A stretch of DNA of 63,859 nt, filler included, from Ministeria vibrans ATCC 50519 (taxonomy: Eukaryota > Protista > Filasterea), in the NCBI GenBank assembly GCA_943704425.1. It is 9 parts of 9 records of this genome, joined end to end, with 100 filler letters (N's around TTAATTAATTAA, not from the genome) between each part and the next. Parts side by side here need not be neighbours in the genome. Positions count along the whole stretch, not along the records: positions 1 to 6,822 come from CALSCP010001361.1; 8 more parts are not named here. One strand, given 5' to 3'. The translations under genes were made by a program, and so were the position numbers. Each line of letters starts with the position of its first letter. Within the stretch, counting starts at the first letter, position 1. The notes under the pieces are model-generated. The model was not told the origin of the DNA. It searched no databases and saw only the letters and a list, made by a program, of their open reading frames with translations. Positions 1-63,859 of the stretch are shown here, piece by piece.

Positions 1-305
1 CGACTGGCTGACTTTCACGACTGCAGCCTCCGGTGAGGCAGACGAGTCCATTGTACGCTTCGGCATATGCAGCAGGGGCGGCGTGCGGCATCGTGACAAT
101 ATTAAGTGACTTATCGAATGGGACTCAAATCAGTTTCTTTTTTGTTGGAGTTGACGACCACTCAACCGAAGGAAGTGTGATCAGTTCGTGATCAACCGCC
201 ACTGCGCTTAAATAACGCTTTCCTCCACTCTTAACTCTTTATTCTTTAATCTTTTTTGCTTCTTTCTGTCGTGCTCTCCACCAAGCCGTTGCAACCCCTC
301 TCGGC

Positions 306-1709
306 ATGTCTGGGGCGATGATGCGCAAGTGCACTTTTCATCTCGGTAACACTCTGCTTGACTTTCACTTTCCGCTCAAACTTGTCGACGCACCTCCTTC
401 ATCTTTAGGCACGAACCCACAAGCGCTGTGTTCGGGGCATGTCGCGGTCCGTGGCGACGCATTGGACGTGCATGTTGCCGGCGGCCTGGACACCCTCTTG
501 GCCGGAACGACAAGGGTGTCGTCGACAGCGCACGACGCTCGCTTGCTTGTGGTCGACGCCACGCTCACGGTCAAGGTGACCGACCCGGCCGAGCATGGCC
601 ACGTGCACTCTGCCCTCCTCCCGAACGAGTGTCTGTGCGGCACAACGTCCACAACCAATCTGTGTGCCCCAAACCGCACCCGTTCGTCCCTTCTGGACTC
701 GTTGCAATCGGCTGATCTGGACCGTCACAAGACGTTTGAAGGCCGTTTTACCAACGACCCAGCGCAGGTGGGTTGGGGAGATTGAATTAAGAGGGAGGGG
801 GAGACACAATGTGAGAGATGGAGAGGAGGGAGAAAGAATCAAAGCGAGAGTGAGTGAGAGGAAGAAAGAAACACAGTGAGAGACAGACAGAGAGACAGAG
901 AGAGAGAGCCAGTTAAACTGGAAGTGTTGTTGTTTAGCCTGCTGTTGCTGTCCTCATCAAAGCGTTTGTGCGCGACTCGAGCGCCGATGACAAGGACCTG
1001 CGTGAAATTGCGCACGCCAAGTGGCTGTCGCGCGCAGGCTGTCTCCTACCCGTGCTGCACCACTTCTTCGACGACACCTTCCACTTTCTTGTCTTTGACA
1101 AGCCCCTCGGACCGACCCTTCGCGACTTCATAGGTTCCCACGCCATCCCGCTGAGCCTTGCGCAACAGACTGGGATTGCGCGCCAGCTTGTTGAGATTGT
1201 GAGCAAAATGCACGAGAAGCAGTACGCGCACAACGCGCTCACGCCCGATGTGATAGTGCTTGACGCGCCAGTGACGGACTCGAAGGCAGTCCCTCGCGTG
1301 TTTTTGCAGGACGTGCGCAAGGTGAAGCGGGCGGTGCCGCGCTCCAGCAACAGCACGAGCAAGTCAGGCGCGACAACCACTCGTGCCCGACAGGTCTGGC
1401 TCGCGCCGGGGCAGCTCCAGAATTCGACCTACTCGTCGCGCCTTGCACACGACCTCTTTTCGCTAGGGCTTCTCGTCTATGCGCTGGCCAGTGGCGGCAG
1501 GCACGCGTACGACAATGAGGACGGGTCAGCGGTGTCGGACGACGAGCGAATGCGCCGTCTGCTGCAGACAGCGGACAGTCCTCAAGCACTGAATGGCAGT
1601 ATCAAGCGCGACCTTTGCAACCCGCTCTTGGACGTGGCGCGGAGGCTGCTTCTACCTGCTGCCATTGACACGTAAGATGGGAGTGTGAGAGAGAGACAGA
1701 GAGACAAAC

Positions 1710-1746
<37 letters not shown>

Positions 1747-2813
1747 AAGACAGAGAGACAAACAGAGAGAGAGAGAGAGAATGACAGAATGACAGAATGA
1801 GAGTTTGAGTGAGAGAGAGAAAGTCTGATAGAGAACATGAGCGCTTAAGAGAGAGATATAGGAAAGAGAGAACTTGAGAGAGAAAGAGCTCGAGAAAGAA
1901 AGAGAGAGATGGAGAGGGAGAGGGAGTGAGAACTCGAGTGAGATTAAGAGGGCTGGCATGGAGCGTGGTCTCACACAGTGCGTGCTGTAGGAGGGAGATG
2001 GCGGGGAATCTTCTGAAGAAACACCCAGCGTTCTGGACGCAGGATCGGTTTGTGCAGTTTCTGATGTGTGACGGAGTGCAGAAGAATTTGCAGCAGGGCG
2101 TTTGCTTTGATCTGAAGGGGCCGGGTGCGAAGAAGACGGATCTTGCGGGGCTGCAGAGTGGGCCCTGTGCGGCTGCTGTGCCCCTGCTGTTTCCCACTGT
2201 GATGCGCGTGTCGCCGGATGAGGAGAAACGGGAGTTTGAGAATGAGACTCATTGGCAGTGTTGGCAGAATGTGTTGCACATTGTGGCGTGGGTTCCGGTT
2301 GTGGGTGGCAAGCCGCTCAACAAGAAACGCGATGAGCGATTTGACAATACCGATGGTGTGCCTCTCTGCCTCGTGCACGTGTTCACTGCACTGCGCAACA
2401 TGCTAGCGCACGCGGGGCACTGGATCAACTTTGTCACGCTCGTGCCCGACCATCCGCTCCCGTATCCCAACGCATGGGGCGCTACGCTGCAGTACCTGCG
2501 CCACGGCAGCCCAGGCGAGGCTGATGCGCGCAAGCATGCGGTGGTGGTGCCGGCCGCGGGATCACTGACGACCGGCGGGGAGGTGGTTCCCGTGGATTGT
2601 GCGACTGGCGATGCTCTGTATGACTTTGCCGAACTGACGCCGCGGGCGGAGAGGGCGTTGGGGTTTGTGGTGGACGCGCTGGGACGCAGTCCTGCGCGAC
2701 TGGACCATCTTCCTATGCGCCTGTGGATGTTGGCGCACCAGGTTCACGCGGACTGTGGCGTGCTCAACAATGTTAAGATTGCACAGGGCGACTGGGAGTC
2801 GTATTTTGTTTGA
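306..2813 (+). CDS. IRE1/RNase L-like pseudokinase-KEN(HEPN) ribonuclease; join(306..767,938..1671,1991..2813), ~672 aa
   Basis: GT-AG introns 768-937 (phase 0) and 1672-1990 (phase 2) join three ORFs in frame. Motifs resemble IRE1: FEGRF..AVLIK..REI, DLFSLGLLVYALASGGRHAY (IRE1 DIFSxGCVFYYVxSxGxHPF), LLKKHPAFWTQDRFVQFL (VLKHPFFWSxEKQLQFF), TALRNMLAH (RAMRNKKHH). HRD is replaced by HNA, DFG by DVR and APE by APG. Confidence 0.75.
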
Positions 2814-4858
2814 AAAATATTGGAGAGAGTTGTTGTTTAGTGGGCGGGTTTAAACATAAAAGTGCATACCTGCGGTCTTCCGCACCGCTTACTTTACAGA
2901 AACACCCAAGCTCCGACTGCAACCCCCTTTTGATCCAATGAGAATTGTAGGAGGCGTTAATCGCTGCGCTTCCAAATCAGGCGTCCGCCTTGCCATAGAA
3001 GCAACATAGAAACCACCCTCGATCGCGCACGCCGACACACCTGAGCATTTTCTTATCTCTACCGCGTCATTGTGATCTTGAACAAACGTCGAGCTGCTGC
3101 TTACAATGGCTGAGTTGAAAACGAGTCTTTTATCGGGTTTTTTTGTTTTGACAAATGAGGTGTGGAAGAAAATGTGGAAGAAATGTGGAAGAAGTGTCGA
3201 AGAAGAGTCGATGCAATTGTGGAGAGTGTCTCGGGTGAGACGACTTCTGCAAGCGCCTTCTAAACGGCCGTGTGACCCCACCTGTTGCAACGGGAGAAGA
3301 GTAGGTGGCTTTTGATGGGGCTGTGAGTGAAGCGACAGGAAACACAAACAAAAGATACTTAAAGTTGGAGAGTAATCCATAGAAAAGATGAAGAACCGGA
3401 ACGTACCGAAGTGTTGCACTACACAAACATCAACATCTCTTAATATATTACCCAGATCACCATGGAACTTTCAAATACGTATACTCGGAACCCATTCAAC
3501 GTTCACCCGAGCGACAACCTCGTGACTCCTCGCCAACGTTCACAGCACGTACGATCTTCGCTTGTTCCGCCAAAGCATGTCGACTGTGTCATTCAATTAG
3601 AGCCCGTTACGCGGCCTTTACGTACCCATCCATGAGCATCGACGGTAGCTCGAATGTCCTGGGGGTCCACTGCAGCTTCGCACTCGCTGCCGTGCAATGC
3701 GACAAAATTAAAACAGACAATGCGTATAATTATTAGTAAACCAGAGAAGAAACACACACAGGTTCAATACGGGCACCCGTACACGCCAGGCAAGGCTCCG
3801 AACCACAGCAAGTAGCAAGTGAAAAAGCCCCCACCATCACCAAGAACACTATTCCCAAGATCTAGAAGCACAGCCAATCGGATCGACTGAGACAGTCTCA
3901 TCCTCTTGTCACCATTCGTGCATTTCCCCCTAGAAGGTGCTCAGTCGACTCTACCACTCCCTGGTGGCTGCACCCGCTACACACCAAGCCTGTGTCGTTC
4001 TTGGTCGTTGCACGGCCGAACCCTCGTCGCTCACAGCGCGACACGTTTGAGCCGCACCAGAGCACATTGCACATGTGATGGACATGTGATACATCAATCA
4101 ATAATAACCCAAGCAAAGAACCATCCGTAGTGAAGTTGTTTTCCCGGTCGCGTTCTCCGCCGAGGAATGCACATTGACAGCTGGTAAGTCGCAAGTGTGT
4201 ACAAGTTCATTATTAATGCTGAGAGTGTACTGTTGAGCTGTAGTTGAGCTCATCAAAGGTGCGCGAAGGCTGATCAATTGGGCGTTTTGGATGTATTGTT
4301 TACACACCGCAACAAGCAGACCGATATCTGCATTGACGCCCCGTCAAATGTCTTGGTCAGGTCAGTGGAGCTGGTCAAGACAATAATTGGAAGACGTGTA
4401 TATAGATAAAAATTGAAACGAACAAATCATCTGCACCTGAACCCCACTTTCCCTGCCCACTCAAACAAGCAATTAACCCCTGCACATCTACTTCTAAACA
4501 CCATGTCCGCTCAAGCCAGCACCGTTGCGGTCGCACCTGCTCAGAAGTGGGTAAATTACGCGACGTACAAGTCAAAGTAAGAGCGAACAAAAACCGCCAT
4601 GCATTGCCATACAATATGCGAAAACTGGAATTTTGTTCTGTTACGCCCAACAATAAAGTCAGAATCACACGTAACAACCGGACTATGAGTCTGGCGTGAA
4701 TTTCCATCACTTTCATCACAAGTGCTTTACTCTCGCATACACTTCTCCATTCAGCTCTCTCACTATACTCTGTCGCACAAGAGCTAATATAATGCAGCCC
4801 ACATTCTCCACATATACACATGCAGATTAGAACAACAACAATGCGTCAAGCGAGTTGC

Positions 4859-6822
4859 TCAAGTGTCGAACAAATGTGGACGTTCAATCTTGAACTGCCT
4901 CCAAGCCTGGAGCGCCTCCTGCTTCGCACGACCAGCCAGTCGGTTGTCTGGCTGACGCACACACAGGCACACGCTTGCCTTACACGCAAGCTGCAGCAAA
5001 CGCTTGGCTTCATCAAGATCATTGAGCTGCTCGCCAATGCGTCCTGCCAGCACACACATGCGGCATCCAATCGGAGTTTGCAAAAGAGGATGATCGACGA
5101 CTTCAAACGCCGGCAAAAGAGACCTGCCCTCCTTCAGAGAAGGCTTGCGCTTCCGAGGAAGAGGATGGGACATTGCTTGGTCGTACAGACAGTGGGCCAT
5201 CGCATAATTGCTCATCGCAATAGTCGGGTGGTCCAGGTTCCGCGCATGCACCTTCTCCTTGATGCGCAGTGACTCTCCATACCACTCCAGCGCCTTGTTG
5301 TACTCCCCCATCGCCTCATACACCCCCGCCATATTGCCCTTGGTCGTGGCAATCGATGGGTGGCCCAGGTTGCCCGCATGCACCTTCTCCTTGACGCGCA
5401 GTGACTCTCCATACCACTCCAGCGCCTTGTTGTACTCGCCCATCGCCGAGTACACCCCCGCCATGTTGCTCTTGATCGTGGCAATATCAGGATGGTCCAG
5501 GCTGCCCGCATGCACCTTCTCCTTGATGCGCAGTGCCTCTCCATACCACTTCAGCGCCTTGTTGTACTCGCCCATCGCCTGATACACCCCCGCCGTCGCA
5601 TGCTTGGTCGTGGCAATCGATGGGTGGTCCAGGTTCCCCGCATGCACCTTCTCCTCAATGCGCAGTGACTCTCCATACCACTCCAGCGCCTTGTCGTACT
5701 CGCCCATCGCCTCATACACCCCCGCCGTCGCATGCTTAGTCGCTGCAATCGATGGGTGGTCCAGATTGCCCGCATGCACCTTCTCGTAAATGCGCAGTGA
5801 CTCTCCATACCACTCCAGCGCCTTGTTGTACTCCCCCATCGCCTGATACACCCCCGCCGTCGCATGCTTGGTCGTGGCAATCGATGGGTGGTCCAGGTTC
5901 CCCGCATGCACCTTCTCCTCAATGCGCAGTGACTCTCCATACCACTCCAGCGCCTTGTCGTACTCCCCCATCGCCGAGTACACCCCCGCCGTCGCATGCT
6001 TGGTCGAGGCAATCGATGGGTGGTCCAGGTTCCCCGCATGCACCTTCTCCTCAATGCGCAGTGACTCTCTATACCACTCCAGCGCCTTGTTGTACTCGCC
6101 CATCGCCTGATACACCCCCGCCATATTGCCCTTGGTCGTGGCAATCGATGGGTGGCCCAGGTTGCCCGCATGCACCTTCTCCTTGATGCGCAGTGACTCT
6201 CCATACCACTCCAGCGCCTTGTTGTACTCGCCCATCGCCTGATACACCCCCGCCATATTGCCCTTGGTCGTGGCAATCGATGGGTGGCCCAGGTTGCCCG
6301 CATGCACCTTCTCCTTGACGCGCAGTGACTCTCCATACCACTCCAGCGCCTTGTTGTACTCGCCCATCGCCGAGTACACCCCCGCCATGTTGCTCTTGAT
6401 CGTGGCAATATCAGGATGGCCCAGGTTGCCCGCATGCACCTTCTCCTTGATGCGCAGTGACTCTCCATACCACTCCAGCGCCTTGTTGTACTCGCCCATC
6501 GCCGAGTACACCCCCGCCATGTTGCTCTTGATCGTGGCAATATCAGGATGGCCCAGGTTGCCCGCATGCACCTTCTCCTTGATGCGCAGTGACTCTCCAT
6601 ACCACTCCAGCGCCTTGTTGTACTCCCCCATCGCCTCATACACCCCCGCCGTCGCATGCTTGGTCGTGGCAATCGATGGGTGGTCCAGGTTGCCCGCATG
6701 CACCTTCTCGTCGATGCGCAGTGACTCTCCATACCACTCCAGCGCCTTGTCGTACTCGCCCATCGCCTCATACACCCCCGCCGTCGCATGCTTGGTCGCT
6801 GCAATCGATGGGTGGTCCAGAT
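4859..6822 (-). CDS. TPR-array protein (kinesin-light-chain/TPR_12-type 44-aa repeats), 5'-truncated by gap
   Basis: Open frame from the gap to the stop at 4859, with 12 full repeats of the form YxAMGEYxKALEWYGESLRIxEKVHAGNLxHPxIA.. and a unique helical C-terminus of about 100 aa. Confidence 0.9.
5225..6822. repeat. 132-bp coding tandem repeat, 12+ near-identical units
   Basis: Recurrent 'gtgactctccataccactccagcgccttgttgtactc' every 132 nt. Confidence 0.95.
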
Positions 6823-6922
6823 NNNNNNNNNNNNNNNNNNNNNNNNNNNNNNNNNNNNNNNNNNNNTTAATTAATTAANNNNNNNNNNNNNNNNNNNNNN
6901 NNNNNNNNNNNNNNNNNNNNNN
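6823..6922. other. Artificial assembly spacer N..TTAATTAATTAA..N (also ~36908-37007, 45865-45964, 47169-47268, 48688-48787, 56722-56821, 59612-59711, 62260-62359)
   Basis: Same 100-nt N-padded linker with stops in all six frames; genes are cut at these points. Confidence 0.97.
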
Positions 6923-7208
6923 AATACCAAGCAAATTAATTAATTACTCAATAAAAGCGCTGAAAAATCAAGATAAGATAATTAATAATGTTTTTGTGAT
7001 CTTCTTAGAAGTTGAATACCAAGCAAATTAATTAAAAGAAATTTATAACTGCAATCGGGCACGAACGCGCCACTGTCAAGGTATATACACGACAATACAC
7101 AAGCATCCACAAATTTCTTGTCAAATAGCAAGCAAGATGGTTGGTCGAGCTGCGTCTTCCTTTGGCGACTGTATAATAAGGTTGGACTCTTCTTTGATTA
7201 GAAACAAC

Positions 7209-9049
<1,841 letters not shown>

Positions 9050-9268
9050 ATCTCCCAACAGTCAACAGCGAGACGAATAACAACGAACCAAAAAAAAAAA
9101 AAAAGTTAATGATAAATGAATATTCATTGATCTAAATTCCAAAGCGGAATGAAGTTGCGCTCTCTCCAACCTCTCTCACGCTCCATCATCTGTCTCTTTT
9201 TTTCTGTCTCTTGACTCATTGGCTGTGATCAACACCGCGCCCTTGGGTTCCTCTCTGCCCGTCTCTGC

Positions 9269-12050
9269 ATGGATAGTGTCAAACGACCGGGCGAAGCAAC
9301 TTCAGACGACGAAAGCGTGAAACGACAACGAATTGATCTTGCCATGGAACACGATCCCCGCGCCCCCCCGCCGTCCAAGGTGCTCCACGTCCGGTACCCA
9401 CCCGCTCCCCCGTGCCCCTCCCCCCTTGATCCTCTCTTTGCGTTGCTTCTGAGAGAGACACAGAGAGAGTTTTTTTTTTTTTTTCTTTTTCATTTTGTGT
9501 CTTGTTTTGTCAAACGACAACGCAACTCACCCTCAGAGCCCATGCCCGCTCCACAGCGGTGCGTTCCCGTCGTGGGGGAGTGTGTGTGATTGCGCTGCTT
9601 TGATTGTCAATCTCGTTTGGTCATTGTCGATTTTTTTTTTTTTTTTTTTTCGTCTTTTTCCTCCTTTTGCGCTCATTTGTCTCTCCTGTCTCTCCTGCAC
9701 GGCCGCACGCTGTCTGTAGCGGAATACCCGAGAACACAAGTGAAGCAGACCTGCGCAAGCAGATCTCAACGATGGGCAGTATCTCGTAAGAGGAGAATTT
9801 GAGGGAAAAGTGGGACGAGCTGCTGAATCCTCGTGTGGTCTCTTTGTGTGTCTGTCTGTGTGTGTTTTGCAGTTTCATTCTTATGTTGGACCGCCAGCAC
9901 CAGGCGCTGATCGAGTGCCCGTCGGTTGCCGATGCTTCGACCCTGCTCTCCAACGTCCAGTCGGCGCCCGTCTTTGTCAATGGCCGTCAGGTGCACTTCA
10001 ACTTCTCAAAGGTTAGACACAAAAGCGCTCTTCGTCTGACATATTATATTGCCTTTGACTCACTCTCCTTGTCTCTCTTATTTGATATTTATTTTTGCGT
10101 TGTACAGAGCCAAGAAGTGAGTCGCCCTGTTGGTGGTGTTGTTGGCGGCGGTGGCATTCCCACACCCATTCTTCTGCTCACCATCTACAACGCCAACTAC
10201 CCCATCACTGTCGACGTGCTGCACACTATCACGTCGACCTACGGTCAGATCCGTCGCATTGTCATCTTCAAGAAGGCTCAAGTGCAGGCGCTTGTCGAAT
10301 TCGACTCGGTCCAGTCAGCTCTCACTGCCAAGCAGGCGCTCGATGGCGCTGACATCTACGCGGGGTACACAGGAACCAAAAAAAAAAAAAAAAAAAAAAA
10401 AAAGAACAACAGTCATCTTACTCAATAAATAAATAATTTTAGTTGCTGCACGCTGCGGATCGAGTTCTCACGGACACCCGCGCTCAATGTGCGTCGACAG
10501 TGCTCTGAGAGCTGGGACTACACTCTTGCGCACGATGTCTCGGCCGGTCTGCAAGCACCGCCGGCTGTAAGCGGAAGAGTGCAGTGTATGTTTCGAGTGT
10601 GCGTGTAACTGATATAGTGATGATTAGGGCTATGCAATGATGGGCATGGGCAGTGGAAGCGGAGTGATTGGAGGTGGCGGTGGCGTGAGTGGCGCAGCAG
10701 GCGGATACAACGGAGCGAGTGGCAGTGGGAGTGTGGGTGGTGTGCGCAGCGACCACCACGCACACACACACCACCCCCACCACCACCAGATGGGCGTTGT
10801 GGCCGGCGCTGTGACTGGCGTCGGTGGCGCCGTGGGCCCTGCCGTCGTCATGGTGTACAATCTTCCCAAGGTCATGAACTGCCAGCGTCTTTTCAACCTC
10901 CTTTGCATCTATGGAAACGTCACAAAGATCAAGGTAAAAAGGAGAAAATAATAATAATTGTGTGTGGCCTTACATGAATTTTGTTTGTTTCTGTTACTAG
11001 TTCCTTCAAAAGGAAGGCACTGCCATGGCGGAACTGACCGACGTGAATGCAGCGCGCTCGACCATTGAGCAGCTGTCAGGTCTGTCTCTGATGAGCGCCT
11101 CTCTTGTCATCCAGATGAGCCGCCATCCCACTCTGGGCGGTCATCCCAACCCCTCTCAGGTATGCCCAAGTCGTATTATACTTTTTATGTTGTGTTTTCG
11201 TGTTGTGTCTTATGCTCTCTCTCTCTCTCTCTTTTTTTTAATAGGTTCTTCCTGATGGCACTCCCGTCATGGTTGACTTTACTTCGACTCTCCTGAACCG
11301 TTTCATGACCCAAAAGTCTGCGTCGCGCACTCGTGTCATTCGCCCCACCAGAGTACGATTTGTGCATAATTGTATTGCTTACTCTTTATTATTATGACTG
11401 TGTTATTGTTTTTTTTCACGAATCGCACTCTTCCTCAGTCGTTTCTCATATTATCATTTTCACTGTAACATTAGTCATAATTATGTCACACTCTCTCACT
11501 GTGACTCACTGCCACCCTACTCTGACTCCACTGTCAAGCTCTGTCTCGAATCTGCTCTCTAAACTCTCTCTTTTACCTCTCTCTTCTGCAGCTTCTCCAT
11601 TTCTACCACGGACCATCCACTCTCAGCGAGACTGAGTTGCGCGACCATTTCACATCTCACTGCAACCCTTCTCCGTCAAACATTCTCAACGTCAAAATCT
11701 TCGACAAATCAAGTGAGACAATCTATAGAGCAATACTAAAACAATTTAATCATTCACTGACTTGATTCTTTTTTTGTAGCTCCGACTTCAAACACTTCTG
11801 GACTCATTGAGTTTTCGACCATTGAAGATGCAGTCAATGCGCTGGTGCTCGTGAACCATCTCCACATCACAAGGTACTAAAATAACGAACAGAGACGAGA
11901 TGGGCTCTCCTCACTCACTGTCCTCTCGTCTCTCTCTCTCTGTCTGTCTTTAGTGCTGGTATTGACGGTGGAATGCTCAAGCTCGCCTTCTCCCCCGCCA
12001 CCTCCATCACTGCCTCACGCACTGCCGCTGACTCTCCAAAGGCGGAATAG
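9269..12050 (+). CDS. hnRNP L/PTB-family 4-RRM RNA-binding protein
   Basis: PPSKVLHVR|GIPENTSEADL; ILLLTIYNANYPITVDVLHTI..RIVIFKK..QALVEFD; DIYAGCCTLRIEFS; VVMVYNLP..NCQRLFNLLCIYGNVTKIK; LLHFYHGP; all introns GT-AG. Confidence 0.88.
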
Positions 12051-12302
12051 TCCTTTCCTCTCTTCCTTTCCCTTCTTTGCGTGTGTCTTCTTTTTACATC
12101 TTTTCCATCAACGTTTTTTTTTCTTTACACATCTCACTCTCTCACCCTCTCCTCCTTACCGCCCACCCCCCTACTTTTCTTACACTGTCCACAAGGAACT
12201 TAATGCAAACAGCGAGTTGTGATGTATACAAACATGTGTTTAGTTTCATTCGGTGGTACAGAGTATATCTTTGTGTGTGTGTGTGTGTTTTGATCTCAAG
12301 TC

Positions 12303-12676
12303 TCAAGTAGACTTTTGCTTCTTCTTCTTCTTCTTTGCTTGTGTGTGGATGAAAAACGCTCCAATGGCGGCAAGAGCACCCACAAGGACACTCAACGGCA
12401 CAATGAAGACCCACTGGCGTCCGGGAAGAAAGAATTGTCGCAAGAAATGGTCGAGAGAAAGGAAAGGCTGCAAAAGAAAAGAGTTGAGAGGTCGCTTGAA
12501 CGTCTTACAGTCGCCCTTACAAGCACCACTGTCCACGTGGCATAGTACGCAAACACAGCAGCGCCAACGAGAACAAGAATAGAGCCTGCGGCAATGTCGA
12601 GAAGTGCCTAGGGGGGACGGGGAGGGTGAGAGAGCGCAGCGGGAAGGAGGCGGAGGAGGAGGGTGCCGTGTACCAT
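12303..12676 (-). CDS. DPM2: Dolichol-phosphate mannosyltransferase regulatory subunit DPM2
   Basis: Spliced M|ALLDIAAGSILVLVGAAVFAYYATWTVVL|PFLSLDHFLRQFFLPGRQWVFIVP.. with two TM helices and a Lys-rich tail; matches the DPM2 YYTxW..LPF..H..FLP pattern. Confidence 0.85.
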
Positions 12677-13004
12677 GGTTCTTCTCAACGGATCCGACTC
12701 AGATGCAGCGCGTACGAGGGCAGGAGTGCGCGGAGGGGCGCAGTGTGACACAGCAGCACAAGAAACAATAATATTATTTGTATTAGTCGTAACAGTCTAA
12801 GTTAGTACTTTTTCAGTGGTAGTGCTATTCACGCGACTCCCGTCAGATCACTCAAGCAGTGAGTTAATAAACTTAATATAACACTCCTGTGACTCCTGTC
12901 TGGCTTGCCTCGGTTGTACAACATGTATTTTTTCTTAAAATTAATTGAAATGTACTGTTACATAAAGAAACGAGCATGATCGGTTGCACTTTCAATTTCT
13001 TTTT

Positions 13005-15290
<2,286 letters not shown>

Positions 15291-15568
15291 GTCAGCAGAG
15301 AGATAAGGTGATTATTTTGATCAGTCAATCGGTTAGGGACCGAACACAATGCACAGATTGTCTTTTGATGTTCGAGTGAATGAGGTTCGTCCGAGTGCTG
15401 TGAGCTCATATTACTTATCAGAAGTATGGTGTCATCCAAAGCGAGTACTTGTTACTTCTCTGTTAATAGATACATTCTATAGATAGTAAAAGAATATAGA
15501 TATGTTTGGCATGACCCAACACATATAATTCATACTCCATTCACAATTCACACAGAGATTATAATAGT

Positions 15569-16528
<960 letters not shown>

Positions 16529-17077
16529 GACAAACAAGACTGATCGGTCGAAAAGGAGCCGGAGAGGGAGTGCTGGGCAGGCCGATCAGAGTGTGCCAAC
16601 AGATGCAAAGAAAGGAGGGGGGTAGAAAGAGAGAGCGAGAGAGAAGAGTGAAGGAGAAAGTTTGATTGATCATTGTTTGAACTAAACTTTCAAGTTTGAT
16701 TTTACAAATGAAAATTTATTCATCATTTTTCTCTGAACACCTCCCCTACAGGTATCATAACACTTGTCTGCCACCCCTGCTATCCTTTGTTTATCTTGCT
16801 TTTCTTTTCCTTTTCTTTTTTTTTTCTCTTCGTTCGACTCTTTCCTTTTATTTTTTTCAAATGCCAATCCTCACACTCCTACGCCCTTGCACGCCTTGCT
16901 GTGCCAACATACTCATCTCCAATGCACCCACACATGCGATCAAGCACAACCTTCTCACTTCGCGTGTGTGTAAAGCTCTTCTTTTGCGCTAGCGGGAAAT
17001 TCAAAAAAAACCCCCCAAAAAAATTCAAACCTCAACTCACATTGGTCCACTGTGACGCCGCTTGCCGTTCGTGTAGT

Positions 17078-19644
17078 ATGTCGCAGCAGACGGTGCAATG
17101 GCACGCGGACATCAACGACGCCGAGTCGGTCGCGGCCAAGTCGGTGCGCCTTGGGCTGCAGCACAATGCCGTTTTGAAAAACCTTTTTCGAAATCTCGTT
17201 GCCGAAGCAGGCACTGCGCAGTTTGCAGCGGCCCTGGTGTGCGTCAAGAAGACCTTGGACGACATTGAGAACAGGGTGGGCCAGGCCAACGGGCCGGCGG
17301 CGCCTCCTGCGGCCCCTGCGGCTGCCATGGCCGCTGCCGGTGGATCCCCTCGCCCCTCCGCGCCCCTCGCAGCCGCCACGCCGACCGCCACGCTCTACAG
17401 ACAGCCGGCGAGCGAGACGTACGGCTCGCTGTCGTCGTCGCTCGCGTCGGCCGGTGTGTCGCGCGATCTCGACGCGTCCAATAGCGCTGATCATCATCGC
17501 ACGACCGACTCGATCGTCGATGAGTTCTGTGACGACGAGCCGCCGTGGGAGGAGAGCGAGCTGCCCGCAAACGCCCCGGAGCGTCGCCCAGACATCCAGA
17601 CGCTTGACTGGCTTGAGGCCGACACCTCCAATATGGTTCCTCTTCAAGGTACGCTCCTTTGTGTTTTGAATTAGTCAACTGTTTGTTTTTTTTTTTTGAA
17701 TATTTTTATTCTTCATTGTTGTGTATTATTCAAAATAATATTAATTAATTAATTATTATTATTAATGACAATATCTCGCTTGATTAGGTCTGGACAGCAG
17801 CAAGAAACCAAGGCGTCGCCGTACGCTTCAAAGAAAACCCTACCAACCACAGTCGAAGCCACCCTTCTCGTTTGCCTGTCTGGTCGCCGTATCGCTCGAA
17901 GCGACTGCATCGCGTCGACGATCGGTGCGCGAACTCTACGACTGGTGTCAGACCGTCTTTCCCTTTTTTGAGAGTTCCACCACCGGCTGGCAGGTAAGAA
18001 GAACACACGACCGAAAACAAAGTAAAGGGGCAAGGCTTACACACATAAACGCGAATGTAGAACTCGATCCGACACAACCTGACGCTGCGGCGGTGCTTTG
18101 TCAAAGTGCACCGACCCAAGTCGGAGAGTGGCAAGGGCAACCACTGGACCATTGTGCAGGAATTCCGGTCGATTGTCGGCGACGAACTGTCGCGCTTCCA
18201 CTCGCAGTTTGTGCCGCAGCTGAGCCCCGAGCAACAGGCAGCGGTGGCGGTTGTGCCGCCCAGTGCGTCTGCACTGGAGATGGCTCCGTACGCCTACGAG
18301 GCGGCTCAGGCCAAGCCGGCGGGTCGTCTGCGCCATCCGCGCAACGGTACCAAACGCCGTACCAACGGAGCACTCGCCTCAACTGCCATTGCAACGGCAA
18401 TGGGAATGGACAGTGAAAGTGGCCTGCCTCAGATGGGGCTCAGCGCGCGCATTCCACCCGTTATTGTCGGCTCAGAGGTCCCTTACGCAGTCTATGCGGC
18501 CCAGGCGCAACTAGCGCACTCCTCTTCCTCCTCCTATCCCACCGCAAGCTCCGTAACCTACCCCACCTACACCGCCACAGCGGCAACAAAGAAAAAGACG
18601 AAGGGACGGCGCAAGAAGACACACTCATTGCCCTACTGCGACGACACGCCCGACGACGAAGAAGAGGAGGAGGACGACGCTACCGTGTACCAGTACTACC
18701 GCAAGCACAAAGGGCGCTACGGCGACGAGATGGTCAACGACGATCTTGACATGGACACGGCTGCGCCTCTGACGGACAAGTCCGATCGCGACTATTGGTC
18801 CGCCGTCACCAAAAAGGCTCAGCAGAACAAGAGACGCAAGACTCAGCCACAGCAACAACAACAGAAAGGCTTTACTACAGATCCTTGTCCTGCGGTCACC
18901 GACCTTCCCACTATGACTCCCACTGGACCAGCAACCCTCTCCTTCACCTCTTATCAACAACAACAGTCTCAACAGCAGCCACAGCTGATTCCCTCCGATG
19001 CAGTTGAAGCAGCGACTACCATGACCCAGATGGCCCTCTCTCCCGCCTGTCCCTCTCCTGCCGGCGTCTTTGCATCCTTCTCCGCTGGTGGACTGCTCTC
19101 GCCCATCTCGCGCATTCACACTTACACACCCTCACACGTAAGACATACATACATACACATTCATACATGCATGCATGCATACATACGCTCTCTCTCTCTC
19201 TCTCTCTCCTGTTTCTTATCTCATGATATGTATTGATTTTCTTGTTTGGATGTGTGTGTGCAGATGTTGTTGACTGCAGGCGCCGCGCTAACTCCCATGC
19301 GTGACTCTGTGCTGCGACACACCTCTGTGTACAACCCACCCAGCGCGTCCCACCAGCAGGTTCTCTTCACATCACCTCCTCAACACCATCATCACAATCC
19401 ACAGCAATCACTGTCGCTCCTGCTTGACACCACGGCGTCCACCACACACGGCAGCGGCAGCTGCCTCAGCGACAGCACCCACAGCAGTGCCCGTCTCAAC
19501 GCCACCTCATCCACCACTGCAGGCAGTGCGTCCGTCTCCCGCTCTGCTCGTCGCCGCCAGCACACCACGGCTGTCACAAGCACCGCCACGCGTGCTGCCA
19601 CAGCTGGTGGTCCCTTGGAGCGCACCCCACNNNNNNNGACATGA
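17078..19644 (+). CDS. Forkhead transcription factor, FoxN2/3-like; 3' end approximate
   Basis: Spliced domain KPPFSFACLVAVSLEATASRRRSVRELYDWCQTVFPFFESSTTGWQ|NSIRHNLTLRRCFVKVHRPKSESGKGNHWTI, then low-complexity Q/S/T regions. Confidence 0.85.
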
Positions 19645-19939
19645 GTTTACGAGATTTGAACCATCTTAGTAAAACTGAAACTGTTAAGACAGACACTAAA
19701 CTAATCTAATATCACACTAAAATACGATTCATTCTCTTAGTTCGACTCATTTTCGACATATTTTCCCACCCGCTAGTCACTATCATTACAACATTCAACA
19801 TAGTCAGAGCCGAATCTGAATTCCATCACTTCACTGTCAATTTTGTGCGATCGAAAAAAAAACGATCAACTCAAAAATATAATCTCGAAATAAAATCGAA
19901 TTCAATCGACCTTTTTATTTCCTCTCTACAGCTGTCGCC

Positions 19940-21292
19940 ATGGTAAGCAACCCCGAGAGCGCCCCGTCGTCCCCCTCCGCCCTGCCCGCGCGCCGTGTGT
20001 GTCGACTGCACATCAGTCGGTTCTTTTGTCTCTCTCAAAGACACACACACACACCCGGACACCCTCTGCTGCTCCCACACACCCCTCCTGCTTGCGTCTA
20101 TCCCTCTCAGCCCGCCAATCCCCGTATCTCCCGCCGCGTTAAAAAAAAACCCAAAACGAAAGACCAAAAAAAAAAAAAAAAAAAAAAAAAAAAGAAAAAA
20201 AGGAAAAAAAAAACCTGTCTGGTCGTTTGATGAACGCGTGGGGAGTCATTGGGGCGTTGGGGGCGGCACGCGTGTGTGCGGGTGCCTCCCCTGCGTGCCT
20301 GGGGATGCGTCTGCATGGCCTGCAGGCCCCGTGGCATTCTCCACATTGCTCTGTGTGCGCAAGTGGGAACGAAAAAACCCATGGGCCTTCGCAATCGCAT
20401 AAAGCCCTTGGGACGCACCCTGCTTTCCACCCCCCAACCCACTCCAGCCTCCCCCCATACCCCCCCTGCTGTGCACGCCTCTCTTACGTCTCTCCTCCCA
20501 TTTTTTTCACTTGTCTTTTTTTCTCTTTTTTTTTGTCACTTTTCAATTCACATTCCTCTCCCGCCCGTATCACCCTATCGACCGCCACAACGTATTTGGA
20601 TTCATTCCCACGCGTCTCTCCCGGCGCCCTATCGCCCGTTTGCTCTCCCCATCGATCAAAACGTGAACCATCTACTTTTTTCTAACTTTTGTACTCCTCT
20701 CTTTCTCTCTCTCCTCTCCTCTCGCCCATGGTAGGGAATTGACATCAAGCGCAAGCACAAGAAGAAGGGAGCGCGCACGGCGCCCAAGAGCGAGGACGTG
20801 TACCTGCAGCTTCTGGTGAAGCTCTACACGTTCTTGTCGCGCCGCACAGAGTCGACGTTCAACAAGGTCGTGCTCAAGCGTCTGTATCAGAGCCGTAGCA
20901 ACCGCCCCCCCGTGTCTGTGTCCATGCTGAAGAAGCTGCTCAAGGGTGACGAGAAGCGTGTTGCCGTTGTGGTCGGCACCATCACCGACGACGAGCGTCT
21001 CCTCGAGGTTGGCAAGATGCGTGTGTGCGCTCTGCGTTTCACCCAGGGTGCCCGTGCCCGCATCACCAACGCCGGCGGCGAGTGCCTCACCTTCGACCAG
21101 CTGGCGCTCCTGTCGCCCACCGGCAAGAACACCGTTCTGCTCCGCGGCAAGCGCAACGCCCGCGAGGCCGTCAAGCATTTCGGTCCCGCCCCTGGTGTCC
21201 CTCACTCGACTGCCCGCCCTTACGTCCGCTCCAAGGGCCGCAAGTTCGAGCGTGCCCGTGGTCGCCGTGCCTCGCGTGGCTACAAGGCCTAA
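19940..21292 (+). CDS. RPL18: 60S ribosomal protein L18 (eL18); join(19940..19942,20735..21292)
   Basis: ATG|intron|[57 protein letters not shown]; pyrimidine-rich 5' leader. Confidence 0.97.
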
Positions 21293-21509
21293 GCACACCC
21301 ACCCACACACTCACGCACTCCTCCTACCCCCCCCTCTTTTGCAAGACGACGAATATGTGTATTTTCATGAAGCGGCGCTCTTGTTGTTAAAAAAAAGAAG
21401 GAAGAAAGAAAAAGTGGTTTTTTCATTCACACACACACACACACGCACACACACACAGGGAGACAGTCCAGAAGAAGGGAACAATCAACAAAGCGATAGA
21501 AGAGGATGA

Positions 21510-22189
21510 TCAGGTTGTGGACTGAGCGGGAGGGAGGAAGGATTCGGTGCGGACGACCGAGGGCTGACGACAGAGAGGACAGAGAATGGAGGCAAACTCG
21601 TAGCGGAGGGTGCTCTCACGTCGGGCTTCTAGGAAGCCCGCGAGAGAGACCACGTGTGCACAGGGGAAAACCATGACATGGTCGGGAATGCCGGGGGTCA
21701 GAGGTGAACTGGCGGTTGCAGTAAGACTTGTGCTCTTGTGGGCAGTGGTGTGGTGGTCGTGCGTGTCGCGTTCGCTTGGGCTCTTGGCCGCGCTTGTACT
21801 CATGGTCGTGCTCGGTTTGGGAGGTTGCTTGCGTGGCTGGGACGCCGGACTGGACCAATTTGTGGTTGTTGTTGAAGGACCGAGGCCGGGAGGGGGGTCG
21901 CAGCTGGACGAGAGGGACACAGGCACAGAGGTTAATTCTTGACCGAGCGTGGCGACTGCAAGTGGACCAGAGGGCGCCAGGGCACGCGTGCCCTTGATGA
22001 CGCGACTAAAGGTACCACTGGAGAAGGAGGAGGAAGTGGTGGTGATGAAAGGGGCGCGTGTGGGCGATGATGAGGGAACGGCCTGGGGGTGAGCAGTCTT
22101 GTGGGGGAGAGTGTGCGCGATGGCTTCGCTCAAACGAGTAGGGCGATTGTACGGGGTTGAACGATCGGTAGGAACTTGCTGGTCGGACT

Positions 22190-22221
<32 letters not shown>

Positions 22222-23249
22222 TGCATTAGATGGGCCCATGGCGTGTACTCAGGGGCATCGGGGAGGACGTGAAGTAGACCCTCTGTGAGAGAGACAATGT
22301 TGCTGCTGTGGGTCGCCATGGCATTGGTACTGCTGCCGTGGGAAGTGATATGTTGCCCGTTGGGAACCCACGAATCGTCGTTGTTGCTGTCTTCCACGTC
22401 AACAATATCGCCGTAGCCAAAAGAGTCTGCCCCGTTCGTTTCCGCACCTTCCTCATCAAAGAAAGAGCTCTTCATGCAGTCGACCTTGGTGTTGAGGCGC
22501 CAAGGACTCAGAACGTCGTTGACAAGCTGGTCGTCATGCAAGGGCAGGGCCACCGACGCCGGCAGTTGATGATCGTCGTCGGTGTTCCACCACGAGCGCC
22601 CGGCGGTGCCTGTCAGCCACGAGAGACTCTCTGCGCTTGTGCAGGTCGCCTTGTCTTCGAATCCGTCGCTGTTGTTGTTGTAAGTGCTGTCACCAGCCTG
22701 GTGTACAGCATCTTTTGTCGCCGGAGTCACCGACGTTGGTTTGGCAGACGACATGGCGAGTCGATCGGAATCGCGCAAGAAGAGCTCGAGCGCTCTTTGC
22801 GACGTGGCGTACTCGGCGGACGTTGGGCTGACGGACGTTGACGTTTCCTTAGACAGCTTGTCGTGATCAGCTGCTGTCGTCGTCGTGTCCATCATGGCGA
22901 AACTCGGCGAACCGTTGCTGGGGCTACGATTCGCCGGTGAGCTGTCCATGGGCGACGACGCTCGATCGTGCCCATCCTCTAACGTTGCGGCTGCTGGCGT
23001 CTCCAGGATGGGCGAGGCAGCAGTACCACACGTTGCAGTGGTGGACTTGGAAGGTGGTGGGGAGGCAGCGGTCGCGGTGGTCGATGCATAGCCAGCGGCC
23101 GTGGGCGGCAGGTGGAGGTGCTTTGACGCCATGGACGCGGCAACCGAGTCGATTGTGGAGCGTCGCTCACAGCGTCGCTTCGGCCGCATTCCCGTCGGGG
23201 TGTGCTCATGAGGCCAGCCGGCCAGTAGCGACAGCTCGTGATGAGGCAA
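21510..23249 (-). CDS. Large S/T/Q-rich exon with a C-terminal degenerate RING-like motif; true start uncertain (possible upstream exons to ~23860)
   Basis: 579-codon open frame ending in VFPCAHVV...ILCPLCRQP. Confidence 0.55.
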
Positions 23250-24577
23250 GTCTGTGCGCCGTGCTTCACTTTCGCATTTCTCGTAGACGCAACTGGGAAC
23301 GTTGCGACGCGCACCCGCTGCCCAAGATCAAACAAGAAATAAAATTACTTGTTGATAATATTTTGATTGATTATAAAATAAACAACGCCAAAAACATAAA
23401 TGGCTAATGAAATGGCCATGCCGGAAGGCCGAACGACGTCAAATGTGTGGTCTATTGGTATGCGGCAGGAGGGTAGGCATGCTTGCAGGGATATCGATGG
23501 AAATATGATCATAAGACCGTTTTTGCGATTACGCGCTGCAATGTGATGGGTCTCGTTGCCACTCTTTCGGGTTCGCCCATGTAGGCGCGACAAGAGACCA
23601 ATCTGCGCGCACCCACAGGTATGAAACAAAGTGATCTCTGCCATGGTCTTGGCGGATTTCTGACTTTCTCTTTAACTTTTGGCGTGCGGCGCTGACACAC
23701 TTTCCACCCACCATTTTTTTTTTCTCCGTGTCGCAATTGTTCTCTGACCTTTGACGCCGAAAACCTGTTGACGATGGATCTTGAAGAAGGCGCCAATGTG
23801 TGTGGTGGAGCAGAAGGAGAACCTGTGCCCGCTGGCGCACACCATGGTGCACGATGCAAGGAGGGGGGCCTTGACGCGACTGTTATTGTTGTTGTTGTTT
23901 GATCGTGAGTGACTGACTGAATCTGAAGGATGTGTTAATGGGGTCTTACCAGAGAGGAAGGGCGCACTTGGGATGGCAATTGGGGAGGGCTTCGGGGTCG
24001 AGTACGTAAGTGTCCATCGTGGGAGGGGGGTGGGGAGGAGAGAAGCAGAATATTTTGAATTGTAAATAATCAATGTATTGAACTATTGAACTATTCATTA
24101 ATTGAATATAATTTTAATTGATATTCGTGAATGGTTCTTCTTCTATTGATTAATTCAGCACAACACAGCTCGAGAATCGTGGCGAATCAAACTGCGTTAG
24201 TTTGATTCTTTTTAAAGGTCATAATTATTATGTTGATGGACTGATATTGCGCGAATAAGCTTCGAAAGAGTTTATTGTTCGCTTAGCGATTAGGTAGTGT
24301 GGAATTATACTAAAATGATTATTATTATTATTACTATTACTATAATAATTATATTAAATTTATAAGATTTGGCCTACGCCAATAAAAAAGCAGAGTGTAA
24401 ATGCTTCACAATAAAACTCCTGGCGATAGGTAAGAAGGTCCTGAGAAGTAGGGTCTGACAGCAGGGATGTCATTACGAATATAAAAGAGAAAGAGTAATG
24501 TAATACAAGGTTAAAAAGAAGAAAAGAGAGAGAGGGAGAGAGAGAGAGAGAGGAGATCGCACACGGAGAATGTCGCG

Positions 24578-26016
24578 TTAGAGCTTGTGGGCGGCAGCCA
24601 AAGCAATGATCAGAATGATGATGCCGACGACAAGGCCCACCAGCAGCATCATCTTCATGTTCTTCCACCACATGCGCTTCTTGAGGGCCGTTGAGCGTGT
24701 CTTGAAGGTCGATGCGGTGCTCTGCAGATGGTCTGTTCTCTCGACCAGCAGCTCAATGCGCTCTCCTCTGTCCAGCACCTTTTCGATGTTTTGCACCATG
24801 ACATCCTTGACCTGCGTGATCTCGTTACGTGTCGCTGTGATGCGGTCCGCGTTGGGGTTGTTCGAGAAGTAGTCCATTTGCTTTTTGAGGACCGGCCCAA
24901 ACTCACGGTTGAGTCCGTACGCGGGTACAGTGCTCGCTCGGTCGCGGAACGATCCCATAAAGCGGTCCTTGATGTCCATCAGAAAGGCAAACGGGATGCG
25001 GCGCCCAAACGACTCGTCAGCCATGCACAGGTAGATGTAGCCGCCGTCGGATGCGTAGTGAAAGAGATGTCTGTGACGAAGAGGAGGAAGGTTAAGAACA
25101 AATGCGAGTGCCACCAAAGATGTGAGAAAGATGTCAGGTGTGAGTAACACCAAAGATACAAATGTAAGAGGCAACCAGTAACACCAAAGACGTAAGATGT
25201 GAAGTGTAAGTGACAACCAAAGTTGTAAAGATGTGAGTCAAGGAACGTGAAGAAAACATAAGAGAAACACAGCATAATGTGCAAGTGCGACAATAAGAAA
25301 TCGCTTCAATGTGGAGAATTGGGCAATGGACCGAGAAAAAGACATTTGGGTTAACAAGAGCAGTTGGAAAAGTCCCATTTGACACAACTGCCAAAACGAC
25401 ACGTTTGCGGATATGGGACGAGGAGCAGGTGGCGCGAGAGGGTCCACGCAGTCTGCTTTCAGACGGCTACCATGCATGCGGTGGAGAGAGACGCACAACG
25501 AGGGAAAGAGAGAGAGGAGAGTGCACATAGATTGGAAAAAAAAAAGGGAAAAAAAGAAGTCGACGACATTTCTAGAGGAATGTGACACTCGTAGCAGTGT
25601 TCGGAGAGGCAAACAGTCGCTAGGGTGCGTTGGAACAGTGCGTTCCGGGACGGGAATTGGACGAGAGAGAGCAAAACGCGAAATTGTTAAACAGTCGGTC
25701 GTAAAAAAAAAAANNNNNNNNNNCATCCCATCTCCCCTTTCTGCGCCTCCTCCTTACCGCTAAGTCTTCGAAAAAAAACGCAATGGGAAAGAAGTGAGAA
25801 AGATGTAGCGCGTACTGGTCGTAGACATAGGTCATCTTTGAGCTGCCGCCGGACGCGGGAATCTTCTCCAAAATGCACTAGAAAGGTCCTCGTGATGAGT
25901 AGAGCGACTGTGCGCCTCTTTCCCACCTGCGTGATCGTTTGGAAGTTTCCGCTTTGGTCTGTGTGTTCGGCCATGACCGTGGAGCCGCGCGCGACAAGGG
26001 AGTAGATGATCGACAT
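24578..26016 (-). CDS. VAMP7: Longin R-SNARE VAMP7
   Basis: MSIIYSLVARGSTVMAEH..; YLCMADESFGRRIPFAFLMDIK; VKDVMVQNIEKVLDRGERIELLV; MWWKNMK followed by a TM helix. Confidence 0.95.
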
Positions 26017-26268
26017 TTCGGAGTTTTGTGGTTTTCGAAAATAAGACTAAACTTGAACGATTTAAGAGTATCTCATGGATGAGTTGGAATGATCAACCTC
26101 TTCCCGCTCAAACTGCCAAAAGCGATATTGGCGCACATGTTACATGTTCCATGACGCATGACTGATGACTGATGATTTATGACTCAATAATCACGCGACA
26201 TGCAGTGATCGTGTGATCAAATATGACTCATGAGTCAGTGTCACTCTTCTTTCACATCTTACTTCTCA
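26017..26268. promoter_or_regulatory. Bidirectional promoter region of VAMP7/LAMTOR4 with TGACTCA motifs
   Basis: 252-bp head-to-head spacer; perfect palindrome TGACTCATGAGTCA at 26224-26237 and another TGACTCA at ~26180. Confidence 0.4.
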
Positions 26269-27007
26269 ATGGTGCGTACAACACTCGCGTGTCTGCTGTT
26301 GACTGTTTCGTATGTGTAGTCGGTAGATCTTGGCCTGGTGGACGGACAGACGGGTGCGCTGGTGATCAGACAAGACGGGACTCTTGTGTCGGTACGAAGG
26401 GCACTCACTCTCTTTCCTTTGCTCACTCTCTCTCTCTCTCTCTTTGGTCGTCAGACGTCTGGTGACTTTGAGGAGAACGAAGGTGCAGTAGCAGCTCTCT
26501 TGTCGATGGCAAGAGATGCAGCCCACGTTGCGTCGACGGGCACGACAGCGCTCAAGAGACTGTCCGGTACACTTTTACCACTTTGATCTTTCTCTCTCTA
26601 TCTATCACTTTGTCTCTCTATCACTTTGTCTCTCTATCACTTTCTATCACTTTGTCTCTCTATCACTTTGTCTCTCTATCACTTTGTCTCTCTGTTTCTC
26701 TCTCTCTCTGTCTCTCTCTCTCTCTCTCTCTGTCTCTCTGTCTCTCTCTGTGTCTCTCTCTGTGTGTGTCTCTCTCTGAGTCTCTCTCTCTGTGTGTCTC
26801 TCTCTGTGTCTCTGTCTCTCTCTCTCTCTGTCTGTTTGTCTTTGTCTCTGTCTCTATCACTTTGTGTCTTCCTTGTATTGTTTTCAACTGTGTCTCTCTT
26901 TCTTATATCTTTCTCTCTTTCTCTACCACTGCGTTTCTCTTCCTTGATCTTTCTCTCTATGTATCACTTTACCCTTCTCTCTATTGTATGTTTCTCTCTC
27001 TGCATCC

Positions 27008-27099
<92 letters not shown>

Positions 27100-27263
27100 C
27101 TCGTCCTCCCTTTTTTCTCCCTTCTTTCTCTCGACCGATTCTTATTCAAAGCGATTCTTTCTGTGCAGTAATATTCAGCGAATACGAATACATTGCGACC
27201 ATTTCCGAAGGAACAATTTACGCCATCAAAAGACCAGTCGTCTCAACCGACAAATCAGAATGA
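26269..27263 (+). CDS. LAMTOR4: Ragulator subunit LAMTOR4
   Basis: M|SVDLGLVDGQTGALVIRQDGTLVS|TSGDFEENE..LKRLS|VIFSEYEYIATISEGTIYAIKR; matches the LAMTOR4 pattern SSGDLENDE..KRLSVVF. Confidence 0.85.
26590..27100. repeat. (CT)n / CTCTATCACTTTG compound microsatellite in a LAMTOR4 intron
   Basis: Repeated 'ctctatcactttgtct' followed by (TC)n tracts. Confidence 0.9.
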
Positions 27264-27352
27264 AAACATCTCAAAAATCATGATAACAAAATTAAATTTA
27301 GTCATAAAAAAGACGTTTAAAAATGATAATAATTATTATTAGTGTTTACTAC

Positions 27353-28249
27353 TCAGTTGGTTTGGGTGGTGCTGGACTCTTCTCTCTCTCTCGGCTTCTC
27401 AAGAGCCGCTTGAAGGGCCTCAGCCAAATCAGCCAGTGGAACAAAATCCTATCCATTTCGATGAGCGGATTTTCTTCTTGTGATTCGTTCTATGTCTTAC
27501 CTTCTCATCGAGTAAATCAAACTCTTTGGCAAAGAAGTAGAAATGAATAAAGAGAGTGTTGAGTTCGGAAGAGGTTGAAAGTCGGTCGTATTGCTAAGTG
27601 TAATAATGCGGATAAAAATAATGAGAATTTTTAGTTTCTCTCAACAGTGAAACTTACATCATAATGAGAATGGTACAAATGAGCTAAAATGTGAAAGAGC
27701 ATTTTGAAAATGCGTCGCACATGTTCAAGAAAATCTCTTGGAAAGGGAACACCTGAAAAAATAAAACGAAAAAAAAAGGATTGACTTTCTCTCTATCACT
27801 TTGTATCTTTCTCTCGCTTACTGAAAGAAGTGGGGAAAATCATATCATCATCGAGAATTCCCTCAATGTGAGTCATTGCGTAGTCAATGTAGGCACTTGC
27901 GGAACTCTTTATTTTCTTCCCTCTGTCGTCTGTGTAAAGGTATTCCGCTCTGCAGAGAAGAAAAAAATCAGAGAACGGAGAACGTTCAACGAAAAAGAAA
28001 CGAATTTATGAAAAACAAAAAAGTACCCTTTCGCGACCATTGTTGGACATGTTTGAGGTGTGCAGTACTCTGTAACAATTCCATAGTACAAATTGATATG
28101 GTGGAAAAAGCTCAGAGCTACAAAGAGAAGTGAGTAAGAGAGAGACACACAATGACACACATCCTTACTTGTGTTTGCAACCCACTCGTTGACTTGCTCG
28201 TCCTGAGGCAGTTTGACGGCGCCCTTCAAGTCGCCTGTGGTGGATGGAG

Positions 28250-28319
<70 letters not shown>

Positions 28320-28719
28320 GAGAGAGAGAGAGACAAATAGAGAGAGAGAGAAACAAAGCGATAGAGAGAGAGAGAGAGAAAAGTTTAGGTTTGTTGTCGC
28401 ATTGAGGCAGACGGAAGCGACAGCGGGAGGGGGTCTGTGGGGCGCTGTGTGCGGCTGCAGTGCACCTGTGAGCGGAGCAGTGGGGTTCTTTCACTCTTTA
28501 TCGGATTTTGGTTAAATTGGACCGTTTTGGAGAGCTAGACGCACACGCAAATGCAGCACACGGCCTTACCGGTGACGATGACTCTGGGGTCCAAGCAGTA
28601 GGCAGGCTTCTCGCCTTCAGCATCGATTTTTTTCGGTTGTTTTTTACTACAAAGACAGATGACAAGTCAGAAAGGGAGATGTGTGAGGCGCCGCGGTGGC
28701 GTGGTTACCCTCTAAACAT
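27353..28719 (-). CDS. MOB2: MOB kinase activator, MOB2-like
   Basis: AVKLPQDEQVNEWVAN..FFHHINLYYGIVTEYCTPQTCPTM; VPFPRDFLEHVRRIFKMLFHILAHLYHSH; ELNTLFIHFYFFAKEFDLLD. Confidence 0.88.
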
Positions 28720-28850
28720 CGTGTGGGATATAAATACGTGTGAGCTGTAAAGTGTCAAGACAGTAAAGTGATCTGGGACTGAGTGAAGTGTGAACTAGAA
28801 AGTGAACTATTTTAAACTAAGATCATCAGATCATGTCAGTTCTATTCACA

Positions 28851-30010
28851 ATGGTCTCCGCACTCTCCGTGGTCGGCATTGGTCTTCTCACCCTGATTGT
28901 GGTGGGCGTGATTCTCTTCATGACCAACCCGATTGCGCTGCTGTCGCTTGTGAGCCGTGTGCGTCGCTGGCTTGGCGGTTTGTCCAAGCGCCGTGTGCGA
29001 CTGCGCGACGGCTTCCGCTTCGCCTACCTCGACGGCGAGGCGCTTCCCGGGTGTGCCGACCACGCCCCGGCCATTGTCTGTCTTCATGGCTTCTCCTCGG
29101 AGATGCACAGCTTCCTAGATGTGGCTGTGCCTCTGCGAAAGGTAAACCAAACCAAAGCGATCTTCCCCAAACAAACAAACACACATTAATTGTGTCTCCG
29201 CTTTTGCTTAGTACGGTCGAGTGATCGTCCCGGAGATGCCGGGGCACGGCGAGAGTGGCGGCACGCTTGACGACGACTACCGGCCGGCAGCACAAGCGGC
29301 GCGGGTGTGCGAGCTCGTTGACCGAGTGATTGGCGAGACAGCGCGTGTGCATGTGGTGGGTCTCTCGATGGGGGGACATGTCGCCGGCACCTTTGCCGCC
29401 CTCTACCCCGACCGATGCGTGTCTGTGACCCTGTGCTGTCCGGCGGGCGTGCGTACACCGATTCCCAGCGAATACGTGACGGACATTGTGGAGAAACATG
29501 CTCAGGTCAACGACGACAAAGCACACGCCATTGACAATCTGCTCATGCCCTCGACGGTCGCTGGCTTCCGTACACTGCTCGAATGGAACTTTGTTACGCC
29601 GCCCGATCTTCCAGATCACATCTGCGAGGCTCTTCTGGCTCAGCGCGAAGCCAATCGCGCGCGACTCGAGCGCGTTTTCACTCATATTGCGCATCCGACG
29701 TTGGGTAAACACTCTTCCATTAATTCTCCTTCTTCCTCTAAAAATTCTCCAATCTGAAGGTGCCGCGTACTTTCTCGACGACCACCTGGACCAAATTCGC
29801 TCGCCCCTTCTCGTTCTGTGGGGCAAGCAAGACCGCATCTTACACCCATCGGGTGCTCAGTCGCTCGCCAGTCGTTGCACCTCTGCCGCTGTACCTCCGC
29901 GTGTCATTCTCCTCGACAACGCGGCCCATTCTATCAACCTGGAACATCCCGAGCTTCTTGCAAGCCACATCGCCGCTCACGTCCGCACTGCAAACAAAAA
30001 TCATTCGTAG
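28851..30010 (+). CDS. Alpha/beta hydrolase, ABHD6-like monoacylglycerol lipase
   Basis: N-terminal TM helix; CLHGFSS; PEMPGHGES; GLSMGG nucleophile elbow; LWGKQDRIL; AHSINLEHP. Confidence 0.85.
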
Positions 30011-30279
30011 AGGGAACTGAGTACACTGCAGTGCGGTTCATCTCTGTCTGTGCCCATCTCGTATCATATACAACACGCGATAAGTAATTAATAAAGTCTC
30101 GCATTCTTCGTCGGACGCAAACGTCACCCAGGTCGACGCATACTGATAAAGCGATAATGACCAAACCCAATCAATAATCAATAATCAAACATTATTCAAT
30201 ATTCACTTAATATTTGATAATAATAATATTAGTTACGACTTACGATCATTTTAATTCATTCGCTCGTCACACACTCACC

Positions 30280-30397
30280 ATGGGCGGTCTTGTTTGGGGA
30301 AAAATGGCGCACATTCGCCGCCAAATACAGTTTTCAATGTCACCACACGAAATGAAGCCTATGGCTGGCTGGGTTTCAATGGTAGTGATCACACTCA

Positions 30398-30432
<35 letters not shown>

Positions 30433-31023
30433 TGGACGTCTCACAGTCCTTATTCCATCGATCTGCAACGGGTCCTTGCCGCTCCCAACCTTGCTGCGGC
30501 TATGGACGCATCTCTCGCGTGAGAAGCCGTCGTCTGCTGTGCCCTGATAGTCTCTTGAGAGTGATACTTTCACAGTGATTTCGTTTCCCGTTTCTTTTTT
30601 GCTGCTTTTCTCGCGCTTGCACGACATGTCCACCCCATGTGGGGGCTTCTCCACTGCCACCACTTTCCCTCCCGAGTCGGTCGCCAAACGCCCCTCACAA
30701 TCCATTTCTCATTTTTTTGACTTCTTCTCATCTTTTTTTTTTTCTTTCTCTCTTCTGACATTTTCAGTTGTTTTCTCGCTTTGCGCGCAACGCTGTCAGA
30801 GAGTCCGTCTTCATTATTCCTCCTTTCCTCATTGGAATCACGGCGTACTCGGTAAGATTTGTGTGTTTCTCTCTTGTTTTCCATTTCAAACCTCTCTCTC
30901 TCTCTCCTTCTCTGTCCTCTCTCTCCTCTCTCTCGTCTGCAGTGGGGTACCGCAAAGAACATTGAGCTCAAGCGCAAAGTGCCCTCCGATTATGTCAACG
31001 AGTCGTTTGACGAGGACGATTGA
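30280..31023 (+). CDS. QCR8: Cytochrome bc1 complex subunit 8 (QCR8/UQCRQ)
   Basis: MGGLVWGKMAHIRRQIQFSMSPHEMKPMAGWVSM|LFSRFARNAVRESVFIIPPFLIGITAYS|WGTAKNIELKRKVPSDYVNE. Confidence 0.85.
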
Positions 31024-31816
31024 ACAATTACTCTCACACAAGTGACACAACATGTGAACTCACTCTCTCAACACTGTATCAGCAATAAACACCTTTCTCT
31101 TCCCTTCTCCAACTATCAAGCATTCGCATTCCCTTTGGTCTCACGTTCAGTTTAAGGCACATTCTGTCTCGCACCAGTTGCAGCATCAGTAGCAGACAAG
31201 AGACCCTGTAACACGTTTCCACTGTGCTCAACCATCGCGCTGTACCGAAATACAGGCCCACCTCTCTGCTCGTTTCATCCCCTGAGAGAGCGTGGGGGAA
31301 ACATAAACACAAGCTTTATTGTTGAAATCAGCTCAACCAGTGCCGTGGGAGGGGGGCATCTGGGGGGCTCACCCAGACTGGTAGAGCGCTGTTTACACCT
31401 CTGTCTCTTAAGTCCCCTTCCCTCCACCCATTCGTCTTTCCACACAACCACGACAATTACTACAAGCACCCCACCCACTCTGCGTATATGTATTAAAACC
31501 TACTCATTGATGGTATGGCTTACTTTGTGCACTCATTTATTTTCATTGGAGATTAGAGCTATTCAGGAATCAGGGGCGTATAGGGTATCATTGGAACTGT
31601 CTCACTGAAGTGGGCTCTCGCGTCAACAAACAGTAAGACGTATTAAAATAATAATAATATTATTAAAATTTTCTTATTACTCATTAATAAATGGGTAGTA
31701 TTCTTCTTCTTATTCTAATTATTTCGTTAGAACTGTTGTAGGGTGTGTATTTGAAATTTGTAACCAGACAAAAACCGCACACAAAAGGTAATAATAATCC
31801 AATAATAATACAGTCA

Positions 31817-33568
31817 TTAAAAGAGAAAACGATGCGGAGGGCCCAAGCGACGCACTTCACTGTCCCACTTCTCCGTGTCGTCTCCATAGCGAGGAGACCA
31901 TGCAAACGAGTGAGAGGGGTCTAGGGCCTTTCGGAAGGCCGAGAGTGACACAAGCTCGTTCCCTTTGATGATAGAATCACACATGGACCAACGATGGAGA
32001 CGTGTGTGACAGTGGCGCGCGCGTGCGCTTTCTTTGCTGCCCTGAGCGTTGGTGCCGCTACTCGAGCCCGTGGGGTCGTCCGTGCCGTCATCATCGTCCG
32101 TGCCATCATCATCGCCCATGTCTTTGCCACTGTTATTATCACCGTCATGTTGTGGGTCGACTGCGACCTCCTCCTCTTCTTCTCCTTCGTCTTTTTTTGT
32201 TTCATCTTGTAGCTGCGGCAGAGCAACGACCACTCCCGAGAGGGTCGTCCGGGGAATGGGCCGTGACTCAGGGCTATTCAAATCGGTTTCAAAGTGCGCC
32301 CGAGCAAGGCGCCAGTTGGAGTCCGTCCACACCCTGCCCAGCATGTAGTACAGCTGTATGGAAGGGTTGAGGAGCGACACGAGAACAGACACGGCCGATT
32401 CGCAGTGCACAAGAGCATTGGCGCGTGCCAGCAGAAAGGCGTCAAGGAACAGTTCGGTGCCGCGTTTCACACGCTCGTCTGCTGTAACTTGACCAAAGTC
32501 CCACCCTTCCTGCTGAGTGTACGCCCGGAGACGACGTGCACGCGTCGACACCACGCGACAGCGGCTCGACAGCAGCGCCTTCGTCATGTACGCAATCGCC
32601 TCGCTTGTGTCCGACGCGACAAATACAACAACATTCTCGGAGGCAGGCCTCTTTGCCACAAGGGCCGCGACCACTGTGGCGTATTGCAGCAGCGTTGGCG
32701 GTTCTCGATAGAAGTTGACATACTCTTGCAGCTTGTCCGTGCCGCGAATGTGCACACCAATCATGTAGGAATCGTCGAGCTTGTGCTCTGCCACAACCGC
32801 AGAAATTTCGCGCTGCAATTCGACCGATGGTTGAAAATAGGGTTGGACGATGCGGCGATAGGTGGCTTCGCGGATGCGGGGCGTCACGCGTGTCTCAAGG
32901 CCACCGAAGCTCATTTCAGGCGAAAAGTACATGCCAAGCAGCTCATGCGGCAGAGCGTTTTTTTGTAAAATTGGTACCGACTCGTCCCGGATCCAATCTG
33001 GATTGACGACAGGGGCCTTTATTTGCCGGCTGGGAAACAACTCGGGGTGTGCCAGACACACCCGAGAACGGTCGTGGGACGCGATAGCGCTCTTGCTGGC
33101 CTCCAGTGGGTGTTTGAAAAAAAGCTCAAACGAGTTAATCTCGTTGCTCTTGGCACACACGGCACACTCGGCCCATCTCACGACGGGGATGAGTCCCAAT
33201 CGAACACAGTTGGCGATTGAGCTTAACGTGACAAGCGCTAGCGACGCCGCTTGCACCGTCATTTCACCGCAATTCCGAAATGGAATCTCGACAAAGCAGA
33301 ACGAGGGCTTAAAAGAAACAGCGGGCGCGAGCGAGAGACCAGCTCTCACCATCGCCATTGACTCACTGCGTTGGCTACGGGGCGGTGCAGGCAACCGCGG
33401 CGGCGATGCGACTGCAGAGGCCGCAGCGACTGATCTCGAGGCAACCGCAGAGCTCTCATTGCGACCGACCAGTGTGGGAGTCGCGAAAAACACGAGCGTG
33501 GTCGCAAACATCAGCACACTCAGAAGCACCATGCCTCGTTGGGTGATGGGCTTTCTCGGCGCGACCAT
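31817..33568 (-). CDS. Type II membrane fucosyltransferase-like protein (NodZ/FUT8 GT23-type motifs), intronless
   Basis: N-terminal TM helix; IGVHIRGTDK (motif I); VFVASD (motif II); FLDAFLLARANALVHCESAVS (motif III). Confidence 0.75.
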   Translation of the reverse strand: MVAPRKPITQRGMVLLSVLMFATTLVFFATPTLVGRNESSAVASRSVAAASAVASPPRLPAPPRSQRSESMAMVRAGLSLAPAVSFKPSFCFVEIPFRNCGEMTVQAASLALVTLSSIANCVRLGLIPVVRWAECAVCAKSNEINSFELFFKHPLEASKSAIASHDRSRVCLAHPELFPSRQIKAPVVNPDWIRDESVPILQKNALPHELLGMYFSPEMSFGGLETRVTPRIREATYRRIVQPYFQPSVELQREISAVVAEHKLDDSYMIGVHIRGTDKLQEYVNFYREPPTLLQYATVVAALVAKRPASENVVVFVASDTSEAIAYMTKALLSSRCRVVSTRARRLRAYTQQEGWDFGQVTADERVKRGTELFLDAFLLARANALVHCESAVSVLVSLLNPSIQLYYMLGRVWTDSNWRLARAHFETDLNSPESRPIPRTTLSGVVVALPQLQDETKKDEGEEEEEVAVDPQHDGDNNSGKDMGDDDGTDDDDGTDDPTGSSSGTNAQGSKESARARHCHTRLHRWSMCDSIIKGNELVSLSAFRKALDPSHSFAWSPRYGDDTEKWDSEVRRLGPPHRFLF

Positions 33569-34078
33569 CACGCACCTGTGCGTGAGAGTGGCTCAATAAT
33601 TACTATAATTTAATTTTTTTTTAAAAGAAGTTTTGAACTTTTATTTTAAAATTCGACATCCTCGAAATGTTCGTACGCTCACTGTGAGAATGTATTCAGT
33701 ATTGTATTTAAAGATCTATACGCGCTTCTGTTTATATTTATAATCTGTTACCTGTAATTCATTATTATATGTCGTCTCCTGTGTTTTGCAGAGGAAATCG
33801 AAAATGAATATTCCTTTTAATAAAAAGGAGCATTGTTTTACGTCTTTTCTATTCTTATTAACAATACTAGTTTATTATACATTATATAAATCTCACTCAT
33901 GCGCAATTTTTATTATTATTATCATTATAATTAATTATTATGACTGTATAAAAACTATTTTTATACTCATCATTTCACAAATTTCACCTCCCCGTTCTGC
34001 TCACTATTATTATTATTATAATTATAATTGTACTCGTTTCCGTTTTTCTGATACAACAGTAAGAGCCTAATGCATACA

Positions 34079-36082
34079 CTAAAGATCAATAAAGACTTTC
34101 AAAAGCAGAGCAAAAGTCGAGCCAAGCGCAAGACCAATCATCAAGAGGAGCGTCATCACATTACCGGCAAGCTCACGGTCTTCGGGAGCCACCAGCTTGG
34201 GGCCCGTCACCATGGCATAGGTGCCAAGGAAGCCACTGGTGAGCCCCATCAGGACCACCCCGAGTGCCGCAGTCCACTCGCTGCTCAGCACAGGCGCAGA
34301 CGACGGCGCAGCACACAGCACCAGCCACGGGATAAACACAAACCGCACAAGCGCCAGTTTGTATTGCCGTGACGGTGCAATCTCAATGGGAACCAAATTC
34401 AACAGCTACATACAATTGCATTATTAAATTATTGAAAGTGTACGAGGGTTGGTAGTATAATATCTCTACCTTCCCAATGAGGTCAGTTCCATTAAACAGC
34501 GCAATGAGAATGACCGGCCACCAATCGCCCAATCTACATCTGGTGTTAATCTCACTCATTCTCTGTCTCTCTGTCTCTCTTTCTCTCTCTGTCTCTGTCT
34601 CTGTCTCTGTCTCTCATTTTGAGGTACTTTTCGGATTTTGCTTCGGTGAGAACACCCGGAAAGAGTGAAAGCGTCAAAAAGAACACCAACGAGACGGCAA
34701 GAGCCGCTTCCCAAATAATCTTAAATACTATTAAAAATGTGTATCAAAAGTTATCATCCTTCTAACCATTCTAATATTGTTCTATATACCTCTTTGTCGG
34801 TTGTCGGGCCAAACAGTCGCGCGAATCCGACCAAAAAGACTCTTATAGGGGACTACTCTGTCCTCAGCAGACACATCGTCAGTCTCCTCTCCCTCGCCAC
34901 CGTGCACCCTCTCACTGTGCCTCCGTGTCTCGTCCTCTTCTTCGTCATCATCCAACAATGCTCGTCCGTTCTTCGTCTCCAGCACCGCCTCATCGTCCTC
35001 CTGCTCTGCCAGCAACAGTGATGTCCCTTCGTTCCGTCTCCCGCCCTCCTCATCGCCCGTCCCTTCCAAAATGGCCGCTCCCTCACTCCCATGCGCACCC
35101 TCGCTCTCCGACAGGTCCTTGGCGGCATTTCGATAGTATCGGGAAATGGCGCGAAAACGCAGTCCGGTAAAGAGCAGAGTGCACAGCAGAATCCACCCAA
35201 TGGAAATGGAAAAGTAGATGAAAATGCTCGTGTACAGTCCTTCTTCCCCATATGCCGCCTAACAAAAAGAACATAAATGAGAAAGAGCAACAAACATTAA
35301 GGATAAAACAAAGTGTACTTTGGTTGAAATGCGAAAGAGTGACACCAACAGACCAGCAACCCCTTCGCCAGTCATGAGCGCACGCGTGTACGTGGGCGGA
35401 AAGACCGCTGCATAACCGTAATAGCTCGCTTGCTGCACACCGCCGCCAATGCCCACACAGCCGGCGGCAATAATGGTCAGGGAGTAGCCAGTGTCGACTG
35501 AGATGGAGCCGCGAGCCACTATAATAATAATAATAATAATAATAATAATTTAACAGCACCTTCATAATAATTATTATTATTAATATTATAATAATGAAAA
35601 AGACGTAATAACAAGACGTCGAGTCATAATAGTAATAATATGGAACGCGAAACAGTTCAAAACACTGCTCCTCCTCCCTATTCATCGTACTGGCGGGCTC
35701 AAGCAGCATAACCAAGGTGAGCATGACGAGAAAGACGGTGTAGCCAAAGTAGATGCGGCGCTCGAGCGACACCAAATGCATAATGCGAACATTGATGAAC
35801 ATGGACGCCAGAGTGCACCACAGGTACGCCACGCTGATCTGGAACTCAATGGGACGCCCGGGGTACCTGCACGGTGCGCCACAGTCAGTGCAAAGGCGTC
35901 TCTGAAGGCTTTGCGTCGCACCGTGAGTTGAAATAGTCAACGGCATTGACAAAACTGTTGTACGGAAACAAAAAACCAGCGCCACACAACAGCATGGTCC
36001 ACCACGCCATGTAGCACGGGTCGCGCGGCGGCGTTCTCACCACTTGAGATTCCTCCTCGCTCTCCAATGTGTCATTTTCCAT
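34079..36082 (-). CDS. Equilibrative nucleoside transporter (SLC29)
   Basis: LCGAGFLFPYNSFVNAVDYF; QQASYYGYAAVFPPTYTRALMTGEGVAG; FFLTLSLFPGV; LFNGTDLIGK; MGLTSGFLGT..RELAGNVMTLLLMIGLALGS. Confidence 0.93.
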
Positions 36083-36696
36083 TGTTGAATGGACAAAATA
36101 TTGTCTGAAAATAAATGAATCATAATAATAATAATAATTATTATTATTATTATTATATTATTATTATGTTATATGAGTTATGAGTTATGACTGTCTTGCT
36201 TAAACACTGAGCTCTCGATTCTCTTTTAATTTACTTCATAAATCGTAATATTCTTCATCGTATTGCAGTTTTATCTCGTTGAGTAAACTTTTCCCTTCAT
36301 TTATTTCTAATGTATTCCTACTCGAAGATTTTCTTGTGGTCTATTTCATCTCTGAAGATATTCTCCATCTTAATCGGTTTGAATTTGATAAATTTATTAT
36401 AATAATTATAATGATTATTAATGATGATGACATTATTATTACAATCGAGTAGGAACATAATACTGAGTATGAAAGGGAAAAGAGAGCTGCTAAGAATAAT
36501 ACTTCGAAGAGAAATACACCCATTGTTGCATTATGATACAGTTACCGCTACTATAAATGAGATAAAAGATTTAATCATATTTTATGGACAATCATGCTTC
36601 CGCTAGACACATAAGATACAAACAAACAGTAAGGGCCTTGAAACACAATGATTCATAATACAATTAATAACACATTGTGAAAGTGAATGATGCCAA

Positions 36697-36907
36697 TTAT
36701 TGAAGAGTGGGTGTTGCTGGGCCATCTTCTACGCTTTCATGAGACAGGGATGCAAAGGCTGCTTGGATTTTGGCAATGTGAGGGTGTGTGGGAGGGAGGA
36801 AGGCAGTGAAGATGTGGTGCGCTCGCTCGAAGAACTCGCGCGCTTTGACGAAGTCATTCTGGACGTTGCACAGACAACCAATGTTGAAGCAGGTTTCGCC
36901 TGTGGAT
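36697..36907 (-). CDS. C-terminal end of a second TPR_12-type protein, truncated by gap
   Basis: My translation: STGETCFNIGCLCNVQNDFVKAREFFERAHHIFTAFLPPTHPHIAKIQAAF..TLQ*. Confidence 0.7.
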
Positions 36908-37268
36908 NNNNNNNNNNNNNNNNNNNNNNNNNNNNNNNNNNNNNNNNNNNNTTAATTAATTAANNNNNNNNNNNNNNNNNNNNNNNNNNNNNNNNNNNNN
37001 NNNNNNNAACTGCTCATGACTCCTTCTGGCCGCACACTCAGCGTTGGGGCTCGAAATCAGCAAAATATCCTAGAGCGCGTATCTGGTGGGGGTACTCGGG
37101 AGCGCGGGTCTCGGTTCGACGCGCGAATGATCCATTTTTCGGACGCAGCCCGCAAGGCGGTCGAGGTAGGCAAATTTGCGGGTTTTCTCGCCACGCGAAA
37201 CTCCCGTTTTGAATGTTATTTTTTTTTCTTTTTTTTACGAATGGTTTCTCGCTTGTTTGACGTCTTAG

Positions 37269-37622
37269 ATGGACAAGGAGAGGTCTGAGACTGCTGCACA
37301 GAAAAAGCAGAAGCGTCGTCCGGGTGTGGGCCGACCTGTAGACGGCGTAAATCAGCCGAAACGGCGAAACCCAGCAGAGAAAATCACACGCCAGGCGAAG
37401 GGCAAGGGACCCGCCAAGAAAGCCACGGTGCCTGATTCGGACTCGTCTGGTGATTCAAGCAGTGACAGTGATGATGACTACGAAGAAGACTGGGCCAGCG
37501 ACGACGGAACGGGCGCAGGACCGTCGAAGAGGGGAGCGCCCTCTTCCCCAGATCTGGGCGCAAATCGACCTGAGCGTCGCCGAGTGGCCCCGAAGAAACT
37601 ATTCACACCTAACGCGACATAA
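37269..37622 (+). CDS. Hypothetical basic/acidic low-complexity protein (possibly a mobile-element remnant)
   Basis: ATG-started 117-aa ORF with K/R clusters and a D/S/E tract; no recognisable domain. Confidence 0.3.
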   Translation: MDKERSETAAQKKQKRRPGVGRPVDGVNQPKRRNPAEKITRQAKGKGPAKKATVPDSDSSGDSSSDSDDDYEEDWASDDGTGAGPSKRGAPSSPDLGANRPERRRVAPKKLFTPNAT

Positions 37623-38431
37623 TCGCGCACACCTTGGGTATCCATCAGGAGACTACTGACAGTAGAAATACACACATAGTTAATCTTGAAAATATTTGGC
37701 AAACGTCGAAAAGGCGTTCATTTTTCGAAAATCCCGCTCTCACTCTCTCCTCGTAATGGCGAGTCAATATCCTTTTCTTTACACCCTGCGCCGAAAGGAA
37801 TACGATGTATCGCTTAGTATTACACAATATCTCGCGACTTTATCGTGCTGAATCTGCCGGGGCTGCGCATAACTCTTCCGACTAAATTCGGTAAACATCA
37901 ACAAAACGGTCTATTATTTCTTTTGGAGAATCTGAAGATATAGAGCATCTTTTTGCTCCGTTGCTTCTTTTATCATAAATACACAACAGCAATTGATACA
38001 TGGCCACCGAAACATTTGATCTTTATAAACAGCGCTGCACGGAATCCGAGCCCATCGATCCCCGCCGAAATTTCGTTCTCTCGACCACCGCGCTGCTACA
38101 CACAATCGAAAATCGCCAGCGCACCTCAGCCCCGATTAATACATCCACGGTCTATTGCGTCGTTCCCGGTACAAGGCATAATTCCGCCTATGATCAGGTG
38201 CTGCGACTGTTCACATTTTGTACAGTGTTCACATTTCGTACAGGACCTTCGTACGGAGTACTGTTGATACTTGTTAGAAAAGCGGTTTTTTATTGAATAT
38301 TGACAGTGCTGCTTGCAATATTTGAACCAGCTCAACTGAAGAAGAGTATAACAACTTATCATTATTTTTTCTTATTCAGAATTAATTATTATTTCAATTT
38401 TTCGTCCCATTTTCCCTCACCACCATCAGAC

Positions 38432-39336
38432 ATGTCGGATGGCAGCGTTCCCGACGCCGACGTTGAAATTGACCCGGCAGCTTCGGTGCTGGGCACCCAA
38501 GAGTAGTACGCTTGACTGATCCGCTTGCGACCGCACTCCTCTCATCTCTCGACCTCTGTTGGCGTTGTCTCGCAGCTGGGAGGCCGCATATGCGAAGGAA
38601 CTAGAAAACTTTGAAGAGAATGGCGATGCTGGCGAAGTCTGGTACGACAAAAGTGTGCCAGAAACGAAACGGCTCACGTTTTTCGGATAGGTTTGGCGAT
38701 CGTCCAAACTATCGCGTGCGAGATTTCCTTCTGCAACGACTGCCGCCTGCCACTACCTCGCCGCGCATGCTTGATGTGGGCTGTGGCAATGGGGTGACGC
38801 TGCTGGTGCTTGCGCGCGCCGGCTACAGCGCCTCGTCGCTGGTGGGTGTGGACTACAGTCCGCTTGGCATCGAACTGGCGCGCAAACTCGCTGTTGAAGA
38901 GTCTGACGCCGACGACGACGAGGAGGAGGAGGAGGGGAAGGGGGAGGAGGGTGCTGGTGTGGTGAGCAAGACCAATGTTTCCTTTTCGAAGATTGTGTAT
39001 CGAGTGGCGGATGTGCTGGAGCCGAGTGAGCTGTTGGCTGGTGGCGCTCCCTTTGATGTGTGCATTGACAAGGGCACCTACGACGCCATTTCACTGTCGC
39101 CTGAGAATGCACTGGAGCAGCGCGAACGCTACCGCGAAGCCATGTGGAGTGTGTTGACGAGTGAGTCTGAAGCGTTGCTCGTGATCACATCGTGCAATTG
39201 GACCGCAGACGAGCTCGTGCGCTTCTTCTGTGCCACTCAGCGCTTTGTCGAGCTCGAGCGACTTGCCTATCCCGTGTTCTCCTTTGGCGGGAAGCAGGGT
39301 CAAAAGTACTCGACTGTGATCTTCAAGAGAGTGTAA
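38432..39336 (+). CDS. EFM4: EF1A lysine methyltransferase EFM4/EEF1AKMT2 (METTL10)
   Basis: SVLGTQEY|WEAAYAKELENFEENGDAGEVW|FG; LDVGCGNG; DKGTYDAISL; ITSCNWT; FSFGGKQG. Confidence 0.92.
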
Positions 39337-39560
39337 TGACACCACTCTATTGTATAATTAAATTTTCTTATTGTATTCGGAGTGTCATCTAAACTACCTA
39401 CTACCTAGTCATGCCAGACATATTTTTTAGTGTTCAGCATACCAATAAGTGTTATTGTGTTATTGTGTTGTATACTAATAATAATAATCAATCTCAGTTC
39501 AGTTTACCGTTATCTCATTATTCTCAGTTCTCACTCTATTTTGCCGTTTCCGCTCACGCC

Positions 39561-42500
39561 ATGTCAGACATTGGCGCCATCATAGAACTGCTGTCGAGCG
39601 CCGACACGAAACAGCGACTGTCGGGCTCGGAAGCGTTTCTCTCCGCGATCAACGACCCAAACATGCTTCCAGGTGGAGACACACTCCCCACACACTCCCC
39701 ACACCGCACACCCTCCTCTCGCCAACATCCACATACACTCCCCATGCGCCTCTCCCCACTCACTCACTCACACACAAACTCTCTCTGTCTCTCTCTCTCT
39801 CTCACACACACACAAACTCTCTCTCTCATCACAAAACACTTCTTCCCTCTCTTTCTTCTCCCTCCCTCCCCCCCATCGGCATTAATACCCCTTTACACTG
39901 CTCCTCCCCTCGCTTCCGCACCTCATCTCAGCGTGCGTCTGTCATCACCATCAAGTTCAAATATCACTCTCTCTCTCTCTCTCTCTCACTCTCTCTCTCT
40001 CTCTCTCTCCGCCCTCCGCCTCCCCACTCCCCTGCGCATCCCTCCTACATCACTATATCTTCCTACATGCCCTCCACAGTCTGCATCCTTTGCTCTATCT
40101 GACCCCTTTACTCTCCAACTGACAATCGGTTTTTTTTTTTTTCAAAAATCCCAAAGATGATTTTCTTGACTGTCTCGGTGAAATTGTCAAACGAATCAAC
40201 GCCATGGCAAAGAGCAGCAACTTCAAGGTGCGTGTGTGTATGGCATGTCTCTCGTGCATCTTATGCTCCTCTCCTGCCTTGGCCGTCGTCTTCTCTTCCT
40301 TTCAGGTGTCACTTTGTGCCTTGGAAATAATGCATTCACTCGCAATCAAACTTCCTGCCGACCACGTGCGCCACTTTGTCCATTCTATGATGCACCAAGT
40401 CATTGAGGTACATCCCTTTGACACAGTCGCGCGACGCTTTGGTTTCATCTCTTTCTCTCTCTCTCTCTCTCTATTTCCTCTCTCTCTCTCTCAAACTCTC
40501 AAACTCTCAAACTCTCAAACTCTCAAACTCTCAAACTCTCAAACTCTCAAACTCTCTCTCTCAAACTCTCAAACTCTCAAACTCTCAAACTCTCTCCTCT
40601 CTTTGCGTATACGTAGCGATTCGGCGACAGCAAAGTGCAAGTGCGCGACATGGCAACGGCCGTCGCACTGAGTTTCATCGACACCACATCGGTCGACGAC
40701 ATTGCCGAGACCTTGTTGACAGCTGGGCTTGCTCACAAGAACTGGCGTGCGCGCGAGACGTGCATGAATTTTCTGGCGAGCAGTGTTTTTGTGGCCGAAA
40801 GCGCCCAACGTCTGCCCAAAGCATCGCCGTTTGTCACGGCCATTTGCAAGCAGCTTGAGGACCGCGAACCGGGTGTGCGCGAAGCGGCCAGTCACTTGCT
40901 GGTGGCACTGTACCAGTGCTTTGGGGCCAATCTGCGCAGCGACATCATGACCAAAACGGCTCACATGCCCAAGTCGCGCGTCGACGCACTCGTCACGCTG
41001 CTGGACAACAGCCGCTCCGATCTAGACGATGATAGCACCAATGCCTCCTCGTCGTTTGCCACCGCCACATCAAGAAAACAGCGGTCGGGCAGTGCGGGAC
41101 GGTCGAGTGGCGGACGCAGCAGTTTGTCCACGTCGCTCAACACAAGTGCTGGAAGCACTTCGCTCAATACGAGTCGCGACGACGGTCTCCTCTTGAGCAC
41201 TGCCGAGTTTGAGTCGTTTGACGACTGTGCCGCAAAACACGTCGCGTCGGATCGTGAGCTTGCAGACACAATCCATCGCATTGGCACGATCCTCAGTGAC
41301 GACAAGAAGGACTGGTCCGAGCGCATCAAGAGTCTCCGTCTGCTACGCTCGCTGCTCAACGGCGGAGCAACGGAGCACGACAACTTTCCTGCGCTCCTTG
41401 CCGAACTCAAGAAGCCCTTGTGTGTGTCCATTGAGGACTTGCGCTCCCAGGTCACTCGTGAAGCGTCCATTACCATTGCGCATTTGGCGCACTCAATTGG
41501 GGATCGTCTCGATTTGCTCTCCGTCGTCTTCCTCCCCATTCTCCTCAAGACGACCTACGGCTCGATCAAGATCATGGCGCAATCAGCCGACATGTGCATT
41601 CGACAGATTATTCTGCACTGTCACTCACACCGTCTTTTGCCGGTGCTTCTCGAGCCACTCACAACTAGCAAATCGGCGTCACTGCGTGCAAACTGTGCCG
41701 ACTACCTTGCGCTACTCTTAACGGCTTGGTGGGACAACGACTCGCAACTGCTCGATCGTAATGTTGGCGGTATTGAGTCTGCGTTGCGCAAGGGACTCAC
41801 CGACGCAGACACCAACTGCCGTGCAGCGTCGCGTCGTGCCTTCTGGGGCTTCCACTTGCACTACCCGTCCAAGGCAGCGGCACTGCGCCAGGGCCTCGAT
41901 GCCACTGCACTGCGTCTGCTCGACGAAGAAAAATCCACCGTGGAGAGTGGCAGTGGTAGAGCTGGTGGCGCTGCGTCGTCGTCGTCGTCGTCGCAACACA
42001 GACCCGTCTCGGGGGGTGGCAGCCGCGCTCCCTTGAACACTAGTGCGTCCAAAAGCGGTCCTCGTCGTCCCAAGACTGCCCCAGGTCCGTCTCTCTCTGC
42101 CTCCACTCCTGGTCGCGCCTCCACCGAAGGCAGTCTGCGCTCCGCCACTTCAACTGCTTCAGCATCATCGCACCGCAGTGCATCAGCGGGACTTTCGGCA
42201 TCCGCCTCATCCGCTTTTGCATCTCCTTCCTCCGGTCCCAAACGCGTCTCAGCCACCACCAACAGCAGCAACAGTAGTAGTAGTAGCTCTGGTGCGCGTT
42301 CCACCACCACTAGCGCCGCTACAAGCGGTGCGCGTCGTGTCACCCGCCCTGACTCTTCTTCCTCCTCCTCCTCCTTCTCCTCTTCTACTCAACAGTCATC
42401 CAGCAGCAACTCCCGTCCGTCCACCGATTCTCTCTCCTCTCTCGAGCGTTCTCTCAAGTCCTTCGACTGGGAAGCACGCGACCGTGCCTTCCAATCCATC

Positions 42501-44664
42501 GCCTCCTTCCCTGTCTCCGCAACCCTTTCCCCCATCAAACTTCTCTCCCTCACCCTTACCGGCTACAACGACGCCAACTCCCGCGTTGTCTGTGCCAGCA
42601 TTGACTCCACTTGTCATCTGCTTAACCGTCACTTCCACATCGACCAATTTGACCCGGCCACCGACCCTTCGTCCTCTGCTCTTGACGCACTCTTCTTCCG
42701 CGTCTCCGCCGACTCTCCTTCCTCCGTCCGTTCTCGCGTCAAAAATGCGCTCAGTGCACTCGAATCCTCAGTGCCCGCTTCAAATCTCTTCACAGCATCG
42801 CTCAAAGTAGAACTCTTCTTCACCTTATGCAATGGAATGTTTACTCCTCTTTTTAGGTTCTGACCAACTCGGCTCGTGCTCCGTTGCTCTCCACCAGAAG
42901 TAAGGCGCTTCTGGTTGAGTTTATCCACAGGCTTTCGATCCAATTGAGTCCCGAAAATGTCGTCCCTGACCCGACGCTCTGTCTTGGTGTTCAAAAGGTA
43001 CACAAATCATGATTAATATTTTTTCATTATTTTAGCGCGACTGTTACTGTACGGGTGTGAGACGGTGTGTGTGTGTGTGTGTGTGTGTTTGTTTTGGTTG
43101 TGAGGAGTGAGTGAGGGGTTGTGTGAGAGTGGTTGTCTAATGCATATGATGCTATAATTTATTATATAGATCATTGTGATGAGTGCTGATCCAAAGTCAC
43201 CGGAGAATCGATCCAATGCGGAAGGTACACCTAATGTGTACCAAACGATTCAATAACTTACTTTTTCTGGAATTGATGTGTGTGTGTGTTGTATCATGTC
43301 CTACCTTTGTTTTTGGTTAGAAACCATTGTGACCCTTTCGAAACTGAACCAAAGTGCAATGGAGAGTGTTCTCGAGTCAATGCCACAGGTAAAACGAACG
43401 AGCTACTTATTTTATCATCTTCTCATCTCTATCTTTTTGTGGCTGTTCTTGTTCGTTTTGAACACACACGCACACACAGTCTATTGCGAGCACTGCTCAT
43501 GCGATTCTGGCCGCACGGGGAGCACAGGGACGCAGTGACGAGCGACACGAGAGAGATGCGGCGCAGTATAACCCTTCATCGTATCAGGCTCACTCAGGTA
43601 AAAAAATATAAGAAAATACATTTTTATTATTATTATAAATGGTCTACTTAAACTGATTCGTATGTGTGCATGTTTAGACTCGCGCAAACCAAATTCGAAT
43701 GAATCATCGTAAGTACAAGACCTCATAATAAGAATAATAATTATTAATAATGATAATAATAATATTTTTGTTAGGTGTGCGAGCGTGATTGCGACACTGT
43801 CGTCACTTGAGAGCAGTGAGAGTGCCAAGGAAGAAGCCCTTGTGCAAGTGATTCAATGGAGCAAAGAGACACTGATGAACAGCAGCAGTGAAGCAACAAC
43901 GACAAGCGAGTTTGCCGATGTGCTTGGATGCGTTGTGGATGTGGTAGGAGCGAGTGGGGAGGGACGAGTGCGTGAGAAAGGTGTGCGGGCATTGCGGGAG
44001 CTCATGCGAAGCAATGGAGGAGCACACGCACGCGAAACGTTTACTGTGGAGACCGAGACGACTGGCGATGATGATGACGAAGAAGTGTGTGATGTGGAGC
44101 TGTTGAGTGCCACTGTGGATACACTGATGGGTTTGCACGCTGATGGGAATCGTGAGGTGTTGCGTGCGGCCGAAGAGTGTCTCAATCTGCTCGCGACTGT
44201 TGTTGAGCCTCCCGAGACCCTTCTGATGATCTTGCAAGAGTACATTGATGGCGAAAACGACTCCAAGGTAAAAAATAAAAAAACTCTCTAGTGCAAGAAG
44301 AAGTAATAGAACTAACGTCACACTGATCAATTAGCTTTTGGCATCGATCAAACTGGAGACGAAGCTTGTGCGGTCGCTCGTGGCGGAACGTGTCTCTCCG
44401 CTGCTGGAGCATATTGTGCCGGGTCTGGTGCGTGCCTACTCGCATGCGCAGGCTGAGGTGCGCAAGGCCTGTGTCTTCTGCCTGGTTGAGCTCTACTTAT
44501 CCCAGGACGATGCGCTCACTGCCCATCTCTCGCAGGTATGAAATTATCCTATTCTTTGTTTTGAGTCGTGTTCTCACTGTTTTTGGTTTTGTGCTGTTGT
44601 TTAGTTGACCGCTCAACAAATGAAACTGTTGGATCTCTACATTAAGCGTGCTCGTCCCGAGTGA
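39561..44664 (+). CDS. CLASP: CLIP-associating protein CLASP (TOG/HEAT repeats)
   Basis: HKNWRARE; DDKKDWSERIKSL..DLRSQVTREASITIAHL; S-rich linker; C-terminal AEVRKACVFCLVELY..QMKLLDLYIKRA; exons traced in frame. Confidence 0.93.
40488..40592. repeat. (TCTCAAAC)n 8-bp minisatellite in a CLASP intron
   Basis: About 11 copies of 'ctctcaaa'. Confidence 0.9.
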
Positions 44665-45283
44665 CACACCACAATAACAACACACTATACACTATTACAA
44701 ATAATCATCTTTATCAGGAAACCCCATCGACAAATCTATCCTCGAGCATACCCTTGACTGATGACTCCATGTATTGTGTGCAAAGACAGGCACATTACTC
44801 CTTTTCCCGCACTTCAATTGATAGATAATAAATTGCTATTTTTGTGTTTAACGGATGTTTAACACTTTCGTTTGCGGTTGAGAACAAAAAATTATTCCAA
44901 CAATCGCAAAGTCCAGAGAGAGTGCTCAGAGATGCTTCATAGGGCTCACTGATAGTAATATACGCCTATGATAATTGATGCTTGATAGCAGATACGATTT
45001 CGATCACATACAAAAGGTTGACTAAAAATTGTTTTCTTGGCGAAATGTCTGCTGATAACTAATCCCCAAAATCGCAGATCGCGACAGTAACGTGAGTGTT
45101 TCGCCTTCTCTTCAGGCCACTGTCTTGGTTGTGCATCCTGTGATGCTTTGCGTTTGATGAAACGCTGCTGTTTGATCTCGTGATCGTTTTGAAACGTATT
45201 TTGATCGACCATTGTTCGAAAAAAACACAAAATTCAAACGAATCTCATGATCATTCTTTTCTCACTCTTCACTCCAAAAAAAT

Positions 45284-45864
45284 ATGCGAACTACTCCACG
45301 CGTCTACGGACTGCGCTACCTCCCTGTATCACAGGTTGTGTATGTTGAAACACCAGTGTACCGCCAAGTGCCGCTCAAGAGCGTCTCAGTCAATGGTACA
45401 CTCAATTATGATCCTATTCGGTGTCACTCGACCAAACACGAACTCATCCACTGCCTTCTCTTGCAGCTCAAATGGTTGACGTATGCGCCGAAGTTACCAT
45501 CAACCAAGTGTATGCGAACAACGAGGCAACCCCAATCGAAGCAGAGTAAGAGGATCAGTCTGTCTCAGGTTCCCAAGATCAGCATTCAATGTATTCATCA
45601 ATATTTTCAGATATGTCTTTCCTCTGGACGAGCGTGCTGCCGTATGCGCGTTCTCGTGCACCGTCGACGGCCGTCAGATTGTTGGGGAGGTCAAAGAGAA
45701 GGGCGAAGCGCAGCAGGTGTGTTCATGTCGTTTTGCGTTTGGTTTCTGTTTGGTTTCCGTTCCGTTTTCCGTTCCGTTTGCTGACACCCTCGCACCACTC
45801 GTAGGCGTACAATGACGCAGTTTCACAGGGTCACGGGGCTGCGCTGTTGTCGCAGGAGCAGGAG
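45284..45864 (+). CDS. VIT-domain protein (VWA5A/PARP4-type), 3'-truncated by gap
   Basis: Spliced VPLKSVSVN|AQMVDVCAEVTINQVYANNEATPIEAE|YVFPLDERAAVCAFSCTVDGRQIVGEVKEKGEAQQ|AYNDAVSQGHGAALLSQE. Confidence 0.85.
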
Positions 45865-46147
45865 NNNNNNNNNNNNNNNNNNNNNNNNNNNNNNNNNNNN
45901 NNNNNNNNTTAATTAATTAANNNNNNNNNNNNNNNNNNNNNNNNNNNNNNNNNNNNNNNNNNNNAAAAAAAAAAAAAAAAAAAAAAAAAGACAAAGAGTC
46001 TCTCACGAAACACAACGAAAGGAGGCAACTAGAGTGACGCACGGGGCGCTGGTTGACTCACACACAGCGGGTACAGGCCATTGATGCGGCGTGGGCCGGC
46101 GTGGGCGCGCGGTGGACACGAGGAGACGAACGAATAAAATGGACGAC

Positions 46148-46547
46148 TCACTCAAGGCGCTGAATAAAATAAGACCACAAAGCAGTCGGACGCAAATGCA
46201 GGAGGGCCCAGGCGTCGCTGGGTGCCTGGATCCGCCCCACCGCGATGCGTAGAGCATCCGTGGCTGGGTGTTGGCGTCGTGTGTGGTGCGTAGGGAGTAC
46301 AAGCGCTATTTTTTTTTTTTTTCGTGACAGGTGACGAGAAGAAGGGGAGAGGGAAAGGGGGTCGGGGTGGCGGGGGGGAGGGGGAGGAGCGCACCTCGTC
46401 GTCGGGGTCGAGGTGGTAGTGGGTTTGGTGGTCGGGGTCCTGCTGCTCGCGAAGATCGTCAACGGATTCTTCAATAATGTCATCAACAGAGCCGCTGGTC
46501 GACATGGTCTCGTTGACGATGATCTGGGGGACGTTGTACCCCGGCAT
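46148..46547 (-). CDS. 5' part of a hypothetical membrane protein, truncated
   Basis: MPGYNVPQIIVNET..DPDDE|RLYSL..CVRLLCGLILFSAL with GT-AG sites. Confidence 0.4.
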
Positions 46548-47076
46548 GGTGGTTACAGGGCAAGCTGGGCAATCAAATTAAACAATAGTGGTGGTTTGGA
46601 GAGCCGAGAGAGAGTGAGAGAGAGTGAGAACTCTACTTGAGTAGAACATGACACACATTGTGTCTTGCACTGTGTGTCAAAGTGTCAAAAGAGATAAAGT
46701 CGAGAGTAACATGGCTTTGACCGCACATTCTATTGTTCGTTTAAAAGAGCAGAGGAATAAATGCAGTGTGTACTCAAAAGACTTTAATGGCGCACAATGC
46801 GCCACAAGTTGAGGTAACCACAGGCAACGAGGACGAAAAACATGGCAAAGAGCACAATGATGTTCTCGCTGATAGTAAGGAATTGGTCAAATGAGAGACG
46901 AGCAATGACCTAAAAAAACAATAATAAATTGAGGGCCGTACAGGCAAAGGGAGAACCAATAGGTTATACCTGTTCGCCTGTTTGAATGCATCCGAGTGTG
47001 GAATTAGGGGGACAGTTGAAGACCAGACCGGTCATCTCATTCTGCATGTTGGCTGCATACATAATAAAACATATAC

Positions 47077-47168
<92 letters not shown>

Positions 47169-47522
47169 NNNNNNNNNNNNNNNNNNNNNNNNNNNNNNNN
47201 NNNNNNNNNNNNTTAATTAATTAANNNNNNNNNNNNNNNNNNNNNNNNNNNNNNNNNNNNNNNNNNNNAGCTGCGTGGTTGTGATCCACCTGTGTGTATA
47301 AATTCAGAGAGAGAGGAGGAGGAGAAAGAAACAAAGTGATAGAGAGAGAGGAGAAAGAAACAAAGTGATAGAGAGAGAGAGGAGAAAGAAACAAAGTGAT
47401 AGAGAGAGAGAGAGGAGAAAGAAACAAAGTGATAGAGAGAGAGAGAGAGTGTGTGTGTGTGTGCGTTTGTACTTTGTGTGCGTGTGACGGGAGATTTGAA
47501 CGTGAAAATGTTGGTTTTGTAG

Positions 47523-48448
47523 TTGTACGACTCAATCCAGGACAAGATTGATCTCCTGATGGAAATCAACACAACACAGGCAGTGAAGATGCTCGTGAGC
47601 CATGTCGACCGCATTCCTATTGATCAGGTAAGACACAGAGGAAAATTGTGTTACAATTCAATTCATTTGTGTGCATTGTTGTTTAGGTTGTGCGTCAGTT
47701 GAATGGCAAACGTGAGCTTCTTCATGCCTATCTCCATGCGCTTTTCCTCTCTGATCCGTCCGCCGGAGCTGATTTCCACGAACTCCAAGTAAACCAAACA
47801 TACTATTATACTGACTGTGTCATGTTGTGTCAATTTTTGTGGACTCATTCTTCTGTCTCTGTCTCTTTCTCACTTTCCCTCCCCTCTCAGGTTGGTCTCT
47901 ACGCTGACTTTGACCCGCCCCGCCTTATGCCTTTCCTGCGCCAGTCCAACTTTTATCCTCTTGAAAAGGCTCTTCACGAGTGTGAGAAGCGCGATCTTAT
48001 TCCGGAGTTTGTCTATCTCTTAGGCAGAGCTGGTAATGTGAACACTAAACGTATCATTAGGTCTGACACAATTCCAAACACACACACACACACACACACG
48101 CACGCAGGAAACATCAAGCGAGCACTGTCATTGATCATCTCACGAATGAACGATGTGACAATGGCAATTGAGTTTGCCAAAGAGAAGAACGACGAAGAGC
48201 TGTGGGAGGATCTGCTTTCATATTCACTCGACAAACCAGGTTAGAATCACACACGAACGTCGCACTTGGAGTCACTCACATTTTCTCGAACACGCACGCA
48301 CATCAGACTTTATCAAAGGGCTTCTGTTCAACATTGGGACGCACGTGGACCCCATCCGTCTCATTAAGCGCATTCCACATGGCCTCCACATTCCCGGCTT
48401 GCGCGACGCCCTGGTGAAGATTCTCCAGGATTACAATTTGCAAATGGG
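47523..48448 (+). CDS. VPS41: HOPS subunit VPS41, internal fragment
   Basis: FHELQ|VGLYADFD..LMPFLRQSNFYPLEKA..VYLLGR..AIEFAKEKNDEELWEDL..KP|DFIKGLL.NIGTHVDPI.LI.RIP.GL.IP.LRDALVKILQDY. Confidence 0.92.
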
Positions 48449-48578
48449 TACTGCACGAAAGAGTCGGAGAGGAGAGAGAAACGTGAAACGTACAGAGAGA
48501 CAGAGAGACAGAGAGAAAGTAGGGAGAAAGAAACAAGTGATAGCGAGAGAGAAAGGAGGGTGAAAGAAACAAAGAGAT

Positions 48579-48687
<109 letters not shown>

Positions 48688-48787
48688 NNNNNNNNNNNNN
48701 NNNNNNNNNNNNNNNNNNNNNNNNNNNNNNNTTAATTAATTAANNNNNNNNNNNNNNNNNNNNNNNNNNNNNNNNNNNNNNNNNNNN

Positions 48788-49539
48788 CGACGAGTGGTCG
48801 ACGAGTGGTCGACGAGTGGTCGTCTCGCTTACCGATAGTCGAAAACATTGAGGTTGCCGCCAAAGAGGTAGAACATACCATTGATGGCAACGGATGTCTG
48901 AAAGGCACGTCCGTCGGGCACAGGGCCTGCGGCATACTCGACTTGCTGTTGAACATAAACACAGAGTTGAGTGACTCGCTTGAAGAGTGTTCGTTCAGTC
49001 TGACCGACACAGTGCAGTTGCCGGCGGGTGATATCCCGGCACAGCTGTACATAAAGGTGTCGTTGAAGGCCGTTGCCTTGTTGGTCGCGCCCCCAAAGAC
49101 AAGTGCTGTGTCGTGAGTGAGAGAGAGAGAGTGAGTGAGAGGGAGTGAGTTGAGTCCGATGCACATTCTCATTGTCCAATCCACGCTTACCAATGGCGGG
49201 CGACACTTGCGCAGACGAAGAGCCTAAACGCGAGGATGGGCCGGTGCCCGTGAAGACTTGGATGAAGAAGGAGGAGGTTTCCACGACGTAGAATGAGGAG
49301 TCGTTGTACGTGACATCGCTCGCCGAGTCCCACCCACCAAAGACAAACATCAGGTCGGTCGAGTAGAACTGTGTGATTCGCAGCGTAAACGGGCACATGG
49401 TGGGGAAGATGCGAGGAGAGGGCGTCGCCTCGACAATGCTCAGCGAATCCCACGTATTCGCAACTCCCGCCTGTGCACCCAGCCCGCACAGCAGCCCGGC
49501 TAGCAGTATCGGCAACGCCGACACCATAGACAGGGTCAT
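48788..49539 (-). CDS. Secreted/membrane kelch-repeat protein, 3'-truncated
   Basis: Signal peptide; PSPR..MFVFGGWD..YND; PSSR..ALVFGG..FNDTFMY; PDGRAFQ..FYLFGG. Confidence 0.75.
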
Positions 49540-49765
49540 GCTATATCGATTGACAAAGCGAATTAAATGTAAAATTATTAAGTCTTAAGATGTAAAATTG
49601 AAAATGATACGAGAAGTTCACTATTCATCAACATGAAAACCCGACAATAATTACTACGTACTTACCAGAAAAAAATTGAATAAATTGTGAAAGCATTAGT
49701 AATAATAATATTATTATTACTTGTATACAGAATTTATGCAGGAAAACAGAGAAAGAGTCATCACC

Positions 49766-51689
49766 TCAGACTTCGACGTCAACATCTTCGTCAGGGTGAG
49801 TGGTATGAGGAGGTGGCAGAGGAGCAGACGCTGTCGTGGCGAGGAATGGAACACTGGTGGGGCTGACGGTGCTGGAGATGGCAGCGGCATCACCACAACC
49901 AGTCATGTATGTGTCTTCAACGACCTCGTCGTCGCCGTCCAGATAGAGCGAGTGATCGTAGTCATCTACTTGGCTTCCGTCCGACGACTCGGTCTGATGC
50001 TGTTCTCCTAGTGATTGATGTAATGAGGGTAATGGCGCTGCGGCTGCTGCTGCTGCTGATAGAGGGAGCGATGATGGCGGCAGAGCGAGTTGATGTTGAT
50101 TTTGGTGATCGTGCTTGTCGTAGTTCTCGTGCTGGGAATCCTGCTGATGTTGGATGCTGTGAGTCGCATTCCTGACAGCGACCTGCGTATGGAGGCGCTG
50201 CAGTGTTGCCTCGTCGGCTTGGTCCACTTCATGACGCCGTCGCACTAAACCACCAGAAATCAGTCACACACAGACACACACACACAGAGAGAAAGAGAAA
50301 GAAAGCGTACAGCAGGCGAGAGTGGGGCGTCCAGGCTGACTGAGCTCCTCTGCAATGAGCTGCGGTCCATATGTGTCATCAATCTTCCACAAATGACCCA
50401 TTTGCAGATCGGCGGGGGTTCGCGGTAGTTTGATAAAGACGCGGCGAAGTGACAAATTGTGTCGAATGGAGTTCTAAACAAAAAAGGAAGGTTTGTCAAG
50501 GAAAAAAATTAGTAATAATAAACACAAAACTATATTTCAACAAATCTAAACTTCACACTAGTGTTACCTTCCAGCCAAAGGCGTTTCCACGACGTGCTCC
50601 GTAGTAAGGGTACCGTTCGGTGATGTACGTGTAGATTTCGCCAAGAGTCAGGCACTGGTTGGGAGAGCGTCGAATAGCGTCGGCAATGAGCATTGCATAA
50701 GTGAAGGGCGGCTTGACGCGCGCCGTGCGGTGGTAGTCGGCCAGGCAGAGTTCGTCCTTGTCGTGCAGACTGCTGCCCACGCTGCCCACAATGGTGCGCC
50801 GTGCCGCTCGGAAGGCTTTCGAGGCGGCGTCCGCGGTGGCCCTGAGCGAGGCGGGAGTCGGCGGCAGAGCAGTGACAGGACGCAAGTGATGTGGTAGAGA
50901 CGTGTGCGCCGGCGCACCGCCTGTGCCACTGTCAATTGTGTCTGGGTCGTGCGTATTGTTGTTGTTGTCGTCGTCATAGTCGTTGCTGCTCATCAATTGA
51001 GGTTGTGACTGTCGTTGACGCTGCTGCTGTTTGCTGGACTTGACTGGTGCACGAGGGTGTGTTGCTGCGCTGTCGGTGGTTGTCGACGACCGCGGCATCT
51101 TGCGCTTACGCTGATGAGCACTGTCGGAGGAGTATTCGTCGGCGTGCACAAAGGACTCGTCGTTGCTACCATCGTCGTAAAAGACAAAGCTGCTGTTGTC
51201 GTAGTGGTTCCCAGCGTACTGAGGGACACGACGACGCTTCTTTGGCGCGCTTGCCGTGCCACTGGCCACTGCGCGCTTGCCGTGCTGCCCACTGTCGGCA
51301 GCACCAAGCGAGCTGGACCCGTTGGGCGGCTGCGAGCGCTCGTAGTCAGAGCGGGGAAGGAGAAAGGAGAAGTGGACGGGCCCGATGGAAATGAGATCTT
51401 GCGAACTCAGCCGGATCGGATCGGCAGAGGGGCTGCGGTGGCCGCCGTTGAGCAGGAGGCCCTCTGGTGAGAACACGCGGAGTTGGAAGGCGCGCTCGTC
51501 GAAGTCGTAGGTGATGCCGGCGTGCAGCAGCGCCACTCCGTCAAAATCGAGCGTGACGTGACAACTTCCCTTGCTCGCCGGCGAACGCCCAATGGTCGCC
51601 GACAACGACGTCATATAGAAGTCTAGGCTCTCGCCATGGATGCGCGCGTACGCTGCCGTGGCGCGAGGGTGAGATTCCGCCACGGACAT
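49766..51689 (-). CDS. FHA + forkhead transcription factor (FoxK/Fkh-like)
   Basis: N-terminal AYARIHGESLDFYMTSLSATIGRS (FHA); KPPFTYAMLIADAI..LTLGEIYTYITERYPYY..GWK|NSIRHNLSLRRVFIKLPR..GHLWKID. Confidence 0.88.
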
Positions 51690-52879
51690 ATCAAACTATG
51701 TAAAAGGCAAACGACAATGTGAGAAAAACACTCAGCAAAGAAACAAAGAAAGAGATTCGAAAGAGACGCACTGACGGCAAGGCGCGCCCTGCAGCCGGCA
51801 ATATGCCGTGCAGAATGCATAGTGCAGCCACGGGGCCAAGGCCCGCGCACTGCACCGCCGACAGTGTCTGTTTGTCGTTTGTGGCCACAGAAAAAAAGAA
51901 ACGAGGGCCAAAAGCCAAAACGAACACAGAAAAAAAAACACACAAAAGAGGGCCAAAAGGGGGCGGCGACGACGCAGGACAGGCCAACGTAAGTGTTACC
52001 ACAGATTCGCGTGAGAGCAGCGGCAGCGCAGACCACTGGCGGCGGAAACGAGCGACAAAAAACAATTAAAAAAAAGAAGAAAAAAAAGTTATGGCTGAGT
52101 CGTCCTTCGCAACGCGACCACGAGGGGAGGGGCGGTCTGGTGTTGGTTCGCGAATGCGAGAAGTCGGGCGCAATACAACACAGCAGAGAGCGAAAAGAAT
52201 CTAAAGTAGATATTCAATTTCGACCACAAACGAACCACAAACTGAGTTCAAAAAAAAAATACAATAATAGCAACAACACTAATAAAAATACGCGCGCTCG
52301 CTGTGAGAGCGTGATTGACTGATTGTGGATCTGTAGACGGTACGCGCTTTATCTTTAAAATTGGGTTACTCCTCGTAGCAATCGGATTGGAATTTTTCAA
52401 AAAAAAAAACAAAACAAAAAAACAACAACAAAAACAAACAGAATAATAAATTAATTATAATGTTAAATTTTATTAATAATAATAAATTTAACATAACAGT
52501 AATGGTCGCTGTGAGACCGTGTTTCATGTGGGTCTATATATGAGTGGTTCATGTTTTTGGGGTTAGTATGAGGGAAGAATATAATAATTATCAACACGGT
52601 CGTAAACTTCTCGTAAACTTCTCACTTCAAAACCTCAAAGCTGTACGCTGTGCATGCTGACTTTTTTTATGATTGTATTGTAGGAGGTGAAGAAAGTGTT
52701 CAGATTATGTACGATGCAAAGTGGAACGAAAATCACGATACAAATTCGATTGATATGCATTTAATAATAATAGAAAGTAAATAGATAATCGAGAGGTGTA
52801 CTCAATCAAAACAAAACTATATACAAAACAAAGAGCAGCACAATACTTAAAAGTTATAAATAAATAATATTGCTTTTAT

Positions 52880-53603
52880 TTAGTGTATACAGACCGGCAG
52901 TGGAGGAAGTGATTCTTTGGGTATAAAGTGCCAGCCCCACGTTACAATGCCGTCAGGATTGCCAGCGTGCCTAAGGTTACCGAAACCGACAGGAAGCAGA
53001 AGAAAGAATGAGGGGAGATGGAAAGAAAGGACAAATGACGTACGAGCAACACTGAGCGGAGAGGCCCGCTTGAGCTGTGAGAACAGAGAGGGCCGCTTGG
53101 TCTTGTCGGTGATTCTGATGGTTGGATCCCTAAGAAAGAAAGAAAGAGAGAGATAAAGTGATGGAGAGAGAAAAGACAGTCATAAAGAGGACCAAAGTGA
53201 TAAGAGACAGAGAAAGAGAAGAAAAAAGTGATAGAGAGAAACAAAGTGAGAATGGGCAAAGTGAATTGAGAAATGAAAGACGATCGTACAATTGGAGCAA
53301 TGCAGTCGCGCACCAAAGCACATTCAACCCACGGCAAGATCACCCTCTTATAGTACACAGAATCTAAAGAAAGAATGAAAGTTAGAGGTGATTGAAAGTG
53401 CGAGAGAGCGCAAATGGGGAGTGATGGAAGTGTTAAGTAAGTGTGTACAAATTGAATATTTCTTAAACGTCAAGACGGTGACAGTGACACAGTGTGAATT
53501 AAAGAAAACGACCAACTTGTCAATGTGACATGTGTGCAAATGAAAGCATTGCCCCTGTATGCGTGACGTATGTATATATAATATAAATTTAATAATAATA
53601 ATA

Positions 53604-53635
<32 letters not shown>

Positions 53636-54957
53636 GTGTGTGCGTGTGAAAGCGTGGTGTGCTTAGCGTTTAGTATGTGTGAGTGAGTGAGTGTGCATGC
53701 CTTTGCGTGCTCCTACAATGGCTCCATTGCAGTTTTTCACAGTGCGCTGTTCACTTGTCACGTTTAAGTAGTGGAGGGTCGTTGGATGAGTGTACTTCGC
53801 AATGTCCCCATCACTCACTTCGCCGGCACAGCCCAACTCTAAATATGAGACATGGATTAGGCGCGAAATTGCCGGGCGTTGCATACCGCCAGTGAGCAGT
53901 GCTTGAGTGGTTTTGGCGAGAGGGCGGTGGAAGCGGTCGCTTGAATCAACCCACAGAGCAGTGCCATAGCGGTCAATTGTGTCCCGAATCATGAGAGGCT
54001 TCCACGCATACTAATAAAAATGATTAATACAATAATAATTATAGGCGCATTAATGATAATAATATTAGGCGCATTAATGATAATAATATTTAATAATAAT
54101 TATTATAATTATTATTATTATCATCATAATTGGCACTGAATTGAAGTTATATGGGCGTACCTCTCCCTTCGCTTCGTGGATATTAAAGTATGGCGGGTAC
54201 GCTGAAAAGTTGAATTGCTCAAGTTTGGCTCCGCCTGTGGTGATGCAATGAATTAGAAGAAAAAGAAGAAGAAGAAGAAGAATACAACTCATGTATTAAT
54301 GATGAGATGTAATGAAATAGACACATTGAAGTAATGTTGTGTGGGAGACAGTCAGTCATTCACCTGCGAGTGACGGGGCGACAGCGTTGAGTTCGGACAA
54401 GAGGGCATCGCGAAGGCACGGGGACAGGTCCATGTCGTACATGATGAAGCGGACGTTGGTGTTGCCGGTGGACGCGAGTGAGCGAACGAGCAGAATGGCA
54501 CACTGCCAATGGTTCGCGCTGGTGGCAGACACAATCGTCACGATGGAGCTGTTTGCCGCTGGATGGGGCACTGCATGTGCAGCTGTGGGTGTTGGGGGTG
54601 ATGGTAGTGGTGCTGGCGGGGCGCGCAGAGGAGGAGGGGACGAGGGGCGAGGAGGGGACGAGGGACGAGGAGGGGCGGGGGCGTTGCGCTGCTCATGGAT
54701 GAGCCGCTGAGACACGGGCGACAGGCGCTGGGTGGAAGAGAACACACTGTCCGGTATGACATGGAGGTGTCCTAGGGGATGTGAAGATGGAGAAAGGGAG
54801 AGAGAGCGTGTGTGTGTGTGTGTGTGTTTGAGAGGAGAGAAAGAGAGACAGAGAGTGTGTGGATTGCAGAAATTGTACCGTGAAGAGTAGTGAGCACTGC
54901 GGCACTTAAAACAAGCGCAAGTATCACAACGAGGGCCTTTTGGCGGGATAGGTGCAT
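52880..54957 (-). CDS. Type II membrane DUF1647-like putative glycosyltransferase
   Basis: N-terminal TM helix; IVSATSANHW..FIMYDMDL; FNFSAYPPYF..GE|YAWKPLMI..LWVDSS; ILPWVECALVRDCIAP; NHRQDQAALSVL. Confidence 0.7.
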
Positions 54958-55001
54958 GTCATGGGTTTGCGTTTAAATAAATAAATAAAATTAATATAAT
55001 T

Positions 55002-56492
55002 TTAACATTGGACAAGATCGGAGAGAAATTGGTGGACTTGTGAGGGACCACACTCGGGGAGAGTGGCGAGGACGCGCTCGACAAACTCAGCAAGGAGGAG
55101 AAGAAAGCGAGCAGGGCCTGCCGCGTCGCGAATGTCCACCAGCAGATCCACGGCCTCGTTGGACACTAAACAACGGACCAGATATGAGCAAGAGTTTGCG
55201 TCAAAGCGTGTGTGTAAATATATAATATACCTTCGCGCATGACGTGGAGACGGTAGCCGGGTCCTTTGATGAGACGCGTCATGGTATTTGCGTTGTGGCA
55301 GAAGCGACCAATAGAGTCTGAACGGGTATTTTCGTTCGTAAGAAGTGGTGGGAGTGCGCGGGAGTCGATGAGGGGAGCGTAGGAAGTCTCAAGGAGCGCC
55401 TTGAAGAAGCGCTGAGGGACAGAAAGGGCACGGTTGGTTTCGTCGTGAATAAAAGGCGAGTCTTTGAGGCGCAAACGGGAATCGGCCAGCACCAGCGTCA
55501 GATAGCCCCGAACGATGGTAGTGCGCATGTCGTGCTGGATACGGGGAAGGGGAGAAAATCAAAAGAAGAGAGTGAGAAAGAGATCTTGTGTGATGGAGTC
55601 GAGTAAAGAAGGCCATTGTGTGATGAAGTAGAGTGCACGTAAAGAAGACGATTGTGTGATGAAGTAGAGAAGGCGATTGTGTGATCAAGAGTGTGAGTGA
55701 TTGTATAATATGACGTAGAGAGATTGTGTGGTAGAGTGTAGAGTGTAGAGTGACAGACAAAGCAAGAGTACAAGGTGTCAGCAAAGTTGTGATCATCGAA
55801 CACACAGTTGTTCGCCTTACGTCTTCTTTCGGAGTGTCATTGGGAGTGATTGGGAGATCCAACTGCGAAAAAAAAAATCGAATATTCATCGCATTCAGTT
55901 CTCGACTGCCGTTCAATTAGTACCTTTGTTAGCTGATCGAGCTTCGCAGAGGGCGCATAGTCACTCCAGACAGAGACTGAGACGGAAAACTCGAGCGAAT
56001 CGACTGCATGAGACCACATTGGTGGAATAAAGAGCACCTGAGAGAAGAAACACAAACGCAAGTCAGAGACAATGAACATCACTAGTGAAAAGGATTAATA
56101 AAAAATGTGTTGACCTCAGAGGGGTACAGAGTGAAATCGTAAAGGGGAGCTGAGAGGGAGGCGGAGGGAAAGGAGCGCATCCCGGGGTGGAGGGCAGGAA
56201 AAGACGGCTGGGGGAAGGCCGGTGGGTGCAGGGTAAAGCGCTTAGCGCCCTTGACCAGCGCGTGCATGTTGGGAAACAAGTCGTAGTGCGCCGAGGTGTG
56301 CTGGTGTGCCGGTGACATCCACAGATAAGCTGAAACAACCAGAACGTGTGACACAAAACAAACAACACAAATTTAGATGAATTTGATTACCTTTGTATGA
56401 GAGTTGCTTGCGCTTTTTTGCTTGTTCAGTTTCATTCAGAAGCGGATTGATGTGCTCGTTGGTGAAAAAGAAGGGCACCAGTGGCTCAATAT
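55002..56492 (-). CDS. JmjC/cupin-like 2OG-Fe(II) oxygenase, 5'-truncated
   Basis: LWMSPAHQHTSAHYD..NMHALVKGAKRFTLHPP..LYPSE|VLFIPPMWSHAVDSLEFSVSVSVW (HxD...H triad). Confidence 0.85.
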
Positions 56493-56520
56493 CTGAACAA
56501 AAAAATGAAATCTAATGGAC

Positions 56521-56721
56521 AGACACACACACACACACCACAAAGACATAGACACACACCCAAAGGCATAGACACACACCACAAAGATATAGACACACAC
56601 CACAAAGATATAGACACACACCACAAAGACATAGACACACACCACAAAGACATAGACACACACCACAAAGACATAGACACACACCACAAAGACATAGACA
56701 CACACCACAAAGACATAGACA
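56521..56721. repeat. 21-bp minisatellite (GACACACACCACAAAGACATA)n, intronic, running into the gap
   Basis: About 9 direct copies. Confidence 0.9.
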
Positions 56722-56821
56722 NNNNNNNNNNNNNNNNNNNNNNNNNNNNNNNNNNNNNNNNNNNNTTAATTAATTAANNNNNNNNNNNNNNNNNNNNNNN
56801 NNNNNNNNNNNNNNNNNNNNN

Positions 56822-56906
<85 letters not shown>

Positions 56907-56952
56907 CGTGTGCTTAATTTTTTTTTGATGACATTATAAATTTGCTCTGTAG

Positions 56953-57825
56953 GACGCAATGCCGCACACGACGATGCTCTTGCTGCCGAGCTTGTCGCAG
57001 ATCCCAAAGAGAGGAGTGAACACATCATGTTGGTTGATCTGGGCCGAAACGATGTGAACCGAGTGTGTCGTCCCGAGACTGTCAAAGTAAGTGAGTGCAC
57101 TGTCATTGAACGTGTTCTCTGTGCTATTTGGTGGTTGAAAGTGATGTTGATGCGGTTGTTTGTTGTTGAAGGTGGACGCTCTGATGCGCATTGAGCGCTA
57201 CTCGCATGTGATGCACATAGTCTCCGAAGTGAGTGGGCAGTTGCGCCCTAACCTCACTCCTTTTGATGCTTTCAAGAGCATCTTTCCCGCCGGGACAGTG
57301 TCTGGTGCACCCAAGATTATGGCAGTGGGCATTGTGGGAGAACTTGAACAGGAGCGACGTGGTAAGATTATAAAGAAAGATAGAAGAGAGTGAGAAAAAG
57401 AGGTAGAGGGAGAGAGAAAAGCACGATTTGTATGTAATAATTGGGCGAGCTGTGTGTGTTCTGATATGGATGTCTGTCTTGCAGGAGTGTATGCAGGAGC
57501 AGTGGGCTACTTTGGACTCGGGGGCACGATTGACACGTGCATTGCGATCCGTACAATGGTCTTCCACAAGGGGACAGCGTACCTGCAGGCCGGAGGGGGC
57601 ATTGTGTACGACAGTGATGAGCAAAGCGAGTGGGAAGAGACTATGAACAAGCTCAGAGGGAACCTCACGGCAATCGACCGTGCCGAGCGCCACTATTACG
57701 CACTTCAGCAGAAGAGCAACACCAACGGTAGCGGCAGCGACAACAACAACAGCAATAGCACCAAGCGAGAGGGATCGCACGACGACCAGGACCACCAGAG
57801 CACAAAGCGCGTTTGCGTTGAGTGA
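56953..57825 (+). CDS. trpE: Anthranilate synthase component I (TrpE/TRP2), C-terminal part
   Basis: [22 protein letters not shown]; [12 protein letters not shown]; [14 protein letters not shown]; [36 protein letters not shown]. Confidence 0.95.
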
Positions 57826-57860
57826 ACATTATTGGAGACACAACCGAACAGAGTAACACG

Positions 57861-58255
57861 ATGGAGACGGCCAATTTGGTGCTGGCCAAGATTGAGGGAA
57901 ACCGCACGTTGATGATCGACAACTACGACAGTTTCACCTACAATGTGTATCAGTATTTGGAGCAGTTGGGAGCGAATGTGACTGTATTTCGCAATGACAA
58001 AGTAGGACATTGAGTGGTTGTGCGAGGAATATCATTGATCACTGATTGTGTGTAGATTACGGTGGAGGAATGCGCTGCGTTTGACCCGACGCACGTGGTG
58101 GTGTCGCCCGGACCAGGACACCCCTCGCGCGATGCAGGAGTCAGCAAGGACGTCATTCGGTGAGAGAGAGAGAGAGAGGAGGGAGAGTAGGAAGGGAGAA
58201 GGAAAGGAGGATTTGAGAGAGAGAGAGAAATAGAGGAGGGAGAAAGAAACAAAGT

Positions 58256-58352
<97 letters not shown>

Positions 58353-59026
58353 TGTGTGTGTGTGTGTGTGTGTGATCACGACTTCCATACTAACTGTGAT
58401 TGATAGACATTTTGCGGGGAAAGTGCCTGTGCTTGGAGTATGTATGGGAGAGCAGTGTATGTGTGAGGTACGAGTCGAGTGTACAATTTGTTATGTTCTG
58501 ATAGGCTAGTGCATAGGTGTATGGAGCGACTGTTGCGTTTGCGGGTGAGATTGTGCATGGAAAGACGTCTGAGATTGAGCACGACGGACTGGGACTGTAC
58601 CAGGTAGACGACAATGGGGATACCCCGACATAATGCACTCAATCGCTTTTTTGTGCGTAGGATGCGCCGGAGCGCTTTTCTGTGACACGCTACCACTCGC
58701 TGTCGTGTGTGCCTGCGTCTGTCGCCCCAGACACTGTGCCGCTGAGGGTGACGTCGACTGCGCCAGGCGGCATCATTATGGGCGTACGGCACACGCAGTT
58801 TGTGGTGGAGGGAGTGCAGTACCATCCGGAGGTACACTATATAACATATTCTTGTGTGTGTTTTGCTCATGCGTGTATTGGTGCGTAGTCGATTTTATCC
58901 GAGCATGGGAAGCTTCTCTTTGCCAACTTTTTGTCGTGGAGCGGCGGTACGTGGGAGGAGCTAAAGCGTGGCACCGAGCATGGCTGTCTTGCGCGCGCTC
59001 ACCTCAATCAACTTGTGACCAAATGA
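57861..59026 (+). CDS. trpG: Anthranilate synthase component II (TrpG glutamine amidotransferase)
   Basis: [16 protein letters not shown]; VVSPGPGHP; [10 protein letters not shown]; GEIVHGKTS; TRYHSL; GVQYHPE|[19 protein letters not shown]. Confidence 0.95.
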
Positions 59027-59240
59027 AAATAATTATTTTACTCTTTTAAATATTACGATTTTACATTGCCGTCTAGAATTCTACGGCGGAAGCATTGTGC
59101 TGTTGTGCTATATAATAACGTTAATTTCGTGTTAATTATATTATTATTATTATTATTATTATTACTATTGTTTGAGTATCAATCTGATGTAGTATTATAT
59201 AATTAATGAAATTATCAATCAATTTCTCTTCCTTCGGTTC

Positions 59241-59611
59241 ATGGAAGAGTGTGAGAAGTGCCACCTGCCCCTCCGGCGTGGGGCGAAATTCTGCCACAAA
59301 TGTGGACAGAATGTGTATCCGAAAAAGTGCTCCAGGTGCCATTTGGCGGCGCGCTCGACAGCGCGCTTCTGCGGCGGCTGCGGCCTCGCCTTTGCGGCTG
59401 TGTGCAGGGCATGCAGCGCCACCCTTCTTGCCGATGCTCGATTCTGTCGGTAGGAGACTGTTTTGTGTCTTCCCGTCGAGAGAGAGAGAGAGTGAGAGAG
59501 AGAGAGAGGCGACTGACGGACAGACGAGTGTCTCCTCCGCCGCTCGCTTCCTATCGGAGTAATGGGATCAGCATCAAAAACGACAACAAACGCAACATAC
59601 TCTGCCTGAGG
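59241..59611 (+). CDS. Double zinc-ribbon (CxxC repeat) protein, truncated by gap
   Basis: CEKC..AKFCHKCG..CSRC..ARFCGGCG..CRAC..ARFC. Confidence 0.7.
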
Positions 59612-59782
59612 NNNNNNNNNNNNNNNNNNNNNNNNNNNNNNNNNNNNNNNNNNNNTTAATTAATTAANNNNNNNNNNNNNNNNNNNNNNNNNNNNNNNNN
59701 NNNNNNNNNNNCCCCCCCCCCACCACAACACCCCGCCTGGCCATGCCGAGGCGCAGCTGAACACACAGCCCTCTTGCTCTAG

Positions 59783-60201
59783 GTGGATACCAGCCGTTTG
59801 AACTGCTGGGACCCTACTCGGTGTCCAAGACGGCTCTCATCGGACTGTCGCAGGCGCTGTCCAAATCGCTGGCGGGACAGGGCATCCGCGTCAACTGTCT
59901 GGCCCCAGGCATTATCAAGACCAAGTTCTCGGAGGCGCTGTGGAAGAACGACGCAGTCAAGGAGGAGATGCTTAAGACGGTGCCGTTGCATCGTATTGGA
60001 GAACCGGACGAGATGGCAGGTAAAAAGAAAGAAAAGTTGTTGTTGTTGTTGCTGTCGCCTGTCGGTGACTGAACTGTGTGTGTCTGTGTGTGTGTCTGTC
60101 TGTTTGTGTCAGGTGCCGTGGCGTACATGGTAAGCGACGATGCATCGTATATGACGGGCGAGACAATGGTGGTGGCGGGGGGAATGCAGTCACGATTGTA
60201 A
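59783..60201 (+). CDS. DHRS4-like peroxisomal short-chain dehydrogenase, C-terminal part
   Basis: LGPYSVSKTAL (YxxxK); IRVNCLAPGIIKTKFS; DASYMTGETMVVAGGMQSRL* with a PTS1 SRL signal. Confidence 0.9.
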
Positions 60202-60320
60202 CAAAGAACAAAGAACTTCCGCAGATTTTGTTTTTCTTTCTTTCTCCTTTTCTCTCTTGTGGCCTGACAATTATTTTTTTACAATCGCTTCCCCCCTAAT
60301 TTTTGGAATCAGCAAGCGCA

Positions 60321-60485
60321 CTAAATCCGACCCTCGTCGAAGAATCCTGCCGGGCACGGATTGGAAAAACATAGGGCAGGCGTACTGCAGATTCTGCCCA
60401 TGTATGTAGAGGTGCAGCGGTACGAAAACGACGATGCATCTGCCACGCAGCTAGCCGCATTCAGGCACGGGCTGTAAGCGCAAGG
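60321..60485 (-). pseudogene. Isolated, degenerate EGF-like domain fragment
   Basis: PCAYSPCLNAASCVADASSFSYRCTSTYMGRICSTPALCFSNPC..*; the 4th Cys reads Tyr; in-frame TGA just upstream. Confidence 0.5.
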
Positions 60486-60620
60486 TGTCGACAATGACAA
60501 CGCATTGGAAATTCGGTCTCATGATTGAAAATCACCGAAACTCTGACAATGCAACATAAAAAAATCTGCACAATTTTTACAAGCCCCATGGTTAATAATA
60601 CAGTTTCCGTTTTCTTCTTC

Positions 60621-62161
60621 TTAAAAGTCGTAAATTTGCTCATTTTCGGGCGGTTGAGCGGAACCAATCGGACAGCACTCTCTAAACACAGAGCAAAGAG
60701 ACATACAAAATCAAACCCGGCGCACGCACACACAATGCGTTTGTTTTTCGGTTAAACATACTTTGGGGGCTTCGACCAGTCGTACAGTTTCATAATTTGC
60801 GCTTCACTTTCGCACTTTTTCCCATTGAATTTAAGCATATTTGAGTAGATTCCGGGAAGAGACTGTTTGTGAAAGACCTAACAAACAAGTAAAAGCCATT
60901 ATTTTATAAATTATTACGTCTTATCTTCTTCTTCTATTATTATTATTATTATAATAGTGCCGTAGTACGCACGATGCTTTTTTTGAGAAGTATTGTTCGT
61001 ATATATTACCATTCTTGAGTTTGTACAGCCGTGGAGAGTGTTTCCGCTGTCAAAGCGAACATCGTGTTTGCGCACAATGTCCAGTGCACTGAGATACGTG
61101 CCTGTCGCCGCATCTTCGATTCTATTTGAATATTTGGACGGTTGTGTGTGTGTGTGTGTGTTATGGAGAGGCGCACGTAAGAGAATGCGAGGAAGATTCT
61201 GACCTCATTGGCTCAAACCAAGCCGCTTCTTTGACAAGAAACTCAATGAGATCGCGAGTCATGATGTAGCCACCGCCATAGGCATAAGGAAGGTAGGAGT
61301 CGCATGGAGGGTAGGAGTCCACAGCCCTGTAATTAAAGTTAGGGTCAGGGTTGGAGTTGGGGTTACGCTTAGACCATTAGGGTTAGGATTAGAAACACAC
61401 TCACACACCACACTAAGATACGTATACCATCGTGCCCATGCGCCTGTTCGCTCCCACACCACTTCGTTGTAATGGAACATTCCCCAGAAGAGTCGAGAGT
61501 GCGGCACTTTTCGTGCATTCACAACTGCTTTGAACTCGTTAAAGTCAAAAAAGGTGTCATCGTCACACTATTCCATACACACACATATATACATATACCA
61601 AACCAAAATAGTCAGCTCATATTGTATACTGCGCTTAACCTTTCGTACCTTCAAATAGTAGTCATATTCGACATTTTCAAATGCGTATTTCTATGCAAGC
61701 AAACTCATTCAGTTTCCCGTCTGCACTTCTTCGCTGCTTACGAATCCTTCAAGAACTTTCACAGTGAGCAGCGAGTCGTAACTTTCGCCCATGTTTAAAT
61801 ACACAATATCGCCATATTTCTCTTGTTCAATATCAATCTGAAAGAACACCCACAAAAGTCAGTGTAAGAGGAAGCTCTTTTCAGGCTTACGGATTTCTTG
61901 AGATCCGATGTGAGACCGTTCCGATTAGTTTTCGTACGCGGGTCCTTGGCAATGAGAAACTTCAAGACGGCAGACGAGTCGAGGAATTGGCCCCAGGACT
62001 CGCGAACTTCGTTGCGACGCTTTTCGTTGCTACCCAAAATGAGAGAGTGTGTCAGCGCTGGTGGGCCGTCCGTTGCGAGGTGTACCGAACGCCGCTTAGG
62101 ATCATGATGGCTAATAGTTTCTTTTTGATAGGACACGAGTTGGTCGTGGCACAGGAGGGCT
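60621..62161 (-). CDS. GT31 beta-1,3-galactosyltransferase, B3GALT6-like; 5'-truncated
   Basis: LAIMILSGVR|NEKRRNEVRESW; EQEKYGDI; DDDTF; RLFWG; CDSYLPYAYGGGYIMTRDL; EDAATG..HDVRFD..GC; HKQS; YDWSKPPK|ECC. Confidence 0.85.
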
Positions 62162-62168
62162 CTATGAA

Positions 62169-62259
<91 letters not shown>

Positions 62260-62433
62260 NNNNNNNNNNNNNNNNNNNNNNNNNNNNNNNNNNNNNNNNN
62301 NNNTTAATTAATTAANNNNNNNNNNNNNNNNNNNNNNNNNNNNNNNNNNNNNNNNNNNNGCAGCACGTGAAACAACCAGAAGGCTCCAACCTTTGAGTCT
62401 TCGTTATATATATATATCTCTGAGTGTGCGTAC

Positions 62434-63697
62434 CTTTGAGTGCGTTGAGGGTGTAAGTGCATTCCTTGAACTTCTCTGTGGGTGGCAAAGGAAGTGCCTC
62501 AAAGGGATTCTCCGGGTGCGATGCGCTGCGACCTGTTCCGTCATTGTCCTCAGTGAACACGCGTTGACCTGCCAGTGTGTGAGTGAATGACACAGAGAAA
62601 AGTAAGACAGTCAGTATATAATAATATAATAATTTTATAATAAATATTTATATAGACGTACCTTCCTCTTTGACTTTGGTACGGCACTCCTGGTTCTTCC
62701 ACAGTTCGTAATTGACCCATGCAAGCATCGATGCACTCGTCTCGTGTCCCGCCAGAAGGAAACTCTTCACTTCGTCGCGAAGTTGATCAACCTGTATTAA
62801 AATTAGTGAGAGAGGATGTTAGAAGGAGAAGTAAGAAGGCAAACGACAGTCACTTGAAGCACAACACAACCGTTGAACAAACACATGAGAAGATGCAGAA
62901 AAATCACACAAAAAAGAAATAAAAAATGAAAATGGTACCATCGCATCATCGAAATCTTCCACTGCAATGGCAGCAAGAGTGCGGTCGAGAATGTCAGGAC
63001 GGCCTTTCGGCTTTGCATTGACTGCGCGTGTGGACTGCCAGCGGTTGCGGATGAGATCAATCACGTACTTGTTCAAGTTCTTGACAGTGCGTTTGTAGTG
63101 TCTGAGTGGATGGATAAGAAAGAGTGTGAGTGAGGAAACAGAAACACACATGAATTTACCTTTGAGTGGAAGTGGGAGCATAAGGTCTGAGCGGATTCCA
63201 AATGCGCCGATTGGACTCAGTGACAATCGGCAAATAGAGCTCAGGAAGAACCTCGCCCGATTCCTCAGGAGTCAGACTTAGAATCAGCTCACCAATCACT
63301 TGTAACGTCAGCACTCGGAATTCTGTTAAAGCACAATAATAATTTATCATAAGTATAAATGAGAAGCGAATGTAATCAAACAATCCTTTCTTATTTGTTT
63401 GTTTGAAAATGTACACATGCGAGACAAATCTCATTCTGTCACAAAACAAAAATAAGCACTCTTTTGTGATTTTTTACCTTCACTGAGATCAATAGTTTCA
63501 GTGGTGCCGCGAATCTTCTCCAGTTTGGTACTGAGACGATCCACAGCGCGTTTGGCAACGTCGACTGTCTCCTCAAGAATGTCAATGCGCAGAGCGGGCC
63601 CCAGAAGCAGACGTTGGCGCTGCCACAGTTCTCCTTTGGACGTGATCAGTCCGTTTCCGATCAGATCCAAAAAGGGTCGATACGAAAAATCGATATC
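62434..63697 (-). CDS. Cytochrome P450, internal fragment
   Basis: IGNGLITSKGELWQRQR (WxxxR); DILD; QLRDEVKSFLLAGHETSASML (I-helix); NALK leading toward the K-helix. Confidence 0.92.
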
Positions 63698-63757
63698 CTA
63701 CACACAATTTGAAATGAGACGCAAAGAGAGAGCGAAAGAAAGAGAAAGAGAGAGAGA

Positions 63758-63859
<102 letters not shown>

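Follow-up and report, generated by a model that had tools for sequence, protein, structure and literature searches.

The window analysed here, a 63,859-nt stretch of DNA from the filasterean Ministeria vibrans, carries close to its start a gene (positions 306–2813) for a predicted cytosolic protein of 672 residues, in which a pseudokinase domain is followed by a helical tail. The two are connected through a junction of the type found in IRE1 and RNase L, and the gene is somewhat more readily explained than not as a fast-evolving, cytosolic branch of the IRE1/RNase L "kinase-extension nuclease" type that is restricted to its lineage. Descent of the tail from a KEN domain is modestly favoured, and an active RNase in this tail is a tentative proposal with the balance tilted against it.

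The original prediction that three open reading frames splice in frame into a protein of about 672 aa is borne out, as both introns are of the GT–AG type and the coding segments of 462, 734 and 820 nt add up to 2016 nt, or 672 codons. The locus is laid out as follows:

1..109, + strand: contig-end overlap, 100% identical to G000:C2452:1004-1112
110..305, + strand: 5′ flank or 5′UTR, pyrimidine-rich close to the start codon
306..767, + strand: exon 1, 462 nt, 154 codons; donor CAG/GTGGGT
768..937, + strand: intron 1, 170 nt, GT–AG, phase 0; purine-rich, with GA-type tandem repeats
938..1671, + strand: exon 2 (pseudokinase domain), 734 nt; acceptor TTTAG/CC, donor AC/GTAAGA
1672..1990, + strand: intron 2, 319 nt, GT–AG, phase 2; rich in GA repeats
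1991..2813, + strand: exon 3 with stop (coding part 1991–2810, 820 nt; acceptor TGTAG/GA; stop TGA at 2811–2813); the end of the kinase domain, then a helical tail of 260 aa that is a candidate for a divergent KEN/HEPN domain

GC3 is 0.68–0.73 across all three exons, the purine content of both introns is ~80%, and the reading frame of ATG306 is closed by a stop 30 codons before it. The genome holds one paralog of this gene, on a 41-kb contig, with an overall identity of ~30–35% and the same phase-2 intron position, 10 codons before HPxFW. Similarity searches were run exon by exon, with each exon as a separate query.

Exon 2 encodes a kinase fold with its subdomains in kinase order, matched by 167 PDB kinases at E ≤ 1 in a PDB sequence search, and scores 27.0 bits with the Pfam family PK_Tyr_Ser-Thr (PF07714), above the cut-off of 23.1, and 30.8 bits with Pkinase (PF00069), just below the cut-off of 31.7. 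The decay of the catalytic motifs described in the original prediction can be read directly from the exon translations: HRD is replaced by HNA (1229–1237), DFG by DVR (1310–1318) and APE by APG (1403–1411), and the Lys and Asn after HRD are also gone (HNALTPDV), while the β3 Lys of the VAIK motif (VLIKAF, 959–961) and the DFG Asp are retained. These replacements show a kinase domain that, judged by its sequence, must be catalytically dead, with the ATP-site Lys and DFG Asp kept. The paralog carries HGLLTPDS in the HRD region and NFS in place of DFG, and both genes share the derived TPD that follows the degraded HRD. The SGGRHAY stretch (1490–1510) is the counterpart of GGGHPF in IRE1, and the paralog retains GHHPFE. 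In a pairwise comparison, exon 2 matches the IRE1 of the same genome with 36.6 bits (E 2e-7), in an alignment that spans GGRHAY/GGGHPF, and this IRE1 is its second-best match among the 31 kinase loci of the genome; in the PDB sequence search, PknB, RAD53 and CK1 are at least as close to exon 2 as IRE1 is. The idea that the pseudokinase is a copy of the neighbouring head-to-head kinase was not supported by comparison of the two.

The link to IRE1 is clearest where the kinase ends. The tail contains the following features:

2022..2036, + strand: H-P-A-F-W, the IRE1/RNase L-type kinase–KEN junction; the next helix carries F23
2394..2411, + strand: R-N-M-L-A-H, a HEPN-type R-x4-H motif (R-N-M-A-E-H in the paralog, R-N-K-V-H-H in the IRE1 of this genome)
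2412..2630, + strand: insert of ~70 aa relative to the IRE1 KEN, holding PLPYPxxWGxxLQYLxHGSP (2454–2513), which is conserved in the paralog
2631..2810, + strand: C-terminal 60 aa, placed by MAFFT and hhalign on the second half of the IRE1 KEN (ELPxxVxxxLG ... RFPxLL ... YY)

The predicted KHPAFW sequence is found at 2019–2036, 10 codons past the last helix of the kinase, and HPxFW together with F23, the Phe 8 residues after the Trp, is invariant in the MAFFT alignment of 48 IRE1s and both paralogs; none of ~10 other kinase ends sampled in the genome has a Trp at this position. Compared by BLASTP with the IRE1 of the same genome, the stretch of HPxFW and α1 reaches an E value of 4e-4. An hhalign comparison of the two-paralog profile with 48 IRE1 KEN domains, junction included, reaches a probability of 72.5% (P 3.3e-5) with a score of 37.8, and 40 column shuffles score at most 20.6. 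Similarly, an IRE1-KEN HMM scores 9.7 bits on exon 3, all from residues 9–25, against at most 0.6 for 300 shuffles. At the level of sequence, the HPxFW/α1 junction is thus statistically real and, within this genome, IRE1-specific, and the statistically solid similarity to IRE1 lies entirely in the opening ~25 residues of exon 3.

Beyond the junction, the putative KEN/HEPN assignment rests on one motif that is conserved in a single paralog. The residues of this motif, R534, N535 and H539 of the protein, correspond to R135, N136 and H140 of exon 3, and lie in a predicted helix (AlphaFold), as in HEPN domains, inside a block conserved in the sole paralog. By rough estimate, R-N-x3-H alone would occur by chance in ~1–2% of 273-aa sequences. 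PMC3710099 defines the HEPN motif as R-x4-6-H with a polar residue after the Arg. An unsupervised MAFFT alignment with 48 full-length IRE1s places R135, N136 and H140 in invariant columns together with H11, P12, F14, W15 and F23, and exon 3 residues 214–271 on the C-terminal half of KEN, ending at a conserved Tyr. In the same alignment, exon 3 has neither the DVSDR nor the DLRKFR block of IRE1 and has lost conserved basic residues that surround the IRE1 site (the R115, R132 and K137 columns). The column of the catalytic Tyr (Y1043 in yeast; at least 90% conserved in IRE1) is occupied by F117 in exon 3 and by Leu in the paralog, in a region where the alignment is uncertain. The R-N-x3-H motif of the original prediction is present, as RNMLAH at 2394–2411, and MAFFT aligns both it and RNMAEH of the paralog to RNKxHH of IRE1.

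The KEN/HEPN fold itself, as proposed for exon 3, was not recovered by Pfam, the IRE1-KEN HMM, junction-free hhalign or two AlphaFold runs. Neither exon 3 nor its paralog matches PF06479 at E ≤ 1; the same profile gives the genome's IRE1 91 bits on half a domain, and a six-frame scan of the genome with PF06479 matched the canonical IRE1 alone. The IRE1-KEN HMM falls to −1.4 bits once the first 15 residues of exon 3 are left out. Without HPxFW, hhalign yields P 0.41, and P 0.0095 with the inserts removed post hoc, at a score of 20.9 against 21.1 for the best of 30 shuffles. With the junction present, removal of both inserts lets hhalign align the tail end to end with KEN positions 1–141 (probability 89%, P 2e-6). 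Searches of exon 3 against PDB sequences and with the two-paralog profile brought up neither IRE1 nor RNase L, their sole match being a spurious APS-reductase. AlphaFold with the two-sequence alignment gave an unusable model (pLDDT 34.6), and with an IRE1-enriched alignment, which is not an independent test, a model of pLDDT 48.4 in which neither Foldseek nor VIA-align found a KEN structure; the sole stretch with pLDDT 70–80 is 2631..2810. ESM Atlas look-alikes (Abi_2 and Clampless/BTB) fell below reliability marks and are irrelevant. Current profile and structure-prediction tools cannot place the tail domain. The MAFFT and hhalign alignments also bear on the "130-aa C-terminal extension" that had been proposed: it probably holds the second half of the KEN domain, displaced by the ~70-aa insert.

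These results leave room for a different reading, in which the pseudokinase is fused to an unrelated, lineage-specific helical C-terminal domain and serves as a scaffold paired with the neighbouring kinase, with no nuclease; HPxFW and the helix after it would then be the sole IRE1-type remnant or resemblance, and R-N-x3-H a coincidence within a conserved helix. This reading is unlikely; in its favour are the failure of every method to detect KEN past the junction and that of AlphaFold to build a KEN fold even with IRE1 rows in the alignment. The strongest paralog-conserved block, PLPYPxxWGxxLQYLxHGSP, is without an IRE1 counterpart, and the HPxFW-to-RN distance is 120–140 aa in the two genes, compared with ~70–80 aa in IRE1 and RNase L. 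Three points speak against it: among the kinases sampled, HPxFW with Trp at +4 is limited to IRE1 and the two paralogs; a predicted helix carries the RN motif, which is also its setting in HEPN domains; and the order of junction, R-N-x3-H, ELxP...LG and terminal Tyr is colinear with KEN in an alignment made without supervision.

A tail that derives from KEN and is catalytically dead has a lower probability still. It would be a pseudo-nuclease with an RNA-binding or dimerising regulatory role, for example modulating canonical IRE1 or the partner kinase, or acting as a decoy of either. The Phe or Leu in the Tyr column, the loss of the R115, R132 and K137 columns and the large inserts on both sides of the catalytic helix are all consistent with such a loss of activity, and Anantharaman et al. 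(PMC3710099) report the motif missing from ~5% of KEN domains, and binding without catalysis for some HEPN domains. The Arg, Asn and His of the motif are nevertheless all kept in both paralogs in spite of their ~30–35% identity, which points to selection on those residues.

The cytosolic architecture predicted for the protein is supported on several grounds. No TM helix or signal peptide is found in the gene (maximum Kyte–Doolittle(19) of 1.28), and because exon 1 contains no Pfam domain, ankyrin repeats are absent as well. The unrecognised N-terminus, predicted at ~140 aa, measures ~135 aa, after which the last ~20 aa of exon 1 appear to begin the kinase N-lobe with a degenerate Gly-loop. Exon 1 matches no Pfam family at E ≤ 1, the N-terminal regions of both paralogs have no match in a PDB sequence search and do not align to each other, and searches of exons 1 and 3 and their paralog counterparts against Pfam, NCBIfam and PADLOC gave nothing useful. 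An FHA-like domain suspected by eye in both N-termini is unsupported by Pfam and PDB. A divergent but otherwise ordinary IRE1, with exons for the signal peptide, luminal domain and TM helix located upstream and off the 6822-nt contig, is a very improbable reading of the gene: the contig begins only 305 nt before ATG306, nt 2–32 are open in frame 2 with a GTGAGG donor at 33, and an AG at 284–285 would splice in frame to exon 1 (all three sites read by eye), but nt 1–109 overlap contig C2452 at 100% identity and a divergent kinase gene starts left of this overlap, ~545 nt from ATG306, the paralog locus is laid out alike without a TM or luminal exon, the kinase of the window gene is dead, and a canonical IRE1 is already present. 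The paralog locus and the contig overlap thus leave no room for luminal exons.

Through the contig overlap, the gene is joined to C2452, where an active kinase gene lies upstream in divergent orientation, and both paralogs stand head-to-head with an active kinase gene at a distance of ~550 nt. The two head-to-head kinases are each other's closest paralogs, and therefore the two-gene block has been duplicated. Besides the TPD state, the paralog has HPLFW, RNMAEH and an end in ...GYY. Of the companion genes looked for, the separate canonical IRE1 was found at G000:C1199, with a TM segment, an active kinase and a KEN domain (PF06479, 91 bits); OAS/cGAS-like synthases are represented by no OAS1_C (PF10421) match in the genome, a profile negative rather than proof of absence, and there is one borderline Mab-21 match at C2136. 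A phmmer search of exon 3 against 1.84e9 protein representatives found no relatives, returning a 170-aa, 99%-identical JGI metagenome fragment and a spurious Sushi-repeat protein, and metagenome contigs scanned with the paralog alignment gave nothing useful. The lack of a relative among these representatives fits rapid evolution. Fast evolution without detectable relatives is frequent in conflict or immune genes.

In the favoured explanation, descent from IRE1/RNase L-type proteins, the tail would be a much-remodelled KEN (HEPN) domain that has kept the R-N-x3-H helix and the C-terminal half, acquired two inserts (~40 aa and ~70 aa), and given up the catalytic Tyr along with most IRE1-conserved basic residues. 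As in RNase L, the pseudokinase would bind nucleotide and act as the scaffold for dimerisation, bringing two tails together into one composite HEPN RNase site. The N-terminal region may set the switch together with the head-to-head active kinase, for example through phosphorylation, the partner kinase being encoded from the same ~550-nt promoter region as the pseudokinase gene. The full proposal, a fast-evolving two-gene module of a unicellular relative of animals, duplicated as a unit, in which an active kinase switches on a pseudokinase-fused, remodelled and active HEPN/KEN RNase, for example by way of its N-terminal region, is speculative and has a small chance of being right in all its parts.

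A tail that works as a KEN nuclease would mean that the IRE1/RNase L design, a kinase-fold dimeriser plus a HEPN RNase, has been re-used in a cytosolic and fast-evolving form outside vertebrates, with an RNase tied to a dedicated partner kinase and not to 2-5A or ER stress. The two-gene module, if true, would represent a kinase-gated version of the IRE1/RNase L principle, compared with ligand-gated (2-5A) or lumen-gated ones. Should the tail not be KEN, the locus would still offer a clean case of a kinase gene and a pseudokinase gene duplicated as a pair, with an orphan domain.

Compared with IRE1/ERN1, which occurs in all eukaryotes, the protein shares a kinase fold followed by HPxFW, an α1 helix with an invariant Phe and R-N-x3-H, and a GxHPF-type stretch after helix F that is clear in the paralog. 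It differs in having no signal peptide, luminal sensor or TM helix and in its degraded HRD, DFG and APE; no intron is shared with the genome's IRE1, and the KEN is undetectable by HMM. RNase L is similar in being soluble, with an inactive kinase-like domain that has the β3 Lys, HPxFW and R-N-x3-H, and the same dimerisation-gated RNase logic might by analogy be expected for the window protein; IRNMAEH of the paralog looks similar to IRNLGEH of RNase L. However, RNase L consists of 2-5A-binding ankyrin repeats, a pseudokinase and a KEN (PF06479), whereas the window gene is without ankyrin repeats and without a Pfam KEN, its tail, at double the length, contains two inserts and has not kept the catalytic Tyr, and its genome yields no OAS1_C synthetase match. 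PMC10400998 derives the RNase L lineage from an older kinase-plus-RNase protein and places its origin in jawed vertebrates, and the window gene can therefore be at most an independent offshoot, one that, with a working KEN, would bear on the origin of RNase L-type effectors from such ancestors.

Further parallels come from other kinase-plus-RNase clades, of which PMC10400998 has ten. PMC10400998 and PMC3710099 describe kinase-plus-RNase proteins without ankyrin or luminal parts in several clades and many eukaryotes, and PMC3710099 lists kinase–KEN architectures with ankyrin, CCCH, UBI or BRCT and solo KEN domains in Oikopleura and monocots. Those proteins are recognised by PF06479, unlike the window gene, which is also without relatives in 1.84e9 proteins, and the parts of the two papers that were examined make no mention of head-to-head pairing with an active kinase gene. 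The likeness nonetheless extends to a kinase-like domain, an RNase tail, a variable N-terminal module and lineage-specific expansion, and the novelty claimed for a "third architecture" was overstated, as comparable clades are described in the two papers.

Positions 1-6822 of the window represent the entire 6822-nt contig C1361 of a 29.7-Mb eukaryotic assembly in 2860 contigs, and the gene consists of three exons, which were used singly as the query in all searches:

306-767 (+), exon 1, 462 nt
938-1671 (+), exon 2, 734 nt
1991-2810 (+), exon 3, 820 nt, then TGA

Together, the exons (462+734+820 nt) give 672 codons joined in frame by canonical GT-AG introns of phases 0 and 2, so the original prediction of a spliced protein of about 672 aa is borne out; GC3 is 0.68-0.73 in each exon. 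The introns (768-937 and 1672-1990) are about 80% purine, with long GA/GAGACA microsatellite-like tracts, and the canonical IRE1 gene of the genome likewise has a GA-repeat intron (L006:4165-4517, on contig C1199), which makes this a trait of the organism.

Exon 2 encodes a protein-kinase fold, matching PF07714 at 27.0 bits (over the cut-off), PF00069 at 30.8 bits (slightly below the cut-off of 31.7), and 167 PDB kinases at E<=1 in a PDB sequence search. Its translation confirms the degraded motifs first read there: HRD-L-K-P-x-N is replaced by HNA-L-T-P-D-V, removing the catalytic Asp, Lys, and Asn, DFG has become DVR, and APE has become APG, with the beta-3 Lys retained. By these motifs the domain is a pseudokinase, which may have kept the ability to bind nucleotide. 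The PDB sequence search reveals no special closeness of exon 2 to IRE1, which is outscored by PknB, RAD53, and CK1; among 31 kinase loci of the genome compared with exon 2, IRE1 ranks second (36.6 bits, E 2e-7 pairwise), in an alignment spanning GGRHAY, opposite GGGHPF of IRE1.

The separate canonical IRE1 that the original prediction proposed to look for is present:

C1199, L006:3922-7127 (-), canonical IRE1 with a TM-like hydrophobic segment, an active kinase (HRD, DFG), and HPFFW

An intron of about 350 nt made of GA and ATA microsatellites splits the KEN domain of this IRE1, whose best matches are the ichthyosporeans Sphaeroforma, Creolimax, and Ichthyophonus (38-44% identity, top 43-44%); judged by this one gene, the organism would be an opisthokont protist close to the ichthyosporeans. 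As for the OAS/cGAS-like synthases also proposed as a check, a profile search finds no OAS1_C domain anywhere in the genome, and a single Mab-21/cGAS-like nucleotidyltransferase match (contig C2136:8131-8361, L043) is borderline: it scores 22.8 bits alone and 24.4 once neighbouring matches are added, where the cut-off is 24.1.

The link to IRE1 is clearest at the kinase-tail junction, where KHPAFW is found ten codons after the start of exon 3. When 48 full-length IRE1 proteins are aligned with the gene by unsupervised MAFFT, the H, P, F, and W, together with F23, a Phe eight residues past the Trp, occupy invariant columns; the junction stretch matches the genome's own IRE1 at E 4e-4 (BLASTP), and an HMM built from 48 IRE1 KEN domains scores 9.7 bits on exon 3 versus at most 0.6 for 300 shuffles. 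About 10 other kinases of the genome with a recognisable HPxx end read HPW[VI], HPYF, or HPF[LFIM], none with Trp at +4, so that among the kinase ends compared in this genome this Trp is confined to IRE1, the window gene, and its paralog. The IRE1-type junction is thus upheld.

The genome contains exactly one paralog (contig C2596:9504-10472(-), 35% identity over 158 aa), whose gene model was read from the DNA. One of its introns matches intron 2 of the window gene in position and phase, 10 codons before HPxFW. The paralog introns are short (46-47 nt, starting GTAYR), and the genome thus shows two intron styles, these and the long GA-tract type. The paralog kinase reads HGL-L-T-P-D, NFS, and APE, and the T-P-D state common to both genes shows that the loss of kinase activity preceded the duplication. 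The paralog also carries GHHPFE, HPLFW, and RNMAEH; its N-terminal region of about 270 aa is without a TM helix and gives no alignment with exon 1.

Beyond the junction, the evidence for a KEN/HEPN domain is divided. PF06479 has no match on exon 3 at E<=1 (half a domain of the genome's IRE1 gives 91 bits), and PDB sequence and profile searches with exon 3 return nothing relevant. A profile of the two paralogs aligns with IRE1 KEN at an hhalign probability of 72.5% (P 3.3e-5), falling to P 0.41 without the first 15 residues. AlphaFold models of the tail reach a pLDDT of 34.6 with the paralog alone and 48.4 in a non-independent run enriched with 48 IRE1 rows, and these low-pLDDT models find no IRE1 or RNase L match by Foldseek or VIA-align. 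R-N-M-L-A-H lies at 2394-2411, exactly as predicted, within a predicted helix, with R-N-M-A-E-H in the paralog, and in the MAFFT alignment its R, N, and H share invariant columns with R-N-K-x-H-H of IRE1. The same alignment sets exon 3 residues 214-271 opposite the latter half of KEN (ELPxxVxxxLG ... RFPxLL ... YY), the paralog ending in ...GYY; where IRE1 has its catalytic Tyr, the window gene has F and the paralog L, and the DVSDR and DLRKFR blocks of IRE1 are not retained. When inserts 37-76 and 141-210 were removed post hoc, hhalign aligned the tail end-to-end with KEN positions 1-141 (probability 89%); without the junction, the insert-free tail scores 20.9 versus 21.1 for the best of 30 shuffles. 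The C-terminal stretch of about 130 aa, originally taken as an extension, exists, but is probably the second half of KEN displaced behind an insert of about 70 aa, which holds its own conserved block, PLPYPxxWGxxLQYLxHGSP, rather than an addition to the domain. On balance, descent of the tail from KEN is slightly favoured, and RNase activity is a tentative proposal. The sequence features of the original prediction are confirmed, and its interpretation as an RNase L-like protein with a putative KEN ribonuclease domain is partly supported.

As the contig starts only 305 nt upstream of ATG306, upstream exons had to be considered, and nt 32 could formally be spliced in frame to nt 286. Over its first 109 nt (1-109), the window is 100% identical to C2452:1004-1112, an overlap of the contig start with the interior of contig C2452, which diverges past position 1112; this 109-nt overlap could be an assembly-graph branch (haplotype difference or repeat). 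Left of it, on the opposite strand and about 545 nt from ATG306, an active-looking kinase gene starts, and a second active-looking kinase gene stands head-to-head with the paralog in the same layout, about 560 nt apart:

C2452, L045:3-764 (-), start of the partner kinase of the window gene (Pkinase 64.5 bits, HLDVKPQN)
C2596, L005:7868-8815 (+), partner kinase of the paralog (Pkinase 74.7 bits, HYDVKPAN, DFG)

The two partner kinases are paralogs, and neither has a significant match in the genome besides the other (32% identity, 77 bits); with the common layout, this shows that the kinase/pseudokinase-tail pair was duplicated as a block. The block-wise duplication speaks for ATG306 as the true start and for a cytosolic protein; the predicted lack of a TM helix is supported by the maximum hydropathy of 1.28 and by the divergently transcribed kinase gene upstream. 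The duplicated pairing further suggests that the partner kinase is part of the mechanism.

At its other end, the contig carries a TPR_12/TPR_10 array (4859-6822 (-); Pfam TPR_12 431 bits, 11 stretches) that runs off the end and is encoded by about 12 copies of a 132-nt tandem repeat with 91% identity (5226-6820), on which the assembly therefore probably broke. From 1.84 billion representatives, a phmmer search with exon 3 returned a fragment that is 99% identical over 170 aa, encoded on a 1130-nt contig of JGI metagenome 3300045300 (P0001) and covering the last 170 aa of the protein with a single K>E change, so the organism or a close strain occurs in that sample; the one other match was a spurious repeat protein, and a metagenome scan found nothing.

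Set against published accounts, the original prediction of a third architecture overstates the novelty. Known fusions join KEN to kinases that carry ankyrin, CCCH, UBI, or BRCT modules, and solo KEN domains and lineage-specific expansions are known as well (PMC3710099); eukaryotes as a whole have ten clades of kinase-plus-RNase proteins, one of which gave rise to RNase L in jawed vertebrates through the gain of ankyrin repeats (PMC10400998). Soluble proteins of the kinase-plus-KEN type are therefore nothing new in kind. The window gene stands out by its extreme divergence, its inserts, a dead kinase outside vertebrates, and the duplication of its pairing with the gene of an active kinase.
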